64,000 nucleotides of DNA from positions 160,001 through 224,000 of the IMG/VR virus record IMGVR_UViG_3300036762_000065. The stretch is one strand, 5' to 3'. Below, one piece after another: positions 1 through 64,000 of the stretch; positions within the stretch are counted from its first letter, which is position 1; each line of letters opens with the position of its first letter. The notes below the pieces were generated by a model. It searched no databases. It saw only the letters and a list, made by a program, of their open reading frames with translations, and had not been told where the DNA came from. The position numbers and the translations under genes were made by a program. Source of the stretch: a virus. Lineage: Duplodnaviria > Caudoviricetes.

Positions 1-391
1 CTTGTTTTCTTTTTCCGAGTGTAAATTCAAAACTAACTGTTTTGCCTTCTAGTTGGCTTACTTTGTATTCTATATTTACATAAAAGTTTTGATTCGACCT
101 ATCTGCGATAACTTCAATTACTGTAAAATTAACTCGGAATTCTAAGTTGCTTTTTAGTACGTTCTCCAACTCTCTTTGTATATTGTCTGCCGTTATGTCG
201 TCTACAGGGTCGTACAAATATCTATGCAAATTACTGCCGATGTTAGGTCGCCACCATTTAGAGCCTTTCGGAGTTTGAGTTATCATGAGTATATTTTGAT
301 TTATACTATGCTCATTAAACACGAGTTCCGCATCATTACTTGTTCCTGCGTTTACGCTAATGTCACTGTAAATAATATTACTAATGGCCAT
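1..391 (-). CDS. Baseplate wedge protein, gp25/GPW-like (3' end runs off the window)
   Basis: Not in the ORF track because the stop is outside the window. Manual translation from the ATG at 391 gives MAISNIIYSDISVNAG...SINQNILMITQTPKGSKWWRPNIGSNLHRYLYDPVDDITADNIQRELENVLK..EFRV, the gp25 pattern T..G.R...P.FGS.L...LF.P. Adjacent to a PAAR-like gene. Confidence 0.85.
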   Translation of the reverse strand, partial: MAISNIIYSDISVNAGTSNDAELVFNEHSINQNILMITQTPKGSKWWRPNIGSNLHRYLYDPVDDITADNIQRELENVLKSNLEFRVNFTVIEVIADRSNQNFYVNIEYKVSQLEGKTVSFEFTLGKRKQ

Positions 392-392
392 G

Positions 393-707
393 TTATCCAC
401 CTGCAAAAGAAGTAAGACTACCCATAGCAGATTTGTCTCCGCAAGTTAAGGTATCTAGGAATCTAAAGGTTTGTAATTGATCTGTGAATGTTGTAAAACT
501 GCCTACACCGGCTGCTGTTGAGTGCAAACAATGTGGTGCATAAGCATCTGTAATACGAGTTTGCGGTATTTGGTCTGTAAATTTAGTTATGGAACTTACT
601 ACTGCTGCGGTCGGACACAAGTTGTGTCCAAAGTTCATATCAACACCAAGTCTTGTTTTAGGTGCCTGGTAACCTGCTTTCGTGAAGTATGCTGAAACAC
701 TAGACAT
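393..707 (-). CDS. PAAR-like baseplate spike tip protein (T4 gp5.4-like)
   Basis: 104 aa with three internal repeats, RLG..GH..CPT, HCLH and TCGD..A.GS..FAGG; His/Cys metal ligands as in PAAR proteins. Confidence 0.8.
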   Translation of the reverse strand: MSSVSAYFTKAGYQAPKTRLGVDMNFGHNLCPTAAVVSSITKFTDQIPQTRITDAYAPHCLHSTAAGVGSFTTFTDQLQTFRFLDTLTCGDKSAMGSLTSFAGG

Positions 708-792
708 AAGTTTCTCCTCTTGTGAATATAAATTAGCTTTATTACTAAGTTAATTACTGTAAATACGTAGTGATACTGACAGGAGATATGCC

Positions 793-1119
793 GTGAGTGA
801 AGACATAAATTTAAGAGAAAAAGTAATTATCAACAGTGTCAGGAAAAGTTCTGAACTACTTGATATAAATATTTATAACAGCCTAATCAATACTATAACA
901 GAGCTAGAGGAAAGCGTATATAACAACGAAGACACTATAAAGAAACTAACCGAAGAATTAGATAGGTATCGTGAGGTTATCAAGAAGGAGATTGACATCA
1001 GATACAGATGGCAATATGCGACCTCAGGTCTAATTGTTGCATATATAGGTTTCAACGGTTATGTGTACAAAAATGAGATATACAACCTGTTTGTTTATTT
1101 GTTTAAGGTAATGTCATGA
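793..1119 (+). CDS. Hypothetical protein, coiled coil with C-terminal hydrophobic segment
   Basis: AGGAG RBS before the GTG; first gene of the plus-strand block. Confidence 0.65.
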   Translation: MSEDINLREKVIINSVRKSSELLDINIYNSLINTITELEESVYNNEDTIKKLTEELDRYREVIKKEIDIRYRWQYATSGLIVAYIGFNGYVYKNEIYNLFVYLFKVMS

Positions 1120-1406
1120 AAAAACTTATCGACATTGATGTGGAAACTGCGGAAACAAATATAGTTATTGCAACAGAAGACATTGTAAATTGTTTTAAGA
1201 AGGGAGTACTATTAGCCAAAACAAGCTTATTTGAAGAACTGAGTTTTATCGAGGGTTGGGTTTCTATATATGCAGAAACATACGGAAATGGATTGCGTGT
1301 ACAATACTGGTTAGACGATGAAATACTTCCAGACATACCTATGGAGAAAGTAAAAGTATTGAGTAAAAAAGAGTTGATGTCGCTATCTGAAGGACAAGTA
1401 CAATGA
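1116..1406 (+). CDS. Hypothetical protein
   Basis: ATGA overlap with both neighbours. Confidence 0.65.
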   Translation: MKKLIDIDVETAETNIVIATEDIVNCFKKGVLLAKTSLFEELSFIEGWVSIYAETYGNGLRVQYWLDDEILPDIPMEKVKVLSKKELMSLSEGQVQ

Positions 1407-1723
1407 TTATAAAAACAAAGTTTATGGATAACTTCCCTAAAGATGGAAACCATATAGAGTTGGTAACCGGCTTGCCTTGTCGTATACGACAGGGAGGAGA
1501 TCAATTATACTACACAGATAAAGAAGGGTTGTTACGGACAGCTAGTCGATACAAATGGTGTGTAGTATTCGATGAAGACTTGCTTGAAATAGTACCTGTA
1601 AAAGAATTTAAAGATGTTTACAAAGCACTGGATTATGCAGTGTTCGGATTCGCAAGAGTCCTAACTAAAGCATTTAAAGAATTGGACAACTACGAGAACG
1701 TAACAATCACATATCCTGAATAA
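1403..1723 (+). CDS. Hypothetical protein
   Basis: ATGA overlap with the upstream gene. Confidence 0.65.
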   Translation: MIIKTKFMDNFPKDGNHIELVTGLPCRIRQGGDQLYYTDKEGLLRTASRYKWCVVFDEDLLEIVPVKEFKDVYKALDYAVFGFARVLTKAFKELDNYENVTITYPE

Positions 1724-1727
1724 AGAA

Positions 1728-1742
1728 GTAATTTAACAGTGT
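1728..1742 (+). promoter_or_regulatory. Candidate phage promoter motif GTAATTTAACAGTGT
   Basis: An identical 15-mer occurs at 34852-34866 (minus) upstream of a structural gene. The GTAATTT core recurs before several other genes. Confidence 0.5.
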
Positions 1743-1761
1743 ATAAACAGGAGATAAAAAT

Positions 1762-2193
1762 ATGAAAATCGTGTTCAAAGCAATTATGTTTCTAATGTGT
1801 TTAAATGCTTATGCAGCAAACGATTACCTAGCAATTGTAAGTAATGTAAGTGCGGAAACAACGGAAATATCACAAGATACGTTATACAACATATTCTTGT
1901 TGTCAGCAAGGCAGTGGGATAACGGTGTTCCTATTATTATTGTTATGTTGCCAGAAGACAATTTACAAACACAGTTATTTGTAGAGGAGTATTTAGGTAT
2001 AAGTGTAGCTAGTTATAGACGGCGTACATCAAACGCTTACGCTACAGGACGTGCTTCGAAACCTATAGTAGTTAGTTCTGAACTTGAGGCTTTGTCCGTT
2101 GTAAACAAAACAAGAGGCGGTGTCTGCTACGTAGAAGGTACGTTGTACATAAACGATGAGAACGACAATCTTGTTAAAATCGTTATAAAATGA
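1762..2193 (+). CDS. Small secreted periplasmic-binding-protein-like protein (family usually annotated phosphate ABC transporter substrate-binding protein)
   Basis: Signal peptide ending AYA. Pattern IS...LYNIFL....W.NG.PI.IV.LP......F....LG......TGRA.KP..V.SE.E.L..V.KT.GG..YV matches the small PBP family found next to porin genes in Proteobacteria. Confidence 0.75.
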   Translation: MKIVFKAIMFLMCLNAYAANDYLAIVSNVSAETTEISQDTLYNIFLLSARQWDNGVPIIIVMLPEDNLQTQLFVEEYLGISVASYRRRTSNAYATGRASKPIVVSSELEALSVVNKTRGGVCYVEGTLYINDENDNLVKIVIK

Positions 2194-3455
2194 GACACAC
2201 AATGAAAATAATACTAATGTTTCTAATGTTTTGTATATCTGGAGCAAGTGGTGCTTCAGAGTATAGTCGAATTGAAACAGAATACGGAACTTTCAATGTT
2301 CGTGGTAATATAAGCTTTGTTTCTTTCTACAGTCCTGACAATAAATTTAAATCTGACAGTGACTTAGAGCTAGGTGAATCGTATGCCGGTCTAAATATAG
2401 ATTTTATTGCACAACAGTATATAACGGTTAGGTCATATATTACAACAGATGGTTTGAATTACGGATTTTTCGAACTGTCGGATTCTTATGACACTACAAC
2501 TTTAAGCTTACGTGCAGGACGAGTTAATAGACTTAGCACTTTCTTCAGCGGTATGGGCCCTCATGCAGACAACATGAACTTCTTACCTCAAGGAACCACT
2601 ACGAATAGGACAGGAATAGCAATATTCAGATTCGACGGCATACAGTTGGCATTCAACACTTTCTTCTGGAAGAAACACAACCTATCTGTAGAACTATCTT
2701 ACGGAAAGATACTACTTGACCAAGACGATAGTGGAGGACTTAGCGGTTATTCTGTTCATGCGTTGTTCGATCCTACGAGAGTAAACTTTGAAAGCTTACA
2801 TAACGATATGTACGTACCTTCAATAGACATAAGGTATAGTTATGAAAACTTCCAATTGTTTGCAGATATGTTTATTGCAAATCACACAAAAGGAAATCTA
2901 GTAATAGACTATGACATAGACAATTCCATACTTGAATATCAGCTCGGTCTACCTCCAGGTACACTACCTCCAGGAACAACTCCTATAGAGCAACCTGTAC
3001 AAGTAGGATATAGAGACAGTTACGAAAATAATCTGATGGATATAGGAATGGGTTATTCGTTCGATGCTTTTGAGTTACTGTTTATGGGATTCCAAAAATA
3101 TTCAAAAGTAGGTGCTAAGGAAGCTGTTCCTGGAACTTTCATAGACTACGGTATTACTTTGATGGTAAGAGGCAATATAGCAATCTCTACATTAATGTAC
3201 GGAGGATTCACAGGGTATAATGAAGATAATGGACAGGAATTCTTAGCTAAGAGCGGTATAGTTGCTCCTGATTGGGTAGGAGAAGGTAGAGGCATATTTG
3301 TAGGTACTTCTCATGACTTTAATGAACGGTTCCGTATAATAGGAGAAGTTCAGTTTAACAAAGGTGGAAGTTTCTTACATGCGACGTATCAAGACCCTCT
3401 AACTTCAAAAGAGTACTGGAATGTTATTAGCTTTTCAGCACATTACTTTTTCTAG
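2190..3455 (+). CDS. Outer-membrane beta-barrel porin-like protein
   Basis: Signal peptide (likely start MKII at 2202), alternating amphipathic beta-strands, LSLRAGRV and FDGIQL motifs, C-terminal beta-signal ISFSAHYFF ending in Phe. Confidence 0.75.
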   Translation: MRHTMKIILMFLMFCISGASGASEYSRIETEYGTFNVRGNISFVSFYSPDNKFKSDSDLELGESYAGLNIDFIAQQYITVRSYITTDGLNYGFFELSDSYDTTTLSLRAGRVNRLSTFFSGMGPHADNMNFLPQGTTTNRTGIAIFRFDGIQLAFNTFFWKKHNLSVELSYGKILLDQDDSGGLSGYSVHALFDPTRVNFESLHNDMYVPSIDIRYSYENFQLFADMFIANHTKGNLVIDYDIDNSILEYQLGLPPGTLPPGTTPIEQPVQVGYRDSYENNLMDIGMGYSFDAFELLFMGFQKYSKVGAKEAVPGTFIDYGITLMVRGNIAISTLMYGGFTGYNEDNGQEFLAKSGIVAPDWVGEGRGIFVGTSHDFNERFRIIGEVQFNKGGSFLHATYQDPLTSKEYWNVISFSAHYFF

Positions 3456-3464
3456 GAGACAACT

Positions 3465-3893
3465 ATGTATACAGAAGGAACAAACGGAGACAGTTTATTA
3501 TCTGCCAATGATCACAAGCTATGGTCGTTAGTATACCGCTGCCTTTTTGACTATATGACAGTTGTCATATTTAAACACAAAAGTGCAGACATAGTTAAGG
3601 ACTGTCCGGCACGTATAGAATTTTTTGTACAACAAGAAACTCCAAACACAGGAGAGTGTTACAAATTCTTGATTAAAGAACTAGAAAAATTCCGTTTAGA
3701 TAGACAACCACCTAATAAAGCATTCGTGTTAGGCTATCCTGGAACTATAGTAACTGTTAATATGTTTAGCGGTGTTAATTCATATTTAATGGACACTGAA
3801 CTTAATCACTTAACTGCGGAATACATCGACATGTTTAAGAAAGCTAACGTGAAAAAACGCAAAGATCCTACCCTTAAAGTTAAAGAAGAATAG
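3465..3893 (+). CDS. Hypothetical protein
   Basis: AGGAG RBS; 142 aa. Confidence 0.65.
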   Translation: MYTEGTNGDSLLSANDHKLWSLVYRCLFDYMTVVIFKHKSADIVKDCPARIEFFVQQETPNTGECYKFLIKELEKFRLDRQPPNKAFVLGYPGTIVTVNMFSGVNSYLMDTELNHLTAEYIDMFKKANVKKRKDPTLKVKEE

Positions 3894-3895
3894 CA

Positions 3896-4081
3896 ATGCT
3901 ATTCAAAAAGGTACGTAAAGGAAAAGGTCCTAGAACTTGCGACCGTTGCGGTTTTCCTTTAGCAGAAAATGAGATTTATATTAAACACAAAACAAAAATT
4001 AAAAAGTCTCAAATTCATTCTAAAGAAATCTATTCTTACCATAAAGCCTGTTGGAAGATAATAAGGTGTGAAAAAATATGA
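3896..4081 (+). CDS. Small Zn-finger protein
   Basis: CDRC...HKAC motif. Confidence 0.6.
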   Translation: MLFKKVRKGKGPRTCDRCGFPLAENEIYIKHKTKIKKSQIHSKEIYSYHKACWKIIRCEKI

Positions 4082-4317
4082 ATATACAAGAACTAGAAGA
4101 ACTTATCCATCCGCTAGCATTACCTGAAAACGTGTTTTTGGAAGTTAAAGCTTATTGGGTATCGTATGACACAGACGGCGAATCCCACACACACGGACCC
4201 AATAAGCTTATTGTTATACGTAAAGACAACAGTATAGATTTTATAGGTAAGAAAGTTAACTCGGCTAATCGTAGAATAGGCGGCATACTTAAGTTTAAAG
4301 AACTAAAAGGCGTATAA
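4078..4317 (+). CDS. Hypothetical protein
   Basis: ATGA overlap; abuts thyA. Confidence 0.6.
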   Translation: MNIQELEELIHPLALPENVFLEVKAYWVSYDTDGESHTHGPNKLIVIRKDNSIDFIGKKVNSANRRIGGILKFKELKGV

Positions 4318-4318
4318 T

Positions 4319-5194
4319 ATGTACTTAAGCGGCGAACAACAATACCTTAATCTATGTAGAAGAATACTAGATGAGGGCCACATGATACCAAATGAACGGA
4401 CAGGGAAAGGTTGCTTAACAGTAATCAATGCAGACTTCGAGTATGATTGTTCTGCAAATAAGTTCCCTTTGATTACAACACGTAAGGCTTTCTGGCGTTC
4501 AGCAATAGCAGAGCAGCTAGGATACTTAAGAGGCTTCGACAACGCCCAACAGTTTGCAAACTTAGGCTGTAAAACATGGTTTAGTAATGCAAACGAAACG
4601 AGTGCTTGGTTATCTAATAAGCATAGAAAAGGCGATGATGATATAGGTAGAGCGTACGGTGTTCAGTTGCGTGATTGGCGTAATCCTGAAGGTGAGAGAA
4701 TAGATCAACTACAGAAAGTTGTCGATGTTCTACAAACAGGGTATGATAACCGTAGGTTGATTATGACTTATCACAATCCTGGAGAACTAGATAGGGCAGC
4801 ATTAGATAGTTGTATGCACACCCACCATTTCAGTGTACTGGACAACACATTGTATTTAACAAGTTACCAGCGTTCTATTGACGTACCGTTAGGTCTAGTG
4901 TTCAACATGGTGCAAACGGTATTTCTATTGCGTGTGTTTGCACAGATATGCAACTTGAAGTGCGGTAAAGTTTTCCACAAGCTTGTTAACTGCCACATAT
5001 ATGATGATCAAATAGAGTTGATGCGAGATGTTCAGCTGGTACGGGAACCTTACGCAGAACCTACATTCCACATAAGCGAAGATATTAAAACTCTTAAAGA
5101 TTTGGAGACATGGGTAGATCCTCAAAACAAAGATCATTTCTGGGTTGAAGGTTATCAATATCACGAATCTATAAAATATCCTTTCGCCGCATAG
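4319..5194 (+). CDS. thyA: Thymidylate synthase
   Basis: RTG, FPLITTRK, YGVQLR, RRLI, catalytic Cys (SCMH), YQRSIDVPLGLVFN and HIYD motifs. Confidence 0.97.
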   Translation: MYLSGEQQYLNLCRRILDEGHMIPNERTGKGCLTVINADFEYDCSANKFPLITTRKAFWRSAIAEQLGYLRGFDNAQQFANLGCKTWFSNANETSAWLSNKHRKGDDDIGRAYGVQLRDWRNPEGERIDQLQKVVDVLQTGYDNRRLIMTYHNPGELDRAALDSCMHTHHFSVLDNTLYLTSYQRSIDVPLGLVFNMVQTVFLLRVFAQICNLKCGKVFHKLVNCHIYDDQIELMRDVQLVREPYAEPTFHISEDIKTLKDLETWVDPQNKDHFWVEGYQYHESIKYPFAA

Positions 5195-5210
5195 TGTAAA
5201 GTATATTAAA

Positions 5211-5295
5211 GACTACCCGTGCAGGTAGGAGCTACTCCGATTGTTTTGTTGAGCAATCTTTTGTGAAGGAGCGGTTGAAGTCCGAATCAACTTTT
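5211..5295 (+). ncRNA. Candidate small structured RNA or leader
   Basis: Intergenic. Stems CTACC/GGTAG, CTCC..GATTG/CAATC..GGAG and GTTGA/TCAAC followed by TTTT; preceded by TGTAAA at 5195. Confidence 0.3.
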
Positions 5296-5309
5296 AACAG
5301 ACTGGAGGG

Positions 5310-5522
5310 GTGTGTATGAATCATAACAATCAATACAATATGCTTGAGAAAAAGGAAATAAATAAGAAAAAGGAAGCTGCACTTATACAGGCTCAGGTAG
5401 AAAAGTTTTTAGCAACAGGCGGCTCTATAGTAGAAGTTGCAGCAGCCTCTAACGTAGAAGAGGTTAAAGCAAGCGTGTTGCAAGCGCTAAGGAAGCAAGA
5501 GCTTAATTATGAACACCTGTAA
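5310..5522 (+). CDS. Hypothetical protein
   Basis: GGAGG RBS; contains VEKFLATGGSI. Confidence 0.65.
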   Translation: MCMNHNNQYNMLEKKEINKKKEAALIQAQVEKFLATGGSIVEVAAASNVEEVKASVLQALRKQELNYEHL

Positions 5523-5569
5523 GAGGATCGAGGATAGTGCTATATTATATGAACTGAAAAGGAAATATC

Positions 5570-5743
5570 ATGACGACTAATATCATTACCACGATCTTCT
5601 TTGTATTCGCAGTACTCTTCACTACAACAGGGACATTTAAGGTCCAATATGTTATTAAACACAGGCTAGAATACGACGGCTTGCACTGGCACTTAGCTTC
5701 AGTATGTTGGGGCGTTGTGTTTTACTATTTCATATCTAGGTAA
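5570..5743 (+). CDS. Small membrane protein (57 aa, below the ORF-track cutoff)
   Basis: AAGGA RBS; MTTNIITTIFFVFAVLF...CWGVVFYYFISR with two hydrophobic segments. Confidence 0.55.
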   Translation: MTTNIITTIFFVFAVLFTTTGTFKVQYVIKHRLEYDGLHWHLASVCWGVVFYYFISR

Positions 5744-5814
5744 AAAGAAGTAGACCTAAAATGTTGATACGGCACTTAATAAAAATATTTCTGTAGCAAA
5801 ACAGGTGAATAAAA

Positions 5815-6306
5815 ATGAATAAGAAACAAGCATACACAGAAGCACACAAGGCACTGGATAAAATAGATGATTTATTGTACCGTGCAAGACGAAACCACAG
5901 GCTATATATAATTAGAAAAACTATTAAGCAGTGGTCTAAGGACTTTGTACATAATTGTATTGTTCATCCTTTGATGTGCTTTACGACACTAAAAACAGCG
6001 AACAATATCCATGATCGTAACGCACTGTGGGCTTTCGGACTCAATAAACTAGATGAGTTGAAGTTAGAATCTGAAATAGCTCCGGAAGTTATTTATCAAT
6101 ATAGATGGCGTGATCTTAATCCTAACACTGTAACATACTGTCAGTGGTGTGATTGGACTACTTGCAATGAAGAGGAATACAATAACAGGTTGGGGTTAAT
6201 AATAGAGTGTGATGAACTAGGTTGGTACCAGGTACGTACTCTAATAGTATCAGAAACCCACACTGCACAAAGAATAAAGGATTTTGAGCTTGTATCCTTA
6301 AGATGA
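5815..6306 (+). CDS. Hypothetical protein; C-terminal domain shared with 8410-8883
   Basis: YQYRW...TVTYCQWCDWTTCNEEEYN...YQVRTL. Confidence 0.7.
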   Translation: MNKKQAYTEAHKALDKIDDLLYRARRNHRLYIIRKTIKQWSKDFVHNCIVHPLMCFTTLKTANNIHDRNALWAFGLNKLDELKLESEIAPEVIYQYRWRDLNPNTVTYCQWCDWTTCNEEEYNNRLGLIIECDELGWYQVRTLIVSETHTAQRIKDFELVSLR

Positions 6307-6345
6307 TACTAGATTGTTTCAAGTTTAAAACTAACTACTCAGGGC

Positions 6346-6663
6346 TTGAGAACTATGAAGAGTGAAGGTGTCGTAGATAATGACGAGAAACGACTGGATG
6401 AAGGCAAGTCCGTTCAAGATCGACTTGTTATGCGCGGTAATTGGATTGCCGCAGAAGACAAGTTGCCACCACCCGAAACACCCGTGTTAGCTTTTGTACA
6501 TGGCATAGACATACCCATAGTTTTAGAAATGAGATGGGAAACCTGCAACCCAATGGTTGAACCATATTTTAATGATTTTCTTTATTGGGATAACCCTCAT
6601 GACGATGGGCAAAATTATGAAGACAGGGTATTTGCATGGCAACCACTACCAGAAGACCCTTGA
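6346..6663 (+). CDS. DUF551-like phage protein
   Basis: WI...DKLP....PVL and VFAWQPLPEDP motifs. Confidence 0.75.
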   Translation: MRTMKSEGVVDNDEKRLDEGKSVQDRLVMRGNWIAAEDKLPPPETPVLAFVHGIDIPIVLEMRWETCNPMVEPYFNDFLYWDNPHDDGQNYEDRVFAWQPLPEDP

Positions 6664-6666
6664 TAC

Positions 6667-6714
6667 ACATAACCACAAGCACAACGGCTAGTCCGTTGAT
6701 GAGTAGGGTTAAGT
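6667..6714. mobile_element. attC-like site A
   Basis: ACATAAC-N6-CACAACGG...CCGTTG(A)TG-N6-GTTAAGT: inverted core boxes and an inner stem with one extrahelical base. Confidence 0.55.
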
Positions 6715-7003
6715 GTAAGTTTTGGAAGGTAGGCTTAGAAGCAGCCATCCTTTAAAGAGTGGGGTCTTTGCTCCTTGTGACATGTAACTACCTGGAGCGT
6801 TTTTGTAAGGTAGTGAAAGTTGAACCAACCGCTGACTTTGATCAGAGTTATGTTGGGTAGACAAGTTGCGTGGAGGATAACGCCAAAGAGCTAGTAAGAA
6901 CCTGTGAAATGACATGGGCATAGCGTGAGTTGGAGCGGTAAAAGTCGTACCCAACCTAACAGTCCCTTTAGCGTAACAGCACACCAGAACTTACACCTAA
7001 TTT
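6706..7003 (+). ncRNA. Structured RNA containing a split mimic of the 23S rRNA uL11-binding domain (H43-H44)
   Basis: 6721-6760 aligns without gaps to E. coli 23S nt 1051-1090 and 6971-6988 to nt 1091-1108, with compensatory changes. Closing helix 6713-6725/6984-6996; structured 210-nt insert. Confidence 0.85.
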
Positions 7004-7018
7004 AACTAGGAGATAGCC

Positions 7019-7216
7019 ATGTTTTCAGAAGACGATTTGATTAATGTATGCGTCTACCCAGACGGTACACAAAGCCACAAGCCCCTGCCAGAGAAAGGGG
7101 ATGATTATGAATGGAGGCGCACCATTTACTGTGCGAGGTGCAACTCAGTATTGAGATTGCACCCCGAAGAGCCATTCGCTTCATGTGGATGCGGCACAAC
7201 GGAGTGGTACAAATGA
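7019..7216 (+). CDS. Small Zn-ribbon protein
   Basis: AGGAG RBS; CARC...CGC. Confidence 0.65.
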   Translation: MFSEDDLINVCVYPDGTQSHKPLPEKGDDYEWRRTIYCARCNSVLRLHPEEPFASCGCGTTEWYK

Positions 7217-7244
7217 ATATAACTGATATGACAATAATCGGCGC

Positions 7245-7377
7245 GTATAACCCTGAGCACACCGGAGCTTTCGCTATGACAGATATGGATAAATACACAA
7301 AGCCAATTTATGACGGACACTACGCCGCAGTGAAAAAGCTGGACGCGAAAGCGTCCGAGTGCTGCGACTTGTTAGTG
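7245..7377. mobile_element. attC-like site B (long terminal loop containing a start codon)
   Basis: GTATAAC-N6-CACACCGG-aGCTTTCGC....GCGAAAGC-gtCCG(A)GTG(C)TG-N6-GTTAGTG. Confidence 0.65.
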
Positions 7378-7590
7378 TGCCCATTTTGCGGCGGAGAGCC
7401 AGAACTTGATACGAGCAGATACTACAAGCCGATTGTTGGTAGCGATGTACATAAGAGCGTTTCGGTTTATTGCACAAGCGAAACCGGCTGCCCTGCAGAG
7501 ATGATGTTTTGTTACGCAGACTTCCCAGATTTTACGGTTGAGCAGCTGGCTGATTTAGCAAAAGAGTTTTGGAACAAGCGAGCACACTAA
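7276..7590 (+). CDS. Lar-family restriction alleviation protein
   Basis: LLVCPFCGGEPEL...VYC....CPA...FWNKRA. The start is likely the ATG at 7276 (GGAG RBS at 7264) or 7213, not 7111. Confidence 0.8.
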   Translation: MTDMDKYTKPIYDGHYAAVKKLDAKASECCDLLVCPFCGGEPELDTSRYYKPIVGSDVHKSVSVYCTSETGCPAEMMFCYADFPDFTVEQLADLAKEFWNKRAH

Positions 7591-7641
7591 CCTTTTGCAC
7601 AGTGGCAAGCGTAGCGCGTCCACTGATGCTAGTTGTTATGC
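7585..7641. mobile_element. attC-like site C
   Basis: CACTAAC-N5-GCACAGTGG...CCACTG(A)TGC-N5-GTTATGC, 57 nt; the Lar stop codon lies inside the CACTAAC box. Confidence 0.7.
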
Positions 7642-7671
7642 GCTACATTACCTACAGAGTGAGAAATTAGA

Positions 7672-7968
7672 ATGACTGAACAAGCTATTGAGAAAGAAAT
7701 ACAAGAAAAGAACTTAAACGCACCGCGCTTAACGCCTGACTTGATTGATGCGGCAATTAAAGAAGAGGACTACCACGTTTTTGAAAATACATGCTTAACA
7801 GTGTGTTGCCTGACATTACGCAACGGCTTTACTGTAACGGGTGAAAGCGCGTGTGCAAGCCCTGAAAACTTTGATGCTGAAATAGGTCGAAAGATTGCGC
7901 GTGATAATGCACGCAATAAGATTTGGATGCTTGAAGGCTATTTACTTAAAGAAAGACTAGCGAATTGA
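7672..7968 (+). CDS. Phage Gp49/Sf6-gp66 family protein (possible cyclic-nucleotide sponge)
   Basis: APRLTP, LTVCCLTLRNGFTVTGESACASPENFDAEIGRKIA and IW.LEGYLL signature. Confidence 0.85.
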   Translation: MTEQAIEKEIQEKNLNAPRLTPDLIDAAIKEEDYHVFENTCLTVCCLTLRNGFTVTGESACASPENFDAEIGRKIARDNARNKIWMLEGYLLKERLAN

Positions 7969-7993
7969 TAAAATTGCGCTGCTTACACAGGGC

Positions 7994-8051
7994 GCATAAC
8001 ACAGTATTAGACGGCTACGTCTTTGTAGTCCGTTGATGCGGGTTGTTATGT
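7994..8051. mobile_element. attC-like site D
   Basis: GCATAAC...GACGG-CTAC..GTAG-tCCGTTGATG-N6-GTTATGT, 58 nt; shares GTCCGTTGATG with site A. Confidence 0.6.
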
Positions 8052-8075
8052 GATTATTAATTTAGGAGGTGAATT

Positions 8076-8198
8076 ATGTTCGATGTTGACAATTTAGAGA
8101 AAAGAATCGAGAAACTTGAAGAAGCTATTTTAGACTTGACTAACGAAAACGCAAAAATGAAAGCGTTATTAGAAAATATTATAGCAGCACTAATCTAA
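8076..8198 (+). CDS. 40-aa coiled-coil peptide
   Basis: AGGAGGT RBS; MFDVDNLEKRIEKLEEAILDLTNENAKMKALLENIIAALI. Confidence 0.6.
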   Translation: MFDVDNLEKRIEKLEEAILDLTNENAKMKALLENIIAALI

Positions 8199-8210
8199 TT
8201 TGGAGGATAT

Positions 8211-8315
8211 ATGAGTATTCAATGGGTTCGTGGTCACAGTGGTAACGCAGGTAACGAAATTGCAGATAAACTATGTGGTGATGCTGCAAGGGCACTTAGA
8301 GATAGAACCTTGTAA
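8211..8315 (+). pseudogene. RNase HI C-terminal fragment as a 34-aa mini-ORF
   Basis: GGAGG RBS; MSIQWVRGHSGNAGNEIADKLCGDAARALRDRTL matches the RNase HI WV.GH.G..GNE.AD.L motif. Confidence 0.75.
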
Positions 8316-8409
8316 ATAACAATTAAGTATAGGAGGAATAATATGCAACCTATTTTATTTATAGTAATAAATGTAACCATATACGATGTACTGAACAAGG
8401 AACTTTATA

Positions 8410-8883
8410 ATGCATAACTATGACCTTAACATAACAAATAATCAGTTACAGGTAATTGAATTTACAGTGCAGTTTTTTGAATTTGTTCATAAGTTTAGTA
8501 TAGAAACAAAGGCAAATATGACAGGGCTTGATATCATCAATTGGGCACTTGATGAGGTCTACGTGAATTTACCTATGACAGATGACCAACAACAATTGTC
8601 ATATATAAATTTTATAGGTCCTGAAGGGGAGCTAACTGTAGCAGACGATGACAATGAAGGTAGGGCTTGGTTAGGTCGTATGGTTACTGAAGTACGTATT
8701 ATTAGCCAGGTAAGTGATAAAGGTATAGCTTATAGACACCGCTATAAAGAATCTAATGAACACACGGTTAATTTCGGTCAATGGTCTGATTGGGAATACT
8801 GTGATGAAGATAAATATAATGAAATTTGTGCTTATATAAAGTCCGGGTATACGTACGAAGCTCAGAGGTTAGTATCCGGATAA
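8410..8883 (+). CDS. Hypothetical protein
   Basis: AAGGA RBS; C-terminal domain resembles that of 5815-6306. Confidence 0.65.
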   Translation: MHNYDLNITNNQLQVIEFTVQFFEFVHKFSIETKANMTGLDIINWALDEVYVNLPMTDDQQQLSYINFIGPEGELTVADDDNEGRAWLGRMVTEVRIISQVSDKGIAYRHRYKESNEHTVNFGQWSDWEYCDEDKYNEICAYIKSGYTYEAQRLVSG

Positions 8884-8909
8884 CATAAAGAGTTTACGAG
8901 GCTTTAAGA

Positions 8910-9410
8910 ATGGAACCAACTTATTTTTTAAGAACAGCTTGGGATAGTGAATGGGCTGAAGTGACTAAAAACCAGTTCATATGTGCGGAACGAGATGCAG
9001 GATTTTATCCTAAAAGCGGAAAAGAAGATGAATGTGCTACAGGCGGGTTTGGTTCCGCTTTTGGTGTGTCAGGTAGAATAATCTACAACGAAGAGGAAAT
9101 AAAAATGAGTAAGAAATCGTTAGGTAACACAGACGTAAATGGTGCAAAGAAAAACGTAAGCGACCTTGTTGTATATGGTGACGGCGATCTGTTTAAACTT
9201 TTGTCCAAAGCAAGCAGCCAGAACGAAGGCTGGATGAAAAGCACAAAAGCAATGGAAATAGAAGGTGTTGGTTGTGTTGTTCAAGTAACTACGCAACAAG
9301 GTAAGCATGTTGCAGAAGCCTTAACTTTTGTGCCTGGTGTTCGCATTGAGGAATCTGTATTGGATGAAGATACAGATATTGCTGTAAGTCGAAAGTTGGT
9401 GGCTATATAA
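8910..9410 (+). CDS. Hypothetical protein, probably two in-frame modules
   Basis: Internal GAGG RBS and ATG at 9105 start a conserved-looking module (KASS..EGWMKSTKAMEI...GCVVQVTTQQ). Confidence 0.7.
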   Translation: MEPTYFLRTAWDSEWAEVTKNQFICAERDAGFYPKSGKEDECATGGFGSAFGVSGRIIYNEEEIKMSKKSLGNTDVNGAKKNVSDLVVYGDGDLFKLLSKASSQNEGWMKSTKAMEIEGVGCVVQVTTQQGKHVAEALTFVPGVRIEESVLDEDTDIAVSRKLVAI

Positions 9411-9437
9411 TTGAGTTTTATTTGATGGAGTAGAGTT

Positions 9438-10001
9438 ATGAGAATAAATATAATAGCAGCAGTCTCCATAAACGGAATTATAGGACATGACGGAAGATTG
9501 CCTTGGAAGTTGAAGGCAGATATGGAATTCTTCAAAAAGATGACGTCCAACAAGATTGTCATAATGGGCAGAAAAACATTTGAATCAATAGGACGAGCTT
9601 TGCCTAATAGAGTTAATATTGTTATAACTTCGGATCCTACTTGTGGACAAGATTGTGATATTTTAAATGCGTCTGATTTTACAAGCGCATTAGAATTGGC
9701 TGCAATTTGTATAGAGCAGAATAAAGACGAGGAAGGCATAGATTACGAGGACGTATTTATAATAGGTGGAAGTAGTGTATACGAACAAGCCTTAGACGTT
9801 GCAGACCGTATGTATATAACACAAGTGCATGAGATTGTTGAAGGTACTGTACGATTCCCGTCTATTGATACCCATAAATGGAATAAAGATACACTGCTTA
9901 ACTCGAAAAAATGCAATGATAACGAATATGATTTTTCTATAGTGCAGATGGATAAGATCAAAGCTCCTTCTTACATTTATTCCAGAAGTTGTTGCAACTA
10001 A
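9438..10001 (+). CDS. folA: Dihydrofolate reductase
   Basis: IG.DGRLPW...DM.FFK, IMGRKTFESI, LPNR.NIV and IIGGS.VY motifs. Confidence 0.97.
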   Translation: MRINIIAAVSINGIIGHDGRLPWKLKADMEFFKKMTSNKIVIMGRKTFESIGRALPNRVNIVITSDPTCGQDCDILNASDFTSALELAAICIEQNKDEEGIDYEDVFIIGGSSVYEQALDVADRMYITQVHEIVEGTVRFPSIDTHKWNKDTLLNSKKCNDNEYDFSIVQMDKIKAPSYIYSRSCCN

Positions 10002-10011
10002 TAGGTGTATC

Positions 10012-10233
10012 ATGAACTTTCTAAGTCTATTGATAATAGTAAACCTAGTACTGCTAACTATTTTAATCGGTTTTTACATACTACCATTTAGACCTATTAA
10101 CGTCAAGCATAAAAGGAGACCTAGAGAAGATTGTGAGGATTGTTTAGGTACAGGAGTTATTAATAAAAACGATATGTTGTGGGAAGCGGAATGCCCTTGT
10201 AGATTAAAAACTCCTACGAAAAGTGAACATTAA
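10012..10233 (+). CDS. Small membrane-anchored Zn-finger protein
   Basis: N-terminal TM segment; CEDC.GTG...CPC. Confidence 0.6.
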   Translation: MNFLSLLIIVNLVLLTILIGFYILPFRPINVKHKRRPREDCEDCLGTGVINKNDMLWEAECPCRLKTPTKSEH

Positions 10234-10510
10234 TATATTAACTAAGGAAATATTTATGGAAAATCAAAACGAAAGCAATGCACTTACAGGCACAAGTAAA
10301 GTCATAGAAGGAACATATGGCAAAGTAAATCCTATAATGAAATACTTTGAATACGAGCATTTGCCGCAACATTTACAAGATGTTAGTGCACCTGTTTGTG
10401 AATTAGCAAAGAAGATGGATCGAGAGTTGCCGGAAAATGCGGAGAAAGAAGCAGGTCTTCGTAAACTACTCGAAGCTAAGGATTGCTTTGTACGCTCATT
10501 GGTGAAATAA
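10223..10510 (+). CDS. Conserved small helical phage protein (Acb2/Tad1-hairpin-like)
   Basis: IMKYFEYEHLP.HLQ.VS.P...LA......AEK.AGLRKLLEAKDCFVR; likely start at ATG 10256. Confidence 0.7.
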   Translation: MNINILTKEIFMENQNESNALTGTSKVIEGTYGKVNPIMKYFEYEHLPQHLQDVSAPVCELAKKMDRELPENAEKEAGLRKLLEAKDCFVRSLVK

Positions 10511-10558
10511 AGTATTGCACAGTATGCGATTGTAATTTCTCTAATACAGGAGAATACT

Positions 10559-10793
10559 ATGGATACAGATTACAGATTACAGATTCTTTGGAATAAAGTA
10601 CACAAAGCAAACACTCACAGCATTACTTGACGAAGACATTACACTTTACAGGGAACGTATAAGTTCCCTAAAGCAAGTGACAAATGTTGATGTAACCGAG
10701 ATGATTGAAGTGTATGAGTCTATAAAAAACAGATTGTTTACAAAAAACAATTTAGAGACAAGGCTTGTATCCGAACAATATACATACAGGTGA
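10559..10793 (+). pseudogene. Gene frameshifted by a 7-bp tandem repeat (TACAGAT x3)
   Basis: AGGAG RBS and ATG. Removing one repeat unit restores a 75-aa ORF whose TGA overlaps the next GTG. Confidence 0.65.
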
Positions 10794-11116
10794 TTATTAT
10801 GTTGGTAAAAATTCATAGATCGGAAGGATTTCGTGCATACATGGAAGCCAAAAACGTTCAAGTCTTTGATATGAATTCCGTAGAAGACAAAGATGAAATT
10901 AATTTAGAATACGACAAACGTATTGAAACGCAGAACAGGGCACAAGACAAGAAGGATTATTTAAAGTTGAGAGATTCGTTAGTAGGCATGTTACGTATAC
11001 TGGTTAGCGGAGAAGACGTAAAGGACAGTTACATTGTTAAATTTGTCTTTGCTAATGATATCATATCTATAAATGCAGAACATATACCTTTCGGTGCGTT
11101 CACAACCAAATCATAG
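10790..11116 (+). CDS. Hypothetical protein
   Basis: ORF in the co-directional run. Confidence 0.6.
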   Translation: MIIMLVKIHRSEGFRAYMEAKNVQVFDMNSVEDKDEINLEYDKRIETQNRAQDKKDYLKLRDSLVGMLRILVSGEDVKDSYIVKFVFANDIISINAEHIPFGAFTTKS

Positions 11117-11125
11117 GAAGCACAA

Positions 11126-11464
11126 ATGCAACACAACGTAGTTGTTAATGTGGACACGCAAACACATGTGTTAGAAGATCCTAACTTCATTGTACATAAC
11201 TTCACTAATATACCTAAACATGAAGAATTCTACGCTATAATGCAATGGCCTGGAGGTTGCGTAAAAGAAAATGATAAATACAGCACGTATAAAATAGATG
11301 TTGATAGGATAAATGCAGCACACCGATTAACATACAGTGCCTTTAAGTTAGGTAAGATAAAAGCAAGCGATGCCAGTTTAATAAACGCATTCATAGAAAA
11401 GTTGCTGGCATTTATGAAACTCAAATCGTTAACGAGTTTAATACTAATAAGGAGTGTAAACTAA
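11126..11464 (+). CDS. Hypothetical protein
   Basis: AGGA RBS. Confidence 0.6.
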   Translation: MQHNVVVNVDTQTHVLEDPNFIVHNFTNIPKHEEFYAIMQWPGGCVKENDKYSTYKIDVDRINAAHRLTYSAFKLGKIKASDASLINAFIEKLLAFMKLKSLTSLILIRSVN

Positions 11465-11465
11465 T

Positions 11466-11714
11466 ATGTATTCAGATAAGTTGGAAGTTAAAAAAATTAT
11501 CGCAACAACAGTACTTGTAGTAGTATTGCCTATTGCAATGATGGTCACTACGTATAACATTACGGTAGCAAAAACAATTAATATAGAAACTAGAATGGAT
11601 GAACTGGAGCATAAAATCTCCCTTATAGAAGCTCGCTATAAGTACAACACCGCTATGTTTAAACAAGAGCTGGACTCCTTGCAGGACAGATTAAGGCTGC
11701 TCCAGCAAAAATAA
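11466..11714 (+). CDS. Membrane-anchored coiled-coil protein
   Basis: AAGGAG RBS; N-terminal TM segment then coiled coil. Confidence 0.65.
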   Translation: MYSDKLEVKKIIATTVLVVVLPIAMMVTTYNITVAKTINIETRMDELEHKISLIEARYKYNTAMFKQELDSLQDRLRLLQQK

Positions 11715-11729
11715 TTTACAGGTGTGTAA

Positions 11730-12362
11730 ATGAAAGACCAACTGTTAATAAACGCTGTGAATATTATATTTGAACAGGTCAGCAGACTGTATGATGCTTA
11801 TGGAGAATTCATAAACGTAAATAACATTCAAACCAATGAAATGTTGCGCATATCCTCTGCAATAGAAACTGCGGTTAATATAGAGTACAACTATATGCTT
11901 GGGAAAGTAGTTCCAGATTCTTTGTATGTAAAAGCAAAAAGAGTACATTACCAATGCAAACGTGAGCTTATTCGATCAAAACATATGTCGTTCGAAAACG
12001 CTTTCGACACAGACACTTCAAACGTCAGGCGAATAACTGAGGTATTGAGTAACTGTAAACTACGTGCTTGTATAGAAGACAATACTGGAGGTATATATGT
12101 AATGCCCACAGTATTGTTGGATAGAATAAGTACGTTAGAGCCTTTTATAGTGTGGTACTTAAAAAATGTTCTGGACGAAGTGTCTCGTAGGTACGTATGT
12201 GCCCATATAAAATACCCTCCGGAGATGTCGGCAAACGATATGATTAAAGACATAAACAGGCGCTTAGACCTAAAAGAACAGGAAATGCGCAACTCCGGCG
12301 CTGGTGATTTCTATTGTCATGTACTTAGTTATATGGGTATATTTGATAAAACTCGAATATAG
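11730..12362 (+). CDS. Hypothetical protein, paralog of 12375-12998
   Basis: Shared LI.NAV, Y..YG, IS...ETA, YQCKRELI, F...FD.D and LRA motifs. Confidence 0.75.
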   Translation: MKDQLLINAVNIIFEQVSRLYDAYGEFINVNNIQTNEMLRISSAIETAVNIEYNYMLGKVVPDSLYVKAKRVHYQCKRELIRSKHMSFENAFDTDTSNVRRITEVLSNCKLRACIEDNTGGIYVMPTVLLDRISTLEPFIVWYLKNVLDEVSRRYVCAHIKYPPEMSANDMIKDINRRLDLKEQEMRNSGAGDFYCHVLSYMGIFDKTRI

Positions 12363-12374
12363 AAGAGAATACGT

Positions 12375-12998
12375 ATGACAGACAAGTTAATAAGTAATGC
12401 AGTTAAGCTACTGTTGGATAATGTCATAGATAGATATAATTCTTACGGTAACCAAATTAAGATAGACAACTGCGGTGCGTCTGTTATAAAGAAAATCTCT
12501 TTGTCTGTAGAAACTGCTTTTAAACTACAAGGCAAGTACATAAAGGAAAATCCTATAAATAAGGATTATGCAAGTCTAGTTTTATTCATACAATACCAAT
12601 GCAAACGTGAACTTATAGTAGGAGACATTCAAACATTCTCAGAAACGTTTGATGTGGATAGCGAGCAACTACAAAATATTAAAAACTTTGTAGGGAATCG
12701 GGTCAGCTTACGTGCATTCGTAGTGAACCAAGACACACCGAATCCGAATGTTGTTGTTAGCCATAATGTAAATCTAGCTAGATGTTGTAAAGTACACAGA
12801 GAAGCAGGATGGTACATAGCAAACGCTGTCGAGGAAGTGGTTAAACTATATATGCCGCAATTTGAGTATGCTCACGGTATGACATTGGAGCAGATGGTTA
12901 AATACACAAACGAAAGACTAAAAGAGTATGAACAAGAACAAGAGCAGTTAACAGGATATAATATGCACAGTTGTCTAATCAATTATTTAGGATGGTAG
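12375..12998 (+). CDS. Hypothetical protein, paralog of 11730-12362
   Basis: Shares the same motifs, including the identical YQCKRELI. Confidence 0.75.
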   Translation: MTDKLISNAVKLLLDNVIDRYNSYGNQIKIDNCGASVIKKISLSVETAFKLQGKYIKENPINKDYASLVLFIQYQCKRELIVGDIQTFSETFDVDSEQLQNIKNFVGNRVSLRAFVVNQDTPNPNVVVSHNVNLARCCKVHREAGWYIANAVEEVVKLYMPQFEYAHGMTLEQMVKYTNERLKEYEQEQEQLTGYNMHSCLINYLGW

Positions 12999-13045
12999 GC
13001 CTGTTTACGTCAACAGCGCCAATTACAAGAAAAACGGTGAATTAG

Positions 13046-13612
13046 ATGGATAAGGATATGAGCAACAAACGTTTACACAAACAAGAACCTGTATTTACAA
13101 AACCCATAACAGACTACACAATGTTTAAGCAATCTATGCTGCTTCGACTTATGGCAATGGCTCGTACAATTGAAATGACTCACGTTGAACAGAATGATTG
13201 TGGTACACAAGAGAGTCTTGGGTTAAGAAGTTTAATATTACCTACAGTAACTTACGAACTCATCCGAATAAAGAAACAGGACGCTCAAGAAATATACATC
13301 TATGTATGTACAGCCGATGAAGAAACTGTGTCTAGGAATTGCTGTGTGTATGCGAATGGTGATGTATTGGTATGGGGAGCGTGGATGGTAGAACTATTAG
13401 AAGCACTACCATCCACATACGAGAAAGTAAGAACAAAGTACTATGATTTGATAATTAAACGGCGTACAGAAGAAAATCTGTTACCTGAAATGACAGAACC
13501 TTGGACAGCTAAAGAAATCGCGGAGTTTAATAGAAACTTTAACAACAGTATGTTCGTTTCAAAAGAAGTATTAGACGAACACTATAAAAATTTCGAATAC
13601 GTTATCTATTGA
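13046..13612 (+). CDS. Hypothetical protein
   Basis: Last plus-strand gene; converges on the minus block. Confidence 0.65.
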   Translation: MDKDMSNKRLHKQEPVFTKPITDYTMFKQSMLLRLMAMARTIEMTHVEQNDCGTQESLGLRSLILPTVTYELIRIKKQDAQEIYIYVCTADEETVSRNCCVYANGDVLVWGAWMVELLEALPSTYEKVRTKYYDLIIKRRTEENLLPEMTEPWTAKEIAEFNRNFNNSMFVSKEVLDEHYKNFEYVIY

Positions 13613-14073
13613 AACCACTCATCTTTCATTTCTAATGTAGGTTCATCTAACGTAGGGCTAATCCAGAAATCTCTAGGCTGACACCAATAAGCGGGGGCGT
13701 TTTCAAGCACGTTAATATTTGCATGAATGAACGCCTCTTGTACCAACTCACTACAAAACCACTTATTAGGTTTGTGTGTGTTCTTAAACAGCGCAAAACC
13801 TAAATAAGCACGCCAATCGTATTTCCCTCCTATGTGTGAGTGTAGAAAATCATAAAACTTCTGATACTGTTCTTCCGTCACTTTAAGAGTACGGTAACGT
13901 CTATTAATGAGATGGCTAAAGTCAGTAAATTTATGTACACCTACTGTTCTTGCGCCTATCGCATAGTCTTTAAACATGATCTCAACATGGCTGAATTCAC
14001 AACGTTGTGTCCATCGTAAGAAGGCACTCGATAATCTCTTAGTAGTACTGAAAGCTATAACTATTGTTTTCAT
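13606..14073 (-). CDS. Permuted papain-like NlpC/P60 (YiiX/YebB-like) peptidase
   Basis: FSHVEI (His first), GKYDW, KWFCSELV (Cys second). Confidence 0.85.
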   Translation of the reverse strand: MKTIVIAFSTTKRLSSAFLRWTQRCEFSHVEIMFKDYAIGARTVGVHKFTDFSHLINRRYRTLKVTEEQYQKFYDFLHSHIGGKYDWRAYLGFALFKNTHKPNKWFCSELVQEAFIHANINVLENAPAYWCQPRDFWISPTLDEPTLEMKDEWFQ

Positions 14074-14079
14074 ATAATG

Positions 14080-14799
14080 TTAAACTCCTGGCGGCTTAGG
14101 TCTATATAATTCCAATCTTCCGAATATCTTAAATGCTTGTGGTGCGTCCTCTCCATAAAGTCCTGTGGCGTTACGTACAGTAATTCTAACAGTAAGTCCT
14201 TGTGGTAAACTAGCCCTGTCTTCTGTGTTGAGAGTAATTGGATAGTCTCCGTATATAGGAACTTCCTTACCAAAATATAGTAAGTGTCCGTATACAGGAT
14301 GTCGGACTGCAATATCTACAGTTGCTCCAAAAGGCGCATTCTTACAATGAACCAATCCGTCTTTTAGATAAACTAATTCATTAAAATTCAAATCGACTGT
14401 CTTTTCAACATCAGATGCCTCCATACTAAAAAACATCCGCTCGCCATCACCTATACCGGCACCATCACCACGAGAAGTGAAGTAACTATAGTGATTCATA
14501 GGCCTAGGAGATGAATAGACGTAGGGTATTTTAGAATCATCCTCTGCTCGTAAAAATTCTGTTTGTATGGTGTCATTAGGTGCTACATAATTCGACGCAC
14601 TATGGGCACCTACTATGCTGTCTAGGGCATCGTTATCTGTTGTAGGTAATGCTGCCTTAAACCACACACTTGTCGTAGTAGTACCAGCATCGTAATCTAT
14701 GTGGTCTAATGCTATGGTTATTGCAGAACTGGCCTCTATTTCATCCGACAAAAGAGCCGGATGAGATTCCTTGTTATATTCATATTTTACCGAACTCAT
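14080..14799 (-). CDS. Putative virion structural protein
   Basis: Within the tail gene cluster; beta-rich. Confidence 0.6.
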   Translation of the reverse strand: MSSVKYEYNKESHPALLSDEIEASSAITIALDHIDYDAGTTTTSVWFKAALPTTDNDALDSIVGAHSASNYVAPNDTIQTEFLRAEDDSKIPYVYSSPRPMNHYSYFTSRGDGAGIGDGERMFFSMEASDVEKTVDLNFNELVYLKDGLVHCKNAPFGATVDIAVRHPVYGHLLYFGKEVPIYGDYPITLNTEDRASLPQGLTVRITVRNATGLYGEDAPQAFKIFGRLELYRPKPPGV

Positions 14800-15389
14800 T
14801 TACCAACCCTCTGTATGTCAATTCTACCATCCCACATCGAAGCAAGGACATTTTTCTTACCACTAGCGTAACGTAGTTTAAATGTCTGTACACCGTCCAG
14901 TCTCATTGTTTTAAAATAACTAACTGGTATGTTTTGGGAACTTCCTGTAGAGAAAAACGTTCCTCCTGCTTCATTCGGTTCCTGCGTATGGCAATAAATC
15001 TCAGTATCGTTATGTAATAGTTGTGCCCAGAAATTACCGCCGGTATGATTAAAATTCCACATGTATGCCCAACTGACTCTATACAAACCATCTTCCAGTT
15101 CATCTGTTGTCAGACTTAGGAAATCAACATAGTCATAGGATGTGGTGGATTTAATAGCACAATGTTCTGCACCTGCATAGTAAGCCGTAAATGGTTCTGC
15201 AACATTGCCGAAATTTATAGGTCCAAGAAACTTATCATTGTTGAAAGCATCGCCTATCTCACAGCTTCCTGTTTCGGCAGTAATGTTTATCCATCTGTAC
15301 GCATTCAATTCTCTTTTGTTTGCAGTAATGTTATCGTGAGGCGCTTCGGACTTATCGACAACAGCACCGTTTTTTACGAGTGCCCACAT
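14796..15389 (-). CDS. Putative structural protein
   Basis: AGGAG RBS; tail cluster. Confidence 0.6.
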   Translation of the reverse strand: MWALVKNGAVVDKSEAPHDNITANKRELNAYRWINITAETGSCEIGDAFNNDKFLGPINFGNVAEPFTAYYAGAEHCAIKSTTSYDYVDFLSLTTDELEDGLYRVSWAYMWNFNHTGGNFWAQLLHNDTEIYCHTQEPNEAGGTFFSTGSSQNIPVSYFKTMRLDGVQTFKLRYASGKKNVLASMWDGRIDIQRVGK

Positions 15390-15398
15390 ATTTATCTC

Positions 15399-15920
15399 CT
15401 ATACCCAATTAGGGCCGTTATAAGCTTCTAGCTGGGTGATGTTGTATGTCATTACTGTAGTTATATCAGACCTACGCACACCTTCAATATGTCCGTACAT
15501 TACTTTCAATGCGGCCTTGGCGGCGTCATACTGTGCAACTACTAAAGCAGCTAGGTATTCCACGGTCTCGCCTGTGTGCGAAGTCTCTGCATTCATTATA
15601 GGTGTCGGTGTAGAATTCAGAACGAGGTAGGCAGAAGCCTCTGTATACTTCTCCTCGTATGTTCTTATTTGTTCTGAATCTTCTGTACCTAAAACTGCAT
15701 AGTAGCGACTAAGGCGTTCGCTATTTGCCTCATCTCGAATTTTATTCGTAATGAGTTTCCTATAGTATGTTAGCCTATCTGCCTCAAGCGTAATTTCATC
15801 CACTGAATCACCGACTTCCCAAACTATGGACGCGTAAGATTCAGGATCAGTAGAACTAACCTGCTTGTCAGGGTACATAGCACCAATTACAGATATTAAT
15901 GATGGTTTTTCTACATACAT
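15399..15920 (-). CDS. Putative tail fibre assembly/chaperone-like protein
   Basis: Directly after a fibre gene; TY.EKY.EA.AY...TP.M.AE...GE...LA.LV pattern. Confidence 0.55.
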   Translation of the reverse strand: MYVEKPSLISVIGAMYPDKQVSSTDPESYASIVWEVGDSVDEITLEADRLTYYRKLITNKIRDEANSERLSRYYAVLGTEDSEQIRTYEEKYTEASAYLVLNSTPTPIMNAETSHTGETVEYLAALVVAQYDAAKAALKVMYGHIEGVRRSDITTVMTYNITQLEAYNGPNWV

Positions 15921-17434
15921 TATACATACACCTCCTGAATTAGGATAGAATTGGACTTACTGATTGCTCCACCCCATCCGCCTTGTGTTGTACGCGCACA
16001 TATCCAATAATCATTATTAGGACCTGAGAACGATCCGCATCTAATGGAATAGGTATGTGACGCTGTGTCTCCTGGAGCGTCCAAAATATCTGCTACCAAT
16101 GACGCATTCTTTATTGGATCGGAGCTCTCTCTTGAACTATATATAGAGCCGCCTATTAGTAAACTATCTCTAAACACTGCGTAACCAAAGCCGGATTGCT
16201 TTTTCTCGTAAGAAGCCATGTGTAAGGTAATTTGCAATCTCAGCTTACTATCGGCTTTTTCTAGTGCAATATTTTTAGAGTAGACTTCTGTACCGTTTGA
16301 TATTGTAGGAGGTGTATCATCAGGTAAATAAGAAGTTCCCCAACGTTCTGCAATATTCTCAATACTAAAATTAGATGTACTAAGGCCCTCTTTACCACCA
16401 CTAGACTCTTTGTTTTTCCAAACACCAGACTCTAGTGTAAGTACATCGCCTTCTTGGGAGTTTGTCAGTGTTACATCAGACAAACCGTTTAACGTAGTTA
16501 TACCGCTACTTGGTCCAGTAGGTCCTATGTCACCTTTCGGTCCTTGAGGACCTGTTGGGCCTGTAATAGATGTACCGTCGTTGCCTTGTGGACCTGTAGG
16601 CCCGATAGCTCCAGTAGGTCCGGGTAATCCCACAGGCCCTATAATACCTTTAGTAACAAACCACGCACTGACTTGTGCTCCTGAAGCACCACCTCCGCTA
16701 CTGACAGTACGGAAATTTAATAAGCTCCCTGCACTAACAACAAGCTTGTTTATATCGTCTTGCGGAAAAGTCTGAATACCGTTACCGGAAGAAGCAACAA
16801 CAGACTTAGAAACAGGAGAAGTGTTTATAAGTAACTCTACTTCGGGGTTTCCGAAGTTAGTGCTTAAGGTCATTGCGTATAAGACACAATCTATAGGAAC
16901 GTATATACCTTGTGCGGCAGGAGCCTTGTCAGATGCACCAAACGACCACTGCATTGCGTTAGCGGAAAGAGCACCTGAACACTCAGCAACAACATTAAAG
17001 AAGCCTCCGCCTCCGGCATCTGCGAAAGTGATGTTTCCTACACCATCGGTTATCATAACCTGTCCACTTTGTCCATCACTAGGAGGCAAAGTAAGTCCTT
17101 GTATCTTGACAGTACCTGTTTCTTTGTTTGTTTCTAATATGGTAGTGCCTTCTGCATTCTTCGCTATAACATTATTCGTAACGACACTAGAAGCTCTTAA
17201 AAATCTACCGCTTAAAAAATCTACTGCATCTGTGCTACTTAAATCAGCCGTACCATCATTTAAAACAATTGAACCTGAATTTAGAGCAGTTATTAAGTCT
17301 GCGCTGCGAGCCAGTAACGATAGAGGTAGATGGTCAAACGATTCCGTTGTATTAGCAGGAATAGAATCTCCAAAAGAAAATTCGAGTTTGGTTTCTGTTA
17401 TATTTTTTAGATTAATAGACATTACGCTCTCCAC
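15920..17434 (-). CDS. Tail fibre-like protein with collagen-like repeats
   Basis: GPTGPQG repeats; LPPSDG..GQV..TDG.G and LNGLSDV fibre motifs. Confidence 0.8.
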   Translation of the reverse strand: MESVMSINLKNITETKLEFSFGDSIPANTTESFDHLPLSLLARSADLITALNSGSIVLNDGTADLSSTDAVDFLSGRFLRASSVVTNNVIAKNAEGTTILETNKETGTVKIQGLTLPPSDGQSGQVMITDGVGNITFADAGGGGFFNVVAECSGALSANAMQWSFGASDKAPAAQGIYVPIDCVLYAMTLSTNFGNPEVELLINTSPVSKSVVASSGNGIQTFPQDDINKLVVSAGSLLNFRTVSSGGGASGAQVSAWFVTKGIIGPVGLPGPTGAIGPTGPQGNDGTSITGPTGPQGPKGDIGPTGPSSGITTLNGLSDVTLTNSQEGDVLTLESGVWKNKESSGGKEGLSTSNFSIENIAERWGTSYLPDDTPPTISNGTEVYSKNIALEKADSKLRLQITLHMASYEKKQSGFGYAVFRDSLLIGGSIYSSRESSDPIKNASLVADILDAPGDTASHTYSIRCGSFSGPNNDYWICARTTQGGWGGAISKSNSILIQEVYV

Positions 17435-18054
17435 CTAACCATCAAACAAACAGTAACTTCTGCCATATTAGAATTACCTATAGTGCGGCGGCCGCGTGTT
17501 TGTAGTAAGTCACCTTCATTAAAATCTAAATCTAAGTTAACATTATATACTTGTACAGGATTGTTAGAGCCTACTGCAACCATAGATACGAGATTTTGAT
17601 GCTGTACATTGTCTATATAACAATCTACTTCTATTGTTGTAGCATCGCCTCCATTCTGTGCTTGTGCTGTTATACCTACAATTGTTCCGCCATACGGAGC
17701 AATGTATCCTGCTGCTGCCCCTACGTTAGAGCCTACTCCAAACCAAGTATCGCTTTTTGCTTGTATATGATTGTAAGTGTACGGAAATACAGTACCGCTG
17801 AGTGTTTTTCCGCGAGTAGGGTCTTCATACATAGGCATTGTTTGGCTTGAACCGCCTACATTAACCAGAGAGGCTACGCCTACAGACTGCCACTCAGTAT
17901 TTATAAATAAGTACAGACCGTCTTCAATAGTCGCGTGACCTTTAAGTACAAACAACTCTCCTTCTTGAGGAATAGGAAACACGCTGCCCATAGGGCAACC
18001 TAGGTTTTCTATACTACTGCCATCAACTAGAGTAAGCTTGCCGTTAACTTTCAT
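17422..18054 (-). CDS. Putative structural/fibre-associated protein
   Basis: C-terminal domain resembles the middle domain of 15920-17434. Confidence 0.6.
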   Translation of the reverse strand: MKVNGKLTLVDGSSIENLGCPMGSVFPIPQEGELFVLKGHATIEDGLYLFINTEWQSVGVASLVNVGGSSQTMPMYEDPTRGKTLSGTVFPYTYNHIQAKSDTWFGVGSNVGAAAGYIAPYGGTIVGITAQAQNGGDATTIEVDCYIDNVQHQNLVSMVAVGSNNPVQVYNVNLDLDFNEGDLLQTRGRRTIGNSNMAEVTVCLMVRWRA

Positions 18055-18335
18055 TTCCTCACTCTCCTTATCCGCGAACGCTTAGGTGCAGGCTCGCGTT
18101 CCATACGTCCTAGCCAGTTTGTTTTAGTAACTTTTATATCTACTTCATCAGGGTCGATTGTAGAACGTTCTGGAACTTTCTCCCTACGTCTGAGTTTCTT
18201 ACGGCCTTTCTTACGCTGTCTAAACTGTTCTGTAGTTTCTGTATAGGCACCATCCTCATCCGCGTACCTAGGCAATCTAGCACCGGCGTGTTTGTCTATA
18301 TGGGACCTAGATACACTAATAAGAATCTTTATCAC
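18051..18335 (-). CDS. Small basic protein
   Basis: Arg/Lys-rich; N-terminus MIKILISVS. Confidence 0.6.
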   Translation of the reverse strand: MIKILISVSRSHIDKHAGARLPRYADEDGAYTETTEQFRQRKKGRKKLRRREKVPERSTIDPDEVDIKVTKTNWLGRMEREPAPKRSRIRRVRK

Positions 18336-18344
18336 AGTAAGCCT

Positions 18345-21125
18345 CTACTTAGACTGAACAAGATATGTTTTATTGCCTAAAGAACTAAAATCAGTTCTAT
18401 ATACATACCAGTCTTGGGTAATGTTGTCTACTGTCATGCTTATAGTAACAGGCCCTATTTCTTGCCCGATGTTACCGTCGTTTGGCCATGAAGCACCGTC
18501 CCAAGCACCTTCGTAGTAATTACTCTTATCCGTAAACTTGACTTGGCCTTGAGCAACAGGTATAGCAAAGTATGCGTAATTACCAGCAGTAATTGTTACA
18601 CCTAGGCTAATTCCATTAACAGGCATGAGCGTAGTGTTGGTAAGTACTGTAAGTGCTTGAGTTCCGTCAAATCCTGTAACTAGATTACCAACACCGTGCC
18701 TAACATTTTGTATTTTATTAACTACTTTTACTTCGATGTTTAAATTTTCGGTACTAACCAAGTCAACAAAACTACCCAGAGCCAGTATTGTAAGTCCGTC
18801 AGAAGTAATATCACAATATCTTGCAAAACTGTCTTGTAATGCAGGTGCGCTTGATGGAGTTTTTATAGAGCTTGCTACTTGCCACACGTTATTTATTTTC
18901 TTTATAACGTACACATCACCATCACCATCATCACCTCTAATAGAAGAAGTTACAATAGTATTATCCTGCGATATACTTAAACTAAATCTAAAACCAAATC
19001 GAGCTCCTGCGAAAGGATCTGGATTATCTATCTCCGCAGCATTATTCCAAAATGTATGATCGTTAGTTGTGTATATAAATATAGAACCGCAATTTACAAA
19101 ACTTCCTACCTGTTTTCCAGATGCCCCTACACACAATAACTTACCATCGTAGTTTAGTCCTGTGGAATAACCAAACTTATCTATAAATTGCACAGGAGTA
19201 ATAGTTGCAGTTCGAAGCCAAGAGCTAATTTTCTTATATATACGAACTCTCTGGTCTGACAGGTTAGAACTAACTGCAATTACCTTACCGTCACCGGACA
19301 TAGATACAGAATACCCGACATTCGCATTAAGTATAGGAGCTTCTGACGCCTCTAAAAGACCTGTATTAATCCAAGAGCCTGAAAATTCAAACACATAAGC
19401 AGCACCTGAGTTTGAAACCTCGTCCTTATCTTTATACACAGCACCGGACACGAATGAGTTACCTGAGGCTGAGCAGGCTACGCTATAGCCTAGTCTATCT
19501 GCTCCTGCGGTGTTAGCCACTCCTACCTTTGTCATAGTGTAGTTTTCTGCAGCCAAGTCTATAACATACACAACGCCGCTGGCGGCTCCATTACCGTCTA
19601 AGTTATCTCCGTGAGCGCCTACAAAGATTCTCGATCCGTTTGCGTTTATAGCAACAGAAGCTCCGAATCTAGGGTTAGTTCCAGAAACGGTTGGAGCGAA
19701 CTGTATTAAATGCTTCTCTTTAAAGAATCCGTTTTCTTTTACAAAAATATATAACGCTCCGGAATGTCCGGTATCAGGTACTTGAGAAGCCGGAGCACAT
19801 ACGGCTATAGTATTTCCGTCATCTGATATACAACCTAACTCACCAAATGTAGAATCTTGTGTAAGTATAGAAGGTACCAACATTGTACTTTGAATCCACT
19901 CTAGGGTTTCCGCACTATAATTGAATACAAACCCGGCACCTACATTTGATACATTAGGGACAGACACATTACGTACAACAATGTAAGCATCGTCTTTCAA
20001 GTTTTCAGGACCAGTTGTTAGTTTATTAAGAACGAGTCCATTGCCTATTTCGTCTTGACCGCCAGGTCCGTTGTTTGCGCTAATAGGACCGTATACAGAA
20101 ACATTATCTTGATAAATCTCATACTCTACATTCTGGTGACCGTCAGCAATAACACGGAATTCATGTTCTCTATTGTCAGACAAATCAAACTTGAAAGCAG
20201 CAAATTTACTTTCAGACAACGTAAAATCAAGAGGAGTATTAATAACTATGTCTGTCGGACTTGCCAGTGCAGTCAATGCATCGTCTTGGCCTGTTACTAA
20301 TGCCGAGAAAGCTTCTGTAACAACGTTGACACTAAAATCGGTTATTGTACTTGCAGAAGCCTCTGTATCGTTAACGAGTAGGTAGTGGAAATTATCTCTT
20401 GAAGCGTGTCGGAAGTTTATCTCATCTGTTCCATTCGGCCCATTGTTTGAATCTATAATACCAGTTACAGGTAATAAACTACTACCGTATAGACGTAATG
20501 TAACTGCGCCTGTTCCTATAGCATTATGTATGTGATCCCTACCGCTTTTAGGCATATATTTAAACGCAAGATACTGCTGGCCCTGCATCTTAGCAACATA
20601 CGCAGGGCCGTCTGGTACTATAGTAATAGCATTGGCAATCGCTGTAGTTATGTCAGCATAGCCGATGCCCGGGTCAGGGTCTGCTTCTTGTCTTAGGCTT
20701 ACAGGAGTACCGTCAAAGTTTATACGATAGGTCTTTGTACCGAGCGAACTAAAATCAGTTCTATATACATACCAATCGCGAGTATCTCCGTCAAACGTTA
20801 ATGATACTGTAATAGGACCTGTTGTCTGTGCTGTAGTACCATTTGTTGGCCATGTAGCACCGTCCCAACCGCCTTGAAGGCCAGTACTCGTGTCAGTGAA
20901 GCTGATAGCTCCGTTCTCAACAGGAGTAGCAAAATACATATAACTAGAATTGTCATCGTTTATAGTAAACGTAGAGCCTGACACACTCTTTGTCATTGTA
21001 TTGGCAAGTAGGTTTATATAGTCGTTATTGTTAGGACTTCCTGGTAATATACCAGCTCCGAACCTAGGGTAAGGAATAGCAGGAATAGGTGCTCTTTTAT
21101 AAACCGGTGTTAGAAAAATAGTCAT
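18345..21125 (-). CDS. FG-GAP-repeat beta-propeller structural/adhesin protein
   Basis: Repeated FG.SVA.S.DG..I.VGA...GA.YIF units; duplicated terminal domain WDGA.WP...WYVYRTDFSSLG.KTY. Confidence 0.8.
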   Translation of the reverse strand: MTIFLTPVYKRAPIPAIPYPRFGAGILPGSPNNNDYINLLANTMTKSVSGSTFTINDDNSSYMYFATPVENGAISFTDTSTGLQGGWDGATWPTNGTTAQTTGPITVSLTFDGDTRDWYVYRTDFSSLGTKTYRINFDGTPVSLRQEADPDPGIGYADITTAIANAITIVPDGPAYVAKMQGQQYLAFKYMPKSGRDHIHNAIGTGAVTLRLYGSSLLPVTGIIDSNNGPNGTDEINFRHASRDNFHYLLVNDTEASASTITDFSVNVVTEAFSALVTGQDDALTALASPTDIVINTPLDFTLSESKFAAFKFDLSDNREHEFRVIADGHQNVEYEIYQDNVSVYGPISANNGPGGQDEIGNGLVLNKLTTGPENLKDDAYIVVRNVSVPNVSNVGAGFVFNYSAETLEWIQSTMLVPSILTQDSTFGELGCISDDGNTIAVCAPASQVPDTGHSGALYIFVKENGFFKEKHLIQFAPTVSGTNPRFGASVAINANGSRIFVGAHGDNLDGNGAASGVVYVIDLAAENYTMTKVGVANTAGADRLGYSVACSASGNSFVSGAVYKDKDEVSNSGAAYVFEFSGSWINTGLLEASEAPILNANVGYSVSMSGDGKVIAVSSNLSDQRVRIYKKISSWLRTATITPVQFIDKFGYSTGLNYDGKLLCVGASGKQVGSFVNCGSIFIYTTNDHTFWNNAAEIDNPDPFAGARFGFRFSLSISQDNTIVTSSIRGDDGDGDVYVIKKINNVWQVASSIKTPSSAPALQDSFARYCDITSDGLTILALGSFVDLVSTENLNIEVKVVNKIQNVRHGVGNLVTGFDGTQALTVLTNTTLMPVNGISLGVTITAGNYAYFAIPVAQGQVKFTDKSNYYEGAWDGASWPNDGNIGQEIGPVTISMTVDNITQDWYVYRTDFSSLGNKTYLVQSK

Positions 21126-21134
21126 TGCTCTTCC

Positions 21135-21317
21135 TCATGCGTTAGGAGACTTGTTGTTAGTGGTATCTGTGTCCATCTCAACACCTTCCTCTTCATCGTC
21201 ATCCACAACATCGTCTTTCGGTTTCTTAGTGCGGTTAAACTCTATAACTCCTAGTTGATCAAACTTTAAATCGGTTTCGTGCTTTGTGCTCGCTATAGCT
21301 ATTTGTATGGGTATCAT
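21135..21317 (-). CDS. Small hypothetical protein
   Basis: AAGGAG RBS; starts MIPIQIAIAS. Confidence 0.5.
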   Translation of the reverse strand: MIPIQIAIASTKHETDLKFDQLGVIEFNRTKKPKDDVVDDDEEEGVEMDTDTTNNKSPNA

Positions 21318-21320
21318 AAA

Positions 21321-23048
21321 CTATCTCCTTACGTTCTTAGCTATTTTAATTGCATTTAAAAATTTAGCATCTAGCCTAGCACCTATTTTATTAGCAAAGT
21401 TCTCTACTAGAAAAGGATCAATGTAATTCTGAATAGCGGTTGTAGGTGTGATATTACCGTTAGACGTATGGCCTAACTGACCTCCAACCTTCTTAGCTTG
21501 TTCGATCAACCAGTCGTTAACTTGCTTATCGTTCCATTCACCGCCTTTTGTATACGGGCAATTTTTTATTGCTTCGACAAACATACCTGTAGCTTTTGCA
21601 GTTCTCAAGTTCTTTGTCTTGATGTTTGCAGGGAATCCTTTGCTTGTCATGTATTTTTTCAGGGCTGCGCTAGTTAAAGGAGCTCCTAGATAATCAAACA
21701 GTATGTCTTCTTTGCCTTTACCTTCTACAAGTGTACGTATAGCATTACCAAACTTCTTATTTCTAATAGTATTAAACTTAATAGTGTAGTCGGTATTTTC
21801 AGTAGACTTACCTCCGGTGTAGCGTATATGCACAGAATGGTCATCTAGTTTTATAACATGCTTGACCCTAAGTGAGGTTGCGCCGAACGTAGCACTACCC
21901 TTTGTAGCTTGCCCTTCTGCTCCCGGACGTGCTCCTGTCTGATACACAAACTCTAGTAATGTAGCCAATACGTTATCTTTAGTGTACGCTTTAGGTAACT
22001 TGCCTACATCAACTATCCACTTGTTAGACAGTGCTTTTAGTTTAGGCAGTATATTATTGACTGTTTTAAAATTCTTCTGTTTGTTGGCAGAGACTCGCTT
22101 GGTAGAGTATGCGCGTAAAAATACCTTACCTCCTATTGCTTTAAAACTACATACATAAGCATTATCTTTCTTAGGGTCATATGAAGGATTCATTACGACC
22201 TCGCCTGTAGGAGCTTGCTTTAACTCAAGTCCTGCAGTTGTATAAAACTTACCTTGATCGTCAATATTTCCTACAAAACCTAAAGGTAATGTGTGCGGAA
22301 TAGAGTGCTCTTTAGCTGCACGTACAACCTCGTGAATAGGAAGATATGGCTTGCCGCTTTGACGTATAAAGCTTTCAAGAAATGTTTTAAAGTTTGCACG
22401 TAACTCTCGGTTAAGCTTCAAATACTCAACATGCTCTGGTAACTTGACGCCTTTCTTCTTTGCAATTTCCTGCCACTCACTCAGTTTATTAGCAGGCATT
22501 TGAATGCCGCCTACTTTACCGTGCTTTAACACAAGTGCTTCTACAGATTTCTGTATGTTGGAAACGTCTGGGATTTCCTCAATAAACATGTCTGTAATAT
22601 CAGGCTCTCTAAACATAGAAGAGACTGTTCTCTTTATGTAGTTTAAAGCACTGGCGGATTGTCTTTGGCTATAAAGTCTAATGTTGTGGAACATTTTCAA
22701 TTGTTGCTCATCAACATCCAATTCCGATTTCAGCAATACTTTATTTGTATTAAACGACTCTATTAAACTAGATACCGCATTATCAAACGCCTTATTGTTT
22801 TCGTTTGTGTTTGCTAGAATATGCTTAACTGCAATAGTTGCTTCCTTTTTCCCAAACTTAAAGCGTTTAAAAAATTCTTCACTGTCTGCTAACCACGTGC
22901 TCGCCTTACGTTTGGTATCAGCATCATAGTCATATTCATAACTCATGACCAGTAGTATGGCTAATTTAAGGAAAGCATCCGTTGTACCTTGAGACACCGC
23001 ACTTAGCGAAGTCCAATCTATATTTTCTAATTTACGTACTGTTATCAT
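21321..23048 (-). CDS. DNA topoisomerase IB with long N-terminal extension
   Basis: TGARPG, FGATSL..KHV, GGKS, KNLRT, QLGH and NYIDP give the R/K/R/H/Y catalytic pentad in order. Confidence 0.85.
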   Translation of the reverse strand: MITVRKLENIDWTSLSAVSQGTTDAFLKLAILLVMSYEYDYDADTKRKASTWLADSEEFFKRFKFGKKEATIAVKHILANTNENNKAFDNAVSSLIESFNTNKVLLKSELDVDEQQLKMFHNIRLYSQRQSASALNYIKRTVSSMFREPDITDMFIEEIPDVSNIQKSVEALVLKHGKVGGIQMPANKLSEWQEIAKKKGVKLPEHVEYLKLNRELRANFKTFLESFIRQSGKPYLPIHEVVRAAKEHSIPHTLPLGFVGNIDDQGKFYTTAGLELKQAPTGEVVMNPSYDPKKDNAYVCSFKAIGGKVFLRAYSTKRVSANKQKNFKTVNNILPKLKALSNKWIVDVGKLPKAYTKDNVLATLLEFVYQTGARPGAEGQATKGSATFGATSLRVKHVIKLDDHSVHIRYTGGKSTENTDYTIKFNTIRNKKFGNAIRTLVEGKGKEDILFDYLGAPLTSAALKKYMTSKGFPANIKTKNLRTAKATGMFVEAIKNCPYTKGGEWNDKQVNDWLIEQAKKVGGQLGHTSNGNITPTTAIQNYIDPFLVENFANKIGARLDAKFLNAIKIAKNVRR

Positions 23049-23061
23049 GGTAGCATCCTAT

Positions 23062-23925
23062 TTAAAAAGAACTAACTGGAGTGTCTTTCCATTTTTCTGA
23101 AATGAACTCAAACATGCCGGCAGAATCTAGTTTATTTTTACGCATATACTCTACTAAGCTAGATACGGTCTTGTCAGGCATTGCTTTACTGTTGTGTATC
23201 ATATTATTTAGTTGGATAATGAAGTCGTCTTTTCTAAAAGGACGAGAACGTCTTAGCCAATTTAACCCGTCTCTGGTCAACCTATCTACATTTAGGCTGT
23301 CGTTGTAAATAAGTTCAAGCAAGCCTTTACCTGCTTTCATGGCATGCCTGTAGAAATAACGCTCGCGCTCACTACCTTCTAAATTAACTTCTTTTAAACT
23401 AAGCGAATTACGTTTATCGAGTAGTTGTGCCGACTTATTGTCTCTATACAAGTAAATAGGTATATCCAACTTCTTTGCTAACATAACAAATTTTCTTGTC
23501 ATACTGTTAGCACGCACATTAGGCTTTTCGTCTAATAAAAGATGGATTTCTTTTATATATTGTTTAGCATTAGGGATTTCAGGCTTGTTACTAAGTAGTC
23601 TGTCTTCCATCTCGTAAGCGCCTTTCTTGTGCTTACGGAAATCTTCGCCCCAGTAATCAACAGCTACTATTTTGTACTTATGCCCCAACTTATAGCCGTC
23701 TAACACTAACTGTACACTATTCGCAGACATCTTATTGTAGTTGCCGTGTACACTACGGGCAGTGGAGAAATAATACATGTAGCCCTTATTCAACACAGAA
23801 TCCGACTGAGTGCCTCCTACAGAACTTAATCGCAGCTTATTTGATGCGAGCATAAGATTGGCATTATACATACTTGTGTAGTGGAAAAGTAAATCTGTAC
23901 CGCTAATAGATATTTGTATTTTCAT
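23062..23925 (-). CDS. Hypothetical protein
   Basis: LFHYT, FSTARS, EMEDRL; N-terminus MKIQISIS. Confidence 0.7.
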   Translation of the reverse strand: MKIQISISGTDLLFHYTSMYNANLMLASNKLRLSSVGGTQSDSVLNKGYMYYFSTARSVHGNYNKMSANSVQLVLDGYKLGHKYKIVAVDYWGEDFRKHKKGAYEMEDRLLSNKPEIPNAKQYIKEIHLLLDEKPNVRANSMTRKFVMLAKKLDIPIYLYRDNKSAQLLDKRNSLSLKEVNLEGSERERYFYRHAMKAGKGLLELIYNDSLNVDRLTRDGLNWLRRSRPFRKDDFIIQLNNMIHNSKAMPDKTVSSLVEYMRKNKLDSAGMFEFISEKWKDTPVSSF

Positions 23926-25226
23926 AGCAAGTCCTTAATCTGCAAATAATCAAGTGCATAAGAATCTTCCAAGGTAGCAGCAATCGCGGACGCATCTACT
24001 TCTATACCTATTGTGTTTAAGCGCCTAATGCGTATAGTTTTATTACTGCCAGATGCCTCAAGAACGAAACTATCTCCGTTAGTCAAAACAATATTTTTAT
24101 TACACGAAGCAAGTACGGTATCCTTATCGCTAACATATGTGTATATACAAGAACTTGTTGATAATTTTCCTGAGACAATACAAACAGGATAGTAATCAGG
24201 TACAGTAAGCACCATGTCTTGTTTAATTAGTTTATACTTTCGTCCATTCAACGTAATCCCTACAACATGCATTCGTATAGCGACGTAATGGGATGTAGGA
24301 TTAGTCATTGCTTTGAACTGGCCGAACACCTCAAGAGATTGACTGTCTCGTTGTGCTTGGGTTATGCCGAATGATTCCAAAAACGCTTCTGTACCAACAT
24401 CTAAATATACGTTCCTAGATAGCCGTATAGACATGTGTTGTTTTCGATCTGCATATGTTATGTAATCAGCACGTAATGATCTAAATGGGATATTTTCCTG
24501 CTCTAGGTAATCTGAACTAGGAGTGTACTGATCTGAAACAGAAGTGAACTCACTATTCGGAAGATGTTGTACGTTAGAAACAGACTCGGCGAACTCGGAA
24601 GCCATTTGAATTGTATCTTGTTCGTTTATAGCTCTCCATGTGCCTCTACCTAGTACTACAGGTTCTGTACGTTCACAATAGATTGTATCAACATTTTTCG
24701 AAGGGTCTGTATTTTCAGGAATAATGCTATACTTTATAGTGACTTCTGTTTTATCTTTATTTAAAACTATACTAAGGTCGCTATATTCACTGTAAGCAAC
24801 GTACAATGTGTCTAAATACTGTTCTACAGTTCTAGGTTTATAGTTACAGTCTCCTGGAACAACAGTATGCCCTATTTCAAAACCATACAGTGCTCTATGT
24901 GACCAACCGTACCACTTATTATCAATAACACTCTTACCTATAGAACATGTTTTTGAGTCAGGTGTTCGTAAAATAGGTCTGATACCTTTTTCTTCGCACA
25001 AGTACTTGGCATCATCTACATTGCCTATATAGTCGCCGTTAAGGTTTAAGGCATAAGTCATCTCAAACGCTTCCGTACCGAGTCCGTAAGAACCGGGTGG
25101 AAACACACAAGTCTCAACAGTATATCCGTGTTCTAAATTAGGTACAGTAGAAACAACAAAGGCGTCAGGGTAGACGCTACTTTTCTTTTTGATTTCTATA
25201 TTTATCTTTTCCATCATAAAACTCAT
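23922..25226 (-). CDS. Hypothetical protein
   Basis: 434 aa; CSIG...KWYGWSHRALYGF motif. Confidence 0.75.
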   Translation of the reverse strand: MSFMMEKINIEIKKKSSVYPDAFVVSTVPNLEHGYTVETCVFPPGSYGLGTEAFEMTYALNLNGDYIGNVDDAKYLCEEKGIRPILRTPDSKTCSIGKSVIDNKWYGWSHRALYGFEIGHTVVPGDCNYKPRTVEQYLDTLYVAYSEYSDLSIVLNKDKTEVTIKYSIIPENTDPSKNVDTIYCERTEPVVLGRGTWRAINEQDTIQMASEFAESVSNVQHLPNSEFTSVSDQYTPSSDYLEQENIPFRSLRADYITYADRKQHMSIRLSRNVYLDVGTEAFLESFGITQAQRDSQSLEVFGQFKAMTNPTSHYVAIRMHVVGITLNGRKYKLIKQDMVLTVPDYYPVCIVSGKLSTSSCIYTYVSDKDTVLASCNKNIVLTNGDSFVLEASGSNKTIRIRRLNTIGIEVDASAIAATLEDSYALDYLQIKDLL

Positions 25227-25264
25227 TCTGTCAACACGGATAGAATTGAAATGTTCTGTATTAA

Positions 25265-25735
25265 TTAGGCTGCCATCGGACTTAGTTCGAGTATGTAGCT
25301 CATCCTGTCAAACAAGTTCAAGTACCTTAAGTTCTTTCTGTCCTCCATAGGCACTTCAAAACCTACATAGTGTGTGTCCTGTACATTCCACACTGCCATA
25401 TCTGTAGGCTCGTAAACTCTATTGTTTTCTACACAGAACGAGTGCTCCTCTATTTTCCAAGGCTCTCCTGTTTTAGTTCGAGATATTACGTACCCGACAT
25501 ACAAAAGGGCTGCTGGGTGAGTTTCGCAGTATCGAATAGCATTCTGGTGAGGCGATGAAGGATTACCTGTAGCAACATGCTTACCTAGCTTTATCTCAGG
25601 TAATTTCCGCAAACGTTGTTGCAGATCGCGCCAAAAAGGACGAGCACTAACAACACTGTCTATAATAACAGATGGTAGGTGTGAATAATTAGTGGCTTGT
25701 GCTCTGGCCATACATATATCTATTGCGAACATCAT
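25265..25735 (-). CDS. Hypothetical protein
   Basis: AAGGA RBS; preceded by GTAATTT. Confidence 0.65.
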   Translation of the reverse strand: MMFAIDICMARAQATNYSHLPSVIIDSVVSARPFWRDLQQRLRKLPEIKLGKHVATGNPSSPHQNAIRYCETHPAALLYVGYVISRTKTGEPWKIEEHSFCVENNRVYEPTDMAVWNVQDTHYVGFEVPMEDRKNLRYLNLFDRMSYILELSPMAA

Positions 25736-25786
25736 ATTAATCCTTATTAGATTTATGTGTGTAAATTACAAATCTTATTAGATTGT

Positions 25787-26452
25787 TTAACGTATGTGTA
25801 ATATATCACGAACAATATCAATAGATGTTTTTATCACTTCCTCTACAGGACGATTTGCATCAATGACAATAAACCTATCAGGCTCCCTACTAGCTCTATC
25901 CAAAAGGGTGTCTCTAACTTTAGTAAAATACTGCATACTTCTTTCTTCGAGTCCGTTAACTTCTTCGCCTACAACCATACCTCTAGCTGCCTTTCTTTCT
26001 ATGTAAGTATCTATAGGTATATCATACAAAAGAGTTTTTGTAGGCTTGGGGATAAATCCTGCTTCTGCAACAACATCATGCAGTGCCATTAATCTGTATA
26101 GATCAGTAGTATCGGCAGAACCCGCACTTTGATAAGCAAATGTACTGTCGTAAAATCTGTCGGTCAGTACAACACTTCCTAGTCTTAGTAAAGGAATTAT
26201 CTTATTAACGCAATGATCTATACGTGCTGAATAAAACAATAGTGCTTCGGCCAGTTGTGGAATATAAGCATACTTTGAAGTAGCTTCAAATATAAAACCT
26301 CGCAGGTCTTCTGCGAACGGAGTGCCGCCAGGCTCTCTAGTTTGATGATGTGGTATATCTAAGTCACGCAACATAGAGGTAATCGCGTTTAGGTTTGTTG
26401 TCTTGCCGCTACAATCAACACCTTCTATAGAAAAAAATGTGCCTTTATTCAT
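25787..26452 (-). CDS. tmk: Thymidylate kinase
   Basis: EGVDCSGKTT P-loop, TREPGGT, EALLF..AR, DRF.DST.AYQ and IDAN motifs. Confidence 0.97.
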   Translation of the reverse strand: MNKGTFFSIEGVDCSGKTTNLNAITSMLRDLDIPHHQTREPGGTPFAEDLRGFIFEATSKYAYIPQLAEALLFYSARIDHCVNKIIPLLRLGSVVLTDRFYDSTFAYQSAGSADTTDLYRLMALHDVVAEAGFIPKPTKTLLYDIPIDTYIERKAARGMVVGEEVNGLEERSMQYFTKVRDTLLDRASREPDRFIVIDANRPVEEVIKTSIDIVRDILHIR

Positions 26453-26457
26453 GACTC

Positions 26458-26799
26458 TCAGTCTCTTGTGTTGGGAAATAATGGAGCATAACGGTTTTGT
26501 ATTCCTTGTATATCTTTCAACCTATCTGGAGTAATTAGGTATTCTATCTTCAATTCTCCGAACTCGTTGTATTCCTGCAGTATAACATGCCTACACGCAA
26601 ACAGTTTAAGACACTCAACAGGCTCAATCTCATTCGTAGTATCTTCACACGAAAAATATAAATTTTTCAAGCTTAAATAGATACGTTCTTGACTGTTACA
26701 CTTATCCACTTTTATTGTTTGGGTTATCCAAGAATCTGCACGGCATGACAGCCCAAACAATAAAAGCAAACACGTAAAAAGACGCATCGTAGACCTCAT
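26458..26799 (-). CDS. Secreted hypothetical protein
   Basis: Signal-peptide-like N-terminus. Confidence 0.55.
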   Translation of the reverse strand: MRSTMRLFTCLLLLFGLSCRADSWITQTIKVDKCNSQERIYLSLKNLYFSCEDTTNEIEPVECLKLFACRHVILQEYNEFGELKIEYLITPDRLKDIQGIQNRYAPLFPNTRD

Positions 26800-26996
26800 T
26801 TCTTTAGTTCGTTGAGTTTTCGCAATAACTCTGCTTGGAAACTATCTCTTTGTTCATCGGTACACCTGCCTGCAACTACAGGATGTACTTTAATGACTCC
26901 TTGAAATACAGATACAGCTCGCATCATACCTTCTGCTTGTTCTTTTGGTAGGTCAGGGTCTAGGGTTACTGTAAAACCCATAACATACATACTCAT
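26796..26996 (-). CDS. Hypothetical protein
   Basis: Overlapping starts and stops with neighbours. Confidence 0.6.
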   Translation of the reverse strand: MSMYVMGFTVTLDPDLPKEQAEGMMRAVSVFQGVIKVHPVVAGRCTDEQRDSFQAELLRKLNELKK

Positions 26997-27499
26997 GCTC
27001 CTATACTTACTCTTTGTATACGTTTAATGTTGTGTCTGGAGTCCCCTCCTCGCCACGCTAGTTTTACTATAAGCTTTCGTTTGCTGCTTATATCCGTATC
27101 CCTAGTTTTAGCATTGAGTACAACAGATATGGTACCAGTGTGTTCCATAAGTACCATAATGCCGACACCTTCTCGTTTTAAATCTTCTTTGATCGTGCTA
27201 TAAAATTTACTATCAAACAGCTTCTGAGGAATAACGAAATAGAACTTGTCAAACACTCCTATTTGTAAGTAATCGTACCACTTAGTATCTGCCTTGTAGT
27301 CGGAAGCACAACTTTTGATTTCGCAACCTACGAACATGCCTTTAGTATCAAACGTAACAAGGTCTACTCGCCTACTACCCCACGCCTTTACGCCTATTTC
27401 TCTATAAACAGAATAATTCTTCTTCACATAGTAATAGGTAGCAGCGAGTAATAGTTTGTCTGTTATTACTCGCCTAGTTACTTTAGGAACGTTAAGCAT
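26993..27499 (-). CDS. MmcB-like PD-(D/E)XK nuclease
   Basis: EI....RVDLV...CEIKS..DY..D.KW.DY....DKFYFV.P. Confidence 0.8.
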   Translation of the reverse strand: MLNVPKVTRRVITDKLLLAATYYYVKKNYSVYREIGVKAWGSRRVDLVTFDTKGMFVGCEIKSCASDYKADTKWYDYLQIGVFDKFYFVIPQKLFDSKFYSTIKEDLKREGVGIMVLMEHTGTISVVLNAKTRDTDISSKRKLIVKLAWRGGDSRHNIKRIQRVSIGA

Positions 27500-29132
27500 T
27501 GAGATTTATCCTTCTTTTTGCCTCTCTCAGCACATCGTCAACTTCTTGCAAGGTATTCAATTTCTGCCTTAATATTAGTTTTGTTATAAAACTAAAGGTT
27601 TCGTCTATTGTCTTCCTGCCTTTAAAATAAAATTCAAATAGTGTTTGCATCTCCCTTGCTAGATCATTAAACACTTGATCGTGCTTCCCAGACAGGTTAG
27701 CGTAACTACGTGCATAGTGCAGTTCCTTCAAAGGTTCAATACCTCTAACCAATGTTGTGATTTCCCGTTTAAACGCGGGTAATTTCATAAATAAGCTGTC
27801 AGGAGTGTCTTGCCAGAATTTAAACAGATACGCCCTATCGGCCTCTGTAAGCACATCTAACACAGACTCCTTTAGTAACCCGGAGGACGCGGATTTCTTG
27901 TATTCAGGCATTCCACTATTTAACATAACTATGGTTGCAAATCTCAAAAAAGACAAGACTCTAACTTTTTCAGTGTGTTGAACTATGGATTTTATATTTT
28001 CAGAAACATCCATTGTATCGTGCTTTGGAACTATCTTTTCTGCTATAGTGCCTGTGAGATTTTTAATAATGTCATGTACGCGAGGATTTAATGTAAGATT
28101 AGTAAATTTCTTACGTGTGTTATTCAACGTAAATTTCTTTGTCAGGGAAGGGAACTTAGTTACGAAAGGGTCTCGGGTTTTACCGTAAGCATAGTTCGTG
28201 TAAACACCGTGACCTACTTTGGCACCGTATGCTCCTATTATGTCCTGTATGTGCTCTTTGAACGGAGCGTTTGAATAAACTCCTCTGAACGAATCGTTGT
28301 TATAAACAATTAAAGTATATAAATCAAGGTCTAATTTATCAACAGGCATATCCGCTGTATATTCAGGTACTTCAAACCCTAGAGCATTAAGTCTCTTAAC
28401 AGCCTGTACGAACAAAGGCCCGTGCCCATTACGTATATTATTCTCATCATACTCGGTCTTGCCTTGCTCCACAGCAAGTTTTTTATGATGTAGATGTACC
28501 ATTTCATGAAGAAGCGTATTTACAAGACGCTTCTTGTTTGTAGTAGCGTTTTTACTTATACGTATGGCTTGTTTAAGTATCCTATCTCCCATCCATTCTG
28601 TAAGTGCATTACCTGCTACTTTATATGCATTAATGATAATAAGCTTTGTTTGGACACTCAATACATTATTGAAATACTTTTTGTTTAATAAGTTGAACAA
28701 CCTGTGCAGCTCAGGTCTTGTTACAGGCATGTTGACTTCTGGATAAATCTCGTTTTCTGGAACGTCTTTTGCAGGAACATGCTTTCTAGGTACTAAAGTG
28801 CTCTTCTTGGCAGGAACAAAACGCGCACGTATATTTTGAGGATCAAGACCGCCTGCACCTTTCTTGACATTAGTGCCGTTAACTTTCCCACCGAATCCTT
28901 TAGACTTCTTTATAAGAAAAGAAGCTTCTTTTTCTGTCAGAGTAAATAAAACGCTCACATCGGCAGAGTCAATCAACTTGAAGTTTGAACCTACTTTACG
29001 TATACCAAACTTATCTTTGGGTTCCAAATTTAGATCGTATTTACTGTGATGATTTTCAAAAGATTTTTTACGACCGTAGTATGTGAACCATTCATACAGT
29101 TCTACTTTAGCGGCAGATATGGACACAAGCAT
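27492..29132 (-). CDS. SprT-like zinc metalloprotease domain protein
   Basis: F..LN.KYF, TLLHEMVH and HGP.F motifs. Confidence 0.8.
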   Translation of the reverse strand: MLVSISAAKVELYEWFTYYGRKKSFENHHSKYDLNLEPKDKFGIRKVGSNFKLIDSADVSVLFTLTEKEASFLIKKSKGFGGKVNGTNVKKGAGGLDPQNIRARFVPAKKSTLVPRKHVPAKDVPENEIYPEVNMPVTRPELHRLFNLLNKKYFNNVLSVQTKLIIINAYKVAGNALTEWMGDRILKQAIRISKNATTNKKRLVNTLLHEMVHLHHKKLAVEQGKTEYDENNIRNGHGPLFVQAVKRLNALGFEVPEYTADMPVDKLDLDLYTLIVYNNDSFRGVYSNAPFKEHIQDIIGAYGAKVGHGVYTNYAYGKTRDPFVTKFPSLTKKFTLNNTRKKFTNLTLNPRVHDIIKNLTGTIAEKIVPKHDTMDVSENIKSIVQHTEKVRVLSFLRFATIVMLNSGMPEYKKSASSGLLKESVLDVLTEADRAYLFKFWQDTPDSLFMKLPAFKREITTLVRGIEPLKELHYARSYANLSGKHDQVFNDLAREMQTLFEFYFKGRKTIDETFSFITKLILRQKLNTLQEVDDVLREAKRRINLNA

Positions 29133-29293
29133 AGGTTCTCCAATTGCGATTGCTTAATATCGTCTTCGGTCAGCGTAAATTCTTTTTTATTGTTTAAAAA
29201 GGCAACGTTAATTATATGTATTTCAGGATAGTTCAATGTCCTAAACTGCGTCTGTATACTTGTACTATTATCAAACAACTGTACAGTGTTCAT
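29102..29293 (-). CDS. Hypothetical protein
   Basis: Short co-directional ORF. Confidence 0.4.
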   Translation of the reverse strand: MNTVQLFDNSTSIQTQFRTLNYPEIHIINVAFLNNKKEFTLTEDDIKQSQLENLCLCPYLPLK

Positions 29294-29318
29294 ATAATTA
29301 CCGGCTAAATAGGTGTTG

Positions 29319-29819
29319 TTAAAGAACTACAATCTCTTTAACGCCTGTGAGTTTATAATTCTTTGTAAGTGCTGGAGTTATTTTTGAGAAGTTAATTGCG
29401 TACATGCCACTGTCTGCTATTGTTACCGGAACGCTACAGGTGCCGTTAACTACAACAATTTTTAACATTGCTGCTAGGGTACCGCTTAATTTATTCATTA
29501 GAGGTACATAGTAGGTACCGTTAAATGAAGTATCTATGTTGCTGTCATTGCGAACTTCAACAACGAAGTCTGAAGCCGAGCCTCTCACTAATTCAACAGG
29601 ACCTGATATGTCAATAGTATTTTCTACCAACACAGGAGGAATAAAATTAGTTCCATCAAATGTATAATCACAATCAACTATAACAGAAGAATCAACTACT
29701 TTTGTAAGAGGGTCAGTCTCATCGTATTGCAGAAGACCAGCAGACCCTGAGATAATAGTAATAACAAGGTTACTGTTGTCTAGTTTAACGTACTTTTTGT
29801 TTTCTTCTATCGGTAACAT
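29319..29819 (-). CDS. Putative structural protein
   Basis: YTFDGTNFIPP motif then an Ig-like beta domain. Confidence 0.6.
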   Translation of the reverse strand: MLPIEENKKYVKLDNSNLVITIISGSAGLLQYDETDPLTKVVDSSVIVDCDYTFDGTNFIPPVLVENTIDISGPVELVRGSASDFVVEVRNDSNIDTSFNGTYYVPLMNKLSGTLAAMLKIVVVNGTCSVPVTIADSGMYAINFSKITPALTKNYKLTGVKEIVVL

Positions 29820-29820
29820 G

Positions 29821-30171
29821 CTACTGTACTCCTATATCTTCTATTATTAATATAGCATTAAGTGTTGTAGTCTGACCTTGCGTATTGAAGAGAATATTTT
29901 GACCAGGGCCAAGAAAATAACTTCTACGGTAAGGTGTACCATTATTATTACGAAAGCTATTATTTAGAGGTAGGGAGGACGTGCCGTTAGCTGCAAAATC
30001 CTCTATTGATACCGTCCCACGTATAAGGTTTCCTCCAATAGTTATTGAGCCAGAAGCGGAAGGTATAGTAATTCCAGTTAATATTAATTCAGCTACTTTA
30101 CCTACAGGTAAAGTATAAAGACTTTGATTACCCGACGAACCAATATTTAAATACTGTATTTCTTTAGACAT
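29821..30171 (-). CDS. Putative structural protein
   Basis: LYTLP.GK motif typical of fibre-associated proteins. Confidence 0.6.
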   Translation of the reverse strand: MSKEIQYLNIGSSGNQSLYTLPVGKVAELILTGITIPSASGSITIGGNLIRGTVSIEDFAANGTSSLPLNNSFRNNNGTPYRRSYFLGPGQNILFNTQGQTTTLNAILIIEDIGVQ

Positions 30172-31151
30172 TAGAAGAGCCCTTTACTAAATAATCCTGT
30201 AGAACCACCACCGCTTCCTGTAGGCAAGGGTGATCCGTTTTGTGAGATAGTGCCTATAACATTAAGATTTTTGTTTAATGTAACTGTAGCACCTCCGTCA
30301 ATTCTCAAAAACGCATCACTGGATAAACCGTCCAACAAATCAGCATCTAGTCCTGAACCTGCACCGTCTACGGTTTTAATGGCAATTAACAATTCATTTG
30401 CTGTTGAATAGTGGTTTGTTTGAGAATGGTCATAGGCAATCTTACCCCGATCTCCCCTATATGCAGTAGAAGAGGTCTCACCTAGTGCTAAGTCTGACCC
30501 TGTAGGCACATAAGAAGAGCCTGACCATCGGTATGTAATGTTAGTGTCTATAGCTATATAAATTTTACTGCCTTCTCCCGTAACAGGAAACGCTGCTAAG
30601 TTAGCATGTTCAATAACGTCATCCACGTAAGAAGGTAATTGAGAACTTGGTACACGTCCTTGTGCGTCTAATTGCGCTATACCGTTATTAGCTCCCACCA
30701 AGGTGTTATCGACTTTTAGGTTTAACTCTATTTGTGCAGCACTACTTACGGGCTTATCTGCATCGGAAGTATTATCAACGTTACCGAGACCTATATCAGA
30801 CTTGGTATGTGTATGGCTAATGTCCGAGTAGTCAGAATCATGGTTGTGTGTTAAAGTACTATATTCAGAATCATGGTTGTGTGTTAAAGGACTGTAAGCT
30901 GTGTCATGATTGTGAGTAGAGGGCTGTACTGTGAATTCTGCCCATGTTGTTAAATCTGGACCAAGTTTGTAGTAAGTTGAATCCGCTATAACATAAACTA
31001 AAATACCTTCTTTCCTAGAACCTAATACTATATCATCTCTATCAGTTGTAGTATTTACAACACGAAAGCCGCCTCGTAATTGGGTATCTTCTAGTATGAA
31101 AGGTACAGAACCGGAACCGGGCAACATAAATGAAGATAGAAAAATTGGCAT
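30171..31151 (-). CDS. Tail fibre-like protein
   Basis: HNHD repeats, IGLGNVDNTSD..KPVS, QLPSYVDDV and VDGAGSGLDADLLDG motifs. Confidence 0.85.
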   Translation of the reverse strand: MPIFLSSFMLPGSGSVPFILEDTQLRGGFRVVNTTTDRDDIVLGSRKEGILVYVIADSTYYKLGPDLTTWAEFTVQPSTHNHDTAYSPLTHNHDSEYSTLTHNHDSDYSDISHTHTKSDIGLGNVDNTSDADKPVSSAAQIELNLKVDNTLVGANNGIAQLDAQGRVPSSQLPSYVDDVIEHANLAAFPVTGEGSKIYIAIDTNITYRWSGSSYVPTGSDLALGETSSTAYRGDRGKIAYDHSQTNHYSTANELLIAIKTVDGAGSGLDADLLDGLSSDAFLRIDGGATVTLNKNLNVIGTISQNGSPLPTGSGGGSTGLFSKGLF

Positions 31152-31230
31152 AGAAAAACCTCTTATATAAATAAACTTCTAAGAAACTGCACTAATTTGG
31201 ATAACATTGATACAGTGCTATTCATTTTTG

Positions 31231-32712
31231 TCACTGTAATGAAGCACTTATATCTAATATTCTATACATACCGCGTAGATTATAGAAAAATTGTGTTGAG
31301 TTAGTACCGAGCTGGACCAAATCTTCTCTAAAGCCTAATTGACCTGTTGCAGCAGCAGGAACATAACTTGTATTACTATTGCTAGGTAAGTGTTGATTCA
31401 TAAATAATGAAGCTTCTGCCGATGCTAATGACGGTGATGTGCCGAAAGAATTTTCGTTGTATATAGCTCCAGCCGCAAAGTTATTAGTGTTGATGTTTGT
31501 CTCAGGTATGTTCGATACTCCTAAATCTCCGTATGTAAAATCTCCAAAAGCCCCAGAATGCAGACCTTGTAGGAATTTGCCTGATCCTAACGGAACTAAG
31601 AATTTAAAAAACTCAAACCCTATCGGCTGTACTGTGTCGTTAAATAACAAGGAACGACTAGGTGTTTCCATAAGACCGGAATTAACACTAGAAAAATCTG
31701 ATGCTATTTCTGTATAGGTTAATACGAAGCCTATATCATCCACTGTATCATACGCCAATAGGTGAGTACGATCTGTAACAACAATAGATCCATCCGAACG
31801 GGTATAACTATAAGGGCTTTCTAGGTTGGAATTCACACCAACACTTCGTACCAGTGCAATTTCTTGAAGTGCAGTGGATTTATTTATCGAAACCGTACCT
31901 AACAACGCAGGAACAGACAATGCGTTTATATAAAACTTCCTACAATATATTGTGGTAGACTTAATGCCATCAACAGCATAAAATACAGGACGTAAGGTTC
32001 CTGCGTCATCGTACATTTCATTGGCAAATACAGCATCGCAATACCATCCTGAAGTTGCGTTAGTGTATGCAGCACATTGAGAAGGCAGAGATATTATTCC
32101 TGTCTCACTAACCCTAATCGACAGTAAGAAAGATGTACCGTTAACTATGACATTTCCATTGCCGTCGGTAGAGAACAAAGTGCCGAAAGACGTTGTACCT
32201 GTCCCACCTGAAGTTGTCGAATAACTCTTAGATGACGATTTAGTGTCTATTAAAGTTATAGCCGAACTGGAGATTTCGTAGGAATACGCCAGTACAACAG
32301 AATATTTGTTTTTAGTCGAGCCTGAGGTTGATACTGTATAATCGTGACCTAGATAAACAAGTATCTGATTATCTCTAACTTGAACTGCACCGCCATATAT
32401 AGGTCTAGTTAATCCTGTTGCGGATATATCTAAAGACGCTTCTAAAGTTAACGTCTGTCCACTAACACTGTATATTTCTATCATTCTTACGGTAGCAACA
32501 ACCAGACGGCTAACACTAGCGCACCAGAAAACAGTGTTGACGCCTTGTAGCTGCATCTTACGTATTGTGTTTGAACATGTGTGATACAGAACATATAAAT
32601 CGCTACTTGCTGTAGTTAGAGGAGTGCTCGGGTCAAAAAAAGTATCAACAGTATTTTGCTGTATATTCTGAATTTTTGCAAATGCAGGTTTAAACACCAT
32701 ATTACTAGACAT
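31231..32712 (-). CDS. Putative structural protein
   Basis: 493 aa, Ser/Thr- and beta-rich. Confidence 0.65.
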   Translation of the reverse strand: MSSNMVFKPAFAKIQNIQQNTVDTFFDPSTPLTTASSDLYVLYHTCSNTIRKMQLQGVNTVFWCASVSRLVVATVRMIEIYSVSGQTLTLEASLDISATGLTRPIYGGAVQVRDNQILVYLGHDYTVSTSGSTKNKYSVVLAYSYEISSSAITLIDTKSSSKSYSTTSGGTGTTSFGTLFSTDGNGNVIVNGTSFLLSIRVSETGIISLPSQCAAYTNATSGWYCDAVFANEMYDDAGTLRPVFYAVDGIKSTTIYCRKFYINALSVPALLGTVSINKSTALQEIALVRSVGVNSNLESPYSYTRSDGSIVVTDRTHLLAYDTVDDIGFVLTYTEIASDFSSVNSGLMETPSRSLLFNDTVQPIGFEFFKFLVPLGSGKFLQGLHSGAFGDFTYGDLGVSNIPETNINTNNFAAGAIYNENSFGTSPSLASAEASLFMNQHLPSNSNTSYVPAAATGQLGFREDLVQLGTNSTQFFYNLRGMYRILDISASLQ

Positions 32713-32736
32713 ATATAAACCTATATGTAGAAAATA

Positions 32737-32768
32737 TAAAAGGATGGATTAGCGGACTAATCCATCCT
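32737..32768 (-). terminator. Rho-independent terminator
   Basis: 12-bp stem AGGATGGATTAG/CTAATCCATCCT followed by T-run on the minus strand. Confidence 0.7.
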
Positions 32769-32773
32769 ACGTA

Positions 32774-33169
32774 TTAGAAGAACATTACGTTAGCACGACC
32801 GTCTTGAGGAATCGAGAAAGTGATGGTAATTGTGTTAGGCTCGATCTTAATATTATTCGCATGAATAACATCATCGTTCTCGTCCACAAGTTGAACAACA
32901 CATTTAATATTGTTCTTGTTGTGAGTGATTGTCCACGTTGCCGAAGCAGCACCTTGAACATGCTCTACACCTTCGGCAGTTGTAGGAACAACGCCTTGTA
33001 ACACACCGCCTACTTTACCTAACACTTCGCCGTCATTAAGTGAGATAGTTGCCATTTGTCGTGGGGCAACACCTCTACGTACAAAGACTGTTTCCTCTGC
33101 ACTGTCTGTCTCTAAGAACGGGCGTTTAGGTAATTCTAACTGGATGAAATCCTGAAAGGGATTAGCCAT
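32774..33169 (-). CDS. Putative structural protein
   Basis: HVQ..ASATWTITHN...ITITFS.P..G.A phage structural motif. Confidence 0.7.
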   Translation of the reverse strand: MANPFQDFIQLELPKRPFLETDSAEETVFVRRGVAPRQMATISLNDGEVLGKVGGVLQGVVPTTAEGVEHVQGAASATWTITHNKNNIKCVVQLVDENDDVIHANNIKIEPNTITITFSIPQDGRANVMFF

Positions 33170-34798
33170 TTACACTACCTCCTCGAAGTCTAACTTCAGA
33201 GTGCCAGAAGTGTTTGATCCTGCGAAAGCCGCATCAGATATAAACAAATGCGTACCTACAGGGTCGTACAAACCACTAGCATCAACGATAGTGTAAGAAG
33301 CTACAACATCATTCGTATCATTACGTAAGGTCAAAGGATCCTCTGCGCCGCTATAACGAGCATCCGTCTTGTTGATATCGAGTACAGCACTACCTATAGC
33401 AGCAAAGCGAGCAAATGCAGGGAAAGTGATTTCCCTAAACACAATACCACCTACAGTGTATCCTGAACCGCCTGTAATAACAGTACCTGCAACAAGAGCT
33501 TCGTTTGTCATGCTTAACGTGTTGAATGTGCCAGCACCTTTAGCATCTGCATCTGTAATACGTAAAGTTCTACGCCAGTTGTTACCGCTAGATGTCCAGC
33601 TGCCTTGCCACGTACCAATAGACGCTTCCATTGTGGGTGCACCAGACAGTACTTGCGTAGGTGCAATTTGAACAATGTAATCTTCTCCGGCAGCAGAACT
33701 ACGCAGACGGCTAGGGTTACCAATGATAGTAACAGCAGCAGTTGGTGCTGTATCCGCAATTTTAACACTACCATTACGCACAGTTGTAGCATTGTTAGAT
33801 GCTTTTGTTGCTGTGATGGTATAGTTGTTTGAAGTTACATAAGTACCGCTTGTGCGGGTAGCTGTTTTGCTTGGGAATATAGTTGTAGGGTTATTAACAG
33901 TACCGTTTGAAAATTCATACAGAACGGTGTCTGCATTTGTAATAGTACTTACAACCGTAGCACTCTCACTTCCTTTCAATGCAGACTGACCGCCAGGATA
34001 GGTAACAGCAATAGCAGGCACTGTTGGGAAAGTCTGGTTCAACGTAGCAGTATTAGAACTGTCTACAGCCGCTCCTTCTGTACCTAAGAAGTTTGTTGCA
34101 CTTACACGAACTGCAAGAACACCACTTCTGTTAGATACTGTAGCAGTACCGCTGAATGTTTTAAATCCAGCACCACCGCTGTCACTAGCACCTAGAGATA
34201 AGCTACCGCTTGCAGCAACTCCTACGTTCTTCACTATCATTGCAGTAGCATCGTTAGCTACAACACCTGTAACAGGAACAACGTCACCTTGTTTCAGTTC
34301 TGTTTGTGTTCCAGGCAGTGCTCCAATGACAACACTTTGAACGACAGGACCTTCTGTAGCAAGTGTAATTGTAACAGTAGCACTTGCACCTGTAGAGGAT
34401 ACTACTGTAAAATTACCACTAGCACCTACTACTATATCACGATAACCTTCAAAAACACGCTTATCGCCTACTACTTCAGATATGCTGTCTGCCGCGCTAC
34501 CGTCAACGGTAATGGCAGGGCTATACGTACTAGGTCCACCTTCTGCTAAGAAGTGAATTCGCACGTTTGCCGTATCCGTAATACAAGAAGTCATTACTGC
34601 ATTGACCGGAACTACACCTGCTTGATATTGTTTAGCTGCCACAATACCGCTAGAAGTTGGAGTTACGTTGGTGATGAAAACCGGATTACCATCACCTGTT
34701 AACGCAGAAAGATCCTGTAAACGGACAGCATCGTCTGGATTTTGCGGGGTATAGTTGAGAGTCAACTTACCCAAAGCAACACCATTATGAATGTCCAC
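33170..34798 (-). CDS. Ig-like-domain structural protein
   Basis: G/A/S/T/V-rich tandem beta-sandwich composition; AGGAG RBS. Confidence 0.7.
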   Translation of the reverse strand: MDIHNGVALGKLTLNYTPQNPDDAVRLQDLSALTGDGNPVFITNVTPTSSGIVAAKQYQAGVVPVNAVMTSCITDTANVRIHFLAEGGPSTYSPAITVDGSAADSISEVVGDKRVFEGYRDIVVGASGNFTVVSSTGASATVTITLATEGPVVQSVVIGALPGTQTELKQGDVVPVTGVVANDATAMIVKNVGVAASGSLSLGASDSGGAGFKTFSGTATVSNRSGVLAVRVSATNFLGTEGAAVDSSNTATLNQTFPTVPAIAVTYPGGQSALKGSESATVVSTITNADTVLYEFSNGTVNNPTTIFPSKTATRTSGTYVTSNNYTITATKASNNATTVRNGSVKIADTAPTAAVTIIGNPSRLRSSAAGEDYIVQIAPTQVLSGAPTMEASIGTWQGSWTSSGNNWRRTLRITDADAKGAGTFNTLSMTNEALVAGTVITGGSGYTVGGIVFREITFPAFARFAAIGSAVLDINKTDARYSGAEDPLTLRNDTNDVVASYTIVDASGLYDPVGTHLFISDAAFAGSNTSGTLKLDFEEVV

Positions 34799-34895
34799 AG
34801 ATTAATCTCCTGTAAATTTTAACACACTTATAAATGTATGTGGATAGCTCCACACTGTTAAATTACAAATTTATAGTGTATTTATACGATTGAAC

Positions 34896-34921
34896 AAAAA
34901 AATCGGACAACAAGTGTCCGA
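34896..34921 (-). terminator. Rho-independent terminator
   Basis: TCGGACA/TGTCCGA stem with a 7-T tail on the minus strand. Confidence 0.65.
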
Positions 34922-34928
34922 CATTATA

Positions 34929-35204
34929 CTAAATATTCTGGATAAACTCGTATAGTTCTTTATAGGATCGCGAGGCAATAACAGTTCGATTGTTGTCCAA
35001 CATGTGCATTACGCAACCTACAACGCTAGTACACGGGCGGCGCTCAGGCAAAACAGACCACGCCGCATCCACAAAAAGCATCATACTAACAAAACTGTAT
35101 CGACCGCTCGCTTCAACAAGAACAAACAAATGAGGTGCTTCAAATACTGCAACAATATGTTTTGTAAGATCAATTGATCCAATGTTGTCTTTTGTTACCA
35201 ACAT
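34929..35204 (-). CDS. Hypothetical protein
   Basis: Co-directional ORF. Confidence 0.55.
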   Translation of the reverse strand: MLVTKDNIGSIDLTKHIVAVFEAPHLFVLVEASGRYSFVSMMLFVDAAWSVLPERRPCTSVVGCVMHMLDNNRTVIASRSYKELYEFIQNI

Positions 35205-35211
35205 AAGGCAC

Positions 35212-35580
35212 CTACTTTATACTGGAAACTATTGTCACTCCGGATTGTGTAAACTGCTTCGGCACAACAGAAGTGATTTGAGCTTCTTGATTTTCAATTT
35301 CAGTTAGTGCATCAAAGAATGCTTGTTGCTCCAACCTATACTGCGGCAACTCTTGATTATTGCGAAGTGCTTTAACCTTACCGCTACACCTATCCAATTT
35401 TTCTAAGCGCGGTATAATATATTCCGGTATAACAGATATAGCTTTATGGCTATTCACGATAGCCTTCATCTCGGAACGAGAAACTTCTATGTGTTTAACT
35501 CTACCTGCAGGCAGTTTACTTGCTTCTGCCAAAAGTTTTTCTAATTCGTCTATCGGCTCTACATCTAATACAAGTCTCAT
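35212..35580 (-). CDS. Hypothetical protein
   Basis: AGGA RBS. Confidence 0.6.
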   Translation of the reverse strand: MRLVLDVEPIDELEKLLAEASKLPAGRVKHIEVSRSEMKAIVNSHKAISVIPEYIIPRLEKLDRCSGKVKALRNNQELPQYRLEQQAFFDALTEIENQEAQITSVVPKQFTQSGVTIVSSIK

Positions 35581-35589
35581 AATAATTTC

Positions 35590-35895
35590 CTAGTGGATTA
35601 CTTGGCGGGCGTGTTTGTTAAAAATTCTACCTTGTTCGTCTACATCAACATATTCGTTATCTACTAAATAAGCTAAGGTATCAAAAACATTATCGTAGGA
35701 TTCTAATGTTTCACTGTATTTGAGTGCATACAGCAAATCATCTATCTGTATAACAATATCATCTGAAATATGTGCAGGCTCACACGATACTAATAGGAGA
35801 AGTCTATGTAACATGATTCCATTAGCATCTGTTAGAAAATCAACCAACCGCTTTGGCGATCTTCCTAAACGAGTGAGTACGCAATGAATACACAT
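35590..35895 (-). CDS. Hypothetical protein
   Basis: Co-directional ORF. Confidence 0.55.
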   Translation of the reverse strand: MCIHCVLTRLGRSPKRLVDFLTDANGIMLHRLLLLVSCEPAHISDDIVIQIDDLLYALKYSETLESYDNVFDTLAYLVDNEYVDVDEQGRIFNKHARQVIH

Positions 35896-35909
35896 AGTTT
35901 ATATCTCTT

Positions 35910-36104
35910 CTATGTTAAATAAGTGCTCGGATTTGGAGATAAAAATCTCGATTTAGGCTGCTCTGGAAAATAAACTTTCTCGTTATCTATTCTACGTACA
36001 TGGTGAGGATGTACGCTTTTTAAGTGCTCTGTTCCAAACGGATCATGTTGCCGCACACCCCAAACAGATAACGGGTTTAAGTAACTCCGTTCACTAATAA
36101 TCAT
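35910..36104 (-). CDS. Hypothetical protein
   Basis: ATGA overlap with the gp5-like gene. Confidence 0.5.
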   Translation of the reverse strand: MIISERSYLNPLSVWGVRQHDPFGTEHLKSVHPHHVRRIDNEKVYFPEQPKSRFLSPNPSTYLT

Positions 36105-36919
36105 CCATTGGTCTCCGATCTAGTAGCTTGAATCCTGTGTAGCATACCTACAGTTTCAAATCTGTTCATGTTCACTTTCGTTATATCATTACCGTATATT
36201 ACTGTCATACGGTTACCTTCTATCAATGTAGTTTGATTACCTTTTACGTGTGTATGCATATTGCCTTTATCACCTCCACCTAACAGACCTTGAAAAGGAA
36301 TTTTCTTAGCTGACTTGGGTGATAATTGACTAATTATAGAACCCGGCATGCCTGTAAGATATCCGGGTATCAGACCTTTTGAAGAATGTATTACTTGCTG
36401 TTTATTACCTATAATATACTCATTAACATCGCCTAGTATTGTTATATCAACATCGCCAGGGTTATTTAAAAATACTTCATTTGTTTTCGAGTCGATTATC
36501 ATATACGTGCCGTTGCTGAATCTAAACACAGCCCTATCAGGATAATTGACTTTAGTTTCAGGTAAAATACCCTGTTCGTCCAGTGTATATGATGTCCATA
36601 TAGGTCTATGCGGATCGGCAGTAGGGAATCGTATACTAACTTTATGTTTGACTTTAGGTACATGAAAAGAACCGCTACCACTATCTTCCGGGTTTGATGA
36701 ATACCCTCCGCCTTTAGAGCCGTCACAATGATTATAAAGAGGTATAGCCCAAGGTAAATCATCATCTGGAATATTATCGAATATACCTTTTATCCTTGCT
36801 TTAATTCTGCCTAAGAATCTAGGATCGTTGTTTTTAACGACTTCAGCCTCGTACAGCATATCAGAATCAAGGCCTTGGCGTTTCATATACTTTGTGGCAT
36901 TGATAGTTCCGGACGACAT
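36101..36919 (-). CDS. Baseplate hub/spike protein, gp5/VgrG OB-fold, no lysozyme domain
   Basis: NDPRFLGRIKARI, LPWA, GSFHVPKV, F...DP.RPI; C-terminal V.GN repeats. Confidence 0.85.
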   Translation of the reverse strand: MSSGTINATKYMKRQGLDSDMLYEAEVVKNNDPRFLGRIKARIKGIFDNIPDDDLPWAIPLYNHCDGSKGGGYSSNPEDSGSGSFHVPKVKHKVSIRFPTADPHRPIWTSYTLDEQGILPETKVNYPDRAVFRFSNGTYMIIDSKTNEVFLNNPGDVDITILGDVNEYIIGNKQQVIHSSKGLIPGYLTGMPGSIISQLSPKSAKKIPFQGLLGGGDKGNMHTHVKGNQTTLIEGNRMTVIYGNDITKVNMNRFETVGMLHRIQATRSETNG

Positions 36920-36921
36920 AA

Positions 36922-37197
36922 TTAATCTCCTAGAGCATTACACTTGTCTACATTATATATACATTCCAGCAACTCTAATACAATAATATAAGAGTCTTGA
37001 TCTAGGCTGTCCTTGATATGGTTTAAAAAAATACGTGCTTCTGGCATAGTTTTGAAGTGGTCTGCTATTATACCTGACGCTAAACTTAAAGAACCGTTAT
37101 CCAGCATTGTGAGTACAACTCTTCTAAGTTCCATGTGTGTGTATAACGAATGGACATTTAAAGAAGCTAATTGTTCGGAAGACTTATACATAATCAC
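36922..37197 (-). CDS. Hypothetical protein
   Basis: Co-directional ORF. Confidence 0.55.
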   Translation of the reverse strand: MIMYKSSEQLASLNVHSLYTHMELRRVVLTMLDNGSLSLASGIIADHFKTMPEARIFLNHIKDSLDQDSYIIVLELLECIYNVDKCNALGD

Positions 37198-37666
37198 TTT
37201 TCATCGCATAATAAAGGCACTTTGCTTTAAGTGCTTTCGGTGCATGTAGTACATTAAAATAATAGGCATTAGTAGTTTCAGGCAACTGTATCTGGGACTC
37301 ACTTAACCCCTTATATGTCTGTACACTTATTTCGCTAGTCAGGTTTTCTATATAAATTGACTTAGCCTGTGTATCTAAATTACTTTCTAATTCGTGTATA
37401 AGGTCTAAATCTATCTCGCCTGTAACCGCTTTATTTTCACATAAGAAAACACCATTTTCTTGCACTACATTCTTTTTAGCACAAAACATAAGGAGCCACG
37501 CATGTTGTTCTACACTACTCAACGTATTCCAGTTATAGGAATAAAACTCTTGCTTATCCATGACTGACCTCATATTCGTAGTTGGCCAACACATCTGAAA
37601 ACGTATATCCAGAATTTGTATCTCGGTTCCAGTTAAATAAATTGCGTCTAATTTCTTTATAAGCAT
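37184..37666 (-). CDS. Hypothetical protein (start may be internal, near 37561)
   Basis: The annotated start overlaps the upstream gene by over 100 nt. Confidence 0.55.
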   Translation of the reverse strand: MLIKKLDAIYLTGTEIQILDIRFQMCWPTTNMRSVMDKQEFYSYNWNTLSSVEQHAWLLMFCAKKNVVQENGVFLCENKAVTGEIDLDLIHELESNLDTQAKSIYIENLTSEISVQTYKGLSESQIQLPETTNAYYFNVLHAPKALKAKCLYYAMKSDYV

Positions 37667-37958
37667 CTAGCACTTTGTCACTCACTAAGGAAGCATCTGT
37701 GTGGGATGTAATAGTATTACCGACACTCAGAAACTTTAGACGTATGTTAGGTTTTAATAGCTCGTTATCAACTACAGATACTATATTAATGCCTAATGCT
37801 TTAACGCCATCTACCTTAATTGCAATTAAATAGCTGTCCAGTAGTGTCTTTCGTGCAACTATCTCAGGCTCAGTTCCATAAGAAACTATCTTACTGCCTT
37901 TTATAACCATACCTTTGTTTAATTCACGAACAAAATCTACATATGTTAAATTGTGCAT
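37554..37958 (-). CDS. Hypothetical protein
   Basis: AAGGA RBS; preceded by TGTAAAT. Confidence 0.6.
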   Translation of the reverse strand: MHNLTYVDFVRELNKGMVIKGSKIVSYGTEPEIVARKTLLDSYLIAIKVDGVKALGINIVSVVDNELLKPNIRLKFLSVGNTITSHTDASLVSDKVLDAYKEIRRNLFNWNRDTNSGYTFSDVLANYEYEVSHG

Positions 37959-38009
37959 AATAAATCCTTTAGTGCCGTATTAATACATGGTATTTACACT
38001 ATTTTTGAC

Positions 38010-38045
38010 AAAAAAAAGGCCTGCTGTGAAAATCACAAACAGGCC
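38010..38045 (-). terminator. Rho-independent terminator
   Basis: GGCCTG...CAGGCC stem with an 8-T tail on the minus strand. Confidence 0.7.
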
Positions 38046-38074
38046 AAACGATGACAAAAAACAATAACGAAGAT

Positions 38075-38235
38075 GTGTCGAGTTAACCAATCCTAGTATA
38101 CGAAACGACTCAAACACTATTACCGGGCCCACAAGAGGAATCTATTCCAACCCGATATCGGACATAACGAGCTACCACACTATAGCACCTGAATCAGCAT
38201 TAGCGGTAATGCAGACTCAGCGGTTAACTCGACAC
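38075..38235 (-). ncRNA. Candidate ~160-nt multibranch RNA
   Basis: Perfect 14-bp terminal inverted repeat GTGTCGAGTTAACC enclosing four hairpins; GTAATTT motif just upstream and a terminator downstream. Confidence 0.6.
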
Positions 38236-38250
38236 TACTAGAAATTACTA

Positions 38251-40128
38251 TTATTTTTTACTTGTACTTGTTGTTCTCGATAAAGGTGTCGATTTATTTT
38301 TACTAATGTTCTTTAAAGCCTTCTCTATGTTTCTATTAGCACGTTCATTGGCGCTCTTTTGATTATAAACCCACTTCTTCTTGCCTGTTTTAGTAGAATC
38401 GGTTATTTCGGATTTATCGCCGTAATCCCGTTGGCTTAAACTAGGACGCCGGCCTCCGTTCGTTGCAAGAACATCGCTGTGTGTGTTATTAGATAGTCCA
38501 ACCAGCCGATCAATAGAGTCTGAGGCAAACCCTCCCATACCACTAGCATCCTCTTCGACCTTAGGGCCGTACTTCTTGTTTATCTCTGCCATACGCTTTC
38601 TATACTCAGAAACACGTTTTAGCAGTTCTTCGTCATCTTCGCCGTCTGCGAGCAGGGAGTCTAAATTGAAGCCTCCTGCTGCCGCCATAGCCCTTAGAGG
38701 CACAGGTACACCCTTCTCTGTGAGTTGCTGTAGCATATCCATGTACTGCATATCACCTTCAGGCTTAAGTTGCTTGGCCCAGTGTACGTTAGGTATTAGT
38801 AACTTAGAGCCGTCTTGCATGATGTTTAGATAGTCTTCAGTATTACCTGAATCCATCAAATTGTTTTTACGAATTAATTTGCCGGATTTGTTTACAGTAA
38901 ACCCGTTTACTAGACTTATAAGAGGGAATAGTTTATTGTAAAACAATTTACGTGTAAGCATATCTCGATATGCACGTATATAATCAATGAATACAGTCAG
39001 CCCGGTATCGGCAGTGGCATAATTAGCCTCCCCGCTAAGGAACGCCTCACTTATTCCCATAGCTCTTAGTTTAAACTGGGCAGTGCTGTCCCATATGTCA
39101 GTTACTTTCCAGAAATCACCGCCTTGGCGTAGTTCTTCTGCACTGACACCAATGCGTGTAGCAATAATTGCTCCTAGAGGGTCTGCATCCGCATTATTGA
39201 ACAGGTCTGTCATGAAATCCATGTCAGCAATAGTAGGTTCCCACTGATCGCCGTCACCTAACGTTAGGTGCAATATTCCGCGTTGTCGTCTACTGCTCTC
39301 GACTAATGTTCCTCTAAACAAGTTCTTTTCTATTAAGTAGATAGGAAGTATACGTCTAAACCAAGAAGTGCCTTCACCTGTACTAAAACTTCTACGAGGG
39401 AGAAATATAGTACTAACAGGATCAAGCTCCAATGCAGGCTCAGAAAGTGATTTAAGCAAATCAGGGCCTAAGCGTTCCCTAAGTTGTCGTATACGTACAC
39501 TGTCTGTAGCATCTGCTAGTAGTGCTCTTGTGGATTCCGGAAAAGCTACTGTAATAATAGGATCTTGGGAATATAGAGGAAGAGATTCTACTTTAGCATT
39601 ATCGCCTTGATGTGGCATAATGTCGATGAATTTCTTAGAAGTAGCATTAAACAAAAGACTACCTATAAAATTACCTGTAACAAGGAAATCTGTACTTATA
39701 TCAGGCAATATAGTCCTTATGTTTAAACGTTCTATAGTTTCAACAAATGCACTTAGTGCCTTCTTATCCGAAACACCACCGAGAGTAAAATCACTGAACG
39801 GAAGTGTTGACATCAGATCGACAGCACTACCTGCGACAGGATCGTTGTAGTAGATATCCCTGTACAAACGATATACGAGTTTCTTTTGCTCAAGGTCTTC
39901 CGAAAAGACTATATCTTTTAATAACGGGTCTATATCCACTTCTATAGGCATTGCAGACACACTGGTATTCTGCATACCTGCAGGAGATGCTGATTCCGAA
40001 GTCCAATCGTTACTTGTGCGATTGCTTTTATTGCGTAAGTTTACCGTATTAGTACCGAGCTTCTTACTTGAACTTCGGCTCTCGATACCTTGATCAACAA
40101 AAGTCTTTCGCGCTTTAAACTTCATCAT
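38251..40128 (-). CDS. Portal protein (putative)
   Basis: 625 aa; YRDIYYNDPVAGSAVDLMS, AMGISEAFLSGEANYATA, portal-like helical layout; near the terminase. Confidence 0.75.
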   Translation of the reverse strand: MMKFKARKTFVDQGIESRSSSKKLGTNTVNLRNKSNRTSNDWTSESASPAGMQNTSVSAMPIEVDIDPLLKDIVFSEDLEQKKLVYRLYRDIYYNDPVAGSAVDLMSTLPFSDFTLGGVSDKKALSAFVETIERLNIRTILPDISTDFLVTGNFIGSLLFNATSKKFIDIMPHQGDNAKVESLPLYSQDPIITVAFPESTRALLADATDSVRIRQLRERLGPDLLKSLSEPALELDPVSTIFLPRRSFSTGEGTSWFRRILPIYLIEKNLFRGTLVESSRRQRGILHLTLGDGDQWEPTIADMDFMTDLFNNADADPLGAIIATRIGVSAEELRQGGDFWKVTDIWDSTAQFKLRAMGISEAFLSGEANYATADTGLTVFIDYIRAYRDMLTRKLFYNKLFPLISLVNGFTVNKSGKLIRKNNLMDSGNTEDYLNIMQDGSKLLIPNVHWAKQLKPEGDMQYMDMLQQLTEKGVPVPLRAMAAAGGFNLDSLLADGEDDEELLKRVSEYRKRMAEINKKYGPKVEEDASGMGGFASDSIDRLVGLSNNTHSDVLATNGGRRPSLSQRDYGDKSEITDSTKTGKKKWVYNQKSANERANRNIEKALKNISKNKSTPLSRTTSTSKK

Positions 40129-40277
40129 AGCGTGTGTGCTCTTTAATTATAGGAGTAAAAATAGTATGGTACTGTATAAGGTCCGACGCGAGTAAGGTGC
40201 AGAATGTAACACCTTACTCTTGCCGCCTCCAAAGTCAACAAACATTACACTACGCCAGAATGGTTAGTAGCGAGATA

Positions 40278-40293
40278 GTTGGATCACCTCCTT
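40278..40293 (-). promoter_or_regulatory. Extended Shine-Dalgarno-like element complementary to the 16S rRNA 3' end, with no adjacent start codon
   Basis: Plus strand reads GTTGGATCACCTCCTT; flanked by hairpins. Confidence 0.6.
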
Positions 40294-40332
40294 CTACGAG
40301 TCTACAAAGTAGACTCTGTTGTTGAAAATTCT

Positions 40333-40731
40333 TTAGTAATATTTGTATAATCTTTCCAAGCTTAATGTGTTACCTTTTATAACAACACTATATCCAATAC
40401 GTTCATTAGAAAAAACATCTTTATGGCAATCCCAGTCCGATTTATGTAGAGCAAATCGTACTTGTCTTGTTTGTGCTACAGTAAGGCACAAGGATGTTGT
40501 TACAGTACCGAATTTGTTTGATACATTCCACTCTTTTATGTCTACTTTATTTAATCCACCTGCTGTTAAATAAAGTAGACATCCCATTAAAGCATCCAAT
40601 GTCTCGCACTTACTGAGTAGCTCAATAACTGAAATAGGTACATAACCGTATTTGTCTTCTTGTTTAAGTTTACTATATAAATGTGCAGGTATTGCTTGAA
40701 TTCTAACAGCTTGTTGGAATTTAACTTCCAT
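40333..40731 (-). CDS. Hypothetical protein
   Basis: Co-directional ORF. Confidence 0.6.
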   Translation of the reverse strand: MEVKFQQAVRIQAIPAHLYSKLKQEDKYGYVPISVIELLSKCETLDALMGCLLYLTAGGLNKVDIKEWNVSNKFGTVTTSLCLTVAQTRQVRFALHKSDWDCHKDVFSNERIGYSVVIKGNTLSLERLYKYY

Positions 40732-40745
40732 TTATGTTACTTCCA

Positions 40746-41207
40746 TTAATCAAATATTAAAGTTTTAATCTTCTTCTTTCTTTCTTTGGCAAGTTTTATC
40801 GTATGGGCAGTACCTTTTGAATGTCCGTCATACGCTGCAAACACATAATCACATATATTAATCATTTCAACATTGCGCCTATACCCAGCAGACTTGCCAA
40901 ATAAATCCCACTGTGCAGGCATAGCTAAAACATTGAATTGATTTTTACGTGCCCATATAGCAGCCATGTCGTCAGGACCTACAGCTTGCCCGTGAATAAT
41001 AAGTATATTGTTCTTTGTGAACAAACTGTTATGCTTTTTATGTGTTTCTATAACACGACTTGTAAGTTTTGACATCCAATAACAAAAAATGTCCACATGT
41101 TCTTTGTTTGTGTAGTTACAAAACGGATCACTGTTAAAAACGTTTTTGTCGTAGTTTCCTACTGTCCTACTTCCACAAACAAGAAAGCCTACATAATCAA
41201 GTTGCAT
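40746..41207 (-). CDS. SLOG/DUF2493 (YspA-like) protein
   Basis: VCGSR, IIHG.A.GPD.MA..WA, A.W..FGKSAGYRRN.EM and DG.SKGT.HTI motifs. Confidence 0.88.
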   Translation of the reverse strand: MQLDYVGFLVCGSRTVGNYDKNVFNSDPFCNYTNKEHVDIFCYWMSKLTSRVIETHKKHNSLFTKNNILIIHGQAVGPDDMAAIWARKNQFNVLAMPAQWDLFGKSAGYRRNVEMINICDYVFAAYDGHSKGTAHTIKLAKERKKKIKTLIFD

Positions 41208-41244
41208 AAAAAACTCCTTGTGTATGTAGGCTATTTACACTTTA

Positions 41245-41793
41245 TTAAGCATGTTCAAATCGTTCGCTTTCCTTCTGACCTTTTATAAATCGGTTGAAGA
41301 AGGCGCCTTGAGATTTAGATCGTTCTAGTTTCTTAACTTCCAGTGCGCTAACGTCTTTATACGTCCACTCAGCACCATTCGGAAACTGCACAAGCAACTC
41401 ACTCTTTTTACTGTTGTACCAAACGTTCTGTAACATAGAGCTATCAACGCGGACTTCAGTGAGTTCATCCTGAACAAGTCGCTTACGGTCTTTACCTGCG
41501 TCTTGTCCTGCAACTACGTTAACACGCCCAATCTTACCGCTGTATGATTTGGAGTTTGTTAGTATGCGCTTTGCATCAAAAGGTTTTAGCTTGAACTGTA
41601 CATATAGATAAGAACCGTCTATTAAGAAGTAAGAGCCTGACGCCCGCTTAATACCGAACTTGTCTCCTTTCTTTAGCTCCATGTCATATTCAGGACCGAC
41701 ATCAAACGTAGCAGTACGTCCGTCATAGACATACCACTTATATTTCTGAGGGTCCAGTTTAGTTTTTGAGGTTGCCGAACACGATGTAAACAT
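41245..41793 (-). CDS. KTSC-domain protein with an N-terminal phage domain
   Basis: VDSSML..V.Y.....L.VQF.NG..W.Y.DV...S.G.FFN.FIK. Confidence 0.85.
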   Translation of the reverse strand: MFTSCSATSKTKLDPQKYKWYVYDGRTATFDVGPEYDMELKKGDKFGIKRASGSYFLIDGSYLYVQFKLKPFDAKRILTNSKSYSGKIGRVNVVAGQDAGKDRKRLVQDELTEVRVDSSMLQNVWYNSKKSELLVQFPNGAEWTYKDVSALEVKKLERSKSQGAFFNRFIKGQKESERFEHA

Positions 41794-41833
41794 AAGTTCC
41801 TCTTACATTATTTGCTAATAAATTAAATTACTA

Positions 41834-44800
41834 TTAGCTTCGAGTTCTGATCTTTCCGATAGCACCTCCGTAAGAAACAGAACCTGCTCCGCCAGTTCCT
41901 ACATTGCCTCCGCCCCCGCTGCCTAGTCGTGAAAATCCGATTGCGTTAGGTCTAAACTTTTCAACATCGCCCGGGTCTAATACAAAGTACTCGGCAAGCT
42001 TATCGTCTTGAAGGCCCCAACAAGTTAAGGCAAATGCACGCCAAGTATCGTCCGTAAGTCCTTCGGCTTTTAATACTTTAGTGCCTGTATCTTGTACTGT
42101 AAGAAGTTGCACTACAAGATGATCCATTTCTTTATCTTGGAAACATGTAGGATAAGCCTTTTCCTCGAAGTCTATAACATCACGCACACTCATTCCCTTT
42201 CTTGATAGTCTTGGGAAACTAACAGACTGTTGTTCAAGTAATGTCTTTGGCAGCCATAAATCCTTATACTTCAAACTATACTGTTGTGTGTATATGCCTA
42301 ATTCTTCCTCTGCGTCCGACAGAATCTTTAAGCTGTTCCACCTATCAGCAAGAAATACTTTAACGTTCCTACTTTTTACTATAGGAATTATAACATGATC
42401 ATATATTTTTGTGTAGTTTAAAGGGAAGCCCGGACGCGGCATTATCTCTACTAATAGATCAACAGTTATAAGTCCGTTATCCGCATTTAAAGAACTAACA
42501 CAACAAGCAAACGAGTTGTTGGTATGCCCTGCATCAATAGCCAAACAAGAAGGGCGTTTTGATTTTTTAATTTTATCAATGACGCCCCACCGACAGGCTG
42601 ATTTCCTACCGCTTTCTTTGCGTATCTTATAGCTTAATTTTACAGGATTGGAGTGTTGCCCTATGCAATCTTGTATGCTCTGCTTATCTGTAATAAACGG
42701 AGATGCTGCTAGAGGAGGTACCGCCCCGTAGTCCCGTTCTGCACCTTCAGGATCGGTTCTGTAACGTTCTTGTATAACTTTCGAATTTCTCGGTAGGGTA
42801 GGGTTTATTTCCCACGTAGGTCTGTGTACACCGTATACTGACTTAGATGTTTGGGCCGAATTAACTAAGCTCATAATCTTATCGCGACGGTGTGCCGGAC
42901 TACTTACGTTCATGCTCATACCGTTAAGTACGTCATCATATCCTGCTTTGACAAGTCGTTCCGCAGCACCTCTTACAGTCAACAAGCTACTATCGAGCGC
43001 ATCATAAACACCGGCTGCGCTCATTTTTATTTTCTTGCTGTCTGCATCGTTATCGAAGTAGCCGATTTCATCAATGCCTCCAAATACGCGAGTTCTTCCT
43101 CGAAGAATACGTTTATCAGGACCTGCCGGATACCACATTAGATTTCTACAACGATACGCTACAAAGGTGTCATTAAACTTAAATAACTTTTGTCCGTACT
43201 TCTCTTCATAGTAGTTTAGCATTTTGTGGTATTCACGAAACCAAGGGCTTTCAATGAGAGTTCCGTAATAAAATTCCCACAAAGTTTCTTTAGCTTGCGC
43301 GTAAGTTAAAGCACAAAAGGTCCCGTGAAGGACCGTAGAAGAGGATACGTTATACACCTGAGCAGGCTTCTGCATTTTAAGAAGCCTGTGTGTCATGTAA
43401 GGTGTTAGCATTCCGCCAACCGTCTGCGACTTACCGCTGTTGTGTGATATAATACCTCCTGTGACGAATTGGTGTGTTTTAGGGAGCGTAAAATCGTAAG
43501 TCTCAAATTGTTTAGTTGATACTTGGTTTTTGGTCACTCGACAAAACACCACGTCATCCGAACAATATGTCAACAACTGTTCAAATTCAAACTTGACTTC
43601 TGGAGACATATACTCTACTTTTTGTAAAGCTACGGTACAGATTTCCAGTAACTTGCGTTTTGTTAAACGAACGGCTTTGCTCTTCCTTAGTTTTCTTAGG
43701 GAAAACGACAATTTTTCACTATTGCGTCCAAACACAGTACTTATTCCCATTGTGATCTTGGGTATACGTGTGCGAAACTTTTCGCTGGTAGCACGTTCGT
43801 AGTAAGGTAAAGGAAAAACATGTAGTTCTGCATTCCAACGATCAAGAAGTGATCGTAGTCTGGATTCAAGAAATTCCAAATTCTCATACCAGTACGGTAC
43901 TAAGTTTGTGCGGGAATCCAGTACCTCAATAGCGTGATCTAGTTGGTTCTTTTTGCGTGACGACAAAAATCCAACCTGGTCTCGAAAACGCTTTAAATAC
44001 ATACCACGAATCGAAATAAACCAGCTAGGTTTAGAAATCTGCTTATCGGTCCCGTTAGTTGCCCATGTCCACTTTCTACGAATCCTGTGCGCTATGCCTA
44101 AATTGTGCAACATAGCACTAAGCTGGTATGCCAGTTTTTGACTTATCGTGCAATAACTAACAGAATGACGTAGGTCTTTCTTTACATTCCTACTTACCCA
44201 ACCATCACCTTCGTAAAGACCTTGTAAAAAGGCACAAACGTTTTCTTTTGTAGAAGTACGGACAGACAACGGGATTTCTTTTAACGCAGAACCAGATGAT
44301 AACCCTTCGCTTGATAACCCTAGTAGTTCTGCGAAAAACAGGCGGCCCTTGTGCCCACGTATTGAGGTGTAGGTGTTGCCATTTTCATCACAAGATACCC
44401 TAATGTGATGCTTGTTTATATATTTCATTAACGTTTTTAGGTAGAACGCATTGACTTCTGGACATTTGTTACAAACACCTGCACTTCGACCTTCTGCAAC
44501 CCAAAGTCCTAACACCTTATACATATCAGAGCATATATCACCTGAATAGGCTTTGAATAACGTAGGGTATTTTTTTGCAGTGTAGTCCATAGATTTTTGA
44601 TTAACTCGCAGCATAATATCTTCGAAATATAGATGCCGGTTACCAAACACCTGTTGATTTAGTCGAACCGGCACAATATCTGAAGGCGACACGTCCACTA
44701 GGCGCTTAAAAACTCCATCTAGTAGCTGTATAGGGTGATCCGAAGTACCTCTTATCCTTATACCATTATACAACGTAACAGATCGAATAAATTCGGGCTT

Positions 44801-45556
44801 TGCTCGATAAAAATCTGTGGTCTGTTCAAACTCTGTCCCGTTATGTACGTTTAAATGGAATCGTGAAAAGCCGAAACGCTTGTTTTTTGTATACTCACCT
44901 ATACTCATAAGACCGTGTTCAGTCAATATACAAGTATCACCTGTGACACAACGCTGCCCTGCACACACCGCTAATTCTTGGTAAAAGTAAAGCTGTTCAT
45001 TTGTTATGAATGTAGATCGTCTTCCGCCGCAAGCAGGACAAACCCCATTTTCAAACAAACAAACGTTACGCTCAAACGTCAAGAACGTATCATCAACTTT
45101 GTGGTCATAATACAACCACTCAACATTCGAACAAGCAGGACAGTAATCAGCAAATATTATTATGCCCCATATAAGTTGCTCCATAAACGGTGTAACTACT
45201 GTACCTGCAAACTCATCCCGAGTTACCCACTCATAAAAGTTTTTAGCTAGAGGCATAGCAGAATCATCTACCTTTGTATCTCTTGGCTTAAAAGAACCTT
45301 TTGAATCCTCGATCATCTGTCTGACCATAGAAGCAACGTTTGCTTCGTTCACTATCTCTATGGCAACAGCTTCATCTTTACCTTTATCTAAAAAAGAAGT
45401 ATCAAACCCTTCACCTCTAACATGTTTAAGTTTAGTCAAAAACTTAAACGGGTCCCCAGTATCTTTGACTGTACTAATCAACAGATCGTAGTCGTCATAG
45501 ATGGAAATTTCCTTTTTCTTTGGCTTATTCTTTTTATCTTCCAAAGCTAACATCAT
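41834..45556 (-). CDS. terL: Terminase large subunit, intein-interrupted
   Basis: Walker A AGQR|SGKS split by an intein; LRGR, IDEIG Walker B, NVSSP, AIDAG nuclease motif, ADRWNS, TDD. Confidence 0.93.
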   Translation of the reverse strand: MMLALEDKKNKPKKKEISIYDDYDLLISTVKDTGDPFKFLTKLKHVRGEGFDTSFLDKGKDEAVAIEIVNEANVASMVRQMIEDSKGSFKPRDTKVDDSAMPLAKNFYEWVTRDEFAGTVVTPFMEQLIWGIIIFADYCPACSNVEWLYYDHKVDDTFLTFERNVCLFENGVCPACGGRRSTFITNEQLYFYQELAVCAGQRCVTGDTCILTEHGLMSIGEYTKNKRFGFSRFHLNVHNGTEFEQTTDFYRAKPEFIRSVTLYNGIRIRGTSDHPIQLLDGVFKRLVDVSPSDIVPVRLNQQVFGNRHLYFEDIMLRVNQKSMDYTAKKYPTLFKAYSGDICSDMYKVLGLWVAEGRSAGVCNKCPEVNAFYLKTLMKYINKHHIRVSCDENGNTYTSIRGHKGRLFFAELLGLSSEGLSSGSALKEIPLSVRTSTKENVCAFLQGLYEGDGWVSRNVKKDLRHSVSYCTISQKLAYQLSAMLHNLGIAHRIRRKWTWATNGTDKQISKPSWFISIRGMYLKRFRDQVGFLSSRKKNQLDHAIEVLDSRTNLVPYWYENLEFLESRLRSLLDRWNAELHVFPLPYYERATSEKFRTRIPKITMGISTVFGRNSEKLSFSLRKLRKSKAVRLTKRKLLEICTVALQKVEYMSPEVKFEFEQLLTYCSDDVVFCRVTKNQVSTKQFETYDFTLPKTHQFVTGGIISHNSGKSQTVGGMLTPYMTHRLLKMQKPAQVYNVSSSTVLHGTFCALTYAQAKETLWEFYYGTLIESPWFREYHKMLNYYEEKYGQKLFKFNDTFVAYRCRNLMWYPAGPDKRILRGRTRVFGGIDEIGYFDNDADSKKIKMSAAGVYDALDSSLLTVRGAAERLVKAGYDDVLNGMSMNVSSPAHRRDKIMSLVNSAQTSKSVYGVHRPTWEINPTLPRNSKVIQERYRTDPEGAERDYGAVPPLAASPFITDKQSIQDCIGQHSNPVKLSYKIRKESGRKSACRWGVIDKIKKSKRPSCLAIDAGHTNNSFACCVSSLNADNGLITVDLLVEIMPRPGFPLNYTKIYDHVIIPIVKSRNVKVFLADRWNSLKILSDAEEELGIYTQQYSLKYKDLWLPKTLLEQQSVSFPRLSRKGMSVRDVIDFEEKAYPTCFQDKEMDHLVVQLLTVQDTGTKVLKAEGLTDDTWRAFALTCWGLQDDKLAEYFVLDPGDVEKFRPNAIGFSRLGSGGGGNVGTGGAGSVSYGGAIGKIRTRS
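43439..44950 (-). mobile_element. Intein with LAGLIDADG homing endonuclease (504 aa) in TerL
   Basis: Starts CVTGDT, ends ISHN before Ser; TSDHP, LGLWVAEG, FLQGLYEGDG and TYDF motifs. Confidence 0.93.
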
Positions 45557-46425
45557 TACCTCCTAGACACTCGAACACCTTCCGCTTGGCGTTTATTGTA
45601 TGCATGAATATCATCTGTACTCATATCTTTTTCGTTCTTCGTAGCAACGTCTTGGTGTGTTCGTAAAGTACCTATAGGTCTATCTGTATCGGTAGTAGGT
45701 TTAACTCTTGCAGCTAAGTTTCTTAACACAGTACTATATTTTTCAGAAGTGACGTCCTTCTTCATCTCTTCCACGGCCTCGCAGGCTATCTTGTGTGTTA
45801 TTAAACGCATAAATCGTTCTTTTATATCTTCAGGCAGTGAGGTCATTTTGTTAACGTAGTAATTCAACACGTTCAACTTAGTTAGTTGTGCAACACCTAC
45901 CATAACACTACTGTCAATTTCAACGCTAATGCCGAGACCGTCCCTAAGAACGGCTTCTGTATAAGAAGTGGCTTTGTCATAACTCATCATCATGACAGCA
46001 CCTTGTTGTATAAGGATTTCCGCAACATCGTCTGAAACGCTTTGGGAGTCAGTTAAAACCTTTGACAGCCTTTCCTCTGAAATTTCAACAAGATTCTCTA
46101 TGTTTAAAGAAGCTACTTTTTCAGGAACTTCTTCATACGTTATGTCAGGATTCCTGCCGAATTTTGGATGTACAGGCTTATCATCGGGGATTTCTGTCTG
46201 CGTGAAGTTCGGTACAAATACAGGAACATCTTTAACTGCCGCTGTAACCGGGGTTCCTATAGAAAAGAAGCCTCGGTTAGATTGGAAGTTTTTCAATACC
46301 CAGTTTTTCTTCTGCTTGTGTGACTTCAAGTAGACTGCCTTTGGAACATGCGGAGTCATTCTACTTGAAGCATAAAGGTCTCCGAATATATATTCAGATC
46401 CTTCCGGTTCGTTATCGTTGAACAT
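45556..46425 (-). CDS. Hypothetical protein upstream of terL
   Basis: AAGGA RBS; coupled to terL. Confidence 0.7.
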   Translation of the reverse strand: MFNDNEPEGSEYIFGDLYASSRMTPHVPKAVYLKSHKQKKNWVLKNFQSNRGFFSIGTPVTAAVKDVPVFVPNFTQTEIPDDKPVHPKFGRNPDITYEEVPEKVASLNIENLVEISEERLSKVLTDSQSVSDDVAEILIQQGAVMMMSYDKATSYTEAVLRDGLGISVEIDSSVMVGVAQLTKLNVLNYYVNKMTSLPEDIKERFMRLITHKIACEAVEEMKKDVTSEKYSTVLRNLAARVKPTTDTDRPIGTLRTHQDVATKNEKDMSTDDIHAYNKRQAEGVRVSRR

Positions 46426-46434
46426 GTTATGTCC

Positions 46435-47835
46435 TTATTCTAAGGCATATGCGTGGTCGGACTCTCCATCATCCTCATCTGTCTTGAGTGCAGAGCTGGA
46501 TTTATTTATATGTATTACATTATTACCGAGTTCATCCTCTTCAGACCCTTCATAGTCATCGGACTCTTCAGAACTGACATTTTCAACGCGCATTATATCG
46601 AAACGTTCTCCAAGCTCAAAAGGAAACAATTCACCGTCACGGCATTTATCTTGTTTTACTGGAAGTATACGCAACTCTCGCTGTTCTTCCTTACTGTAGT
46701 TCCATCTCCACATAACATCGCAGTGTTCTTTAACGCCTCTGGAGTATCTGAGTTTGTCGGTATCATCATCTAATTGGCAAAGCAGAATAACAAGACAACT
46801 GTTATTTCTGCTGTACACTTTAGCTTGTCGAGCAATACCACTAAGCATCATCCATTGATTATCAACATCAACACCTTCGAACAGGCTTATGTAATCTACA
46901 CCTACTATATCAAACTGAAACGGTTTTATCCAACGCATAGCCTCGTCAAATTTCATAGGACGCTTCGGACTCCAACTGCAATAACTACAATCGTTCTCTT
47001 GTCCGAATTTGATGAATTCAGCATGTGCTTTCTTAATGCGTTTTTTATCTACCATGGTAAGTTTATTGTGCTTAAACTTCCATAGAGGAACACCTGAAAG
47101 ATTTGAAAGCAAGCGAGTTGTTTCTTGCCTGTCTCCCATTTCTAAACTAAGGCGTAAAACTTTCATTTTACATAACCTGTATATATTAATAAGCAGGTTC
47201 ATAAGTACAGCACTCTTACCTCCGGAAGTAGTTGCTGCTATTATCATTACACCTTCTTTAGGCAGTCCTCCAGCTTTGTTATCAAACTCAGTAAACCCTG
47301 TCTTAAGCAGAACCTCTGCAACAGAGTTTAATACCTCATCGACAATCTCATAGGAGTTGTCATTTTGTCCGAAAGATATTACTTTTTCATCGGCGTAAGT
47401 GTCAGAATTGGCGCTAACGATTTGGGCAGTTATTTTATTTAACAACTGTTCAACATCCACATTACCTGAGTCTAACGCATCTATAGCATCGTTGGAAGTT
47501 TCATAAATTATACGAATCTTCCTGTACTCATTTAAGCGTTCGAATAGTAGCTTCAAACTCTTTTTATTACCGCACGATTTTACATCAGAGTCTCGCAACA
47601 CATCTCTAAAGTCTTCCTCCAAAGCAGGGTCTTCTAACAGGTCGTCATAATCTATAAGCTCGGTTCGCTTCTTAGCTATTACGCTTATCCTGTTAAAAGA
47701 GGCACTACACGGGGGAAATCTGAAATGTGATTTATCAAGTTTCCCCAGCAACGTACTACGCACTGCTTCTGGAATTTTAGAATTAGTTAATGTTTTTATG
47801 CAGCGTATCTCTGTTTCCTGAGAATACAGAAGCAT
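46435..47835 (-). CDS. DnaB-like replicative helicase
   Basis: TGF..FD...GG, AATTSGGKS, SLEM, VDYI, LCQL and K.RDG motifs. Confidence 0.92.
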   Translation of the reverse strand: MLLYSQETEIRCIKTLTNSKIPEAVRSTLLGKLDKSHFRFPPCSASFNRISVIAKKRTELIDYDDLLEDPALEEDFRDVLRDSDVKSCGNKKSLKLLFERLNEYRKIRIIYETSNDAIDALDSGNVDVEQLLNKITAQIVSANSDTYADEKVISFGQNDNSYEIVDEVLNSVAEVLLKTGFTEFDNKAGGLPKEGVMIIAATTSGGKSAVLMNLLINIYRLCKMKVLRLSLEMGDRQETTRLLSNLSGVPLWKFKHNKLTMVDKKRIKKAHAEFIKFGQENDCSYCSWSPKRPMKFDEAMRWIKPFQFDIVGVDYISLFEGVDVDNQWMMLSGIARQAKVYSRNNSCLVILLCQLDDDTDKLRYSRGVKEHCDVMWRWNYSKEEQRELRILPVKQDKCRDGELFPFELGERFDIMRVENVSSEESDDYEGSEEDELGNNVIHINKSSSALKTDEDDGESDHAYALE

Positions 47836-47837
47836 CG

Positions 47838-48227
47838 TTATGACCTCAAGGAGAGCTTAGTAGTTTCTAAGTCTGTAGGTAAATCACTTATCCATACTTT
47901 CCAAAATTCCGTCCCGGAAGCCTTACTTCTTAAGTGGACAGGCTTTTTGTGTTTAAACTTCTCAACTTCAAAACGCGACACTGATCCAAATATATTTGGA
48001 TTTGTTAATAACGCAACCGCGCTGTCTATGTCAGAATCATCGAACCCGAAGAGTGAGTTTAACCTTCGCTTTAAATTGTTTAAAGTTATTCCACTATCTG
48101 ATCGGATTGTAGAGTAGACTGTATTTATAACGGTCTTTTTATAGTCGTTCGTACTAGGTAGTCTAAACACACTATATATTACCTTTTCCATTTCCGCAGG
48201 ATTAAGCTGCATGGTTACACCTCTCAA
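47838..48227 (-). CDS. Hypothetical protein
   Basis: Co-directional ORF. Confidence 0.6.
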   Translation of the reverse strand: MRGVTMQLNPAEMEKVIYSVFRLPSTNDYKKTVINTVYSTIRSDSGITLNNLKRRLNSLFGFDDSDIDSAVALLTNPNIFGSVSRFEVEKFKHKKPVHLRSKASGTEFWKVWISDLPTDLETTKLSLRS

Positions 48228-49401
48228 TTTTTTCAGGAAAAGAAGTTTCCCCTATATAATTTAAAAACCTTGAAGCTCTTTTTGTACACAAGTTTAAATA
48301 AGCACAAGTTTGTTTAAAGTAAATTCTACCTGCCACCTTGTTGTAGTGATCATTATTGTCTTTGTCTTCAGGCAACGCACAGTGTTTGTGCAAATAATCA
48401 GTGAATCCGTTATGCTCTATTCCAGAAATAATAAGTATAAAGTCTCTGCGCCTCTTAGTTGTGCCGTGATACTTTAAGATGCTGCGGAAGTTCAACTTAT
48501 GTTCTTGGTATTCTATGGAATCTCGTTTTGTTTCTGAGTTCTGAAGCGAGTCGTAACTAATGTTGCCGTCACTGTCTTTATTTACACTCATTTGATTTTC
48601 AGAAGTTACAACAAGATCGTAACTATTGCCTCCATATCCGTCTTTCTTTCCTTTAACCAATCTACCTCTTTTCTGAGTAGTGTAGCTCTTTATTATATTG
48701 TTTGTGTGGTTTGTGATGGCTCGTTTAACGTAGTTTTGTACGTACAAAGGATCACGGATAGTAGGCATCAGTTTATTGAATGTCGTTATTGCTTTACAAA
48801 CAAGGTCACTGTGGAAGTCACTATCTACCAAGTTATTACTAAACGTGATAAATCGAAGCTTCTTGTTTGTTATCCCCTTTATATGCCACAAAACATTTGG
48901 GTATATCTCATCAAACAGTTTGTACATAGAACAATAGGCTTCATAACTAACATTGTTTTTATTTAAGTTTAGTATACGCTCCGACTTCCTCACACGAGTT
49001 CTAAACCCTGTAATACTAAACACTCTCTTCAGCAACACAACATCATTACGGTCCATTTCAAAGTCGGAGGCAAATTTACTAATATTTGCTTGATTGAAAG
49101 GATACAAAGCAAGCGTAAAACTAAAGTATTTTAATTTCAGGCTTAAGTAGCTTGTTTCCAGTAATTTCAGGCGAAAAGTTTTTGCACTATCTTCTAGTTG
49201 ACTAAAATCAACTTTAGCTTTAAGTGAGTGCTGTAACGCATATGCTCCTTTATCTCCGTTAACTCCGGTTAAATATAGGACTACATCGGACGCAACATCT
49301 ACAAGAACAGGATCATTTAATTTTAAATTTAAGTCATTCACCAGCAAATCGCATAGTGATCTTGATTTCAACATCGTAAAGGCTCCTTGAAAATTAAACA
49401 T
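48202..49401 (-). CDS. Divergent sigma-factor-like protein
   Basis: DFHSDL...AI..FNK.....Y..NYVKRAITNH..N resembles sigma region 2; weak. Confidence 0.45.
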   Translation of the reverse strand: MFNFQGAFTMLKSRSLCDLLVNDLNLKLNDPVLVDVASDVVLYLTGVNGDKGAYALQHSLKAKVDFSQLEDSAKTFRLKLLETSYLSLKLKYFSFTLALYPFNQANISKFASDFEMDRNDVVLLKRVFSITGFRTRVRKSERILNLNKNNVSYEAYCSMYKLFDEIYPNVLWHIKGITNKKLRFITFSNNLVDSDFHSDLVCKAITTFNKLMPTIRDPLYVQNYVKRAITNHTNNIIKSYTTQKRGRLVKGKKDGYGGNSYDLVVTSENQMSVNKDSDGNISYDSLQNSETKRDSIEYQEHKLNFRSILKYHGTTKRRRDFILIISGIEHNGFTDYLHKHCALPEDKDNNDHYNKVAGRIYFKQTCAYLNLCTKRASRFLNYIGETSFPEKIERCNHAA

Positions 49402-50245
49402 CTATCTCGATAACTTCACGATTAGTACTGCGCCTGTTATTGCTACGGCGTCTAGTGTTTAATGTTCTTCTGTCGCCGCTGTCGTCTGTATACGTTTCAG
49501 ATACATCCTTAGCCTTGAATCCTTTTTCAATGTTGGCAACTATTGTAGTCAGATCATTCAAGCTGCCTTTACGGGGTAGTTTGTTTTCTTTGAACACGGT
49601 ATCAATAGTCGTTATTAAGCCTCGCTTAGACTCGTTAGTTATACCGAGTTCGTAGTCTTCTTCTGCTCTAAGTTTTCTGCTTAATGTGCGAGATACATCA
49701 GGGTCGCATAGCCTGCCTTTATCTAACATTGAGGCCCTTAGTTCTTTAAACTCCACTCTTGACATTATATGCGGAGCACATCCTGCGTTAAACGTAAGTA
49801 CACACTTACCGTCAACACTCATAAGCTTATAAACCTTACTGTCTACAAACATTATGCGAGCTTCCATGAAATTACTCAAGTAATTTGAACTAGCAAGACC
49901 TCTATATCTAACATAAACAACTTGACCAATTTTGTAACCTGCCTGTCTCGTCCTGTCCTCTCGCATTATCATAGCACCGAGTGCTCGTAAACTACTATCT
50001 GGTAATGTATCAACAACTTTGGCTAAAGCTACAAACCCGCCGTCTGTAGCTATCAAGTCCTTTAAGTTGTTTACATCGGGTTGAAAACTTGAACATATCT
50101 TTGACGTTTCAACAGTTCCGACTTCCGAGCATGTGGTTTTACTGCTCTTTAATCGTTCTGTACAGAATCCTACACAATCACCACAAACTGGCTTTAGTGA
50201 TTTTAGTGTCTTGCGATTCTTTTGACGCTCTCTTGTCGTTTCCAT
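49394..50245 (-). CDS. Hypothetical protein with N-terminal Cys cluster
   Basis: CGDC...C...C.SF. Confidence 0.7.
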   Translation of the reverse strand: METTRERQKNRKTLKSLKPVCGDCVGFCTERLKSSKTTCSEVGTVETSKICSSFQPDVNNLKDLIATDGGFVALAKVVDTLPDSSLRALGAMIMREDRTRQAGYKIGQVVYVRYRGLASSNYLSNFMEARIMFVDSKVYKLMSVDGKCVLTFNAGCAPHIMSRVEFKELRASMLDKGRLCDPDVSRTLSRKLRAEEDYELGITNESKRGLITTIDTVFKENKLPRKGSLNDLTTIVANIEKGFKAKDVSETYTDDSGDRRTLNTRRRSNNRRSTNREVIEIDV

Positions 50246-50726
50246 TTTCTACACCTTTATTTTTTAGTGTGTATGCTATACAATATTTTAATGCAGTCTC
50301 AAGATTGCCTAGCGCATTATCAATCTTGATCAACTGCAAACCCCTATGCAGGTTTACATCAAGCTTAGCCATAACTTTTATCTCTTTATCTTCCGGTGCG
50401 ATTGGAGGAGAAAGAATAGAGCCGACTAATATCTCAATATAAACTTTGGAATTATTTTCTTCTAAAGAAGTTTTCCAAAAAATCCTTTTTATTTTTCTTC
50501 CTGTACGAATTTTAGCAACAATAGCCTCTGCGTGTGCATGAAGCGTATCGTGACAAGTAGGGCACAAAGGTATTTGAAGGCTAGACTCACCGCCTAACGC
50601 AACAGGTACTGTATGATGCCAGTTCAAGGCATTACAATAGACGGTACAAATAACACAGTATCCTGACTTGGGTTTATCAGACATTATAGCACTTGAACCT
50701 TTTCGGATTTCCAAGGAAAGTTCCAT
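50178..50726 (-). CDS. HNH-domain protein
   Basis: CVIC...WHH.VP..LGG.....LCPTCH..LH; likely start at MSDK. Confidence 0.8.
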   Translation of the reverse strand: MELSLEIRKGSSAIMSDKPKSGYCVICTVYCNALNWHHTVPVALGGESSLQIPLCPTCHDTLHAHAEAIVAKIRTGRKIKRIFWKTSLEENNSKVYIEILVGSILSPPIAPEDKEIKVMAKLDVNLHRGLQLIKIDNALGNLETALKYCIAYTLKNKGVENGNDKRASKESQDTKITKASLW

Positions 50727-51976
50727 GTACCCTTAGTGTTAGATGAGCCTCGAATATATGCTTTATATTGGGAAGTCGGCATTAACCAAGCCAATCTTAT
50801 ATTTGGATTTAATGGGTTTATAGCATAATGATCAGAAACAACCGTGTATTTAACAGAACTACTGGCATTCAATAATTCCATAAACTCCAACAGAAAGTTC
50901 TGAATCTGCTCTATGTCGTTTATAGCCTGCTTTCTTGAAGGCAATGTGCTACCAGAAAGCTTCCTAGTTTCTAGTGCTTGTATTTTTATCTTTATTTCAC
51001 TTATAGCCTCTAAATACTCCTTGATAGCAGAAGTGTTCCTTGTTTTCGGATCGCGGGCAACTCGCAGCATATCCTTATAGTCTTCGAGTTGATTTTTAAG
51101 GGTGTTTAAACCACGTTCTTTGTTTGAAGTTTTACGTTCAATATCATGCACCAAAGAAGTACGTTTCTTGTTTGTAGAAGCAAAGTTTATATCAAAGGCT
51201 AACACGGTCTGATCTAACAAAATAGGTATGTCGTCTTCATAGCCTACGTTCTTAGTTACGCCGTTGCGCATACGAGACAGTCTGTGACCTGTAGCAAAAC
51301 TGGCCATTTTTATGCCGGACTTTCGTATGTGTGCGGAAGAGTTTAGTATAGGGGATTGGAAGTTTACAACTATAGGTACTCGAATTAGTTGAAACGCCTT
51401 ACCTTTTAGGGAGTTTGGTAGTTTAGATTTTTGACGCTCTAAACTTGATAGGAGTTTTGCAGTTTCTTTGTCTTCTTTTGAAGTATCAACTTTTTCTTCG
51501 GCGTCTGCTTCATCGGATTCTTCTTTCACATTAGTAAGTTGCTGTATTGCAGCTTTGAACCCGTGTTCTTTAGAAGTCTTCTTTATGGCTTCGTTGGAAA
51601 CGTCCGTAACTACTTCCTGCTCTTGCGAAAGAGAATTACGGAATAGTTTTAACCAGTTGTAGTTGCTTACTAAAGATGTTGCTACTGTTTTTCTATAATC
51701 AGAAAACTTTAGCAGGTCTTGCTCTAACCCGTTTATAATCCCATTTAGAGATATTAGGGTTTTAGAAATTGCATGTTTTGCTGGACGTAGTCCTGGAGTT
51801 TGTTGTACGAGGGTTAAAACATTTTCGTTTAGATAGGTTTCTAAACTTTTAACTTCGGATAGGATTTCAGATTTTCTTTTCAACTTTCTTTCTTTGACCG
51901 AACTTAGGTAATCTCTCATACGAGTTAACATTTCATCGTAATCAGAAAGCCGTCGGCCGCTAATGGCAGTAGTCAT
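50684..51976 (-). CDS. Hypothetical coiled-coil protein
   Basis: 430 aa; AAGGA RBS. Confidence 0.75.
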   Translation of the reverse strand: MTTAISGRRLSDYDEMLTRMRDYLSSVKERKLKRKSEILSEVKSLETYLNENVLTLVQQTPGLRPAKHAISKTLISLNGIINGLEQDLLKFSDYRKTVATSLVSNYNWLKLFRNSLSQEQEVVTDVSNEAIKKTSKEHGFKAAIQQLTNVKEESDEADAEEKVDTSKEDKETAKLLSSLERQKSKLPNSLKGKAFQLIRVPIVVNFQSPILNSSAHIRKSGIKMASFATGHRLSRMRNGVTKNVGYEDDIPILLDQTVLAFDINFASTNKKRTSLVHDIERKTSNKERGLNTLKNQLEDYKDMLRVARDPKTRNTSAIKEYLEAISEIKIKIQALETRKLSGSTLPSRKQAINDIEQIQNFLLEFMELLNASSSVKYTVVSDHYAINPLNPNIRLAWLMPTSQYKAYIRGSSNTKGTWNFPWKSEKVQVL

Positions 51977-52034
51977 TTTAAGTCCTTGTGATACAATCGT
52001 GTGGTTGATTATATAGGTGACGCTTGACTAAATT

Positions 52035-52062
52035 ATTATATTAATCAGCGTAGGTAATGCAA
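52035..52062 (-). promoter_or_regulatory. Sigma70-like promoter
   Basis: Minus strand TTGCAT-N16-TATAAT. Confidence 0.5.
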
Positions 52063-52125
52063 AATAGGACTTCATGTTAACAAGTGTTTATCATAATACA
52101 CCTCGCTAAACGTTTATTATTATAT

Positions 52126-52177
52126 GGCGAACGTTACTTAACACCGTAACCGGCGAACGTTACTTAACGCCGTTACC
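52126..52177. repeat. 26-bp tandem direct repeat (2 copies)
   Basis: GGCGAACGTTACTTAACRCCGTWACC x2. Confidence 0.85.
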
Positions 52178-52207
52178 ACTTTTCATCGTGCTCTAGTTCT
52201 TTGATCG

Positions 52208-52236
52208 AGTATATCAAATTATAATAAAAATAGCAA
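52208..52236 (-). promoter_or_regulatory. Sigma70-like promoter
   Basis: Minus strand TTGCTA-N17-TATACT. Confidence 0.5.
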
Positions 52237-52238
52237 AT

Positions 52239-52267
52239 ATTTTATTACGTCTTAGACGTAATAAAAT
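52239..52267. repeat. 14-bp perfect inverted repeat with 1-nt centre
   Basis: ATTTTATTACGTCT-T-AGACGTAATAAAAT. Confidence 0.8.
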
Positions 52268-52272
52268 TATTA

Positions 52273-52350
52273 TGGTGCCCCTCGGCGGACTTGAACCGAC
52301 GACCTACCGATTATGGGTCAGGTGCTCTAACAAACTGAGCTAAAGGGGGC
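52273..52350 (-). tRNA. Degenerate tRNA, CAT anticodon (Ile2/Met-like)
   Basis: GCCCCCTTTAGCTCAGTTTGTTAGAGCACCTGACCCATAATCGGTAGGTCGTCGGTTCAAGTCCGCCGAGGGGCACCA: cloverleaf, TTCAA T-loop and encoded CCA, with several non-canonical positions. Confidence 0.8.
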
Positions 52351-52364
52351 TAATTACAATAAGA

Positions 52365-52720
52365 GGAGGACACTTTATACAAACAAAGTGTCCTCCAATG
52401 TAGTTACTGTATTTTTATAGAAGGTCTTGTCTACCACAAAGTTCCATCTTCTCGGCATATGGGAGCAAGAGGCGACAACGAAGAGGACTCCAATACACCA
52501 GTTTTGACAAAAACACCTCTTCGTCGTGTTCTTAAATTAGATCCCCAACCCTGAGAGTACTCCCCAAATCGTTTTGACGTAACTTAAGTGGCTGCATCAT
52601 AGCACACTTGTAATATCAAATCATATCCGGGCACAGGGCCAGTTCCTCTTATTTAACGTAGGTTTTCTCGCTTTCGAATAAGCAACCTTACGATTTATAG
52701 TAGAGGCGACACTATAAATT
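52365..52720 (-). ncRNA. Candidate ~350-nt structured RNA
   Basis: No ORF of 60 aa or more. Stems 52693-52701/52711-52719, 52657-52692, 52478-52486/52516-52524 and 52365-52376/52385-52396; TGTAAA motif directly upstream. Confidence 0.45.
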
Positions 52721-52792
52721 CTTTTACAGGTAACTAAAGTCCTATTCGTTGAATCTTATATTCACACTTTTTAATCCGGTAAATCAACAAGG

Positions 52793-54313
52793 TTATTCAT
52801 CATCACCACCTTCTTCAACGTTCAACTTAGTCTTAGCGCCTTGTGCTTTAATCATAGCTTTATACAACTCAAGACCTTTACCTGAAGCCATCTGCCTGCG
52901 CACAAAAGTACGCAACAGTACCGGCTTAGGAAGTTTGTAGTCTATACACATATCTTTGATTAAATCCTTATCACCTTCGACAAGGGTTTTAAATTCTAAC
53001 CAAGACATGGATATGCCTGCAAAAGGATTATCAAAAGAATAATGTTCTGTCTTTACTTCCCCAGTAAGTCTATCAATAAGTTCTAGTGACATACCTTCTA
53101 GGAATTTGATTTTCTTCCGGTTGCCTCCGATTTGACCTGTAGACTTCAAATACTGATAAGTGTCCCAAGTTTGACAGAACCCTGTTGCGTTACCTTCTGC
53201 GTTCTGCACAACAAGTCGCAACATTGTTTCAGAGCTAGGTCTACCGCCCAACTTGTTTTTAAATGTACGCACTTTTATGTAACGATAAACATCAACACCA
53301 TCAACACGCACAGAAGGTTCTTCTTCTACACTACCTTTCCCTTGCACACCGGCAGTAGATAACGAAACCGAACTTGTACGCAATCTAACGTCCGAGAAAA
53401 ACTTTAGTGAGTTTCCACAAGGTTCATCTTCTGTAGGACCGTGCATTGCCATAGGTATAGCTCGCATCTGATTTATCCCTAGAACTACAACTCTCTTCGG
53501 ACGCATCTGACTCTTTACACGTTTGAGTCCGTCAGCAAACATACGCGCTTGACTGCCTAAAGATTTATCGCCTTCTTCTTTATCTTCTGTTTGTTTTGGC
53601 AGCATAGCAGGATAAGAATCGACTAAGATTATAGCTTGAATAGAGCCGTCTTTGGCAGGTACTCGCAACTTGTTTGCTTTCGTCAAATACTTAACATCGT
53701 AAAGACCTTTAAGCATTTTCTTGTTCGGCACTGTGTGGTCGTAAACATAATACCAATTTTTTCCTATACGAACTTTGTCTGGTAATTCTTTTTCAAGCTT
53801 TGCTAAGTAGTTGAAAAAAGACTCTCCGTTACTTGGAGCGTAGTATCTAACTCTAGGAGGTATCAACCACTCGCCGTTATCTTCGTCTTTGACTCCGAAC
53901 ACATTGTCGATCTTTTGCTTGACACCCATGCTGTGCATGATGTTTTCAATATAATCTCCTTGGGTAGAACCTTCGTAGTCAAAATACGCTGCAGGTCCTA
54001 AGAATTTAGCCATAGACATTATACTGGCCAAAACTGTCATTGCTGTTGTAGACTTACAGGACTGCTCACCGCCTGCGAAAGTATACCAACCGCCTCCGAG
54101 CAGTCCTCCATTCAACATTAAATCAAGCCTAAGCAGTCCGGTACTGAATCTAGGCTCGTCTTTGTCTATAGACATTGCATTTACAGAGAACTTTTTTTCC
54201 ATACTATCGAGCGTGGAGTCCATTAAAGCGTAAGGATTGAAATCAGGTATAACTGCAGGTGTATCAGAATCGACAACACGTTTTCGCCTAGTAGTTCTTG
54301 TTGCTGTGACCAT
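52793..54313 (-). CDS. RecA/UvsX-like recombinase
   Basis: FSTG.L.LD..L.GGL, GGEQSCKST, FDYEG, LVDS, INQMR, G.SLKFFSDVR and KNKLG motifs. Confidence 0.92.
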   Translation of the reverse strand: MVTATRTTRRKRVVDSDTPAVIPDFNPYALMDSTLDSMEKKFSVNAMSIDKDEPRFSTGLLRLDLMLNGGLLGGGWYTFAGGEQSCKSTTAMTVLASIMSMAKFLGPAAYFDYEGSTQGDYIENIMHSMGVKQKIDNVFGVKDEDNGEWLIPPRVRYYAPSNGESFFNYLAKLEKELPDKVRIGKNWYYVYDHTVPNKKMLKGLYDVKYLTKANKLRVPAKDGSIQAIILVDSYPAMLPKQTEDKEEGDKSLGSQARMFADGLKRVKSQMRPKRVVVLGINQMRAIPMAMHGPTEDEPCGNSLKFFSDVRLRTSSVSLSTAGVQGKGSVEEEPSVRVDGVDVYRYIKVRTFKNKLGGRPSSETMLRLVVQNAEGNATGFCQTWDTYQYLKSTGQIGGNRKKIKFLEGMSLELIDRLTGEVKTEHYSFDNPFAGISMSWLEFKTLVEGDKDLIKDMCIDYKLPKPVLLRTFVRRQMASGKGLELYKAMIKAQGAKTKLNVEEGGDDE

Positions 54314-54330
54314 AAGAATTCCTCAAGAAT

Positions 54331-54354
54331 AAGAGGGTTGAAATCAACCCTCTT
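54331..54354 (-). terminator. Hairpin/terminator
   Basis: AAGAGGGTTG/CAACCCTCTT stem. Confidence 0.6.
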
Positions 54355-54374
54355 TAGTTTAAGACTGCGGCTAT

Positions 54375-55868
54375 TTACTCATCATCCCAGTCATCATCCT
54401 CGTCTTCATCGTCATCGTCTTCTACCGGACGCCTTGATTTCTTGGCAACAGGTTTCTTGCGAGAACGCGGAGGTTCATCATCCTCGTCTTCCTCATCATC
54501 CTCATCGTCATCGTCCCATTTTGATGATTTCTTGGCAACAGGTTTCTTGCGAGAACTCCTAGACAGCTTAATATCTGCAATATCATCGTCATCATCCTCG
54601 TCTTCATCATCATCCTCATCCTCATCGTCCCATTTTGATGATTTCTTGGCAACAGGTTTCTTGCGAGAACGTGGAGGTTCATCATCCTCGTCTTCATCAT
54701 CCTCATCGTCATCGTCCTCATCCCATTTTGATGATTTCTTAGCGATATGTTTCTTGCGAGAACGTGGAGGTTCATCATCCTCGTCTTCATCATCCTCATC
54801 GTCATCTTCTACCGGACGCCTTGATTTCTTGGCAACAGGTTTCTTGCGAGAACGTGGAGGTTCATCATCCTCGTCTTCATCATCCTCATCGTCATCGTCC
54901 TCATCCCATTTTGATGATTTCTTAGCGGCAGGTCTCTTGCGAGAACGTGGAGGTTCATCATCCTCGTCTTCATCATCCTCATCGTCATCTTCTACCGAAC
55001 GCCTTGATTTCTTAGCGACAGGTTTCTTCTTGCGAGAACGGTTAGACAGATCAATATCATCATCGTCTTCATCGTCATCGTCAGAATCAATCTCCTCGCC
55101 TCCAACTATTTCCATACGTTTGAAATCTTCTTCGGCTTGTTTAGGGCTTAATCGGCCGGCCTGGTCGAGTAATTCTGACGGTAACTGCCAAGTCAAGTAC
55201 TCTCGCTCCTCTTCTGTTATAGGAGTCCTACCGTCTTCTGCTTTGTCTGCACTGTACTTGTCACTGCCGCTGCCTTTAGGCTTAAACTTAATGTTTATAT
55301 CAATGCCAAATTTCGGGTGTGATATATCAAAAGCTTTTTTAGCGCCTGTTTTGTTTTTAACTATATTATTCTCACCAAGCTCTTGCATACGAGCTGCAAC
55401 AGTAGGTGGTATACGTAAAACTCTAACAGGTGTCCATGACTTAGAACGTATGTCTTTAAAACCTGTCTCTTGTTCTGTTTTCGTTGGACGTGCTTTTTTA
55501 GCAGGCTCTTCTTCTTGAAGTTCGCGTATGATTGCATTAACAAGATAGAAGTTTTCGTAGTTTGAACTACCGTGCTCTCCTGTAGACAAGTCACAGTAAG
55601 GACAATGAACACCTGCAAGAGGTTCACTCTCATTTTGCGTGTCGAAAGCTACACAAAATCTAGGTACTCTAGTTTCTTTTTTGTCTTTGCCTGTTAATAT
55701 TTTAATCCAGTGTCTTTTTACAGCCAGAATATCCTCGTCAAGAAATCGAACCTGTAACCATTCGTCTTTGGGAAATTGATATACTTGTATAAGCTCATCC
55801 AAGCGTAAACTATCGTGTCCCCCTACTTTTGGCTTTAAGTTGCCAAAACCTTTTCTAGTTCCTGTCAT
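54375..55868 (-). CDS. Single-stranded DNA-binding protein (gp32-like) with long charge-block repeat tail
   Basis: VRFL..HW..C...CPYC...Y.VNAI.R...G.DI.I; next to RecA; tail repeats EPPRSRKKPVAKKS plus (D/E)n. Confidence 0.7.
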   Translation of the reverse strand: MTGTRKGFGNLKPKVGGHDSLRLDELIQVYQFPKDEWLQVRFLDEDILAVKRHWIKILTGKDKKETRVPRFCVAFDTQNESEPLAGVHCPYCDLSTGEHGSSNYENFYLVNAIIRELQEEEPAKKARPTKTEQETGFKDIRSKSWTPVRVLRIPPTVAARMQELGENNIVKNKTGAKKAFDISHPKFGIDINIKFKPKGSGSDKYSADKAEDGRTPITEEEREYLTWQLPSELLDQAGRLSPKQAEEDFKRMEIVGGEEIDSDDDDEDDDDIDLSNRSRKKKPVAKKSRRSVEDDDEDDEDEDDEPPRSRKRPAAKKSSKWDEDDDDEDDEDEDDEPPRSRKKPVAKKSRRPVEDDDEDDEDEDDEPPRSRKKHIAKKSSKWDEDDDDEDDEDEDDEPPRSRKKPVAKKSSKWDDEDEDDDEDEDDDDDIADIKLSRSSRKKPVAKKSSKWDDDDEDDEEDEDDEPPRSRKKPVAKKSRRPVEDDDDEDEDDDWDDE

Positions 55869-55901
55869 CTATGTTCTCCAATCGTATTGTTTTTACACAT
55901 A

Positions 55902-56939
55902 CTATTTACAATTTTCGTTTTTCATCTGAATACGCATTCTATTTAGTTCTTTATCCGAGAAAAACTCCCCTACATCTAAGTACAGTCTTGCACACCCGTG
56001 AGGATCAACACTCTTTGCCAAGTACTGAACTATCACGTTAAACTCTTGCTTTATATAATTGTCAGATAGTGTGATTTTATCCGACAATGTGGAGTGTAAG
56101 TTTTTATCATTGTCATCATCGTCTCCTGAGGATAATGAATCCAAGCTTACACTGAAATTTATATCTCCTGTAGTGTGGTTTGCTATTTTCTTTCTGTGGG
56201 ATTGTGGTATAGTGTACGCTATGCCATACTCGTGATCTGAGGTACTGCTAGTTTGTGCATTTAAAATCCACCAATTAACATACGAGGTTAAGGCTCCTTT
56301 GTTACTATCATACTTATCAATAGCAACAAGGATACTTTTTAAAATAGACTGTCTTGCATCTTTGAAATCAAAATTTAAGGCGCTATTGGACCTTATATAT
56401 TGTTTAGCTTGGTTTGAACTGTGTTTAACATAGTGTCCCAGTATGACTGCACGGTAGTTATAAAACTTAGTTAAATAGCTTTGCGTTATATTCATTATTC
56501 TATATAACCCTTGCCTATCGCAACCGACAGACTCCGCTATCAAGTCTAATGAGTTTTTAAGAAATTTCCTGTCCTCTTTTGTTGATGTGAGGTACTGATT
56601 ATATATAGTTAAATAATCAGAATGGGTTGTTAGAAATTTAGATATGAATGTGTGTGTAAAGGAGCGTTCTATCCTAGTATCTCTTATTATACGGAACTTC
56701 TCTTGTCTGTCTTCAGGTCGTGTAAGCGCAAGATACTTACACAAATGTTGTATGGCTAAGTTACGGTCTAGTGAGCTTAGCCTACGTTTTCTATTTTGAG
56801 AAATAACAGAAAGTACATATCTGACCTGTGAGTCGAAAACATTAGAGTTCAATACTATAGGTTCCAGCGCCTTATAAAGAAACAAATCTAAAGTTTGTTG
56901 TATCTGCTCTCCTGTAAGATTCTTGTCCGCTGCGCTCAT
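55902..56939 (-). CDS. Sigma70-family RNA polymerase sigma factor
   Basis: Region 2 DARQ...AIDKYD..KGALTSYVNWWI.NA, then IP and VSLD. Confidence 0.8.
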   Translation of the reverse strand: MSAADKNLTGEQIQQTLDLFLYKALEPIVLNSNVFDSQVRYVLSVISQNRKRRLSSLDRNLAIQHLCKYLALTRPEDRQEKFRIIRDTRIERSFTHTFISKFLTTHSDYLTIYNQYLTSTKEDRKFLKNSLDLIAESVGCDRQGLYRIMNITQSYLTKFYNYRAVILGHYVKHSSNQAKQYIRSNSALNFDFKDARQSILKSILVAIDKYDSNKGALTSYVNWWILNAQTSSTSDHEYGIAYTIPQSHRKKIANHTTGDINFSVSLDSLSSGDDDDNDKNLHSTLSDKITLSDNYIKQEFNVIVQYLAKSVDPHGCARLYLDVGEFFSDKELNRMRIQMKNENCK

Positions 56940-56952
56940 AAAAACCTCAACA

Positions 56953-57669
56953 TCAAACTTCTACTGTAGTAGTGCCTTTTGCGTAAGGTCTAATATTGTT
57001 AGCAGGCGAACTACTCATATCATTTCTATTTACACTTTCGATAGAAAGCTCTTCCGGTATCTTGAGTACATCAATTTCTATATCAGGAAGCTGCTCTACC
57101 GTACAAGGAGAACTCTCCTTGTTAATAGTCTTGTCCGATCTATATAAAGTAATGATCGCTTCAGGTTTAATTTTCCCGTCAATGTTGATACGCTTCTTTA
57201 GTCCTGTACCAGCATCCCTTGAATTTAAAGTATATTCAAGTAAATATTCTATAGTGCAAAACAGTTCTTCTTTGTCTGCGTTCGCGGCTTTAAGCTCTGC
57301 TTCAAACTTCTTTTTCTTGTGTTGGGACTCTCCGAAGTTTTTTCTACCCAAATCCAGGTCTACGGACATACTGTTTAATTTTGTTTCGTATTCCTTAGCA
57401 TTGGCATTCAACTTATTTTTCAACTGTATGTTTTCTACCATAGTATCGGCTTCAGATTCCATGAGTCGATTGCGCTGGATACGTACAGCTACCAAAGCAG
57501 CCTCTGCTTGATTTGCTTTAGACTCGGCAAACACCTTACCGTTATGTGCAAGTGCGGCCTTCTCGTCCAGTTGCTTCAACTTTACAAGAGTGTTTTGTAA
57601 CTCTTCTTGCAACAGGTCTAGTTTGGTATGCTCTTTAGCAGACGCTTCTACTATTTCTTGTTCTGGCAT
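56953..57669 (-). CDS. Coiled-coil hypothetical protein
   Basis: GAGG RBS; heptad pattern. Confidence 0.7.
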   Translation of the reverse strand: MPEQEIVEASAKEHTKLDLLQEELQNTLVKLKQLDEKAALAHNGKVFAESKANQAEAALVAVRIQRNRLMESEADTMVENIQLKNKLNANAKEYETKLNSMSVDLDLGRKNFGESQHKKKKFEAELKAANADKEELFCTIEYLLEYTLNSRDAGTGLKKRINIDGKIKPEAIITLYRSDKTINKESSPCTVEQLPDIEIDVLKIPEELSIESVNRNDMSSSPANNIRPYAKGTTTVEV

Positions 57670-57678
57670 TTCAAATCC

Positions 57679-59412
57679 TCACAGGTTTTCTTTTATGATT
57701 TTAACAGAGAGTGCTACCAAGTGTTTACATAAACCGTATGCAAATTGCGGATTTGTATAAACAGGAGCATCACCATTACCGTATATAATTCTACTAGCTC
57801 CATAAGAAGCGTTTGCCCACTCCCATCTGAAAACGTAGTCCTCGCAATTGTGGGCAACTACACCTCCGTTGACAACAAAACGATGTACTATAGGCACATT
57901 TATATCGTACACATCATGTTCTCCAGAATAGTGCTTCTTAGTTACCTTAGTTGTCAATACTCTAGGTCTAAAAGGCTTAAACACATACGTATAAAATCTT
58001 TCAGATAGTTCTAAATAATCACGCAGTTCAAAAAAAGATTTGGCTGATATACTCAGACAATACATATCTTTAGAGGCTTTAAAGACACATCCTGTTTTTC
58101 TATCCGTATTTACTACAGTACCAGCTTTACGTTCTAGGCGTATCGAGGTATCCGAAAACCCGTACCTAATCAATGCTTCAAATATAGGTTTCAAATATAA
58201 ACCACTGCCTCGCAATAATAATGATTTTATCATATTATTCTTACTAGACACACTAGCATCTGCACTAATTAAACCAGATAGATATCCGAAGAACTGTTCC
58301 TTAGTTTTAAAGCAAGGAACCCCTGTATTATCGTAGTTGTATCTCCAAGCTAACTCTTTGGCTTTATGGTTGAATGCGTATACCGCTGCTTTTTTACCAC
58401 TTATTTTTCTACGGGCCATAGCTCTAATAAGTCCCATATCAATGAAGTGTTTACAGAAGTTAAACTTATCTGAATTAAAAACTTTTAAATCGAAGGTTTT
58501 AGAACTAGGACCTCCTGTAACAGTACCGTCACCTTGCATAAATCCAAGAAATCGCATGTTATAAAACTCTGATGTTTTATCAGGTAAAGCAGTATAGGCT
58601 CTAGTTAAAACCAAATTGTCTCCTTGATTTATATCTCGCAACTCTTTCCAAACAAGGCCACTCCTAGATTCTTTTACTAAAAACCTGTGATCTTCTGTAG
58701 CATCAACGCTTTCTCCGTTGGAAAACTCAAGTTTAAATGTCGGCTTTCGTCCTGTGTAGAAAGGGGCAGTTCCTGGATAATACTTTCCATCTACCAAATA
58801 CTTTATTGGCGTGCTATTTAAGTTAAAATCCTCGGCTATTTCGTACACAGTCTTCCAGCCTTTGGAAGTTAATACTTTTGTTTTGCCTGAAATGCAATTG
58901 CATGAAACTATAACGCGCTTGTGTTTATTAACAGGTACTTCTACTAAAGGATCGTGAGAAGGACTCGTATCGAGCCCTATAATAAAAGTATCGTGAGGGC
59001 GTTTTACTTTAACCGGTCTCCAAGGATCATCTGTTAAAGTAACTGACTGAATAGCAGGCATACCAGAACGAGTATTTGTTTTACTTAGCTTAATGACGTT
59101 AACATCGGTTGCATTATTAATCATCAAACGAGGTGTGTTGCGTAACAACTTTCTAAGTGTTAGCCCCTTGAGCGTTTGAGAAGTTTCCGGTAATTGCTTA
59201 GGCTGTTGCGGATTTAATCCGCTTTTCTTGTACGGCAATCCTTTAGCTACTCGTTGTTTAGACTGTGTTGCTTTCTTTGCAGCAGGTTTAACGGAAGCTC
59301 GTTTAGCGGCACTAGGTCTTCCGCTAGTATTCTTACGTGATTTGGGCACAGTTTTTATTTTGCTTTTAGAGGGACTTAAACTTCCTCGTTTTGGGCGAGC
59401 CATAATAACCAC
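57679..59412 (-). CDS. SWIM Zn-finger protein with basic N-terminus, intein-interrupted
   Basis: The spliced extein reads VSCN|CEDY.FRWE...GLCKHL. Confidence 0.85.
   Translation of the reverse strand: MVIMARPKRGSLSPSKSKIKTVPKSRKNTSGRPSAAKRASVKPAAKKATQSKQRVAKGLPYKKSGLNPQQPKQLPETSQTLKGLTLRKLLRNTPRLMINNATDVNVIKLSKTNTRSGMPAIQSVTLTDDPWRPVKVKRPHDTFIIGLDTSPSHDPLVEVPVNKHKRVIVSCNCISGKTKVLTSKGWKTVYEIAEDFNLNSTPIKYLVDGKYYPGTAPFYTGRKPTFKLEFSNGESVDATEDHRFLVKESRSGLVWKELRDINQGDNLVLTRAYTALPDKTSEFYNMRFLGFMQGDGTVTGGPSSKTFDLKVFNSDKFNFCKHFIDMGLIRAMARRKISGKKAAVYAFNHKAKELAWRYNYDNTGVPCFKTKEQFFGYLSGLISADASVSSKNNMIKSLLLRGSGLYLKPIFEALIRYGFSDTSIRLERKAGTVVNTDRKTGCVFKASKDMYCLSISAKSFFELRDYLELSERFYTYVFKPFRPRVLTTKVTKKHYSGEHDVYDINVPIVHRFVVNGGVVAHNCEDYVFRWEWANASYGASRIIYGNGDAPVYTNPQFAYGLCKHLVALSVKIIKENL
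57847..58896 (-). mobile_element. Intein with LAGLIDADG endonuclease (350 aa)
   Basis: Starts CISGKT, has ATEDHRF, FLGFMQGDG, YLSGLISADA and VYDI, ends VAHN before Cys. Confidence 0.92.
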
Positions 59413-59414
59413 CT

Positions 59415-60293
59415 TTACATTTTTTGCCTCTGTTTTGCTTTAGCCTTGCGCAAGAGCTTACTTTTCTTCCTGTTTTTAACTTTCTTTTTCCTAGCTTTTT
59501 CTATGTTTACAACACCTTTATAGTTACCTGCAGTGCGATTTTCCTTTATAGCACGAAACTGTTGTTGTGATATGTAGGTATCAACCTCTAATAAATAAGA
59601 TCGGAATAACTCATCCTTAACATCATCCGGCATATGCTTATTTAAACTAGACATGGAGTAGGCTAAACTATTTGTATCTATTGAACTATTAGAAAAGCTT
59701 TGCTGTAGTTTAATTACAGTCTCTTCCTCAGACAACCCACCTTCTGCTATTTTAGAGAAATCCTCAAGTACAGGATGTGTGTATAATTTTTCTCCTATGT
59801 GAGTATCTTCATCCACACTCAACTCAAAAGTACCTGAACTCTCAAACGTAAACGCAACACATCCGGTTTCTTCAAAGGGGTTTTCCACTTCTGCTTTACG
59901 TAGTCCTTCAAACCAAGTTATGTGTAGATTATTTTCTTTGTCTATTTCGCGTAGGCTAAAACGTGAAGATTCTTGTTGTACTATATCAGAAAAAACATCA
60001 ATTGCACTATAACCTTCATAGGCGTTTATAGTTAACGCTCTACCTAGCTCTGTAATTACAGAATAAGGCACTTCGGATACAGACAACATAAGTAAATTAC
60101 TTTCTACTTTAACATCATGGACATACGGTAAATACTTTGACGTTATTAATGCTAAATTTATAGCGGCAAAATAATTAAAGTCTTGTTTATCGTAGTAATG
60201 TAAAATAACGCCGTTGTTCTCTAGGGTTGACAGGTTATCATGCGTTAATCTTAATTCCCATGTCCACTTATCTTCTGTATGTGTTTGCATCAT
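59415..60293 (-). CDS. Hypothetical protein
   Basis: 292 aa with basic C-terminus. Confidence 0.7.
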   Translation of the reverse strand: MMQTHTEDKWTWELRLTHDNLSTLENNGVILHYYDKQDFNYFAAINLALITSKYLPYVHDVKVESNLLMLSVSEVPYSVITELGRALTINAYEGYSAIDVFSDIVQQESSRFSLREIDKENNLHITWFEGLRKAEVENPFEETGCVAFTFESSGTFELSVDEDTHIGEKLYTHPVLEDFSKIAEGGLSEEETVIKLQQSFSNSSIDTNSLAYSMSSLNKHMPDDVKDELFRSYLLEVDTYISQQQFRAIKENRTAGNYKGVVNIEKARKKKVKNRKKSKLLRKAKAKQRQKM

Positions 60294-60299
60294 TACATC

Positions 60300-60719
60300 C
60301 TATATAAGTTTAGCTTCATCACCGTTGTGTTTTAACTCATCTTGCATCTTTTGTCTAACAGTCGATGCGTACTCTTCTGGGAGTTTGCCAGAAAAAGCAT
60401 GAAAAGGAAAAGGTGTAGTCCTATCAGCTTGCCACTTTTTTATAGTCTCCATAAATAAGCAGTAGCCTATAAGCACCTCAGAAGGTATTTCAACAAGTGC
60501 CTGCAACTCATTCATATGAATATCGGTTATAGTGAACCGCATGTCGTTTTTATCTAAATCATAATAAGATATGAAATAATACAACGGTGTTTTAAATTCA
60601 GGGTGGTAGAACTCTTTGTCTTCGAATGGCTTTATAACATAAACGGCAGTTCTTAGGTCATTAAGCTTTCTCTCTATCTCAACAGCTTCCGTCTGTAATT
60701 CTTGATACGTTATGCTCAT
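60300..60719 (-). CDS. Hypothetical protein
   Basis: Co-directional ORF. Confidence 0.65.
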   Translation of the reverse strand: MSITYQELQTEAVEIERKLNDLRTAVYVIKPFEDKEFYHPEFKTPLYYFISYYDLDKNDMRFTITDIHMNELQALVEIPSEVLIGYCLFMETIKKWQADRTTPFPFHAFSGKLPEEYASTVRQKMQDELKHNGDEAKLI

Positions 60720-61398
60720 AACTTAAAGTTCCTGTCTCTGATACTTTTAGGTTTGAAATAATAAGTAGATTTTTAGAAATATCTTTAGAAAATACTTGGC
60801 TCTTTGTTAATGCGTAAAACTCAAGAGGATTATGTCTGAGTTTTTCAGATAACCATCCGACCCTGTCTACCAGAGTGCCGCTGCTCGGATGCATTTTAAT
60901 TAACATCCAGTGATCTGCCGTAAGTCCTTGCATAGCACACATGTAGTTATACGCTTTCCACAGTAGGTCGTAATAATACTCCTCAGCTTGGCATAGTTGA
61001 TGGGCTTCGTGTTCAAGATAATCTTTATATTTTCTGTAGGGATTTATAAGTCTCTTAAGATCGCGTATAAAAGAAAGTTCTCGCCTACATTCATCCAAAC
61101 ACGCTTGGGCAATAGGGGTTCGTGCAATAGTTTCTTGTATAAATGCGTTAGCTAGATGTTTGTTTCCTTCCGTTTCAAACATTAGACTATTGTTGATGGC
61201 AGAGTGTTTCTCAGTGTCGAGAATAGCTTTATTTCCTATGATCTTTGCTTGGGACCTTTCGGATTCTGCTTTAGATATGTTTATAGAAAATTCACGGTCT
61301 TCTTCAAGTTCGCATAGTATCCTATAAGCCTCGTCTATTGTGTGGCAATTACCCAGAATTTGATATACAACCTGATATCTACTATGTTTCCAGTGCAT
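60679..61398 (-). CDS. Hypothetical protein
   Basis: 239 aa, helical. Confidence 0.7.
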   Translation of the reverse strand: MHWKHSRYQVVYQILGNCHTIDEAYRILCELEEDREFSINISKAESERSQAKIIGNKAILDTEKHSAINNSLMFETEGNKHLANAFIQETIARTPIAQACLDECRRELSFIRDLKRLINPYRKYKDYLEHEAHQLCQAEEYYYDLLWKAYNYMCAMQGLTADHWMLIKMHPSSGTLVDRVGWLSEKLRHNPLEFYALTKSQVFSKDISKNLLIISNLKVSETGTLSYEHNVSRITDGSC

Positions 61399-61456
61399 TA
61401 TATTAACTCTGCTTTGTTATTAGATTAATATTTAATAGAATAAACGCTGATCTAAT

Positions 61457-61484
61457 AACAAAGGCGGCCAATGCCGCCTTTGTT
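61457..61484 (-). terminator. Rho-independent terminator
   Basis: AACAAAGGCGGC/GCCGCCTTTGTT stem. Confidence 0.7.
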
Positions 61485-61517
61485 CTGTAGGTAAAACTCA
61501 CGTACTACAGCATATTA

Positions 61518-62150
61518 CTACATTTCGTCAAAGTCATCAAAGTCATCGAAGTCATCTGCGGCAGGTGCTGCTTTCTTTGCAGGACGCTTTGCACTTGCTT
61601 TCTTTGCAGGAGCTTCTTCCAAAGACTCACTACTACGAACCCGTCGAGTTTTACGAGCCGGAGCGTCTTCCGCTTCAACTTCTTTACGAATCCGTCGAGT
61701 TTTACGAGCTGGTGCAGCTTCCGCTTCAGCGGCTTTTGCTCGGCGAGACTTACGTGCTGGAGCCGGAGCGTCTTCCGCTTCAACTTCTTTACGAATCCGT
61801 CGAGTTTTACGAGCTGGTGCAGCTTCCGCTTCAGCGGCTTTTGCTCGGCGAGACTTACGTGCTGGAGCCGGAGCGTCTTCCGCTTCAACTTCTTTACGAA
61901 TCCGTCGAGTTTTACGAGCTGGTGCAGCTTCCGCTTCAGCGGCTTTTGCTCGGCGAGACTTACGTGCTGGAGCAGATCCTGTTGTTGAAGTTCCGCTGTC
62001 AACAGCCTCTAACTGTGCGTCCGTACTTGATAAAATTTCTTCAAGTTTAGTACGTTGTGTATCGAGAGTTTTTAACGCGGCTTCTGCATTACGCTTTTGC
62101 TTTTTCAGCGCGGAAACAAGTGGTCGTTTTTGTAATTCAATCGTAGACAT
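61518..62150 (-). CDS. Histone-like A/P/R/K repeat protein
   Basis: N-terminal coiled coil, three 35-aa repeats, (DDF)n tail. Confidence 0.75.
   Translation of the reverse strand: MSTIELQKRPLVSALKKQKRNAEAALKTLDTQRTKLEEILSSTDAQLEAVDSGTSTTGSAPARKSRRAKAAEAEAAPARKTRRIRKEVEAEDAPAPARKSRRAKAAEAEAAPARKTRRIRKEVEAEDAPAPARKSRRAKAAEAEAAPARKTRRIRKEVEAEDAPARKTRRVRSSESLEEAPAKKASAKRPAKKAAPAADDFDDFDDFDEM
61659..61973 (-). repeat. 105-bp coding tandem repeat x3
   Basis: Encodes APARKSRRAKAAEAEAAPARKTRRIRKEVEAEDAP. Confidence 0.9.
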
Positions 62151-62202
62151 AATTAAATATTCCTTTGTTTAAAGAGTTTTTGTTCAAGCAAAACGGATCA
62201 GA

Positions 62203-62604
62203 CTAAACCTCGTCATCTTCCCATTCATCATCATCTTCCTCATCATCTTCCTCATCATCTTCGAAGTCGTCATCTTCCTCATCATCTTCGAAGTCGTCAT
62301 CTTCCTCATCATCTTCGAAGTCGTCATCTTCCTCATCATCTTCGAAGTCGTCATCCTCACCATCATCTTCGAAGTCGTCATCTTCCTCATCATCTTCGAA
62401 GTCGTCAGAATCGTCCTCATCTAGGAGATCATCTTCTTCGGATTCAGGAAGTTCTGTACTCAACTCCTCAACTAGAGAGTTTAAGGTGTACCCGCTCTCT
62501 TGGGCTTGGTATAAAAAACTCAACATGCTTTCAGCAGCAACAACAGAAAGATTAAGTTGTGGTTTTTTAGCGGATTTGCTGGATTTGCCGGACGTTCTAG
62601 TCAT
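62203..62604 (-). CDS. Highly acidic protein
   Basis: 27-bp repeats encoding EDDEEDDDF. Confidence 0.75.
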   Translation of the reverse strand: MTRTSGKSSKSAKKPQLNLSVVAAESMLSFLYQAQESGYTLNSLVEELSTELPESEEDDLLDEDDSDDFEDDEEDDDFEDDGEDDDFEDDEEDDDFEDDEEDDDFEDDEEDDDFEDDEEDDEEDDDEWEDDEV

Positions 62605-62664
62605 TATATAGCACCTTATGTGTATTGTATGGTTTGTGTTACTTCGTTATATTTACAGTTTTAA

Positions 62665-63405
62665 TTACAAATGGTCTTCATCGTCATCGTCTTCAAAGTC
62701 TTCCTCTTCATCGTCTTCAAAGTCTTCCTCTTCATCGTCTTCAAAGTCTTCCTCTTCATCGTCTTCATCGTCTTCAAAGTCTTCCTCTTCGTCTTCGTAA
62801 TCTTCCTCGTCTTCAAAGTCTTCTTCTTCGTCCTCGTAATCTTCCTCGTCCTCGTCTAATTCTTCTTCTTCGTCCTCGTCCTCTTCATCCCGGCGCTTGC
62901 CGGAAACAGGTTTATCATCTTTATGCCTAAACGTGTTTTTATTTTGCGAGTCTTCGTCGGAGAATATTTCGTACTCTACACCGTCTCGGTGATACAACGT
63001 TACAGTCTCGTCCGTAGCCGTATCGTTAATTACTAAATTTCCAAAATCATCGAAAGAAATAGTACCGGAATACGTAGCTATAACTTTTCTCTGAGGAATA
63101 ATAATCTGAGAGGTCTCTCCTGCATCTCCGAATAAGGAAATGATATCGTCAGGATTAAACACACTTATACGCATTTTCTTTGAAGCTGCACTTTTCTTGT
63201 GTCGAAACAAGATGGAAGTTTTTGACTTTGCTATAAGAAACCCGTTTATCTCTACAGGAACCTTTGTTATGACGTTAGCAATAAATGTAGATTTGTGCGG
63301 ATTGATTTTACCGACACCTTTATCGACACCTCTTAGTCGTTTGTTTATCTTGTCGGAACGCGACAGTCTATTACGAGAGGTTCTATTCTTATTTCGTGTA
63401 ATCAT
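62665..63405 (-). CDS. Protein with basic N-terminus and acidic repeat tail
   Basis: EDDEEEDF repeats at the C-terminus. Confidence 0.75.
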   Translation of the reverse strand: MITRNKNRTSRNRLSRSDKINKRLRGVDKGVGKINPHKSTFIANVITKVPVEINGFLIAKSKTSILFRHKKSAASKKMRISVFNPDDIISLFGDAGETSQIIIPQRKVIATYSGTISFDDFGNLVINDTATDETVTLYHRDGVEYEIFSDEDSQNKNTFRHKDDKPVSGKRRDEEDEDEEEELDEDEEDYEDEEEDFEDEEDYEDEEEDFEDDEDDEEEDFEDDEEEDFEDDEEEDFEDDDDEDHL

Positions 63406-63508
63406 TACATTATATCCTGTTCAATTATGTTGTTACATTTACACTAAAATAAAATAGCAAGCGGGTTGTAACTTTCCAGGCGTAAATCAACCCGCCGCTA
63501 AGTAAGCG

Positions 63509-63940
63509 TTAAATAGCCTTAAGTGTTAAAATAGAACCGCCGTGTGCAAAAATTGTTCCTTTGATTTCTTGTCGAGTAAGCGAGTGCGGAAGGACTCCCA
63601 AATCATCAGCTCCTTCGACAATCGAATTTTCGATATAATCATCGGACACAACTATAAAAGGATTCGAGCCGTCTTCTTCTATGTTCAACACCTCATCAAA
63701 CAATCCACGAACACTGTCATCAACTAAGGATTCCGCGCTTATGATAAAGCCAAAGTAGAACTCTACATTCTGTTTGTCTTTAGCGAGAAGCCTAAACGCA
63801 TTGTACATAGACTTGATAGCTTTATCCTGTTTGTCAGAATCGGTCTGGCTGTACAGAATAGGAAACTGCATATTAAAGTGGAACACAGGACTAATAACAG
63901 TATCGTCACCTTGTTGTGAGTTGTTGTTCCAAGTACTCAA
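63509..63940 (-). CDS. Hypothetical protein
   Basis: TTG start; co-directional ORF. Confidence 0.6.
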   Translation of the reverse strand: MSTWNNNSQQGDDTVISPVFHFNMQFPILYSQTDSDKQDKAIKSMYNAFRLLAKDKQNVEFYFGFIISAESLVDDSVRGLFDEVLNIEEDGSNPFIVVSDDYIENSIVEGADDLGVLPHSLTRQEIKGTIFAHGGSILTLKAI

Positions 63941-64000
63941 CGCATACAGCCTTCTGATATCGAGTGCGTCATACTGTACTTCTTCGTCAATGTCGATACC

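What the first reader, a model, noticed from the sequence alone, without database searches (positions are those of the whole stretch)
6408..8051. Integron-cassette-like array in a phage: genes bounded by reversed attC-like sites with matching cassette ends
Seen: four fold-back sites (6667-6714, 7245-7377, 7585-7641, 7994-8051) plus a right half-site (6408-6433). Each has a ..TAAC box, 5-6 nt spacer, inner stem, 5-6 nt spacer and GTTA.. box. Sites A-C have extrahelical bases on the right arm, i.e. reversed relative to canonical attC/gene orientation; D pairs less cleanly. Two units have self-complementary ends, the hallmark of circularisable cassettes: GTTAGTGTGC (7371-7380) with GCACACTAAC (7582-7591) around the Lar-like gene, and GTTATGCGC (7635-7643) with GCGCATAAC (7992-8000) around the Gp49-family gene. 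The stretch looks more GC-rich than its flanks. Established: this layout defines the attC substrates of integron integrases. No IntI is in the window. Inference: the phage acquires or shuffles accessory genes as cassettes using a host or distant recombinase.
Basis: partly seen in the sequence, partly recalled or inferred. Interest (0 to 1): 0.85.

Follow-up and report, generated by a model that had tools for sequence, protein, structure and literature searches.

The report
Integron-type gene cassette array in phage
A 242-kb uncultured phage carries a short row of swappable gene cassettes separated by genuine integron-type (attC) recombination hairpins but has no integrase of its own. A sister phage lacks four of these cassettes, cut exactly at the hairpins; this kind of element was first published for phages in 2023.

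Summary
Window 6327-8052 holds five attC-type sites on the + strand: a degenerate long site 0, then A, long site B, C and D.

- **Site identity.** A covariance model built only from sites outside the window finds C, D, B and A as its four best hits in the 64 kb. Its training set includes the IntI1-validated attC sites of Pseudoalteromonas phage PH101. A second model, built only from bacterial attC sites beside integron-integrase genes, finds C and B significantly, D marginally and A not at all.
- **Mobility.** The Gp49-family cassette occurs with its upstream hairpin in four other contexts and the Lar cassette in one. Sequence identity breaks at the TAAC box, except at the 3' end of the Lar copy.
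- **Precise indel.** Related jumbo-phage contigs lack 6674-7994 exactly between the TAAC boxes of sites A and D.
- **Polarity.** The + strand is the attC bottom strand, so the genes run opposite to those in bacterial integrons.
- **Recombinase.** The whole phage encodes no tyrosine or serine recombinase. Use of a host IntI is inferred, not shown.

This is a new member of a published kind: clusters of attC sites lacking an integrase (CALINs) in phages, Qi et al. 2023. This scan has already noted similar inverted phage arrays on other DNA. The window alone has few sites; most of the statistical weight comes from related contigs.

The parts
6327..6435 (+). Site 0: probable degenerate long attC. 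Candidate left box AAACTAAC at 6327-6334; loop holding ATG 6355; intact right arm and GTTATGCGC box at 6403-6435.
   Evidence: The right arm is 93% identical to that of the long site L003:3076-3195. Model scores are only 10.2 and 11.8 bits, not significant. The left part differs between the window and relative L015.
6355..6663 (+). DUF551-family ORF (cassette 1). The Pfam domain starts just after the GTTATGCGC box, and an alternative start is the ATG at 6430 inside that box.
   Evidence: PF04448 at 25.1 bits. Homologous bodies on L116-L119 and L018 all end at TAAC and then diverge.
6666..6715 (+). Site A: short attC-type site (CACATAAC ... GTTAAGTG).
   Evidence: R1 17.6 bits, E 0.14, against 15.0 bits on the - strand. 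DNA fold z -4.4. Not significant with the bacterial model R2 at 9.2 bits. Forms the left edge of the block absent from L015.
6716..7001 (+). Non-coding cargo: a structured-RNA-like element ending in a degenerate box, CACCTAAT.
   Evidence: No ORF and no Rfam hit. 6723-6763 is identical to Pseudomonas phage pf16, where it lies inside a tRNA cluster. A 17-nt complementarity joins 6709-6725 with 6984-7000. L129 aligns over 6720-6984.
7019..7216 (+). 65-aa Cys-rich ORF of no known family, with no hairpin of its own.
   Evidence: ORF list. No Pfam or PHROG hit.
7244..7379 (+). Site B: long attC (CGTATAAC ... GTTAGTGT) with an 89-nt loop that holds GGAG and ATG 7276.
   Evidence: R1 22.0 bits, E 0.014. 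R2 19.4 bits, E 0.006. Identity with L120 starts at this left box.
7276..7590 (+). Lar-family (restriction alleviation) ORF, cassette 4. The open frame also extends upstream to 7213.
   Evidence: PF14354 at 33.1 bits; the domain starts at the GTTAGTGTGC box. 99.7% identical copy in another context, L120.
7583..7642 (+). Site C: attC-type site (ACACTAAC ... GTTATGCG).
   Evidence: R1 52.8 bits, E 1e-9. R2 36.2 bits, E 1e-7. Travels with the downstream gene into four other contexts.
7672..7968 (+). N4 Gp49 / Sf6 gp66 family ORF, cassette 5.
   Evidence: PF13876 at 118.5 bits. Homologues of 95-99% identity lie on many contigs.
7993..8052 (+). Site D: attC-type site (CGCATAAC ... GTTATGTG). It belongs with the DNA to its right.
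   Evidence: R1 23.3 bits, E 0.007, against 11.2 bits on the - strand. R2 13.7 bits, E 0.23. 100% identical in relative L015, where it directly follows the DUF551 gene.
6674..7994 (.). Block of cassettes present in the window and absent from related jumbo-phage contigs L015, L016 and L017.
   Evidence: blastn: window 5838-6673 matches L015 6460-7316, and window 7995-8135 matches L015 7311-7451. The junction reads ...ACATAAC|ACAGTATT....

Best explanation
Window 6327-8052 is a cluster of genuine integron-type attC recombination sites without an integron integrase (a CALIN), lying between the thymidylate synthase and dihydrofolate reductase genes of a complete 241.7-kb phage.

**Anatomy.** Each cassette, read on the + strand, is an attC hairpin followed by its cargo. 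It ends in the outer part of the next TAAC box. The cargoes are a DUF551 protein, a non-coding RNA-like element with a small Cys-rich ORF, a Lar-type anti-restriction protein and an N4 Gp49-family protein.

**Shown.**
- The + strand is the recombinogenic bottom strand.
- The crossover lies in the 5'-AAC-3' of the left box.
- Cassettes have moved between unrelated phage backgrounds.
- A four-unit block was gained or lost precisely at two such boxes.
- The genes lie on the bottom-strand side, the reverse of bacterial integrons.

**Inferred.**
- The folded bottom strand is recognised in single-stranded phage DNA by an integron integrase supplied by the host, because the phage encodes no recombinase of its own.
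- attC x attC recombination excises and inserts cassette circles.
- The array serves as an exchangeable store of accessory, partly anti-defence, genes.
For: **The sites are attC-type**
- The sites belong to the same sequence family as PH101_attC1 and attC2, which IntI1 recombined with attI1 (PMC9892861, Table S3; located in the phage record).
- In 14 sites from outside the window the inner stem covaries: 8 of the 9 inner-stem pairs show changes on both sides; over the whole structure 87% of cells are paired against 73% in shuffles, and 0 of 500 shuffles reach this.
- Model R1, built from those sites, gives C, D, B and A as its four best hits in 64 kb on both strands with filters off. All are on the + strand.
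- R1 found nothing at E<0.1 in 151 kb of other viral loci. In 394 kb of bacterial prophage loci it found hits in only one locus.
- R1 finds arrays beside true integron integrases (TIGR02249 at 406-435 bits).
- Model R2, built only from 17 bacterial sites chosen with R1, scores C at 36.2 bits (E 1e-7) and B at 19.4 bits (E 0.006).

**Polarity**
- In the bacterial integron L113, intI is on the - strand and the R1 hits are on the - strand, each just downstream of a + strand ORF.
- The longest open frame is opposite to the model strand in 13 of 14 bacterial intervals. It is on the same strand in 23 of 27 phage intervals.
- The bulged base is on the 3' arm.

**Mobility**
- The block of site C hairpin plus gene is conserved in the window, L003, L004, L005 and L007. 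Its flanks change at TAAC on both sides.
- The Lar block in L120 starts at the site B left box.
- The DUF551 3' end lies at TAAC in six contexts.
- Relative L015 lacks 6674-7994 box to box.
- Across each cassette the box ends are complementary: 10 of 10 twice in the window, and 43 of 44 outer-box positions in the 12-site array L003, reached by 0 of 20000 permutations.

**Recombinase**
- PF00589 and PF00239 give no match at E<=1 in the whole phage. PF01797 gives only 12.6 bits, below its cut-off.
Against: - No recombination was observed, and the host and its IntI are unknown.
- IntegronFinder's own attC model could not be run.
- Site A is not significant under either model (E 0.14 and 4.2). D is marginal under the bacterial model (E 0.23). 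Site 0 is not significant.
- R2 is only semi-independent, because its training sites were picked with R1.
- The A-to-B interval lacks matching ends (1 of 4 outer positions) and has a hairpin-less junction near 7001.
- The Lar copy in L120 diverges about 10 nt before its TAAC.
- Other indels between the window and its relatives are not at boxes: 8136-8729, with a 5-nt microhomology, and the thyA region.
- The cargo genes are phage-type rather than typical integron cargo, so a non-IntI enzyme is not excluded.
Confidence: 0.75

Rival explanations
1. The sites are recombination sites of attC design, but in phages they are used by a recombinase other than the bacterial integron integrase. That enzyme would be encoded by other phages, by satellites, or by an unrecognised family. 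The inverted gene orientation would then mark a separate, phage-specific system.
For: Gene orientation is inverted in every phage array examined (23 of 27 intervals) and canonical in the bacterial arrays. The cargo is phage-type: DUF551, Lar and N4 Gp49. Arrays occur in very different phages. Earlier notes of this scan report small Xer-like recombinases beside similar arrays in Bacteroidota phages (unchecked here).
Against: This phage has no tyrosine, serine or credible Y1 recombinase. IntI1 recombines the homologous PH101 sites. Models built from phage sites and from bacterial sites find each other's sites. The bulge position and crossover point match IntI chemistry.
Confidence: 0.12
2. The array is a passive relic: a piece of a host chromosomal integron, or of another phage's array, picked up once by illegitimate recombination. 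It no longer exchanges cassettes in this phage lineage.
For: GC is higher than in the rest of the phage. Sites A, D and 0 are degenerate. There is a hairpin-less junction near 7001. Indels not associated with boxes are frequent in this region.
Against: Near relatives (98.9-100% identical in the right flank) differ by a box-to-box block. The Lar cassette (99.7%) and Gp49 cassettes (88% DNA identity with L003; proteins 95-97% identical) occur in other backgrounds. Orientation is the reverse of bacterial arrays, so a simple captured chromosomal piece is unlikely.
Confidence: 0.1
3. The hairpins are mainly RNA-level or transcription signals, such as terminators or stabilisers, comparable to the promoter/stem-loop cassettes of T4-type phages. 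Genes would be shuffled by homologous or microhomology recombination within these conserved intergenic repeats.
For: The hairpins lie on the sense strand, between genes or around start codons. Phage genomes are rich in recombination between short repeats, and the 8136-8729 deletion is one example.
Against: Terminator-like sites are not enriched (3 found against 2.2 expected), and only a marginal one overlaps site C. The invariant AAC/GTT boxes, the one-sided crossover at the left box only, and the 43 of 44 chain complementarity are not expected from homologous exchange. The same model finds integron arrays beside intI.
Confidence: 0.05

Closest known systems
CALINs (clusters of attC sites lacking an integron integrase) in phage genomes, especially Pseudoalteromonas phage PH101/H101 (Qi, Rajabal, Ghaly, Tetu, Gillings 2023, PMC9892861)
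   Same: - Short attC sites of the same sequence family (..ATAAC.. GCGG..AGCGTAGYG..GTCCG.. CTTGTTAT..).
- No IntI in the phage.
- Small single-gene cassettes.
- The designated bottom strand lies on the gene sense strand in PH101 too.
   Different: - The host phage here is an uncultured 242-kb jumbo phage, and the array is not in their list of 21 phages.
- Here there is direct comparative evidence of cassette movement and a box-to-box indel between relatives.
- The parts of that paper I read (sections 2.1, 3.1 and 3.4, the legend passages returned by a term search, and the first of two parts of its supplement) do not mention the inverted gene orientation, ORF starts inside attC loops, or an RNA as cargo.
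Bacterial integrons, including sedentary chromosomal integrons (IntI, attI, Pc, attC-bounded cassettes)
   Same: - R and L boxes with AAC/GTT, an unpaired spacer, extrahelical base(s) on the bottom strand and a variable loop.
- Crossover in the R' box.
- Complementary ends across each cassette.
- Models cross-detect phage and bacterial sites.
   Different: - No intI, attI or Pc here.
- Genes lie on the bottom-strand side, so each cassette reads hairpin then gene; in bacterial arrays it reads gene then hairpin.
- The window sites mostly show one bulged base, where the bacterial consensus shows two.
- The cargo is of phage type.
Off-target cassette insertion by IntI into genomic sites outside att sites (bioRxiv 10.1101/2022.09.11.507474; abstract seen)
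   Same: It offers a route by which a cassette could first enter a phage genome that has no attI. The lone degenerate boxes (CACCTAAT at 6994-7001, and AACATAAC at 8428-8435) could be such junctions.
   Different: It was shown for bacterial genomes. Nothing here tests it.
Promoter-early stem-loop (PeSL) mobile regulatory cassettes of T4-type phages (Arbiol, Comeau, Krisch 2010; recalled from memory, not read here)
   Same: Repeated intergenic stem-loops flank small accessory genes in hyperplastic regions of large phages and are linked to gene shuffling.
   Different: PeSLs combine a promoter with a stem-loop and are thought to act through homologous recombination. The sites here have AAC/GTT boxes, bulged bases, a one-sided crossover and homology to IntI substrates.

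Membership tests
attC recombination site (integron cassette site) | Outer inverted boxes with conserved 5'-AAC ... GTT-3' (R''/R', about RYYYAAC / GTTRRRY) | tested here: met
   All five sites have (N)4TAAC ... GTTA(N)4. TAAC/GTTA is invariant in the 14 training sites.
attC recombination site (integron cassette site) | Layout of R stem, unpaired central spacer, L stem and variable terminal loop, conserved in structure rather than sequence | tested here: met
   Folds. Covariation appears in 8 of the 9 inner-stem pairs, and 0 of 500 shuffles reach the observed pairing. Loops range from 5 to 89 nt. D and site 0 pair poorly.
attC recombination site (integron cassette site) | Extrahelical base(s) on the 3' arm of the recombinogenic bottom strand | tested here: met
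   Bulged A in sites A and C, and bulges in B, on the + strand 3' arm. The aadA7 bottom strand in PMC9892861 Table S3 has its bulged G on the same arm. D is unclear.
attC recombination site (integron cassette site) | Scores with an attC covariance model (IntegronFinder or HattCI+Infernal) | tested here: inconclusive
   The published model is not available. Proxy R1 (phage sites, including validated ones): C 52.8, D 23.3, B 22.0 and A 17.6 bits. Proxy R2 (bacterial sites next to intI): C 36.2, B 19.4, D 13.7 and A 9.2 bits.
attC recombination site (integron cassette site) | Cassette boundaries at the R' crossover, with complementary ends across each cassette | tested here: met
   Flanks change at TAAC. 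Box-to-box indel. 10 of 10 complementary ends twice. 43 of 44 in L003. Not met for the A-to-B interval or for the 3' end of the L120 Lar copy.
attC recombination site (integron cassette site) | Recombined by an integron integrase | not testable with these tools
   Support is by homology only: PH101_attC1 and attC2 of the same family were recombined by IntI1 (PMC9892861).
Complete integron | intI gene with adjacent attI and promoter | tested here: not met
   No PF00589 match at E<=1 in the 241.7-kb genome, while the control genomes all match. It is therefore filed as a CALIN, not an integron.
Canonical bacterial cassette array | ORFs on the attC top strand, with the attC downstream of its ORF | tested here: not met
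   In the window the ORFs are on the model (bottom) strand. Phage arrays: 23 of 27 intervals on the same strand. Bacterial arrays: 13 of 14 on the opposite strand.
CALIN (IntegronFinder definition) | At least two attC sites close together and no integron integrase nearby | tested here: met
   Three sites have E<0.02 within 0.8 kb, and five within 1.7 kb. No integrase is present.

The most novel reading that the evidence does not exclude
Phage attC arrays are not stray pieces of bacterial integrons. They would be a phage-adapted branch of the system with its own cassette pool. Cassettes are built hairpin-first, with genes on the bottom-strand side, start codons sometimes inside the attC loop and stop codons in the TAAC box. 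They can carry RNA genes. They move between unrelated phages (jumbo, lambdoid-like, PH101-like) by borrowing the host integrase during infection. The inverted orientation might place the recombinogenic strand on the non-template strand of heavily transcribed early regions.
Probability: 0.35. Interest if true: 0.8.

Novelty: new member of a known kind. Interest (0 to 1): 0.6.

Why it matters
Integrons are known as bacterial gene-capture devices. Here the same sites structure part of the accessory genome of a large virulent-type phage. Whole cassettes, including an anti-restriction gene, are shared among unrelated phages and gained or lost exactly at the sites.

If host integrases do this during infection, phages and bacteria draw on the same recombination machinery in their arms race, and phages become vehicles for cassettes.

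The uniform inversion of the genes relative to bacterial arrays is a concrete, testable clue that the phage arrays are selected in their own right. The window also gives ready substrates (sites B, C, D) and a natural before-and-after pair (window versus L015) for experiments.

Tried and rejected
- **Close relatives in public phage sets.** megablast and blastn of the region and of 25 kb against INPHARED gave no close relative. The only hits were a 41-nt RNA match and gene-body hits without the sites.
- **Flanking proteins.** Scans of IMG/VR with ORFs 5815-6306 and 8410-8883 found nothing.
- **Rfam.** Gathering and E<=10 thresholds gave no family for the sites or the non-coding stretch.
- **Other motif matches in the genome.** Matches at genome positions 65490, 66072, 29239 and 10588 lie inside coding DNA without the site layout and were rejected as chance.
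- **Bacterial homologues of the Gp49-family gene.** 80 loci at 80% identity or less were found. Of the 69 scanned with R1, only L078 (a Methylobacter MAG) has sites, so this gave no host clue.
- **Chain-complementarity permutation on the window alone.** This had no power with five sites, and one box was mis-set by a model insertion.
- **Terminator reading.** The scan does not support it.
- **Literature.** Searches for attC arrays in jumbo phages and for 'attC-like' sites in phages found nothing beyond PMC9892861.
Full report
**What is in the sequence**

The window lies at 160001-224000 of a complete 241,706-bp IMG/VR virus record with direct terminal repeats. Between a thymidylate synthase gene (4319-5194) and a DHFR gene (9438-10001) sits a 1.7-kb stretch of raised GC, 0.43-0.49 against 0.39 for the genome.

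Each has NNNNTAAC, a 5-6 nt spacer, an inner stem with a bulged base on its 3' arm, a loop of 5 to 89 nt, a second spacer and GTTANNNN. Sites A, C and D share the right arm GTCCRYTGATG...GTT(G/A)TTA.

The family occurs nowhere else in the genome. Other matches to its short motifs lie in coding DNA without the layout. A whole-genome model search returns only this place. Folding energy alone is weak evidence: A and D beat shuffles, C and B do not.

**Are they attC sites?**

Qi et al. 2023 (PMC9892861) ran IntegronFinder and HattCI on 10,705 phage genomes. They reported 17 clusters of attC sites without integrase and showed that IntI1 recombines five of six tested phage attC sites with attI1. Their Table S3 gives the bottom strands. 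PH101_attC1 and attC2 are visibly the same family as the window's sites: the GGCxAxCGTAGYG...GTCCG apex, and the CTTGTTAT right box also seen in site B and the half-site. I located them in the phage record.

- **Model R1.** I aligned 14 sites from outside the window: nine from a metagenomic array (L003), three from PH101 and two others.
  - The inner stem covaries. Eight of its nine pairs change on both sides. Over the whole structure 87% of cells are paired against 73% in shuffles, and 0 of 500 shuffles reach the observed value.
  - Run with filters off over all 64 kb and both strands, R1 gives as its four best hits C (52.8 bits, E 1e-9), D (23.3, E 0.007), B (22.0, E 0.014, with an 89-nt loop insertion) and A (17.6, E 0.14). 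All are on the + strand.
- **Specificity.** R1 found nothing at E<0.1 in 151 kb of other viral loci. In 394 kb of bacterial prophage loci it found four hits, all in one locus.
- **Link to bacterial integrons.**
  - In a sample of 151 Gammaproteobacteria, R1 hit 16 genomes.
  - Of five genomes with R1 hits that I checked (four from this sample, one reached earlier), three carry integron integrases above the TIGR02249 cut-off (406-435 bits). The R1 hits form arrays beside them or beside intI fragments.
- **Model R2.** This model was built only from 17 such bacterial sites. They were selected with R1, so it is only semi-independent. It scores C at 36.2 bits (E 1e-7), B at 19.4 (E 0.006), D at 13.7 (E 0.23), site 0 at 11.8 (E 0.8) and A at 9.2 (not significant).

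C and B are therefore solid, D is fair, and A and site 0 rest mainly on layout, position and homology.

**Polarity**

Three independent lines make the + strand the attC bottom strand.

- The bulged base is on the 3' arm, as in the aadA7 bottom strand printed by Qi et al..
- The + strand is co-linear with the PH101 strands that Qi et al. designated bottom strands. They report that bottom strands recombined more often than top strands.
- In bacterial locus L113, a complete intI lies on the - strand. The R1 hits are also on the - strand, each just downstream of a + strand ORF, which is the canonical arrangement.

Counting the longest open frame between neighbouring sites gives a clear contrast. 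It is opposite to the model strand in 13 of 14 bacterial intervals. It is on the same strand in 23 of 27 phage intervals (window 3 of 4, L003 10 of 11, L018 8 of 9, PH101 2 of 3).

**Mobility**

- **Gp49-family cassette.** This protein has 95-99% identical homologues on many metagenome contigs. In L003, L004, L005 and L007 (L011 and L012 repeat the L007 context), as in the window, the conserved block runs from just after the TAAC of site C, through the hairpin, GTTATGCGC, the ribosome-binding site and the gene, to GGGCGCATAAC. Beyond both TAAC boxes the sequences are unrelated. The unit is therefore the hairpin plus its downstream gene, and the crossover lies in the left box. That corresponds to G|TT of R' on the - strand.
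- **Lar cassette.** It recurs at 99.7% identity in L120 and starts at the left box of site B. Its 3' end diverges about 10 nt before the TAAC, which is an exception.
- **DUF551 gene.** Its 3' end lies at TAAC, followed by different sequence, in six contexts.
- **Chain complementarity.** In the 12-site array L003, the outer four bases of each right box are complementary to those of the next left box at 43 of 44 positions. Within single sites the figure is 30 of 48. None of 20000 permutations reach 43. In the window the B-to-C and C-to-D pairs are perfect over 10 nt. This is the footprint of circular cassettes opened at a fixed bond.
- **Box-to-box indel.** Contigs L015-L017 come from related jumbo phages with the same gene order, found through a 95% identical DUF551 protein; one contig carrying that protein is 246.6 kb long.
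  - Window 5838-6673 aligns to L015 6460-7316 at 85% identity. Window 7995-8135 aligns to L015 7311-7451 at 100% identity.
- The relatives therefore lack 6674-7994, and their junction reads ...ACATAAC|ACAGTATT....
  - The left box of A (CACATAAC) is the exact complement of the right box of D (GTTATGTG). That fits insertion of the block into a formerly single site, but deletion is equally possible.

**Anatomy of the array**

- **Site 0 (about 6327-6435).** A long, degenerate site whose loop holds ATG 6355. Its right arm matches the long site L003:3076-3195, which likewise holds a ribosome-binding site and an ATG in its loop.
- **Cassette 1.** Carries the DUF551 gene.
- **Site A and the non-coding stretch 6716-7001.** This stretch ends in a degenerate box (CACCTAAT) and is followed by a 65-aa Cys-rich ORF with no hairpin of its own. 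This interval lacks matching ends and is probably rearranged.
- **Site B.** A long site with GGAG and ATG 7276 in its loop, so the Lar ORF probably starts there. The open frame also extends upstream to 7213.
- **Site C.** Precedes the Gp49-family gene.
- **Site D.** Belongs with the DNA to its right. A possible lone end box, AACATAAC at 8428-8435, is unproven.
- **Stop codons.** In L003, the gene preceding a site usually ends with the TAA of that site's TAAC box.

**Recombinase**

The whole phage has no match to the tyrosine-recombinase family PF00589 or to resolvase PF00239 at E<=1. It has only a sub-threshold 12.6-bit match to Y1 transposases. Use of a host IntI is therefore an inference from site homology and chemistry. 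The host is unknown.

Terminator-like sites are not enriched. Other indels between the window and its relatives are not box-associated, so this region also rearranges by ordinary illegitimate recombination.

**Novelty**

The kind is published (PMC9892861), and the closest validated sites belong to the same family, so this is a new member of a known kind. In the parts of that paper I read and in the literature searches, I did not find the following described:

- the uniform inversion of genes relative to attC polarity;
- cassette sharing among unrelated phages;
- a box-to-box indel between sister phages;
- ORF starts inside attC loops;
- an RNA-like cargo.

This scan has noted inverted phage attC arrays on other DNA before. 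I reached the orientation result independently and tested it here.

Noticed in passing
window 6716-7001: A non-coding, structured-RNA-like element sits as cargo inside the array. 6723-6763 is 100% identical to Pseudomonas phage pf16 and 97.5% to UNO-G1W1, in both cases inside unannotated gaps of tRNA clusters. Its 30-nt core occurs on 15 IMG/VR contigs, and R1 found no attC-type site in the 14 of these loci that were scanned. One 270-kb contig (L129) aligns over 6720-6984. Another note of this scan reads it as a mimic of the 23S rRNA GTPase-associated centre; I did not test that.
   Followed up: partly
window 8211-8315: A 34-aa ORF matches only the last 26 positions of the RNase H family (PF00075, 28.4 bits). 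It is a gene remnant just right of the array.
   Followed up: no
window 8136-8729 versus L015 7444-7451: Related phages carry a 594-bp deletion that joins the 40-aa ORF to the 3' part of ORF 8410-8883 at a 5-nt microhomology (TAGAC). It is not associated with any attC box.
   Followed up: partly
window 5815-6306 and 8410-8883: The two ORFs flanking the array share a 44-residue C-terminal segment (36% identity, E 1e-9) with the motif W-DW--C-E--YN.
   Followed up: partly
window 4321-5306 versus L015 4778-4787 and 5234-6400: The thymidylate synthase gene differs in place and type between sister phages. The window has a 291-aa gene (58% identical to siphovirus-type Vibrio phages) where the relatives have about 9 nt. 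The relatives have a 388-aa gene about 0.5 kb further on. No attC boxes lie at these junctions.
   Followed up: partly
L003:1-4100 and L018:1500-5330: Two unrelated metagenomic phage contigs carry 12-site and 10-site attC arrays, all on the gene sense strand. One is an 18.7-kb lambdoid-like contig with NinG and DUF1367; the other is 93 kb. In L003 the stop codons often fall in the TAAC box, and one long site holds a start codon in its loop.
   Followed up: partly
L014:26516-26597 and 27918-27999 (Pseudoalteromonas phage H101): PH101_attC2, together with the leader of the downstream gene, is present twice about 1.4 kb apart. This suggests a duplicated cassette in that published phage.
   Followed up: no

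Follow-up and report, generated by a model that had tools for sequence, protein, structure and literature searches.

What does a piece of the large ribosomal RNA do in the genome of a virus? The question was raised by positions 6706-7003 (+) of the stretch of DNA analysed here (64,000 nucleotides, the window), in which a preliminary description, made from the letters alone, had recognized the GTPase-associated centre of 23S rRNA (end of H42, H43 and H44; E. coli nt 1051-1108). The window belongs to an uncultured jumbo phage genome in IMG/VR (241,706 bp, 127-bp terminal repeats, 39% G+C) which contains one copy of the element. The explanation that we favour includes the reading of this locus as a gene for a stable non-coding RNA of ~300 nt, a candidate assignment that we hold with about even confidence.

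Match of the element to 23S rRNA

A real 23S sequence, the E. coli-type 23S of IMG/VR contig L081 (LSU_rRNA_bacteria, 2214 bits), served as reference. When joined, positions 6721-6760 and 6971-6988 formed a 58-mer in which 43 of 58 nucleotides are identical to 23S nt 1051-1108; both stretches read as the preliminary description had given them, gap-free and in register with the rRNA. The 58-mer is unchanged at 1062-1079 and 1081-1088 and carries A at 1061, an earlier claim that the comparison with the real 23S sequence bore out. Eleven of the 15 differences fall in six helix pairs, and pairing is retained in all six. Compensatory changes had been named, correctly, for four of these pairs (1058-1080 U-A to G-C, 1090-1101 A-U to U-A, 1054-1105 A-U to G-C and 1053-1106 C-G to U-A), and two more were found (1052-1107 C-G to U-G and 1051-1108 G-U to U-A). 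The 27-mer equivalent to 1062-1088 occurs a single time in the 64-kb window, with one mismatch, and no second site was detected there even at up to six mismatches.

The flanks of the element are unlike the flanks of the domain in the real 23S sequence. In the minimum free energy (MFE) fold the two flanks are base-paired, 6713-6725 with 6984-6996 and then 6706-6711 with 6998-7003, in agreement with the earlier proposal of an own closing helix that replaces H42 and is not derived from rRNA. Measured against the fold of the GTPase-associated centre, the element retains both helices (H43 and H44) with their loops, and also the tertiary pair 1082-1086; it lacks an uninterrupted H44 continuing into H42 with the uL10 site, and has a 210-nt insert and a closing helix of free sequence instead. 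The individual parts are listed in Table 1.

A split partial match to LSU rRNA had been predicted for searches of Rfam, and none whatever was obtained: the LSU covariance model (RF02541) did not match the element at the gathering threshold or at E up to 10. In Rfam 15 as a whole, no family reached the gathering threshold and matches at E up to 10 were at chance level only (6500-7200). No description of the RNA was found in the literature either; a catalogue of more than 10,000 unnamed viral RNA candidates (2023, PMC10690425) might contain it. As far as Rfam 15 and the searchable literature go, the RNA family is undescribed, as the preliminary description had supposed.

Table 1 Parts of the element in window coordinates, with E. 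coli 23S numbering for the rRNA-like positions
Feature	Position in window	Strand	Basis or details
Closing helix, 5' strand, in place of H42 (~1036-1055)	6706..6725	+	MFE fold and family covariation
H43 mimic (1057-1081)	6727..6751	+	loop 6735-6743; A1067 equivalent 6737; U1060.U1078 mismatch kept; 1061 = A
Junction strand 1082-1090 (UUAAAGAGU)	6752..6760	+	family covariation (30 copies)
Junction, tertiary pair U1082-A1086	6752/6756		
Junction, G1087; A1088; U1090	6757; 6758; 6760		
Inserted domain, 210 nt, 'type W'	6761..6970	+	base helix 6761-6765/6962-6966
Insert inner helices	6771-6774/6872-6875; 6778-6781/6819-6822; 6787-6793/6808-6814	+	RNAalifold consensus
Insert inner helices, continued	6852-6854/6860-6862; 6901-6906/6913-6918; 6937-6940/6948-6951	+	RNAalifold consensus
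Linker UUUA	6967-6970	+	end of inserted domain
H44 hairpin and lower pairs (1091-1102)	6971..6982	+	loop G1093-A1098 = 6973-6978; A1095 equivalent 6975
H44 lower pair A1101-U1090	6981/6760		
H44 lower pair C1102-G1087	6982/6757		
Closing helix, 3' strand (~1104-1123)	6984..7003	+	MFE fold, family covariation and end of L051 similarity

A family of related elements

Searches of GenBank phage sequences with blastn located the 5' half in six cultured phages, namely the Pseudomonas phages pf16, UNO-G1W1, Milchi and Astolliot, Aeromonas phage 4_4572 and Xanthomonas phage XacN1. In all five of the cultured loci that were read (all but Astolliot), the 3' half follows 95-230 nt farther downstream. Two pattern scans of IMG/VR returned 20 and 84 loci, and L081 was the sole real rRNA among them. 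After removal of duplicates, the IMG/VR loci and the five GenBank loci amounted to 63 distinct phage copies. In prokaryote assemblies, the 3'-half pattern gave 88 matches, which is about the chance expectation for that pattern, and 37 of the 88 have the 5' half upstream; these represent 30-36 distinct additional copies, whose sources are metagenome bins from many phyla plus a small number of isolates, e.g. Flintibacter muris. On these sequence matches, the putative phage RNA family is widespread and totals ~100 distinct copies.

All copies have one common design. A closing helix of free sequence stands where H42 would be and is followed by H43 with its loop and the U1060.U1078 mismatch and by a junction strand that terminates in GAGU. 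Between U1090 and G1091 there is invariably an extra domain, 45-355 nt long (63 of 63 phage copies). Behind it come a linker, UUUG in 51 and UUUA in seven of the 63, the H44 hairpin, and A1101 paired with U1090. A form with the 3' signature of the family and no insert had zero matches in IMG/VR. The window element has each of the family traits: an own closing helix, GAGU, a helix inserted at 1090/1091, a UUUG/A linker and the 3' half GCGUAAYAGCACAC. Of the 210 nt that separate its two rRNA-like halves, the comparison indicates that they are the extra domain which defines the family, a point missed in the first reading.

Contig L081 itself (IMGVR_UViG_2775507074_000001) is a 13.7-kb contig classed as viral that ends in the greater part of an E. 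coli-type 23S gene. Host contamination or transduced DNA could account for this gene.

Covariation and conserved positions

In the alignment of the 63 copies, 94.4% of the cells are paired, compared with 71.0% in column shuffles. The covariation score of 0.600 (0.154 in shuffles) was reached by none of 500 shuffles, and slid controls did not exceed 0.171. Two-sided changes occur at nine of nine pairs of the closing helix (1047-1055/1104-1112) and at four of four pairs of the base helix of the insert, whose pairs 1-4 are kept in 63, 63, 58 and 47 of the 63 copies with several pair types. Position 1058-1080 is Watson-Crick in every one of the 63 copies and all four pair types are used there. G1091-C1100 is kept throughout the 63, and C1092-G1099 in 62 with one swap to U-A; U1090-A1101 is U-A in 59 copies and U-G in three. 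With its ~100 distinct copies and heavy covariation, the family upholds the earlier view of the element as a selected structural mimic and not rRNA debris.

The high identity to 23S rRNA could otherwise have suggested a piece of rRNA debris, an rRNA fragment with an intron or a chimeric assembly, and group I introns do occur at nearby LSU sites. Neither LSU rRNA nor an intron was matched in Rfam, where the search covered Intron_gpI at the element, and the flanks are not rRNA. The element is also present in complete genomes of cultured phages, with both halves read in five, which speaks against debris and against a chimera. The strong covariation is at odds with debris, and inserts down to 45 nt are too small for introns. 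The family data thus refute these origins, and the probability that we leave to them is negligible.

Thirty copies had been chosen by their 3' half only, so that their 5' half is little biased. Among these, the tertiary pair 1082-1086 covaries (C-G in 14, U-A in 11 and A-U in three), 1057-1081 alternates between A-U and C-G, and U1060, A1077, A1084, A1085, A1088, G1089 and U1090 are invariant. The G/A1056.A1103 mismatch is held in the family. Other positions vary, 1061 through all four bases and 1097 through three. Since the tertiary pair covaries, the nucleotides that build the fold are held and neutral positions vary, the tertiary fold is under selection. Two exposed nucleotides without a structural role are largely kept as well: A is found at 1095 in 60 of 63 copies and at 1067 in 25 of 30, where G is the sole alternative (five of 30). 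Their retention points to selection on a functional surface, beyond the fold.

The five copies with G at the A1067 position (L101, L129, L137, L166 and L172) come from prokaryote assemblies, three of them gut Clostridia genomes or bins, one a Neisseriaceae bin and one a Candidatus Limenecus bin. All changes seen at 1067-1070 are from purine to purine.

The inserted domain

A consensus of the insert was computed with RNAalifold on the window copy, L051, L016 and L015 and mapped to window coordinates (Table 1). The architecture of the 210-nt insert, a five-pair base helix and six inner helices, is common to the window copy, L051, L016 and, more distantly, L015. A scan for further relatives of this insert type gave L051, L016 and one chance match (L190) only.

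The element does not encode a protein: across the family, the insert length modulo 3 takes all three values, and the open frames do not exceed the length of those in shuffled sequence. Coding on the minus strand by a 91-aa ORF (6709-6984) was also considered and rejected. Other parts of 23S rRNA were also sought in the insert. A sarcin-ricin loop (AGUACGAGAGGACC-like bulged-G hairpin) had no match within three mismatches in the window copy and 19 other members, and the looser pattern AGUA..GNRA..GAA was absent from the same 20 sequences. Compared with the real 23S sequence, from which the last 400 nt are missing, the insert gave short and weak blastn matches only (E 0.015-0.9), and an nhmmer profile of the window insert type had no match in this same truncated reference.

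Should the inserted domain be the working part, the rRNA-like fold would be nothing but a stable folding module. An insert is indeed present in every member, and insert modules are common within subfamilies, such as the one shared by the window copy, L051, L016 and L015 or a GNRA-type hairpin module in many others. The insert is, however, the most variable part of the element (45-355 nt, several unrelated types), and the rRNA-like part is near-invariant down to its surface bases, the opposite of what a scaffold predicts. We therefore consider a mere scaffold improbable. A hypervariable insert beside a near-invariant rRNA-like part argues that the mimic itself would be the working part of the RNA.

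The commonest insert type ends with AGUA, ~4 nt, a covarying 3-bp helix (GNC/GNC), ACC, a CCG-GNRA-CGG hairpin, UAAG, (U)GAA and the base helix. This module was seen in L001 (1620-1672), L003, L006, L011, L019, L030, L063 and others, and it is absent from the window insert.

Genomic context

The usual home of the family is the phage tRNA gene array, which the first reading had missed. A tRNA gene lies within 500 nt of 42 of the 63 copies, often at a distance of 3-25 nt, and all 263 tRNAs found within 3 kb of copies are on the strand of the element. No protein is a conserved neighbour among the 63 loci, the largest cluster being an HNH endonuclease at six of them. Proximity to tRNA genes, the shared strand and the missing protein neighbour together suggest an action in trans.

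The copy in the window is located outside any tRNA array, in a genome without such an array, and the nearest tRNA call is 10 kb off on the other strand. It occupies the interval from a DUF551 gene (6346-6663) to a small zinc-ribbon-like ORF (7019-7216), in a series of genes on the + strand, among which are those for thymidylate synthase, a Lar-like protein and DHFR. A scan for sigma-70-like promoters and terminators revealed none flanking the element, from which we infer co-transcription with the neighbouring genes. The closing helix ends at 7003 and is followed by a Shine-Dalgarno-like AGGAG (7009-7013) and by an ATG at 7019, 15 nt past the element. This spacing would suit a cis-regulatory leader of the downstream small gene in the style of ribosomal-protein leaders. 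That gene does not encode a ribosomal protein, though, and most members of the family are flanked by tRNA genes and not by coding genes, with no gene family as conserved neighbour. We judge such a leader very improbable. The ribosomal-protein leader models yielded no significant match, the only hit being a chance-level L19 leader (E = 4), and a uL11 gene is absent from this phage genome.

Two tRNA calls in the window differ between programs. Rfam reports a tRNA of 74 nt at 52276-52349 (-), with 42 bits and CAU in the anticodon loop; ARAGORN missed it. ARAGORN reports a 95-nt tRNA-Ile(GAU) at 16958-17052 (-), inside the ORF 15920-17434, which is not reported by Rfam.

The nearest relative of the window copy is L051, with 80% identity over 296 nt (window 6709-7000). 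Outside 6709-7000, no match between L051 and the window was detected, the protein level included. As the similarity is confined to this interval, the RNA moves or persists as a unit, and as it stops at 6709 and 7000, the ends of the element lie where the first reading had put them. The portal protein of the phage is 58% identical to that of the Pseudomonas jumbo phage PaBG, the nearest cultured relative, and the element is absent from PaBG at up to three mismatches.

Proposed function

The mechanism that we propose starts with transcription of the RNA on the + strand together with its neighbours, which in most phages would be tRNAs, and with its subsequent release as a discrete molecule. It would adopt the native tertiary fold of the centre (H43, junction and H44), closed by its own helix and with the extra domain grafted into H44. 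Acting in trans and off the ribosome, the RNA would bind whatever the native fold binds, with host uL11 as the first candidate ligand, and the RNA or the resulting RNP would serve as a decoy of the ribosomal factor-binding site. Two outcomes may be envisaged. Either uL11 would be drawn off ribosomes, leading to weaker activation of RelA and a relaxed state with low ppGpp, or host molecules aimed at the GTPase centre would be soaked up. uL11 is required for RelA activation. A trans-acting decoy of the GTPase centre that binds uL11 or centre-targeting molecules is, in our view, the best explanation overall, and we would place it midway between likely and unlikely.

The isolated 58-nt domain folds autonomously and binds L11 and thiostrepton, and uL11 is to our knowledge the one protein known to bind it tightly. 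The isolated domain is known to bind uL11 and thiopeptides, and the uL10 site (H42) is missing from the phage RNA; among possible ligands we accordingly rank uL11 first, with a probability that we estimate as even or slightly higher. Several points count against a decoy. The extra domain in H44 might alter the fold or stand in the way of uL11; judging by the constant insertion site and the linker, the extra helix would not obstruct the binding surface. Nearly all uL11 resides in ribosomes, and a sponge would need a high copy number or active exchange. A decoy that resembles a substrate is a poor titrant of an enzyme. In Flintibacter muris, the one isolate compared, the mimic does not track the variant of the host 23S rRNA. 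The lack of a flanking sigma-70-like promoter or terminator is a further such point. A local role in cis is conceivable for the window copy, given its place outside a tRNA array and 15 nt before a start codon.

The second outcome, taken by itself, would make the RNA, with or without uL11, an anti-defence bait that diverts toxins or effectors aimed at the centre, such as ADP-ribosyltransferases, nucleases or methylases. The location on the same strand within tRNA arrays fits this idea, and there is a parallel in phage tRNA genes that offset tRNA-targeting defences. The exposed purines of the loop at 1067-1070 and A1095 are conserved, and the patchy distribution and mobility as a unit are typical of counter-defence cargo, the element being absent in PaBG and the sole thing shared with L051. 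A precedent exists in Tre23, a bacterial toxin that ADP-ribosylates H44 at nt 1095-1098 (PMC8661411). Unless it bound much more tightly, such a bait would be a weak competitor of tens of thousands of ribosomes. We consider the bait unlikely, all the more as we know of no defence system aimed at the GTPase-associated centre.

Alternatively, the RNA might be a binding platform for a translational GTPase, for RelA or for the tRNA elbow, and tune translation or tRNA handling in infection. Both factor-contact loops are kept and tRNA genes are co-located, and the tRNA elbow contacts A1067 on the ribosome. Such contacts are weak outside the whole ribosome, sequestration of EF-G or EF-Tu would harm the phage too, and A1067 is replaced by G in the five copies mentioned above. 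To this platform we assign a low probability.

A decoy that binds uL11 can be taken one step further. Large phages of many bacterial phyla may make a free-standing copy of the centre that forms, with host uL11, an off-ribosome particle which disarms host responses running through the centre, namely activation of the stringent response, or toxins and defence effectors by which the centre is modified. This fuller version is put forward tentatively, and we doubt it more than we believe it.

Relation to known systems

With the rRNA centre the phage RNA shares the helices, both hairpin loops and the U1060.U1078 and G/A1056.A1103 mismatches, and covariation at the tertiary pair 1082-1086 resembles that in rRNA. 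Unlike the rRNA centre, it is encoded by phages outside an rRNA gene, has a plain helix instead of H42 and the uL10 site, carries a domain of 45-355 nt and the UUUG linker between 1090 and 1091, and has A at 1101, which pairs with U1090.

Ribosomal-protein leaders, e.g. the L10 leader (RF00557) and the L1-binding site of the L11 operon leader, likewise imitate a protein site of rRNA off the ribosome. These are partial mimics that act in cis before cellular ribosomal-protein operons, whereas the phage RNA is a free-standing copy of a whole domain and is mostly found between tRNA genes; in this phage there is no ribosomal-protein gene near the element or elsewhere.

6S RNA holds RNA polymerase through its imitation of an open promoter, and the RNA anti-CRISPRs of phages are repeat mimics. 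Our proposal follows the same logic, in which a stable RNA resembles a nucleic-acid target and thereby keeps the binder of that target occupied. Unlike in these examples, the imitated object is a functional centre of the ribosome, and the partner of the phage RNA is putative.

The T4 tRNA cluster encodes the stable RNAs species 1 and 2, whose function is unknown. Phage tRNA arrays, with T4 species 1 and 2, offer the same genomic home and strand as in the present family, which is probably released from the same precursor transcripts. The phage RNA is not a tRNA, unlike the usual contents of these arrays, and its window copy lies outside any array; we know of no sequence relation to species 1 and 2.

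If uL11 or a centre-targeting molecule is bound, phages would steer translation or host defence with an imitation piece of the ribosome, a mode that is undescribed. An off-ribosome particle with uL11 would be the first viral decoy of an rRNA domain and a new class of RNA counter-defence beside phage tRNAs. Binding of uL11 or of a centre-targeting molecule would also assign a role to a common unannotated gap in phage tRNA arrays and hint at host factors or toxins that target the GTPase centre. As a model for RNA-protein interaction the domain is a classic, and the phage RNA adds a natural variant that folds by itself and tolerates an insertion at one site. The idea can be put to the test directly in cultured carriers, among them pf16, which infects Pseudomonas putida, and UNO-G1W1, Milchi, Astolliot, Aeromonas phage 4_4572 and Xanthomonas phage XacN1.

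Further features of the window

A 70-aa ORF upstream of the element, at 5310-5522 (+), matches the SutA RNA-polymerase-binding domain weakly, with 24.0 bits and below the cut-off of 29.3. The terminase large-subunit ORF (41834-45556, -) is 1240 aa long, and its terminase match covers residues 646-1226 only; the long N-terminal part matches phrog_9666, an uncharacterized phage family, and the ORF may have arisen by fusion or insertion.

What the first reader, a model, noticed from the sequence alone, without database searches (positions are those of the whole stretch)
6761..6970. 210-nt doubly pseudoknotted domain inserted exactly between rRNA-equivalent positions 1090 and 1091
Seen: the insert is closed by GGG.CT/AG.CCC (6762-6767/6961-6966). 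Hairpin GCTCC/GGAGC (6770-6774/6794-6798) has a loop ACTACCT (6787-6793) complementary to AGGTAGT (6808-6814), a possible H-type pseudoknot. A 12/13-bp helix 6847-6859/6948-6960 is crossed by ACCGCT (6828-6833)/AGCGGT (6934-6939). CTACCT can alternatively pair with AGGTAG (6727-6732) in the H43-like strand. Inference: this is a second functional domain, a conformational switch gating the mimic, or an excisable element whose removal gives an intact 58-nt domain. No group I or group II core is recognisable.
Basis: partly seen in the sequence, partly recalled or inferred. Interest (0 to 1): 0.75.

Follow-up and report, generated by a model that had tools for sequence, protein, structure and literature searches.

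The report
Variable arm of phage ribosome-mimic RNA
The 210 bases are a folded, pseudoknotted side arm built into a jumbo-phage RNA that copies the ribosome's L11/GTPase-factor site; related phage RNAs carry arms of 0 to about 380 bases at exactly this spot, so it is an add-on domain and most likely not an intron.

Summary
Take out 6761-6970 and the flanks read as 23S rRNA 1051-1108, 43 of 58 bases identical to E. coli, split between U1090 and G1091. It is not peculiar to this phage. Of 156 distinct relatives from phage and metagenome contigs, every one has an arm at this site, 22 to 379 nt long. The arm is closed by a covarying 4-bp stem and followed by a UUUG/UUUA linker. One further natural member has no arm.

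This arm belongs to a roughly 200-nt architecture shared by at least six diverged lineages. It has a long-range helix P2, a hairpin P3 flanked by UGUA/GAA, a pseudoknot between the P3 loop and the segment just after P2, a hairpin P4, and two recurrent modules.

- ACUACCU/AGGUAGU is real, but it is the P3 stem.
- The local GCUCC/GGAGC hairpin is not conserved.
- The 12/13-bp helix has limited support and competes with a local hairpin.
- ACCGCU/AGCGGU is untestable here.
- The proposed pairing with H43 is not conserved.

I found no intron core, ORF or rRNA copy in this arm. The parent family is missing from Rfam 15 and the papers I could search. This scan has already noted it in at least 27 other genomes. 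What the arm does is unknown; I infer a scaffold or second binding platform.

The parts
6713..6725 (+). 5' strand of the H42-like closing stem; pairs with 6984-6996 (13 bp)
   Evidence: Direct reading and MFE fold
6727..6751 (+). H43 copy (rRNA 1057-1081), including A1067 (6737), U1060 (6730) and G1071/C1072 (6741/6742)
   Evidence: 26/27 identity to E. coli 1062-1088; Rfam LSU hit
6752..6760 (+). Junction UUAAA plus the H44 5' strand G1087-U1090, with A1088 at 6758
   Evidence: Alignment to E. coli 1051-1108
6761..6764 (+). Arm closing stem P1, 5' strand; pairs with 6963-6966
   Evidence: Family-wide covariation: bp1 GC 99, AU 34, UA 18; 3.56 of 4 positions paired against 2.52 with shuffled partners
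6771..6781 (+). P2 5' strand CUCCUUGUGAC; pairs with 6865-6875 GUUGCGUGGAG
   Evidence: Starts at arm position 10 in all nine class-D arms, with compensatory changes; RNAalifold recovers the CUCC/GGAG part
6783..6786 (+). UGUA, which with GAA at 6815-6817 matches the bulged-G (S-turn) consensus at the base of P3
   Evidence: The flanks UGUA(A) and GAA are conserved in 5 lineages while the stem between them covaries. The motif assignment is an inference
6787..6814 (+). P3 hairpin: ACUACCU 6787-6793 with AGGUAGU 6808-6814, and a 14-nt loop
   Evidence: Covaries: L016 AAUGCG/CGCAUU, L127 ACAAUG/CAUUGU, L015 CCUA(G)CC/GGUAGG
6797..6801 (+). Pseudoknot strand GCGUU in the P3 loop; pairs with AACGC 6879-6883
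   Evidence: Watson-Crick runs of 5, 7, 7, 8 and 5 within each sequence against 1-4 between sequences; shuffle p from 0.0009 to 0.08
6832..6845 (+). P4 hairpin CUGA/UCAG
   Evidence: A hairpin sits at the same place in L016 (UGAAGA/UCUUCA) and L040 (CUGA/UCAG), read
6865..6883 (+). P2 3' strand (6865-6875), GAU, then pseudoknot 3' strand (6879-6883)
6890..6924 (+). Module X: GCUA / GUAAGAA / CCUGUG-AAAUGA-CAUGGG / CA / UAGC
   Evidence: RNAalifold predicts 10 pairs, 9 of them with compensatory changes
6929..6955 (+). Module Y: GUUGG [AGCGGUAAAAGUCGUAC] CCAAC, carrying the family-enriched GGUAAAAG motif
   Evidence: GUAAAAG occurs in 16 arms against 2.4 expected, GGUAAGG in 32 against 2.1. L015 and L127 have a local hairpin here; L016 GUAGG/CCUAC covaries
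6847..6859 (+). 5' strand of the alternative 12/13-bp long-range helix with 6948-6960; excludes the module Y stem
   Evidence: 7 of 300 shuffles match it. Duplex energies: window -20.3, L016 -11.1, L040 -13.4, L015 -4.8, L127 -5.7
6967..6970 (+). UUUA linker from the arm back into H44
   Evidence: UUUG in 131 and UUUA in 23 of 156 members
6971..6996 (+). H44 tip and 3' strand (G1091-C1102, A1095 at 6975), then the H42 3' strand
   Evidence: Alignment to E. coli

Best explanation
6761-6970 is the lineage-specific variable arm of a phage non-coding RNA whose core copies the 23S rRNA GTPase-associated centre (H42-H44, the uL11 site). The arm leaves helix 44 between U1090 and G1091 and turns that helix into a three-way junction. 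It is closed by a 4-bp stem and returns through a UUUA linker, so every nucleotide of the 58-nt core stays in place.

I expect the arm to stay in the mature RNA and fold as its own domain. From 5' to 3' that domain holds:
- a long-range helix P2;
- a hairpin P3 whose loop pairs with the segment just after P2, forming a pseudoknot;
- a hairpin P4;
- an internal-loop hairpin, module X;
- a GGUAAAAG hairpin, module Y.

Shown here: the position, the closing stem, P2, P3, the pseudoknot, module X, and the spread of arm sizes across the family.

Inferred: the arm acts as a rigid scaffold or a second binding platform beside the uL11/factor-binding face, much as relatives use the same site to display a sarcin-ricin loop copy. 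I also infer that the whole RNA works off the ribosome as an imitation of that site.
For: Every one of 156 distinct relatives has an arm at this exact site, 22-379 nt, median about 135. One natural member has none.

P1 covaries across the family: GC, AU and UA at bp1, and 3.56 of 4 positions paired against 2.52 for shuffled partners, with a maximum of 2.66 in 500 shuffles. The UUUG/UUUA linker is present in 154 of 156.

Nine arms from at least six lineages share one layout. P2 starts at arm position 10, P3 at 26-30 in eight of them (56 in L040, which has an extra hairpin) and, in the five lineages of 204-216 nt, the P2 3' strand starts at 104-113.

RNAalifold, run on plain MAFFT alignments, recovers P2, P3 and module X on its own. 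Module X keeps 9 of 10 pairs through compensatory changes.

The pseudoknot strands differ completely between lineages yet stay complementary. Watson-Crick runs are 5-8 within each sequence and 1-4 between sequences.

Three relatives carry exact AGUACGAGAGGAA sarcin-ricin hairpins in their arms, which shows this site is used to display functional modules.

No Rfam intron or other family matches at E up to 10. No conserved ORF lies on either strand.
Against: There are no expression or processing data, so retention of the arm is inferred.

The MFE z-score for the whole RNA is only -1.84.

Only one close homolog of the whole arm exists (L016; 149 nt aligned at 68%). Helices beyond P2, P3, the pseudoknot and module X rest on few sequences.

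Two mutually exclusive pairings of 6948-6960 are both compensated in L016 (and direct reading), which a single static fold does not explain.

No partner or function for the arm was identified. Its modules match nothing in E. coli rRNA.
Confidence: 0.72

Rival explanations
1. The arm is removed after transcription, either as a self-splicing intron or, like the intervening sequences of bacterial 23S rRNA, by RNase III without religation. That would leave an intact or two-piece 58-nt mimic.
For: Removing it restores a complete GAC sequence. Arm presence and size vary at one fixed site, and an arm-less natural member exists. The 5' flank ends in U, and most relatives end the insert in G (UUUG), as group I introns do.
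Against: No group I or II hit at E up to 10. Arms grade continuously down to 22-25-nt hairpins, which cannot be ribozymes. This window ends in UUUA, not G. P1 is only 4 bp and no helix exceeds 13 bp, which makes a poor RNase III substrate. The linker and closing stem are conserved as if structural. Some relatives display sarcin-ricin copies in the arm, which makes no sense for discarded RNA.
Confidence: 0.08
2. The arm is a conformational switch. Alternative pairings turn the mimic, or one of the arm's modules, on and off. Candidates are 6948-6960 pairing with either 6847-6859 or 6929-6933, or P3 with the H43 strand.
For: The long-range helix and the local hairpin exclude each other, and both carry the same compensatory change in L016. 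L040 also has a strong long-range alternative. The 12/13-bp helix is rare in shuffles, 7 of 300. CUACCU can pair with AGGUAG of H43.
Against: The H43 pairing is lost in L016, L127, L040 and the L138 group. L015 and L127 have only the local hairpin. No ligand-sensing family matches. In L016 the long-range helix is shifted 4 nt from the aligned position.
Confidence: 0.1
3. The arm is a tolerated expansion with no function of its own, meaning neutral growth at a permissive site, like some rRNA expansion segments.
For: Arm size and sequence vary enormously, and an arm-less member exists.
Against: Architecture, spacing and non-helical motifs (UGUA/GAA, GUAAGAA/CA, GGUAAAAG) persist across lineages whose helices have fully changed sequence.
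Confidence: 0.08

Closest known systems
GTPase-associated centre of 23S rRNA (H42-H44, E. coli 1051-1108; the 58-nt uL11- and thiostrepton-binding domain)
   Same: The flanks of the insert reproduce it at 43 of 58 identical bases. That includes U1060, A1067, G1071/C1072, A1088, A1095 and the G1091-C1100 and C1092-G1099 pairs.
   Different: rRNA has nothing between 1090 and 1091. Here helix 44 is a three-way junction carrying a 210-nt arm, and the RNA stands alone in a phage.
rRNA expansion segments, and the intervening sequences of bacterial 23S rRNA (helices 25 and 45)
   Same: Elements of variable size inserted at a fixed point in a conserved RNA core, present or absent between relatives.
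   Different: Intervening sequences are long near-perfect stems cut out by RNase III. This arm has a 4-bp base, a pseudoknot and conserved internal-loop motifs. Whether it is processed is untested.
Sarcin-ricin loop (H95) and the bulged-G (S-turn) motif
   Same: The flanks of P3 read UGUA...GAA, close to the AGUA/GAA consensus. Relatives L034, L047 and L084 carry exact AGUACGAGAGGAA hairpins in their arms.
   Different: This arm has no GAGA tetraloop and no sarcin-ricin sequence. P3 is a 7-bp stem with a pseudoknotted 14-nt loop.
Group I introns in rRNA and tRNA genes
   Same: An insert at a fixed site of a structural RNA gene, with U before it and pseudoknotted folding.
   Different: No Rfam hit and no P3-P7/P4-P6 core. 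This window has no terminal G, and relatives have arms far too small to be ribozymes.
GOLLD and ROOL ornate phage RNAs (PMC12286853)
   Same: Large structured non-coding RNAs of phages. Relatives of this one usually lie among tRNA genes.
   Different: No sequence or Rfam match. This RNA has a recognisable rRNA-copy core. Whether it forms oligomers is unknown.

Membership tests
Phage GAC-mimic RNA family (undescribed; defined here by its conserved core) | H43 copy with the GCUUAGAAGCAGCC loop, plus the H44 tip GCGUAAnAGC | tested here: met
   6732-6758 is 26/27 identical to E. coli; 6971-6980 reads GCGUAACAGC
Phage GAC-mimic RNA family (undescribed; defined here by its conserved core) | An arm starting immediately after U1090, closed by a covarying stem and followed by UUUR | tested here: met
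   G6761-C6966 and onward, then UUUA 6967-6970; family statistics
Phage GAC-mimic RNA family (undescribed; defined here by its conserved core) | Found in phage genomes and essentially absent from cellular genomes | tested here: met
   The record is a 241.7-kb virus genome with terminal repeats. There were 28 viral contigs with the 5' (H43) pattern, at least 119 viral with the 3' (H44) pattern and 99 metagenome stretches with the 5' pattern, against 3 hits in one genome each of 185,579 species, 2 of which look like true archaeal rRNA
Class-D arm (this report) | P2 from arm position 10, P3, a P3-loop pseudoknot just 3' of P2, then module X | tested here: met
Group I intron | Match to the conserved catalytic core (Rfam RF00028) | tested here: not met
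   No hit at E up to 10 across 6600-7100
Group I intron | Terminal G at the 3' end of the insert | tested here: not met
   The insert ends UUUA (6970), and the next G is the essential G1091
Group II intron | Domain V and the other Rfam group II models | tested here: not met
   No hit
Self-splicing or processed element in general | A shorter RNA product in vivo or in vitro | not testable with these tools
   No transcript data are available
Sarcin-ricin loop copy (as in some relatives' arms) | An AGUAnGAGAGGA hairpin | tested here: not met
   Present in L034, L047 and L084 but absent from the window; no further rRNA similarity above chance
   No complement to the P2 5' strand in the P3 loops of L016, L015, L127 or L040; RNAalifold pairs it with 6872-6875

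The most novel reading that the evidence does not exclude
The class-D arm is a previously unknown pseudoknotted RNA domain with a job of its own. It might bind a second ribosome-associated or phage protein next to the uL11-binding copy, or join copies of the RNA into a larger particle through its loop-to-tail pairing. Either would make the molecule a two-part imitation of, or hub for, the ribosome's factor-docking region.
Probability: 0.3. Interest if true: 0.78.

Novelty: new variant of a known kind. Interest (0 to 1): 0.6.

Why it matters
A phage-made, free-standing copy of the ribosome's uL11/GTPase-factor site is unusual in itself. I found it in neither Rfam 15 nor the searchable papers.

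The arm shows that the copy is a platform. One fixed, permissive point in helix 44 carries anything from nothing to about 380 nt. Some phages put an exact sarcin-ricin loop there, and this one puts a conserved pseudoknotted domain.

Working out what the arms bind would show which host or phage factors these RNAs intercept. It would also add natural examples of modular RNA scaffolding on a well-studied fold.

Tried and rejected
A loose arm pattern returned only chance matches, with no family member among 120 loci. A strict arm pattern found only L016, so covariation for the whole arm rests on few sequences.

Similarity of the arm to E. coli 16S and 23S stayed at chance level apart from H43. The enriched arm motifs are absent from E. 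coli rRNA.

Energy comparison could not choose between models. Folds constrained to each model gave -65.2 against -69.8, and the unconstrained MFE was -83.5.

A search for partners of the 6-mer before UAAAAG was uninformative, because 6/6 matches with wobble are common by chance.

I considered and dropped several identities:
- hammerhead-like core, since Rfam gave no hit;
- kink-turn in module X, since the G.A positions do not fit;
- homology between P3 and the sarcin-ricin hairpins of class-B arms, since the architectures are unrelated.

There is no sense-strand promoter (one promoter-like match, on the minus strand at 6642-6614) and no terminator around the RNA. No ORF is conserved; the 91-aa minus-strand ORF at 6709-6984 is not kept in relatives.

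Four literature searches found no description of the family.

Full report
**Context.** The window comes from a 241,706-bp virus record with direct terminal repeats. It is only distantly similar to Pseudomonas phage PaBG. The finding lies in a 355-nt gap between plus-strand ORFs ending at 6663 and starting at 7019. The gap has no sense-strand promoter-like site (the one match is on the minus strand, 6642-6614) and no terminator-like site. No ORF is conserved on either strand.

Window coordinate minus 5670 gives the E. coli 23S number up to U1090 (6760), and G6971 is G1091.
- With 6761-6970 removed, the flanks are 43/58 identical to E. coli 1051-1108.
- H43 is 26/27 identical.
- Rfam's archaeal LSU model matches 6724-6774 at E=1.3e-4, and nothing else in Rfam 15 matches.
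- A 13-bp H42-like stem, 6713-6725 with 6984-6996, closes the RNA.

**Is the insert a peculiarity of this phage?** No. Pattern scans found the same rRNA copy widely:
- named phages pf16, UNO-G1W1, Milchi, Astolliot, Aeromonas 4_4572 and Xanthomonas XacN1, with no RNA annotated at the site (in Milchi only an overlapping hypothetical-protein CDS) and often inside tRNA arrays;
- 28 viral contigs with the 5' pattern, and at least 119 with the 3' pattern;
- 99 metagenome stretches;
- only 3 contigs among one genome each of 185,579 species, 2 of which look like real archaeal rRNA.

I extracted 156 distinct members. Every one has an arm between U1090 and G1091, from 22 to 379 nt with a median of about 135. 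The smallest arms are plain hairpins.

A scan for the uninterrupted form found one phage copy with no arm, L371, lying between tRNA-Glu and tRNA-Met. It also found one genuine enterobacterial 23S fragment. The arm is therefore an optional add-on of variable size at one fixed site.

**The base of the arm.** The base right after U1090 pairs with the last base before a conserved UUUG (131 members) or UUUA (23 members) linker.
- bp1 is GC in 99, AU in 34 and UA in 18.
- bp3 is GC in 64, AU in 28, CG in 26 and UA in 10.
- On average 3.56 of the first 4 positions pair, against 2.52 with shuffled partners and a maximum of 2.66 in 500 shuffles.

In the window this gives G6761-C6966, G6762-C6965, G6763-C6964 and G6764.U6963.

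**The fold inside.** Only L016, a 270-kb viral contig, is alignable over most of the arm: 149 nt at 68%. Eight further arms share the layout (L016 itself, L015, L127, L040 and the four-member L138 group). P2 starts at arm position 10 in all nine. P3 starts at 26-30, or at 56 in L040, which has an extra hairpin. In five lineages the P2 3' strand starts at 104-113 and the arm totals 204-216 nt.

| Element | Window | L016 | L015 | L127 |
|---|---|---|---|---|
| P2 | CUCCUUGUGAC (6771-6781) / GUUGCGUGGAG (6865-6875) | CCCCUU(G)CUGAC / GUUGGGUGGGG | CUCCC..UGUGAC / GUUGCGGGGAG | GUCCUUG / CAAGGAC |
| P3 | ACUACCU (6787-6793) / AGGUAGU (6808-6814) | AAUGCG / CGCAUU | CCUA(G)CC / GGUAGG | ACAAUG / CAUUGU |
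| Pseudoknot | GCGUU (6797-6801) / AACGC (6879-6883) | CGGUACC / GGUACCG | UCUGAAC / GUUCAGA | CUGUAUUU / AAAUACAG |

L040's pseudoknot strands are AUUGA/UCAAU.

RNAalifold, run on an unguided MAFFT alignment, predicts the CUCC/GGAG part of P2 and all of P3.

The flanks of P3, UGUA(A) on the 5' side and (U)GAA on the 3' side, are conserved in five lineages. They fit the bulged-G motif consensus. That assignment is an inference from sequence only.

The pseudoknot joins the P3 loop to the segment 1-3 nt after the P2 3' strand. Watson-Crick runs are 5, 7, 7, 8 and 5 within each sequence and 1-4 between sequences. Shuffle p-values are 0.08, 0.001, 0.003, 0.0009 and 0.06.

The rest of the arm:
- **P4** (6832-35 with 6842-45) has hairpin counterparts in L016 and L040.
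- **Module X** (6890-6924: GCUA, GUAAGAA, CCUGUG-AAAUGA-CAUGGG, CA, UAGC) is predicted by RNAalifold, and 9 of its 10 pairs are kept through compensatory changes.
- **Module Y** (6929-6955) carries GGUAAAAG. Across 131 non-redundant arms, GGUAAGG occurs in 32 against 2.1 expected, CACCCCG in 21 against 0.7, and GUAAAAG in 16 against 2.4. None of these motifs occurs in the same context in E. coli rRNA.

*The 12/13-bp helix, 6847-59 with 6948-60.* It is real in the sequence and rare in shuffles, 7 of 300. L016 has GUAGGG/CCCUAC, shifted 4 nt from the aligned position, and L040 has a 15-bp interrupted equivalent. L015 and L127 do not: duplex energies are -20.3, -11.1 and -13.4 against -4.8 and -5.7. 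This helix excludes the local module Y stem, which L015 (7 bp) and L127 (6 bp) clearly have and which also covaries in L016. I cannot decide between the two, so alternative folding stays possible.

*ACCGCU/AGCGGU.* It has 6 Watson-Crick pairs but overlaps P4 by 2 nt. The L016 complement lies in the P4 loop rather than at the aligned position, and L016 has three equally good 6-mers. I count it as untested rather than supported.

*CUACCU with AGGUAG of H43.* It pairs in this window (-6.4 kcal/mol). The relatives' P3 strands have no such complementarity.

**Intron?** I think not.
- No group I or II model hits at E up to 10.
- This insert ends in A, not G.
- Arm sizes grade down to 22 nt.
- The stem and linker at the base are conserved.
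- Three relatives display exact AGUACGAGAGGAA sarcin-ricin hairpins in their arms. That makes sense only if arms are retained.

This window's arm has no sarcin-ricin copy and no other similarity to rRNA above chance.

**What it does.** Nothing here shows function. The core keeps the nucleotides known to build the uL11 site: U1060, A1088, G1071 and C1072 with the 1091-1100 and 1092-1099 pairs, A1067 and A1095. That list is established knowledge of the 58-nt domain, and I checked the window against it by reading. I infer that the RNA imitates that site off the ribosome, and that the arm is a scaffold or a second binding platform.

Earlier notes of this scan describe the same family in at least 27 other genomes and reach similar views. 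I used their sarcin-ricin lead and checked it myself. I found no paper describing the family.

Noticed in passing
L371:1597-1652: A natural arm-less member of the family. It is a roughly 56-nt GAC copy (GGGAAGUAGGCUUAAAAGCAGCCAUCUUUUAAAGAACGCGUAAUAGCGCACC) between tRNA-Glu and tRNA-Met on a 190-kb phage contig.
   Followed up: partly
L034, L047, L084 (arms of relatives): Exact sarcin-ricin loop copies (AGUACGAGAGGAA closed by a stem) sit inside the arms of three class-B relatives. L048 and L114 have near copies (AGUACAAGAGGAA, AGUACAAAAGGAA).
   Followed up: partly
window 16958-17052 (-) and 52276-52349 (-): ARAGORN reports a single 95-nt tRNA-Ile(GAU) at 16958-17052. Rfam reports a single tRNA at 52276-52349. 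Neither tool finds the other's gene.
   Followed up: no
L004:1530-1661 (Pseudomonas phage Milchi): A 'hypothetical protein' CDS is annotated on the opposite strand across the GAC-mimic RNA. It is probably a mis-annotation. In pf16, UNO-G1W1, 4_4572 and XacN1 the RNA is not annotated at all.
   Followed up: no
L127 (CAZQMI010000163.1): A family member with a class-D arm lies on a 3.9-kb contig binned as a Thermoplasmatales archaeon MAG. The contig is probably misbinned phage DNA.
   Followed up: no
window 6684-6699: A small hairpin, ACGG-CUAGU-CCGU, lies between the upstream stop codon and the RNA's closing stem. Another first-stage note reads this area as an attC-like site.
   Followed up: no
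arms of L027, L051, L068, L087, L113, L030, L097, L049 and others: A different arm class has a conserved GUGCGAAAUG...UGAUGUGC element, apparently a tandem G.A internal loop. A covarying helix (CUGCC/GGCAG, CCGCC/GGCGG, CAACC/GGUUG) encloses it, followed by GUAAAAGUGGG.
   Followed up: partly

What the first reader, a model, noticed from the sequence alone, without database searches (positions are those of the whole stretch)
40185..40320. Orphan 16-nt perfect complement of the 16S rRNA 3' end embedded in hairpins upstream of the portal gene
Seen: plus strand 40278-40293 reads GTTGGATCACCTCCTT, matching the E. coli-type 16S 3' terminus. The transcribed minus strand therefore carries AAGGAGGTGATCCAAC. 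No ATG/GTG/TTG follows at normal spacing, and the portal start is about 150 nt away. It is flanked by hairpins GAGTCTAC/GTAGACTC (40298-40316) and GAGTAAGGTG/CACCTTACTC (40190-40219). Inference: a 30S-capturing element (standby site, stabiliser or ribosome sponge), or an anti-SD mimic if the plus strand is transcribed. This is a second ribosome-directed RNA signal in the same genome.
Basis: partly seen in the sequence, partly recalled or inferred. Interest (0 to 1): 0.7.

Follow-up and report, generated by a model that had tools for sequence, protein, structure and literature searches.

The report
Phage-wide RNA with orphan ribosome grip
The perfect match to the tail of 16S ribosomal RNA is the front arm of a small folded RNA that many unrelated phages carry once per genome, often with no gene behind it; no RNA catalogue lists it, and it most likely grips the host's small ribosomal subunit without starting translation.

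Summary
In detail: a unique 16-nt match (8e-5 expected), no usable start codon, both hairpins present. It is one copy of a widespread phage RNA motif: purine block, GGUGAUCC, 2-4 nt, AUCU, then an H-type pseudoknot whose loop 3 begins UNA. I found about 100 distinct copies, in PaBG/Alexandra-type jumbo phages, PAK_P3/PAK_P4, Staphylococcus phage 37 and low-GC siphophage-like contigs. Nearly all genomes hold one copy. There is no Rfam family and no paper in the library searched. The portal link is incidental: in PaBG the motif ends an operon, and in PAK_P3/P4 it sits in tRNA arrays. Only the 8-nt core, complementary to 16S 1529-1536, is conserved; the upstream purine block matches the rest of the tail. 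Best reading: a late RNA on the SD-sense strand that binds 30S without initiating. Binding, expression and purpose are untested. The window copy (242-kb PaBG-like phage) is syntenic in three close relatives, keeps stem 1 and has only a weak stem 2. The scan found this motif before on other DNA (e1-4037108); I saw that note only after reaching the same result.

The parts
40298..40316 (-). 5' hairpin (8 bp, 3-nt loop), 4 nt before the SD arm
   Evidence: a GAG..CUC hairpin sits at the same place in L522, L524, L526
40281..40293 (-). SD arm: 13-nt complement of 16S 1529-1541; conserved core GGUGAUCC at 40288-40281
40277..40280 (-). variable 2-4 nt spacer (its AAC extends the 16S match to 16 nt by chance)
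   Evidence: spacer lengths and letters vary
40273..40276 (-). conserved AUCU; its AUC lies 10 nt after GGAGG; can pair back to upstream bases (weak P0 stem)
40248..40272 (-). pseudoknot stem 1, CGCUAC (40272-40267) with GUAGUG (40253-40248), followed by the family loop start UNA
   Evidence: shuffle p 0.007; same register in L524 and L522
40236..40266 (-). putative stem 2, UAAC (40266-40263) with GUUG (40239-40236); weak in this copy
   Evidence: inferred from L524 (UGAC/GUUA) and L522 (UCCG/CGGA); alternative register scores only p about 0.07
40226..40230 (-). second SD-like GGAGG before the 3' hairpin
   Evidence: GGAG(G) at the same place in L522, L524, L526
40190..40219 (-). 3' hairpin (10 bp); terminator-like with U-tract in L522 and L526, no U-tract here
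40333..40731 (-). upstream 132-aa orphan ORF (context); stop 42 nt before GGAGG
38251..40128 (-). portal gene (context), 58% identical to the PaBG portal

Best explanation
This is one copy of a widespread, uncatalogued phage RNA motif (SD arm, AUCU, H-type pseudoknot), read on the minus strand as part of a late transcript. Shown by computation: the motif, its covarying stems, one copy per genome, no start codon, and independence from any neighbouring gene. Inferred: the arm pairs with the 16S 3' tail in two blocks (GGUGAUCC with 1529-1536, the upstream purine run with the anti-SD end). A weak self-hairpin holds GGUGA in a loop until the tail invades. The non-initiating AUC and the pseudoknot 4 nt later then sit where a start codon and first codons would go, so the 30S is held but does not initiate. 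Also inferred: with a hairpin or the bound 30S at its 5' end and a terminator or tRNA-processing cut at its 3' end, the unit persists as a short stable RNA that occupies or shields small subunits late in infection. In this phage it may in addition protect the portal message behind it.
For: One model built from seven jumbo-phage copies finds the window copy as the sole hit in the genome, E 1.4e-5. Seven of eight related IMG/VR jumbo records have exactly one GGAGGUGAUCC, reverse control 0; the seven distinct copies scored all have a pseudoknot after AUCU. In IMG/VR hits not selected for structure, 29 of 112 have a strong pseudoknot vs 2 controls; in bacterial genomes 7 of 118. Nine of 19 pairs show two-sided changes, and slid controls fall from 83% paired to 24-45%. 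Stem 1 takes 22 and stem 2 75 sequence forms among 93 copies. With the upstream part unselected, GGUG is 92-96% conserved, a purine RRGG block lies 1-4 nt before it in 41 of 44, and that block pairs with the tail end in 95% vs 24% of controls. The commonest core variants (A to G, C to U) keep wobble pairs with 16S. One copy in 37 of 39 genomes. No ATG/GTG/TTG in 98 of 102. PAK_P3: 40 nt after an annotated promoter and before tRNA-Tyr; PAK_P4: 10 nt before tRNA-Cys; PaBG: before a terminator and a convergent gene.
Against: The 16S tail is self-complementary, so GG..CC can also be explained as an intramolecular hairpin; native P0 is slightly more stable than swapped pairs (-4.5 vs -4.2 kcal/mol, 1 of 200). 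U-to-C core variants that break a 16S pair exist (4 of 93). AUCU never covaries, so its conservation is unexplained by 16S pairing. The window copy's stem 2 is only 4 bp, and close relative L526 has lost AUCU and the pseudoknot. RNA-seq annotation of PAK_P3 and PAK_P4 marks neighbouring sRNAs but not this motif as a discrete RNA (PMC4933390).
Confidence: 0.5

Rival explanations
1. A cis-acting STAB-SD-like stabiliser or standby site: a parked 30S plus the pseudoknot protect whatever RNA lies downstream (here the portal message; elsewhere scaffold, protease, terminase or endolysin messages, or pre-tRNA).
For: Strong SDs without a start codon stabilise downstream RNA in Bacilli (PMC3997798). Downstream genes in low-GC phage contigs are high-demand late genes. 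In three of the four nearest lineage copies the portal follows directly.
Against: PaBG and L191 copies are followed by a terminator and a convergent gene. A terminator often follows within 150 nt (27 of 100). The position varies from terminase to after the lysis genes while copy number stays one. The same review says protection at a distance is much weaker in E. coli, yet many hosts here are Gammaproteobacteria.
Confidence: 0.2
2. A compact self-folding RNA (P0 hairpin with GGUGA loop stacked on the pseudoknot) that binds a protein, ligand or other RNA; the SD likeness is a by-product or a relic of insertion at SD sites.
For: CC pairs back in about 70 of 93 predicted folds and GGUG is unpaired in about 56. 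In PAK_P4, AUCU closes an 8-bp stem around the SD. A variable insertion between GG and GGUG is natural in a loop. AUCU and UNA are sequence-conserved.
Against: P0 averages -4.5 kcal/mol vs -24 for the 16S duplex. The A-rich run before GG has no conserved intramolecular partner but matches the 16S tail end. No two-sided change of GG/CC was seen (CC was partly fixed by my patterns).
Confidence: 0.17
3. A catch for ribosomes leaving the upstream gene, either insulating downstream genes or, tmRNA-like, handing the ribosome to a short frame behind the pseudoknot.
For: A stop codon lies within 12 nt of GGUG in 65 of 98 copies. The pseudoknot resembles tmRNA PK1 in size (own knowledge). In 8 of 9 jumbo copies a downstream hairpin loop carries a UAG, after GCA in 5.
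Against: There is no upstream CDS in PAK_P3/P4. In the window the stop is 42 nt away behind a hairpin. Post-pseudoknot frames end in Ala in only 10% vs 5% of controls and in Ala-Ala in 2 vs 2. None of the window's three frames ends in Ala. No Rfam tmRNA or ARAGORN tmRNA hit.
Confidence: 0.08
4. An ordinary but non-AUG start (AUC, or an AUG in loop 3) for a short peptide.
For: AUC lies at start-codon distance from GGAGG (7-10 nt). The window and L524 have an AUG in loop 3 in frame with GGA GGC GGC.
Against: AUC-frame lengths scatter from 1 to 200 codons. Loop-3 AUG occurs in only 14 of 105, fewer than AAG. The window and L524 peptides are 32 vs 7 aa.
Confidence: 0.03
5. The plus strand is the functional RNA: an anti-SD or GAUCA decoy for SD-led mRNAs or for Era/RbfA.
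For: The plus strand reads GAUCACCUCC, the element Era's KH domain binds (PMC10582724), followed by a terminator-like hairpin.
Against: Copies are co-oriented with tRNA arrays, a promoter and terminators on the SD-sense strand. Stems use G-U pairs on that strand (16 of 222 in stem 2). The plus strand folds less well.
Confidence: 0.02

Closest known systems
STAB-SD of Bacillus thuringiensis cry3A and related start-less SD 5' stabilisers (PMC3997798)
   Same: Strong SD with no start codon, presumed to hold a 30S.
   Different: STAB-SD lies at the 5' end of an mRNA it protects. This motif has a conserved GAUCC extension, AUCU and a pseudoknot, and occurs at operon ends and in tRNA arrays.
tmRNA PK1 and mRNA-like domain (Rfam RF00023)
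   Same: Compact H-type pseudoknot of similar size with an A-rich loop 3 (own knowledge); jumbo copies have a stop codon in a downstream hairpin loop.
   Different: No tRNA-like domain, no conserved tag frame, no Rfam or ARAGORN hit.
Stable RNAs of unknown function in phage tRNA clusters (T4 rnaC/rnaD, T5 RNA I/III, PAK_P3 sRNA1/2)
   Same: Genomic setting and a likely late, processed, stable form.
   Different: The motif is absent by pattern from T4 and T5, and lies outside the annotated PAK_P3 and PAK_P4 sRNAs.
S15-rpsO and T4 gene 32 leader pseudoknots (own knowledge)
   Same: A pseudoknot beside an SD that can trap or block a 30S.
   Different: Those regulate a real start codon of one fixed gene; here there is no start codon and no fixed gene.
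Era/RbfA recognition site of 16S, GAUCA plus anti-SD (PMC10582724)
   Same: The conserved core is the exact complement of this site.
   Different: It is an RNA that would mask the site rather than a protein; no such RNA is described in the papers read.

Membership tests
STAB-SD 5' stabiliser | Strong SD with no start codon | tested here: met
   (window); 98 of 102 copies
STAB-SD 5' stabiliser | Lies in the 5' leader of an mRNA that it can protect | tested here: not met
   True for the window, not for the family: operon ends, tRNA arrays
STAB-SD 5' stabiliser | 30S binding extends downstream RNA half-life | not testable with these tools
   needs toeprint and decay assays
tmRNA | tRNA-like domain with CCA end | tested here: not met
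   no Rfam or ARAGORN tmRNA hit
tmRNA | Tag frame ending in Ala-Ala behind PK1 | tested here: not met
   a partial hint in the jumbo clade only
Any Rfam 15 family | Covariance-model match | tested here: not met
   window and about 30 loci with the motif
16S rRNA fragment or primer artefact | Match continues into helix 45 | tested here: not met
   the match stops at 16 nt, no SSU hit, identical in five other assemblies
SD-arm/AUCU/pseudoknot phage motif (this work; e1-4037108) | Purine block plus GGUGAUCC, 2-4 nt spacer, AUCU-C | tested here: met
SD-arm/AUCU/pseudoknot phage motif (this work; e1-4037108) | Stem 1 directly after AUCU, followed by UNA | tested here: met
   6 bp, shuffle p 0.007
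SD-arm/AUCU/pseudoknot phage motif (this work; e1-4037108) | Stem 2 completing the pseudoknot | tested here: inconclusive
   4 bp by homology; alternative register p about 0.07
SD-arm/AUCU/pseudoknot phage motif (this work; e1-4037108) | One copy per genome | tested here: met

The most novel reading that the evidence does not exclude
Phages of both Gram-positive and Gram-negative hosts make a small trans-acting RNA that base-pairs with the 16S tail, including the GAUCA site used by Era and RbfA, and parks a pseudoknot at the mRNA channel. It would be an RNA-only 30S storage, protection or sequestration factor.
Probability: 0.25. Interest if true: 0.92.

Novelty: categorically new. Interest (0 to 1): 0.72.

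Why it matters
A conserved structured RNA kept once per genome by unrelated phages, including therapy-relevant Pseudomonas phages (PAK_P1/P3/P4, PaBG) and Erwinia and Staphylococcus phages, is missing from Rfam and from the papers searched. Its absence by pattern from T4, T5, SPP1 and A118 may explain why. If it binds 30S it is a new way for phages to handle host ribosomes with RNA alone, and it is testable at once in PAK_P4 or PAK_P3 on laboratory strains. The novelty label refers to the RNA motif; its function may yet prove to be a STAB-SD variant. It may be among the unnamed candidates of bulk surveys (PMC10690425), which I did not check.

Tried and rejected
Chance: rejected. Primer or 16S contamination: rejected. 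Rfam: no family at gathering or E-value thresholds. Literature: ten searches found no description; the 224-motif paper's main text does not describe it and its supplement is not held. BLAST of the whole gap against phages gave only short hits. Portal-specific leader: distant relatives have the KTSC gene abutting the portal and the motif elsewhere. Non-AUG or loop-AUG peptide and tmRNA tag: not conserved. The bacterial-genome scan was mostly chance hits. No credible copy was found in HRDY3, NCTB, RSL1, PhiXhv-12, GR7B, Lauda or RHph_I42, and only a doubtful one in Lu11; the first-look filter and the short model limit sensitivity. The ARAGORN tRNA-Ile(GAU) at 16958-17052, which could have read AUC, looks like a false call.

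Full report
Setting. The window is part of a complete 241.7-kb phage whose portal is 58% identical to that of Pseudomonas phage PaBG, with further relatives among Lu11, Alexandra, Y3 and RSL1-like phages. The finding lies in a 205-nt gap on the minus strand between a 132-aa orphan ORF (stop at 40333) and the portal start (40128). A clade-typical late-promoter-like motif, TGTAAATA, stands at 41239 on the minus strand, before the SLOG gene, and none lies in the gap. So the gap is probably read within a late transcript (inference).

Observation. The 16-mer is exact and unique; the next best match in the genome is 10 nt, and the expected count is 8e-5. No ATG, GTG or TTG follows at usable distance. 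Both hairpins exist. The gap is identical in five other assemblies. The last three matched bases would pair inside 16S helix 45 (own knowledge) and are not conserved, so the usable complement is at most 13 nt.

What it belongs to. An IMG/VR scan for the 16-mer gave 61 loci. About a third continue with AUCU and a compact stem, not a start codon. A wider pattern and a pseudoknot finder showed a strong H-type pseudoknot directly after AUCU in 29 of 112 viral hits against 2 position controls, but in only 7 of 118 bacterial-genome hits, which are mostly chance. Seven of eight related IMG/VR jumbo records, PaBG included, hold exactly one GGAGGUGAUCC at non-syntenic sites, all continuing with AUCU. 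Alexandra, Yoloswag and fHe-Yen9-02 hold one too. On their alignment 9 of 19 pairs change on both sides, and slid controls drop from 83% paired to 24-45%, despite a one-column misalignment of stem 1 in three rows. A model built without the window copy finds it as the only hit in the genome, E 1.4e-5. Among 93 copies stem 1 takes 22 forms and stem 2 75, stem 1 starts with C, and loop 3 starts UNA in 89 (the first C and U were required by my filter). The motif also occurs in about 160 Pseudomonas phage records of the PAK_P1 and PAK_P3 types and in Staphylococcus phage 37. It was not found by pattern in T4, T5, SPP1 or A118. No Rfam family matches.

What is conserved. With the upstream part left unselected, GGUG is 92-96% conserved, but the full GGAGGUG survives in only 4 of 49. 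Instead a purine block (typically AAAGG) stands 1-4 nt before GGUG in 41 of 44, and it pairs with the far end of the 16S tail in 95% of copies against 24% of random control stretches (the control is not limited to intergenic DNA). With the middle unselected, UGAUCC or UGGUCC dominates. This is the pattern expected of a two-block duplex with the 16S tail, whose fixed block covers GAUCA, the site read by Era's KH domain (PMC10582724). It is also partly explained by a self-hairpin in which GG pairs with CC around a GGUGA loop: native P0 averages -4.5 kcal/mol vs -4.2 swapped, far weaker than the -24 duplex. In PAK_P4 and PAK_P3, AUCU closes a longer stem around the SD. Both folds may be used in turn.

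Context. There is one copy in 37 of 39 genomes, no start codon in 98 of 102, a stop within 12 nt in 65 of 98, and a terminator-like hairpin downstream in 27 vs 9 on the other strand. Neighbours vary: scaffold, prohead protease, terminase, tail, holin, endolysin. In PaBG the motif is followed by a terminator and a convergent gene. In PAK_P4 it lies 10 nt before tRNA-Cys, and in PAK_P3 40 nt after an annotated promoter and before tRNA-Tyr, with no CDS. The element therefore needs neither an upstream nor a downstream gene, and the SD-sense strand is the transcribed one. The RNA-seq studies of these phages annotate neighbouring sRNAs but not this motif (PMC4933390, PMC5563952).

The window copy. 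The three closest relatives (portal 81, 73 and 71% identical) carry it just upstream of the portal, in L524 with a GGDEF gene inserted between. They share the layout: GAG..CUC hairpin, SD arm, stem 1, second GGAG(G), 3' hairpin. Four relatives at 66-68% lack it there. By homology with L524, stem 1 is 40272-40267 with 40253-40248, followed by UAA (p 0.007). Stem 2 is only 4 bp. An alternative register gives p about 0.07. L526 has lost AUCU and the pseudoknot but kept the SD arm. The window copy lacks the two extra hairpins of the PaBG-Alexandra form. It is a genuine, somewhat degenerate member.

Mechanism. Shown: motif, covariation, single copy, no start, gene independence. Inferred: tail pairing (about 0.6), a non-initiating 30S complex, and release as a short stable late RNA (overall about 0.5). 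The cis-stabiliser reading fits start-less SDs in Bacilli (PMC3997798) and may hold locally, but not at operon ends. The tmRNA-like reading has a hint in the jumbo clade (stop in a hairpin loop in 8 of 9, after Ala in 5), but no support across the family or in the window.

Earlier notes. After this analysis I found that the scan had reported the same motif from a Pseudomonas phage tRNA cluster (e1-4037108), and similar orphan SDs elsewhere. These are not independent evidence.

Verdict. The feature is real, conserved and uncatalogued; its function is untested. Interest 0.72.

Noticed in passing
   Followed up: partly
L193, L194, L196, L197, L209, L210, L333 (3' of the pseudoknot): PaBG/Alexandra-type copies carry two further covarying hairpins, the last with a C-AUAGC-G loop that reads (G)CA UAG, Ala-stop, in several genomes.
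   Followed up: partly
window 41239, 37998, 55910, 62657 (-); 758, 8311 (+): TGTAAATA motif 20-55 nt before many start codons genome-wide; likely the clade's middle/late promoter.
   Followed up: partly
window 40333-41245; L511:1396-2464, L512, L524:2190-3209, L533:3007-3962: The KTSC-to-portal interval is an insertion hot spot: strains of this phage differ by 1.1-1.3 kb here, and relatives carry GGDEF, SLOG or endonuclease/phosphatase genes.
   Followed up: no
window 41834-45556 (-); P0004, P0019: The large terminase-position gene carries a LAGLIDADG intein; some relatives have inteins in the portal protein.
   Followed up: no
window 52276-52349 (-) and 16958-17052 (-): A tRNA with CAU anticodon found by Rfam but missed by ARAGORN; ARAGORN's tRNA-Ile call at 16958 looks spurious.
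   Followed up: partly
window 40322-40351 (+): Near-consensus sigma-70 promoter (11 of 12) pointing antisense into the 132-aa ORF.
   Followed up: no
L524:5110-5470, L526:2180-2470, window 37958-38251: A long structured-looking gap directly after the portal gene in the nearest relatives and the window; not analysed.
   Followed up: no
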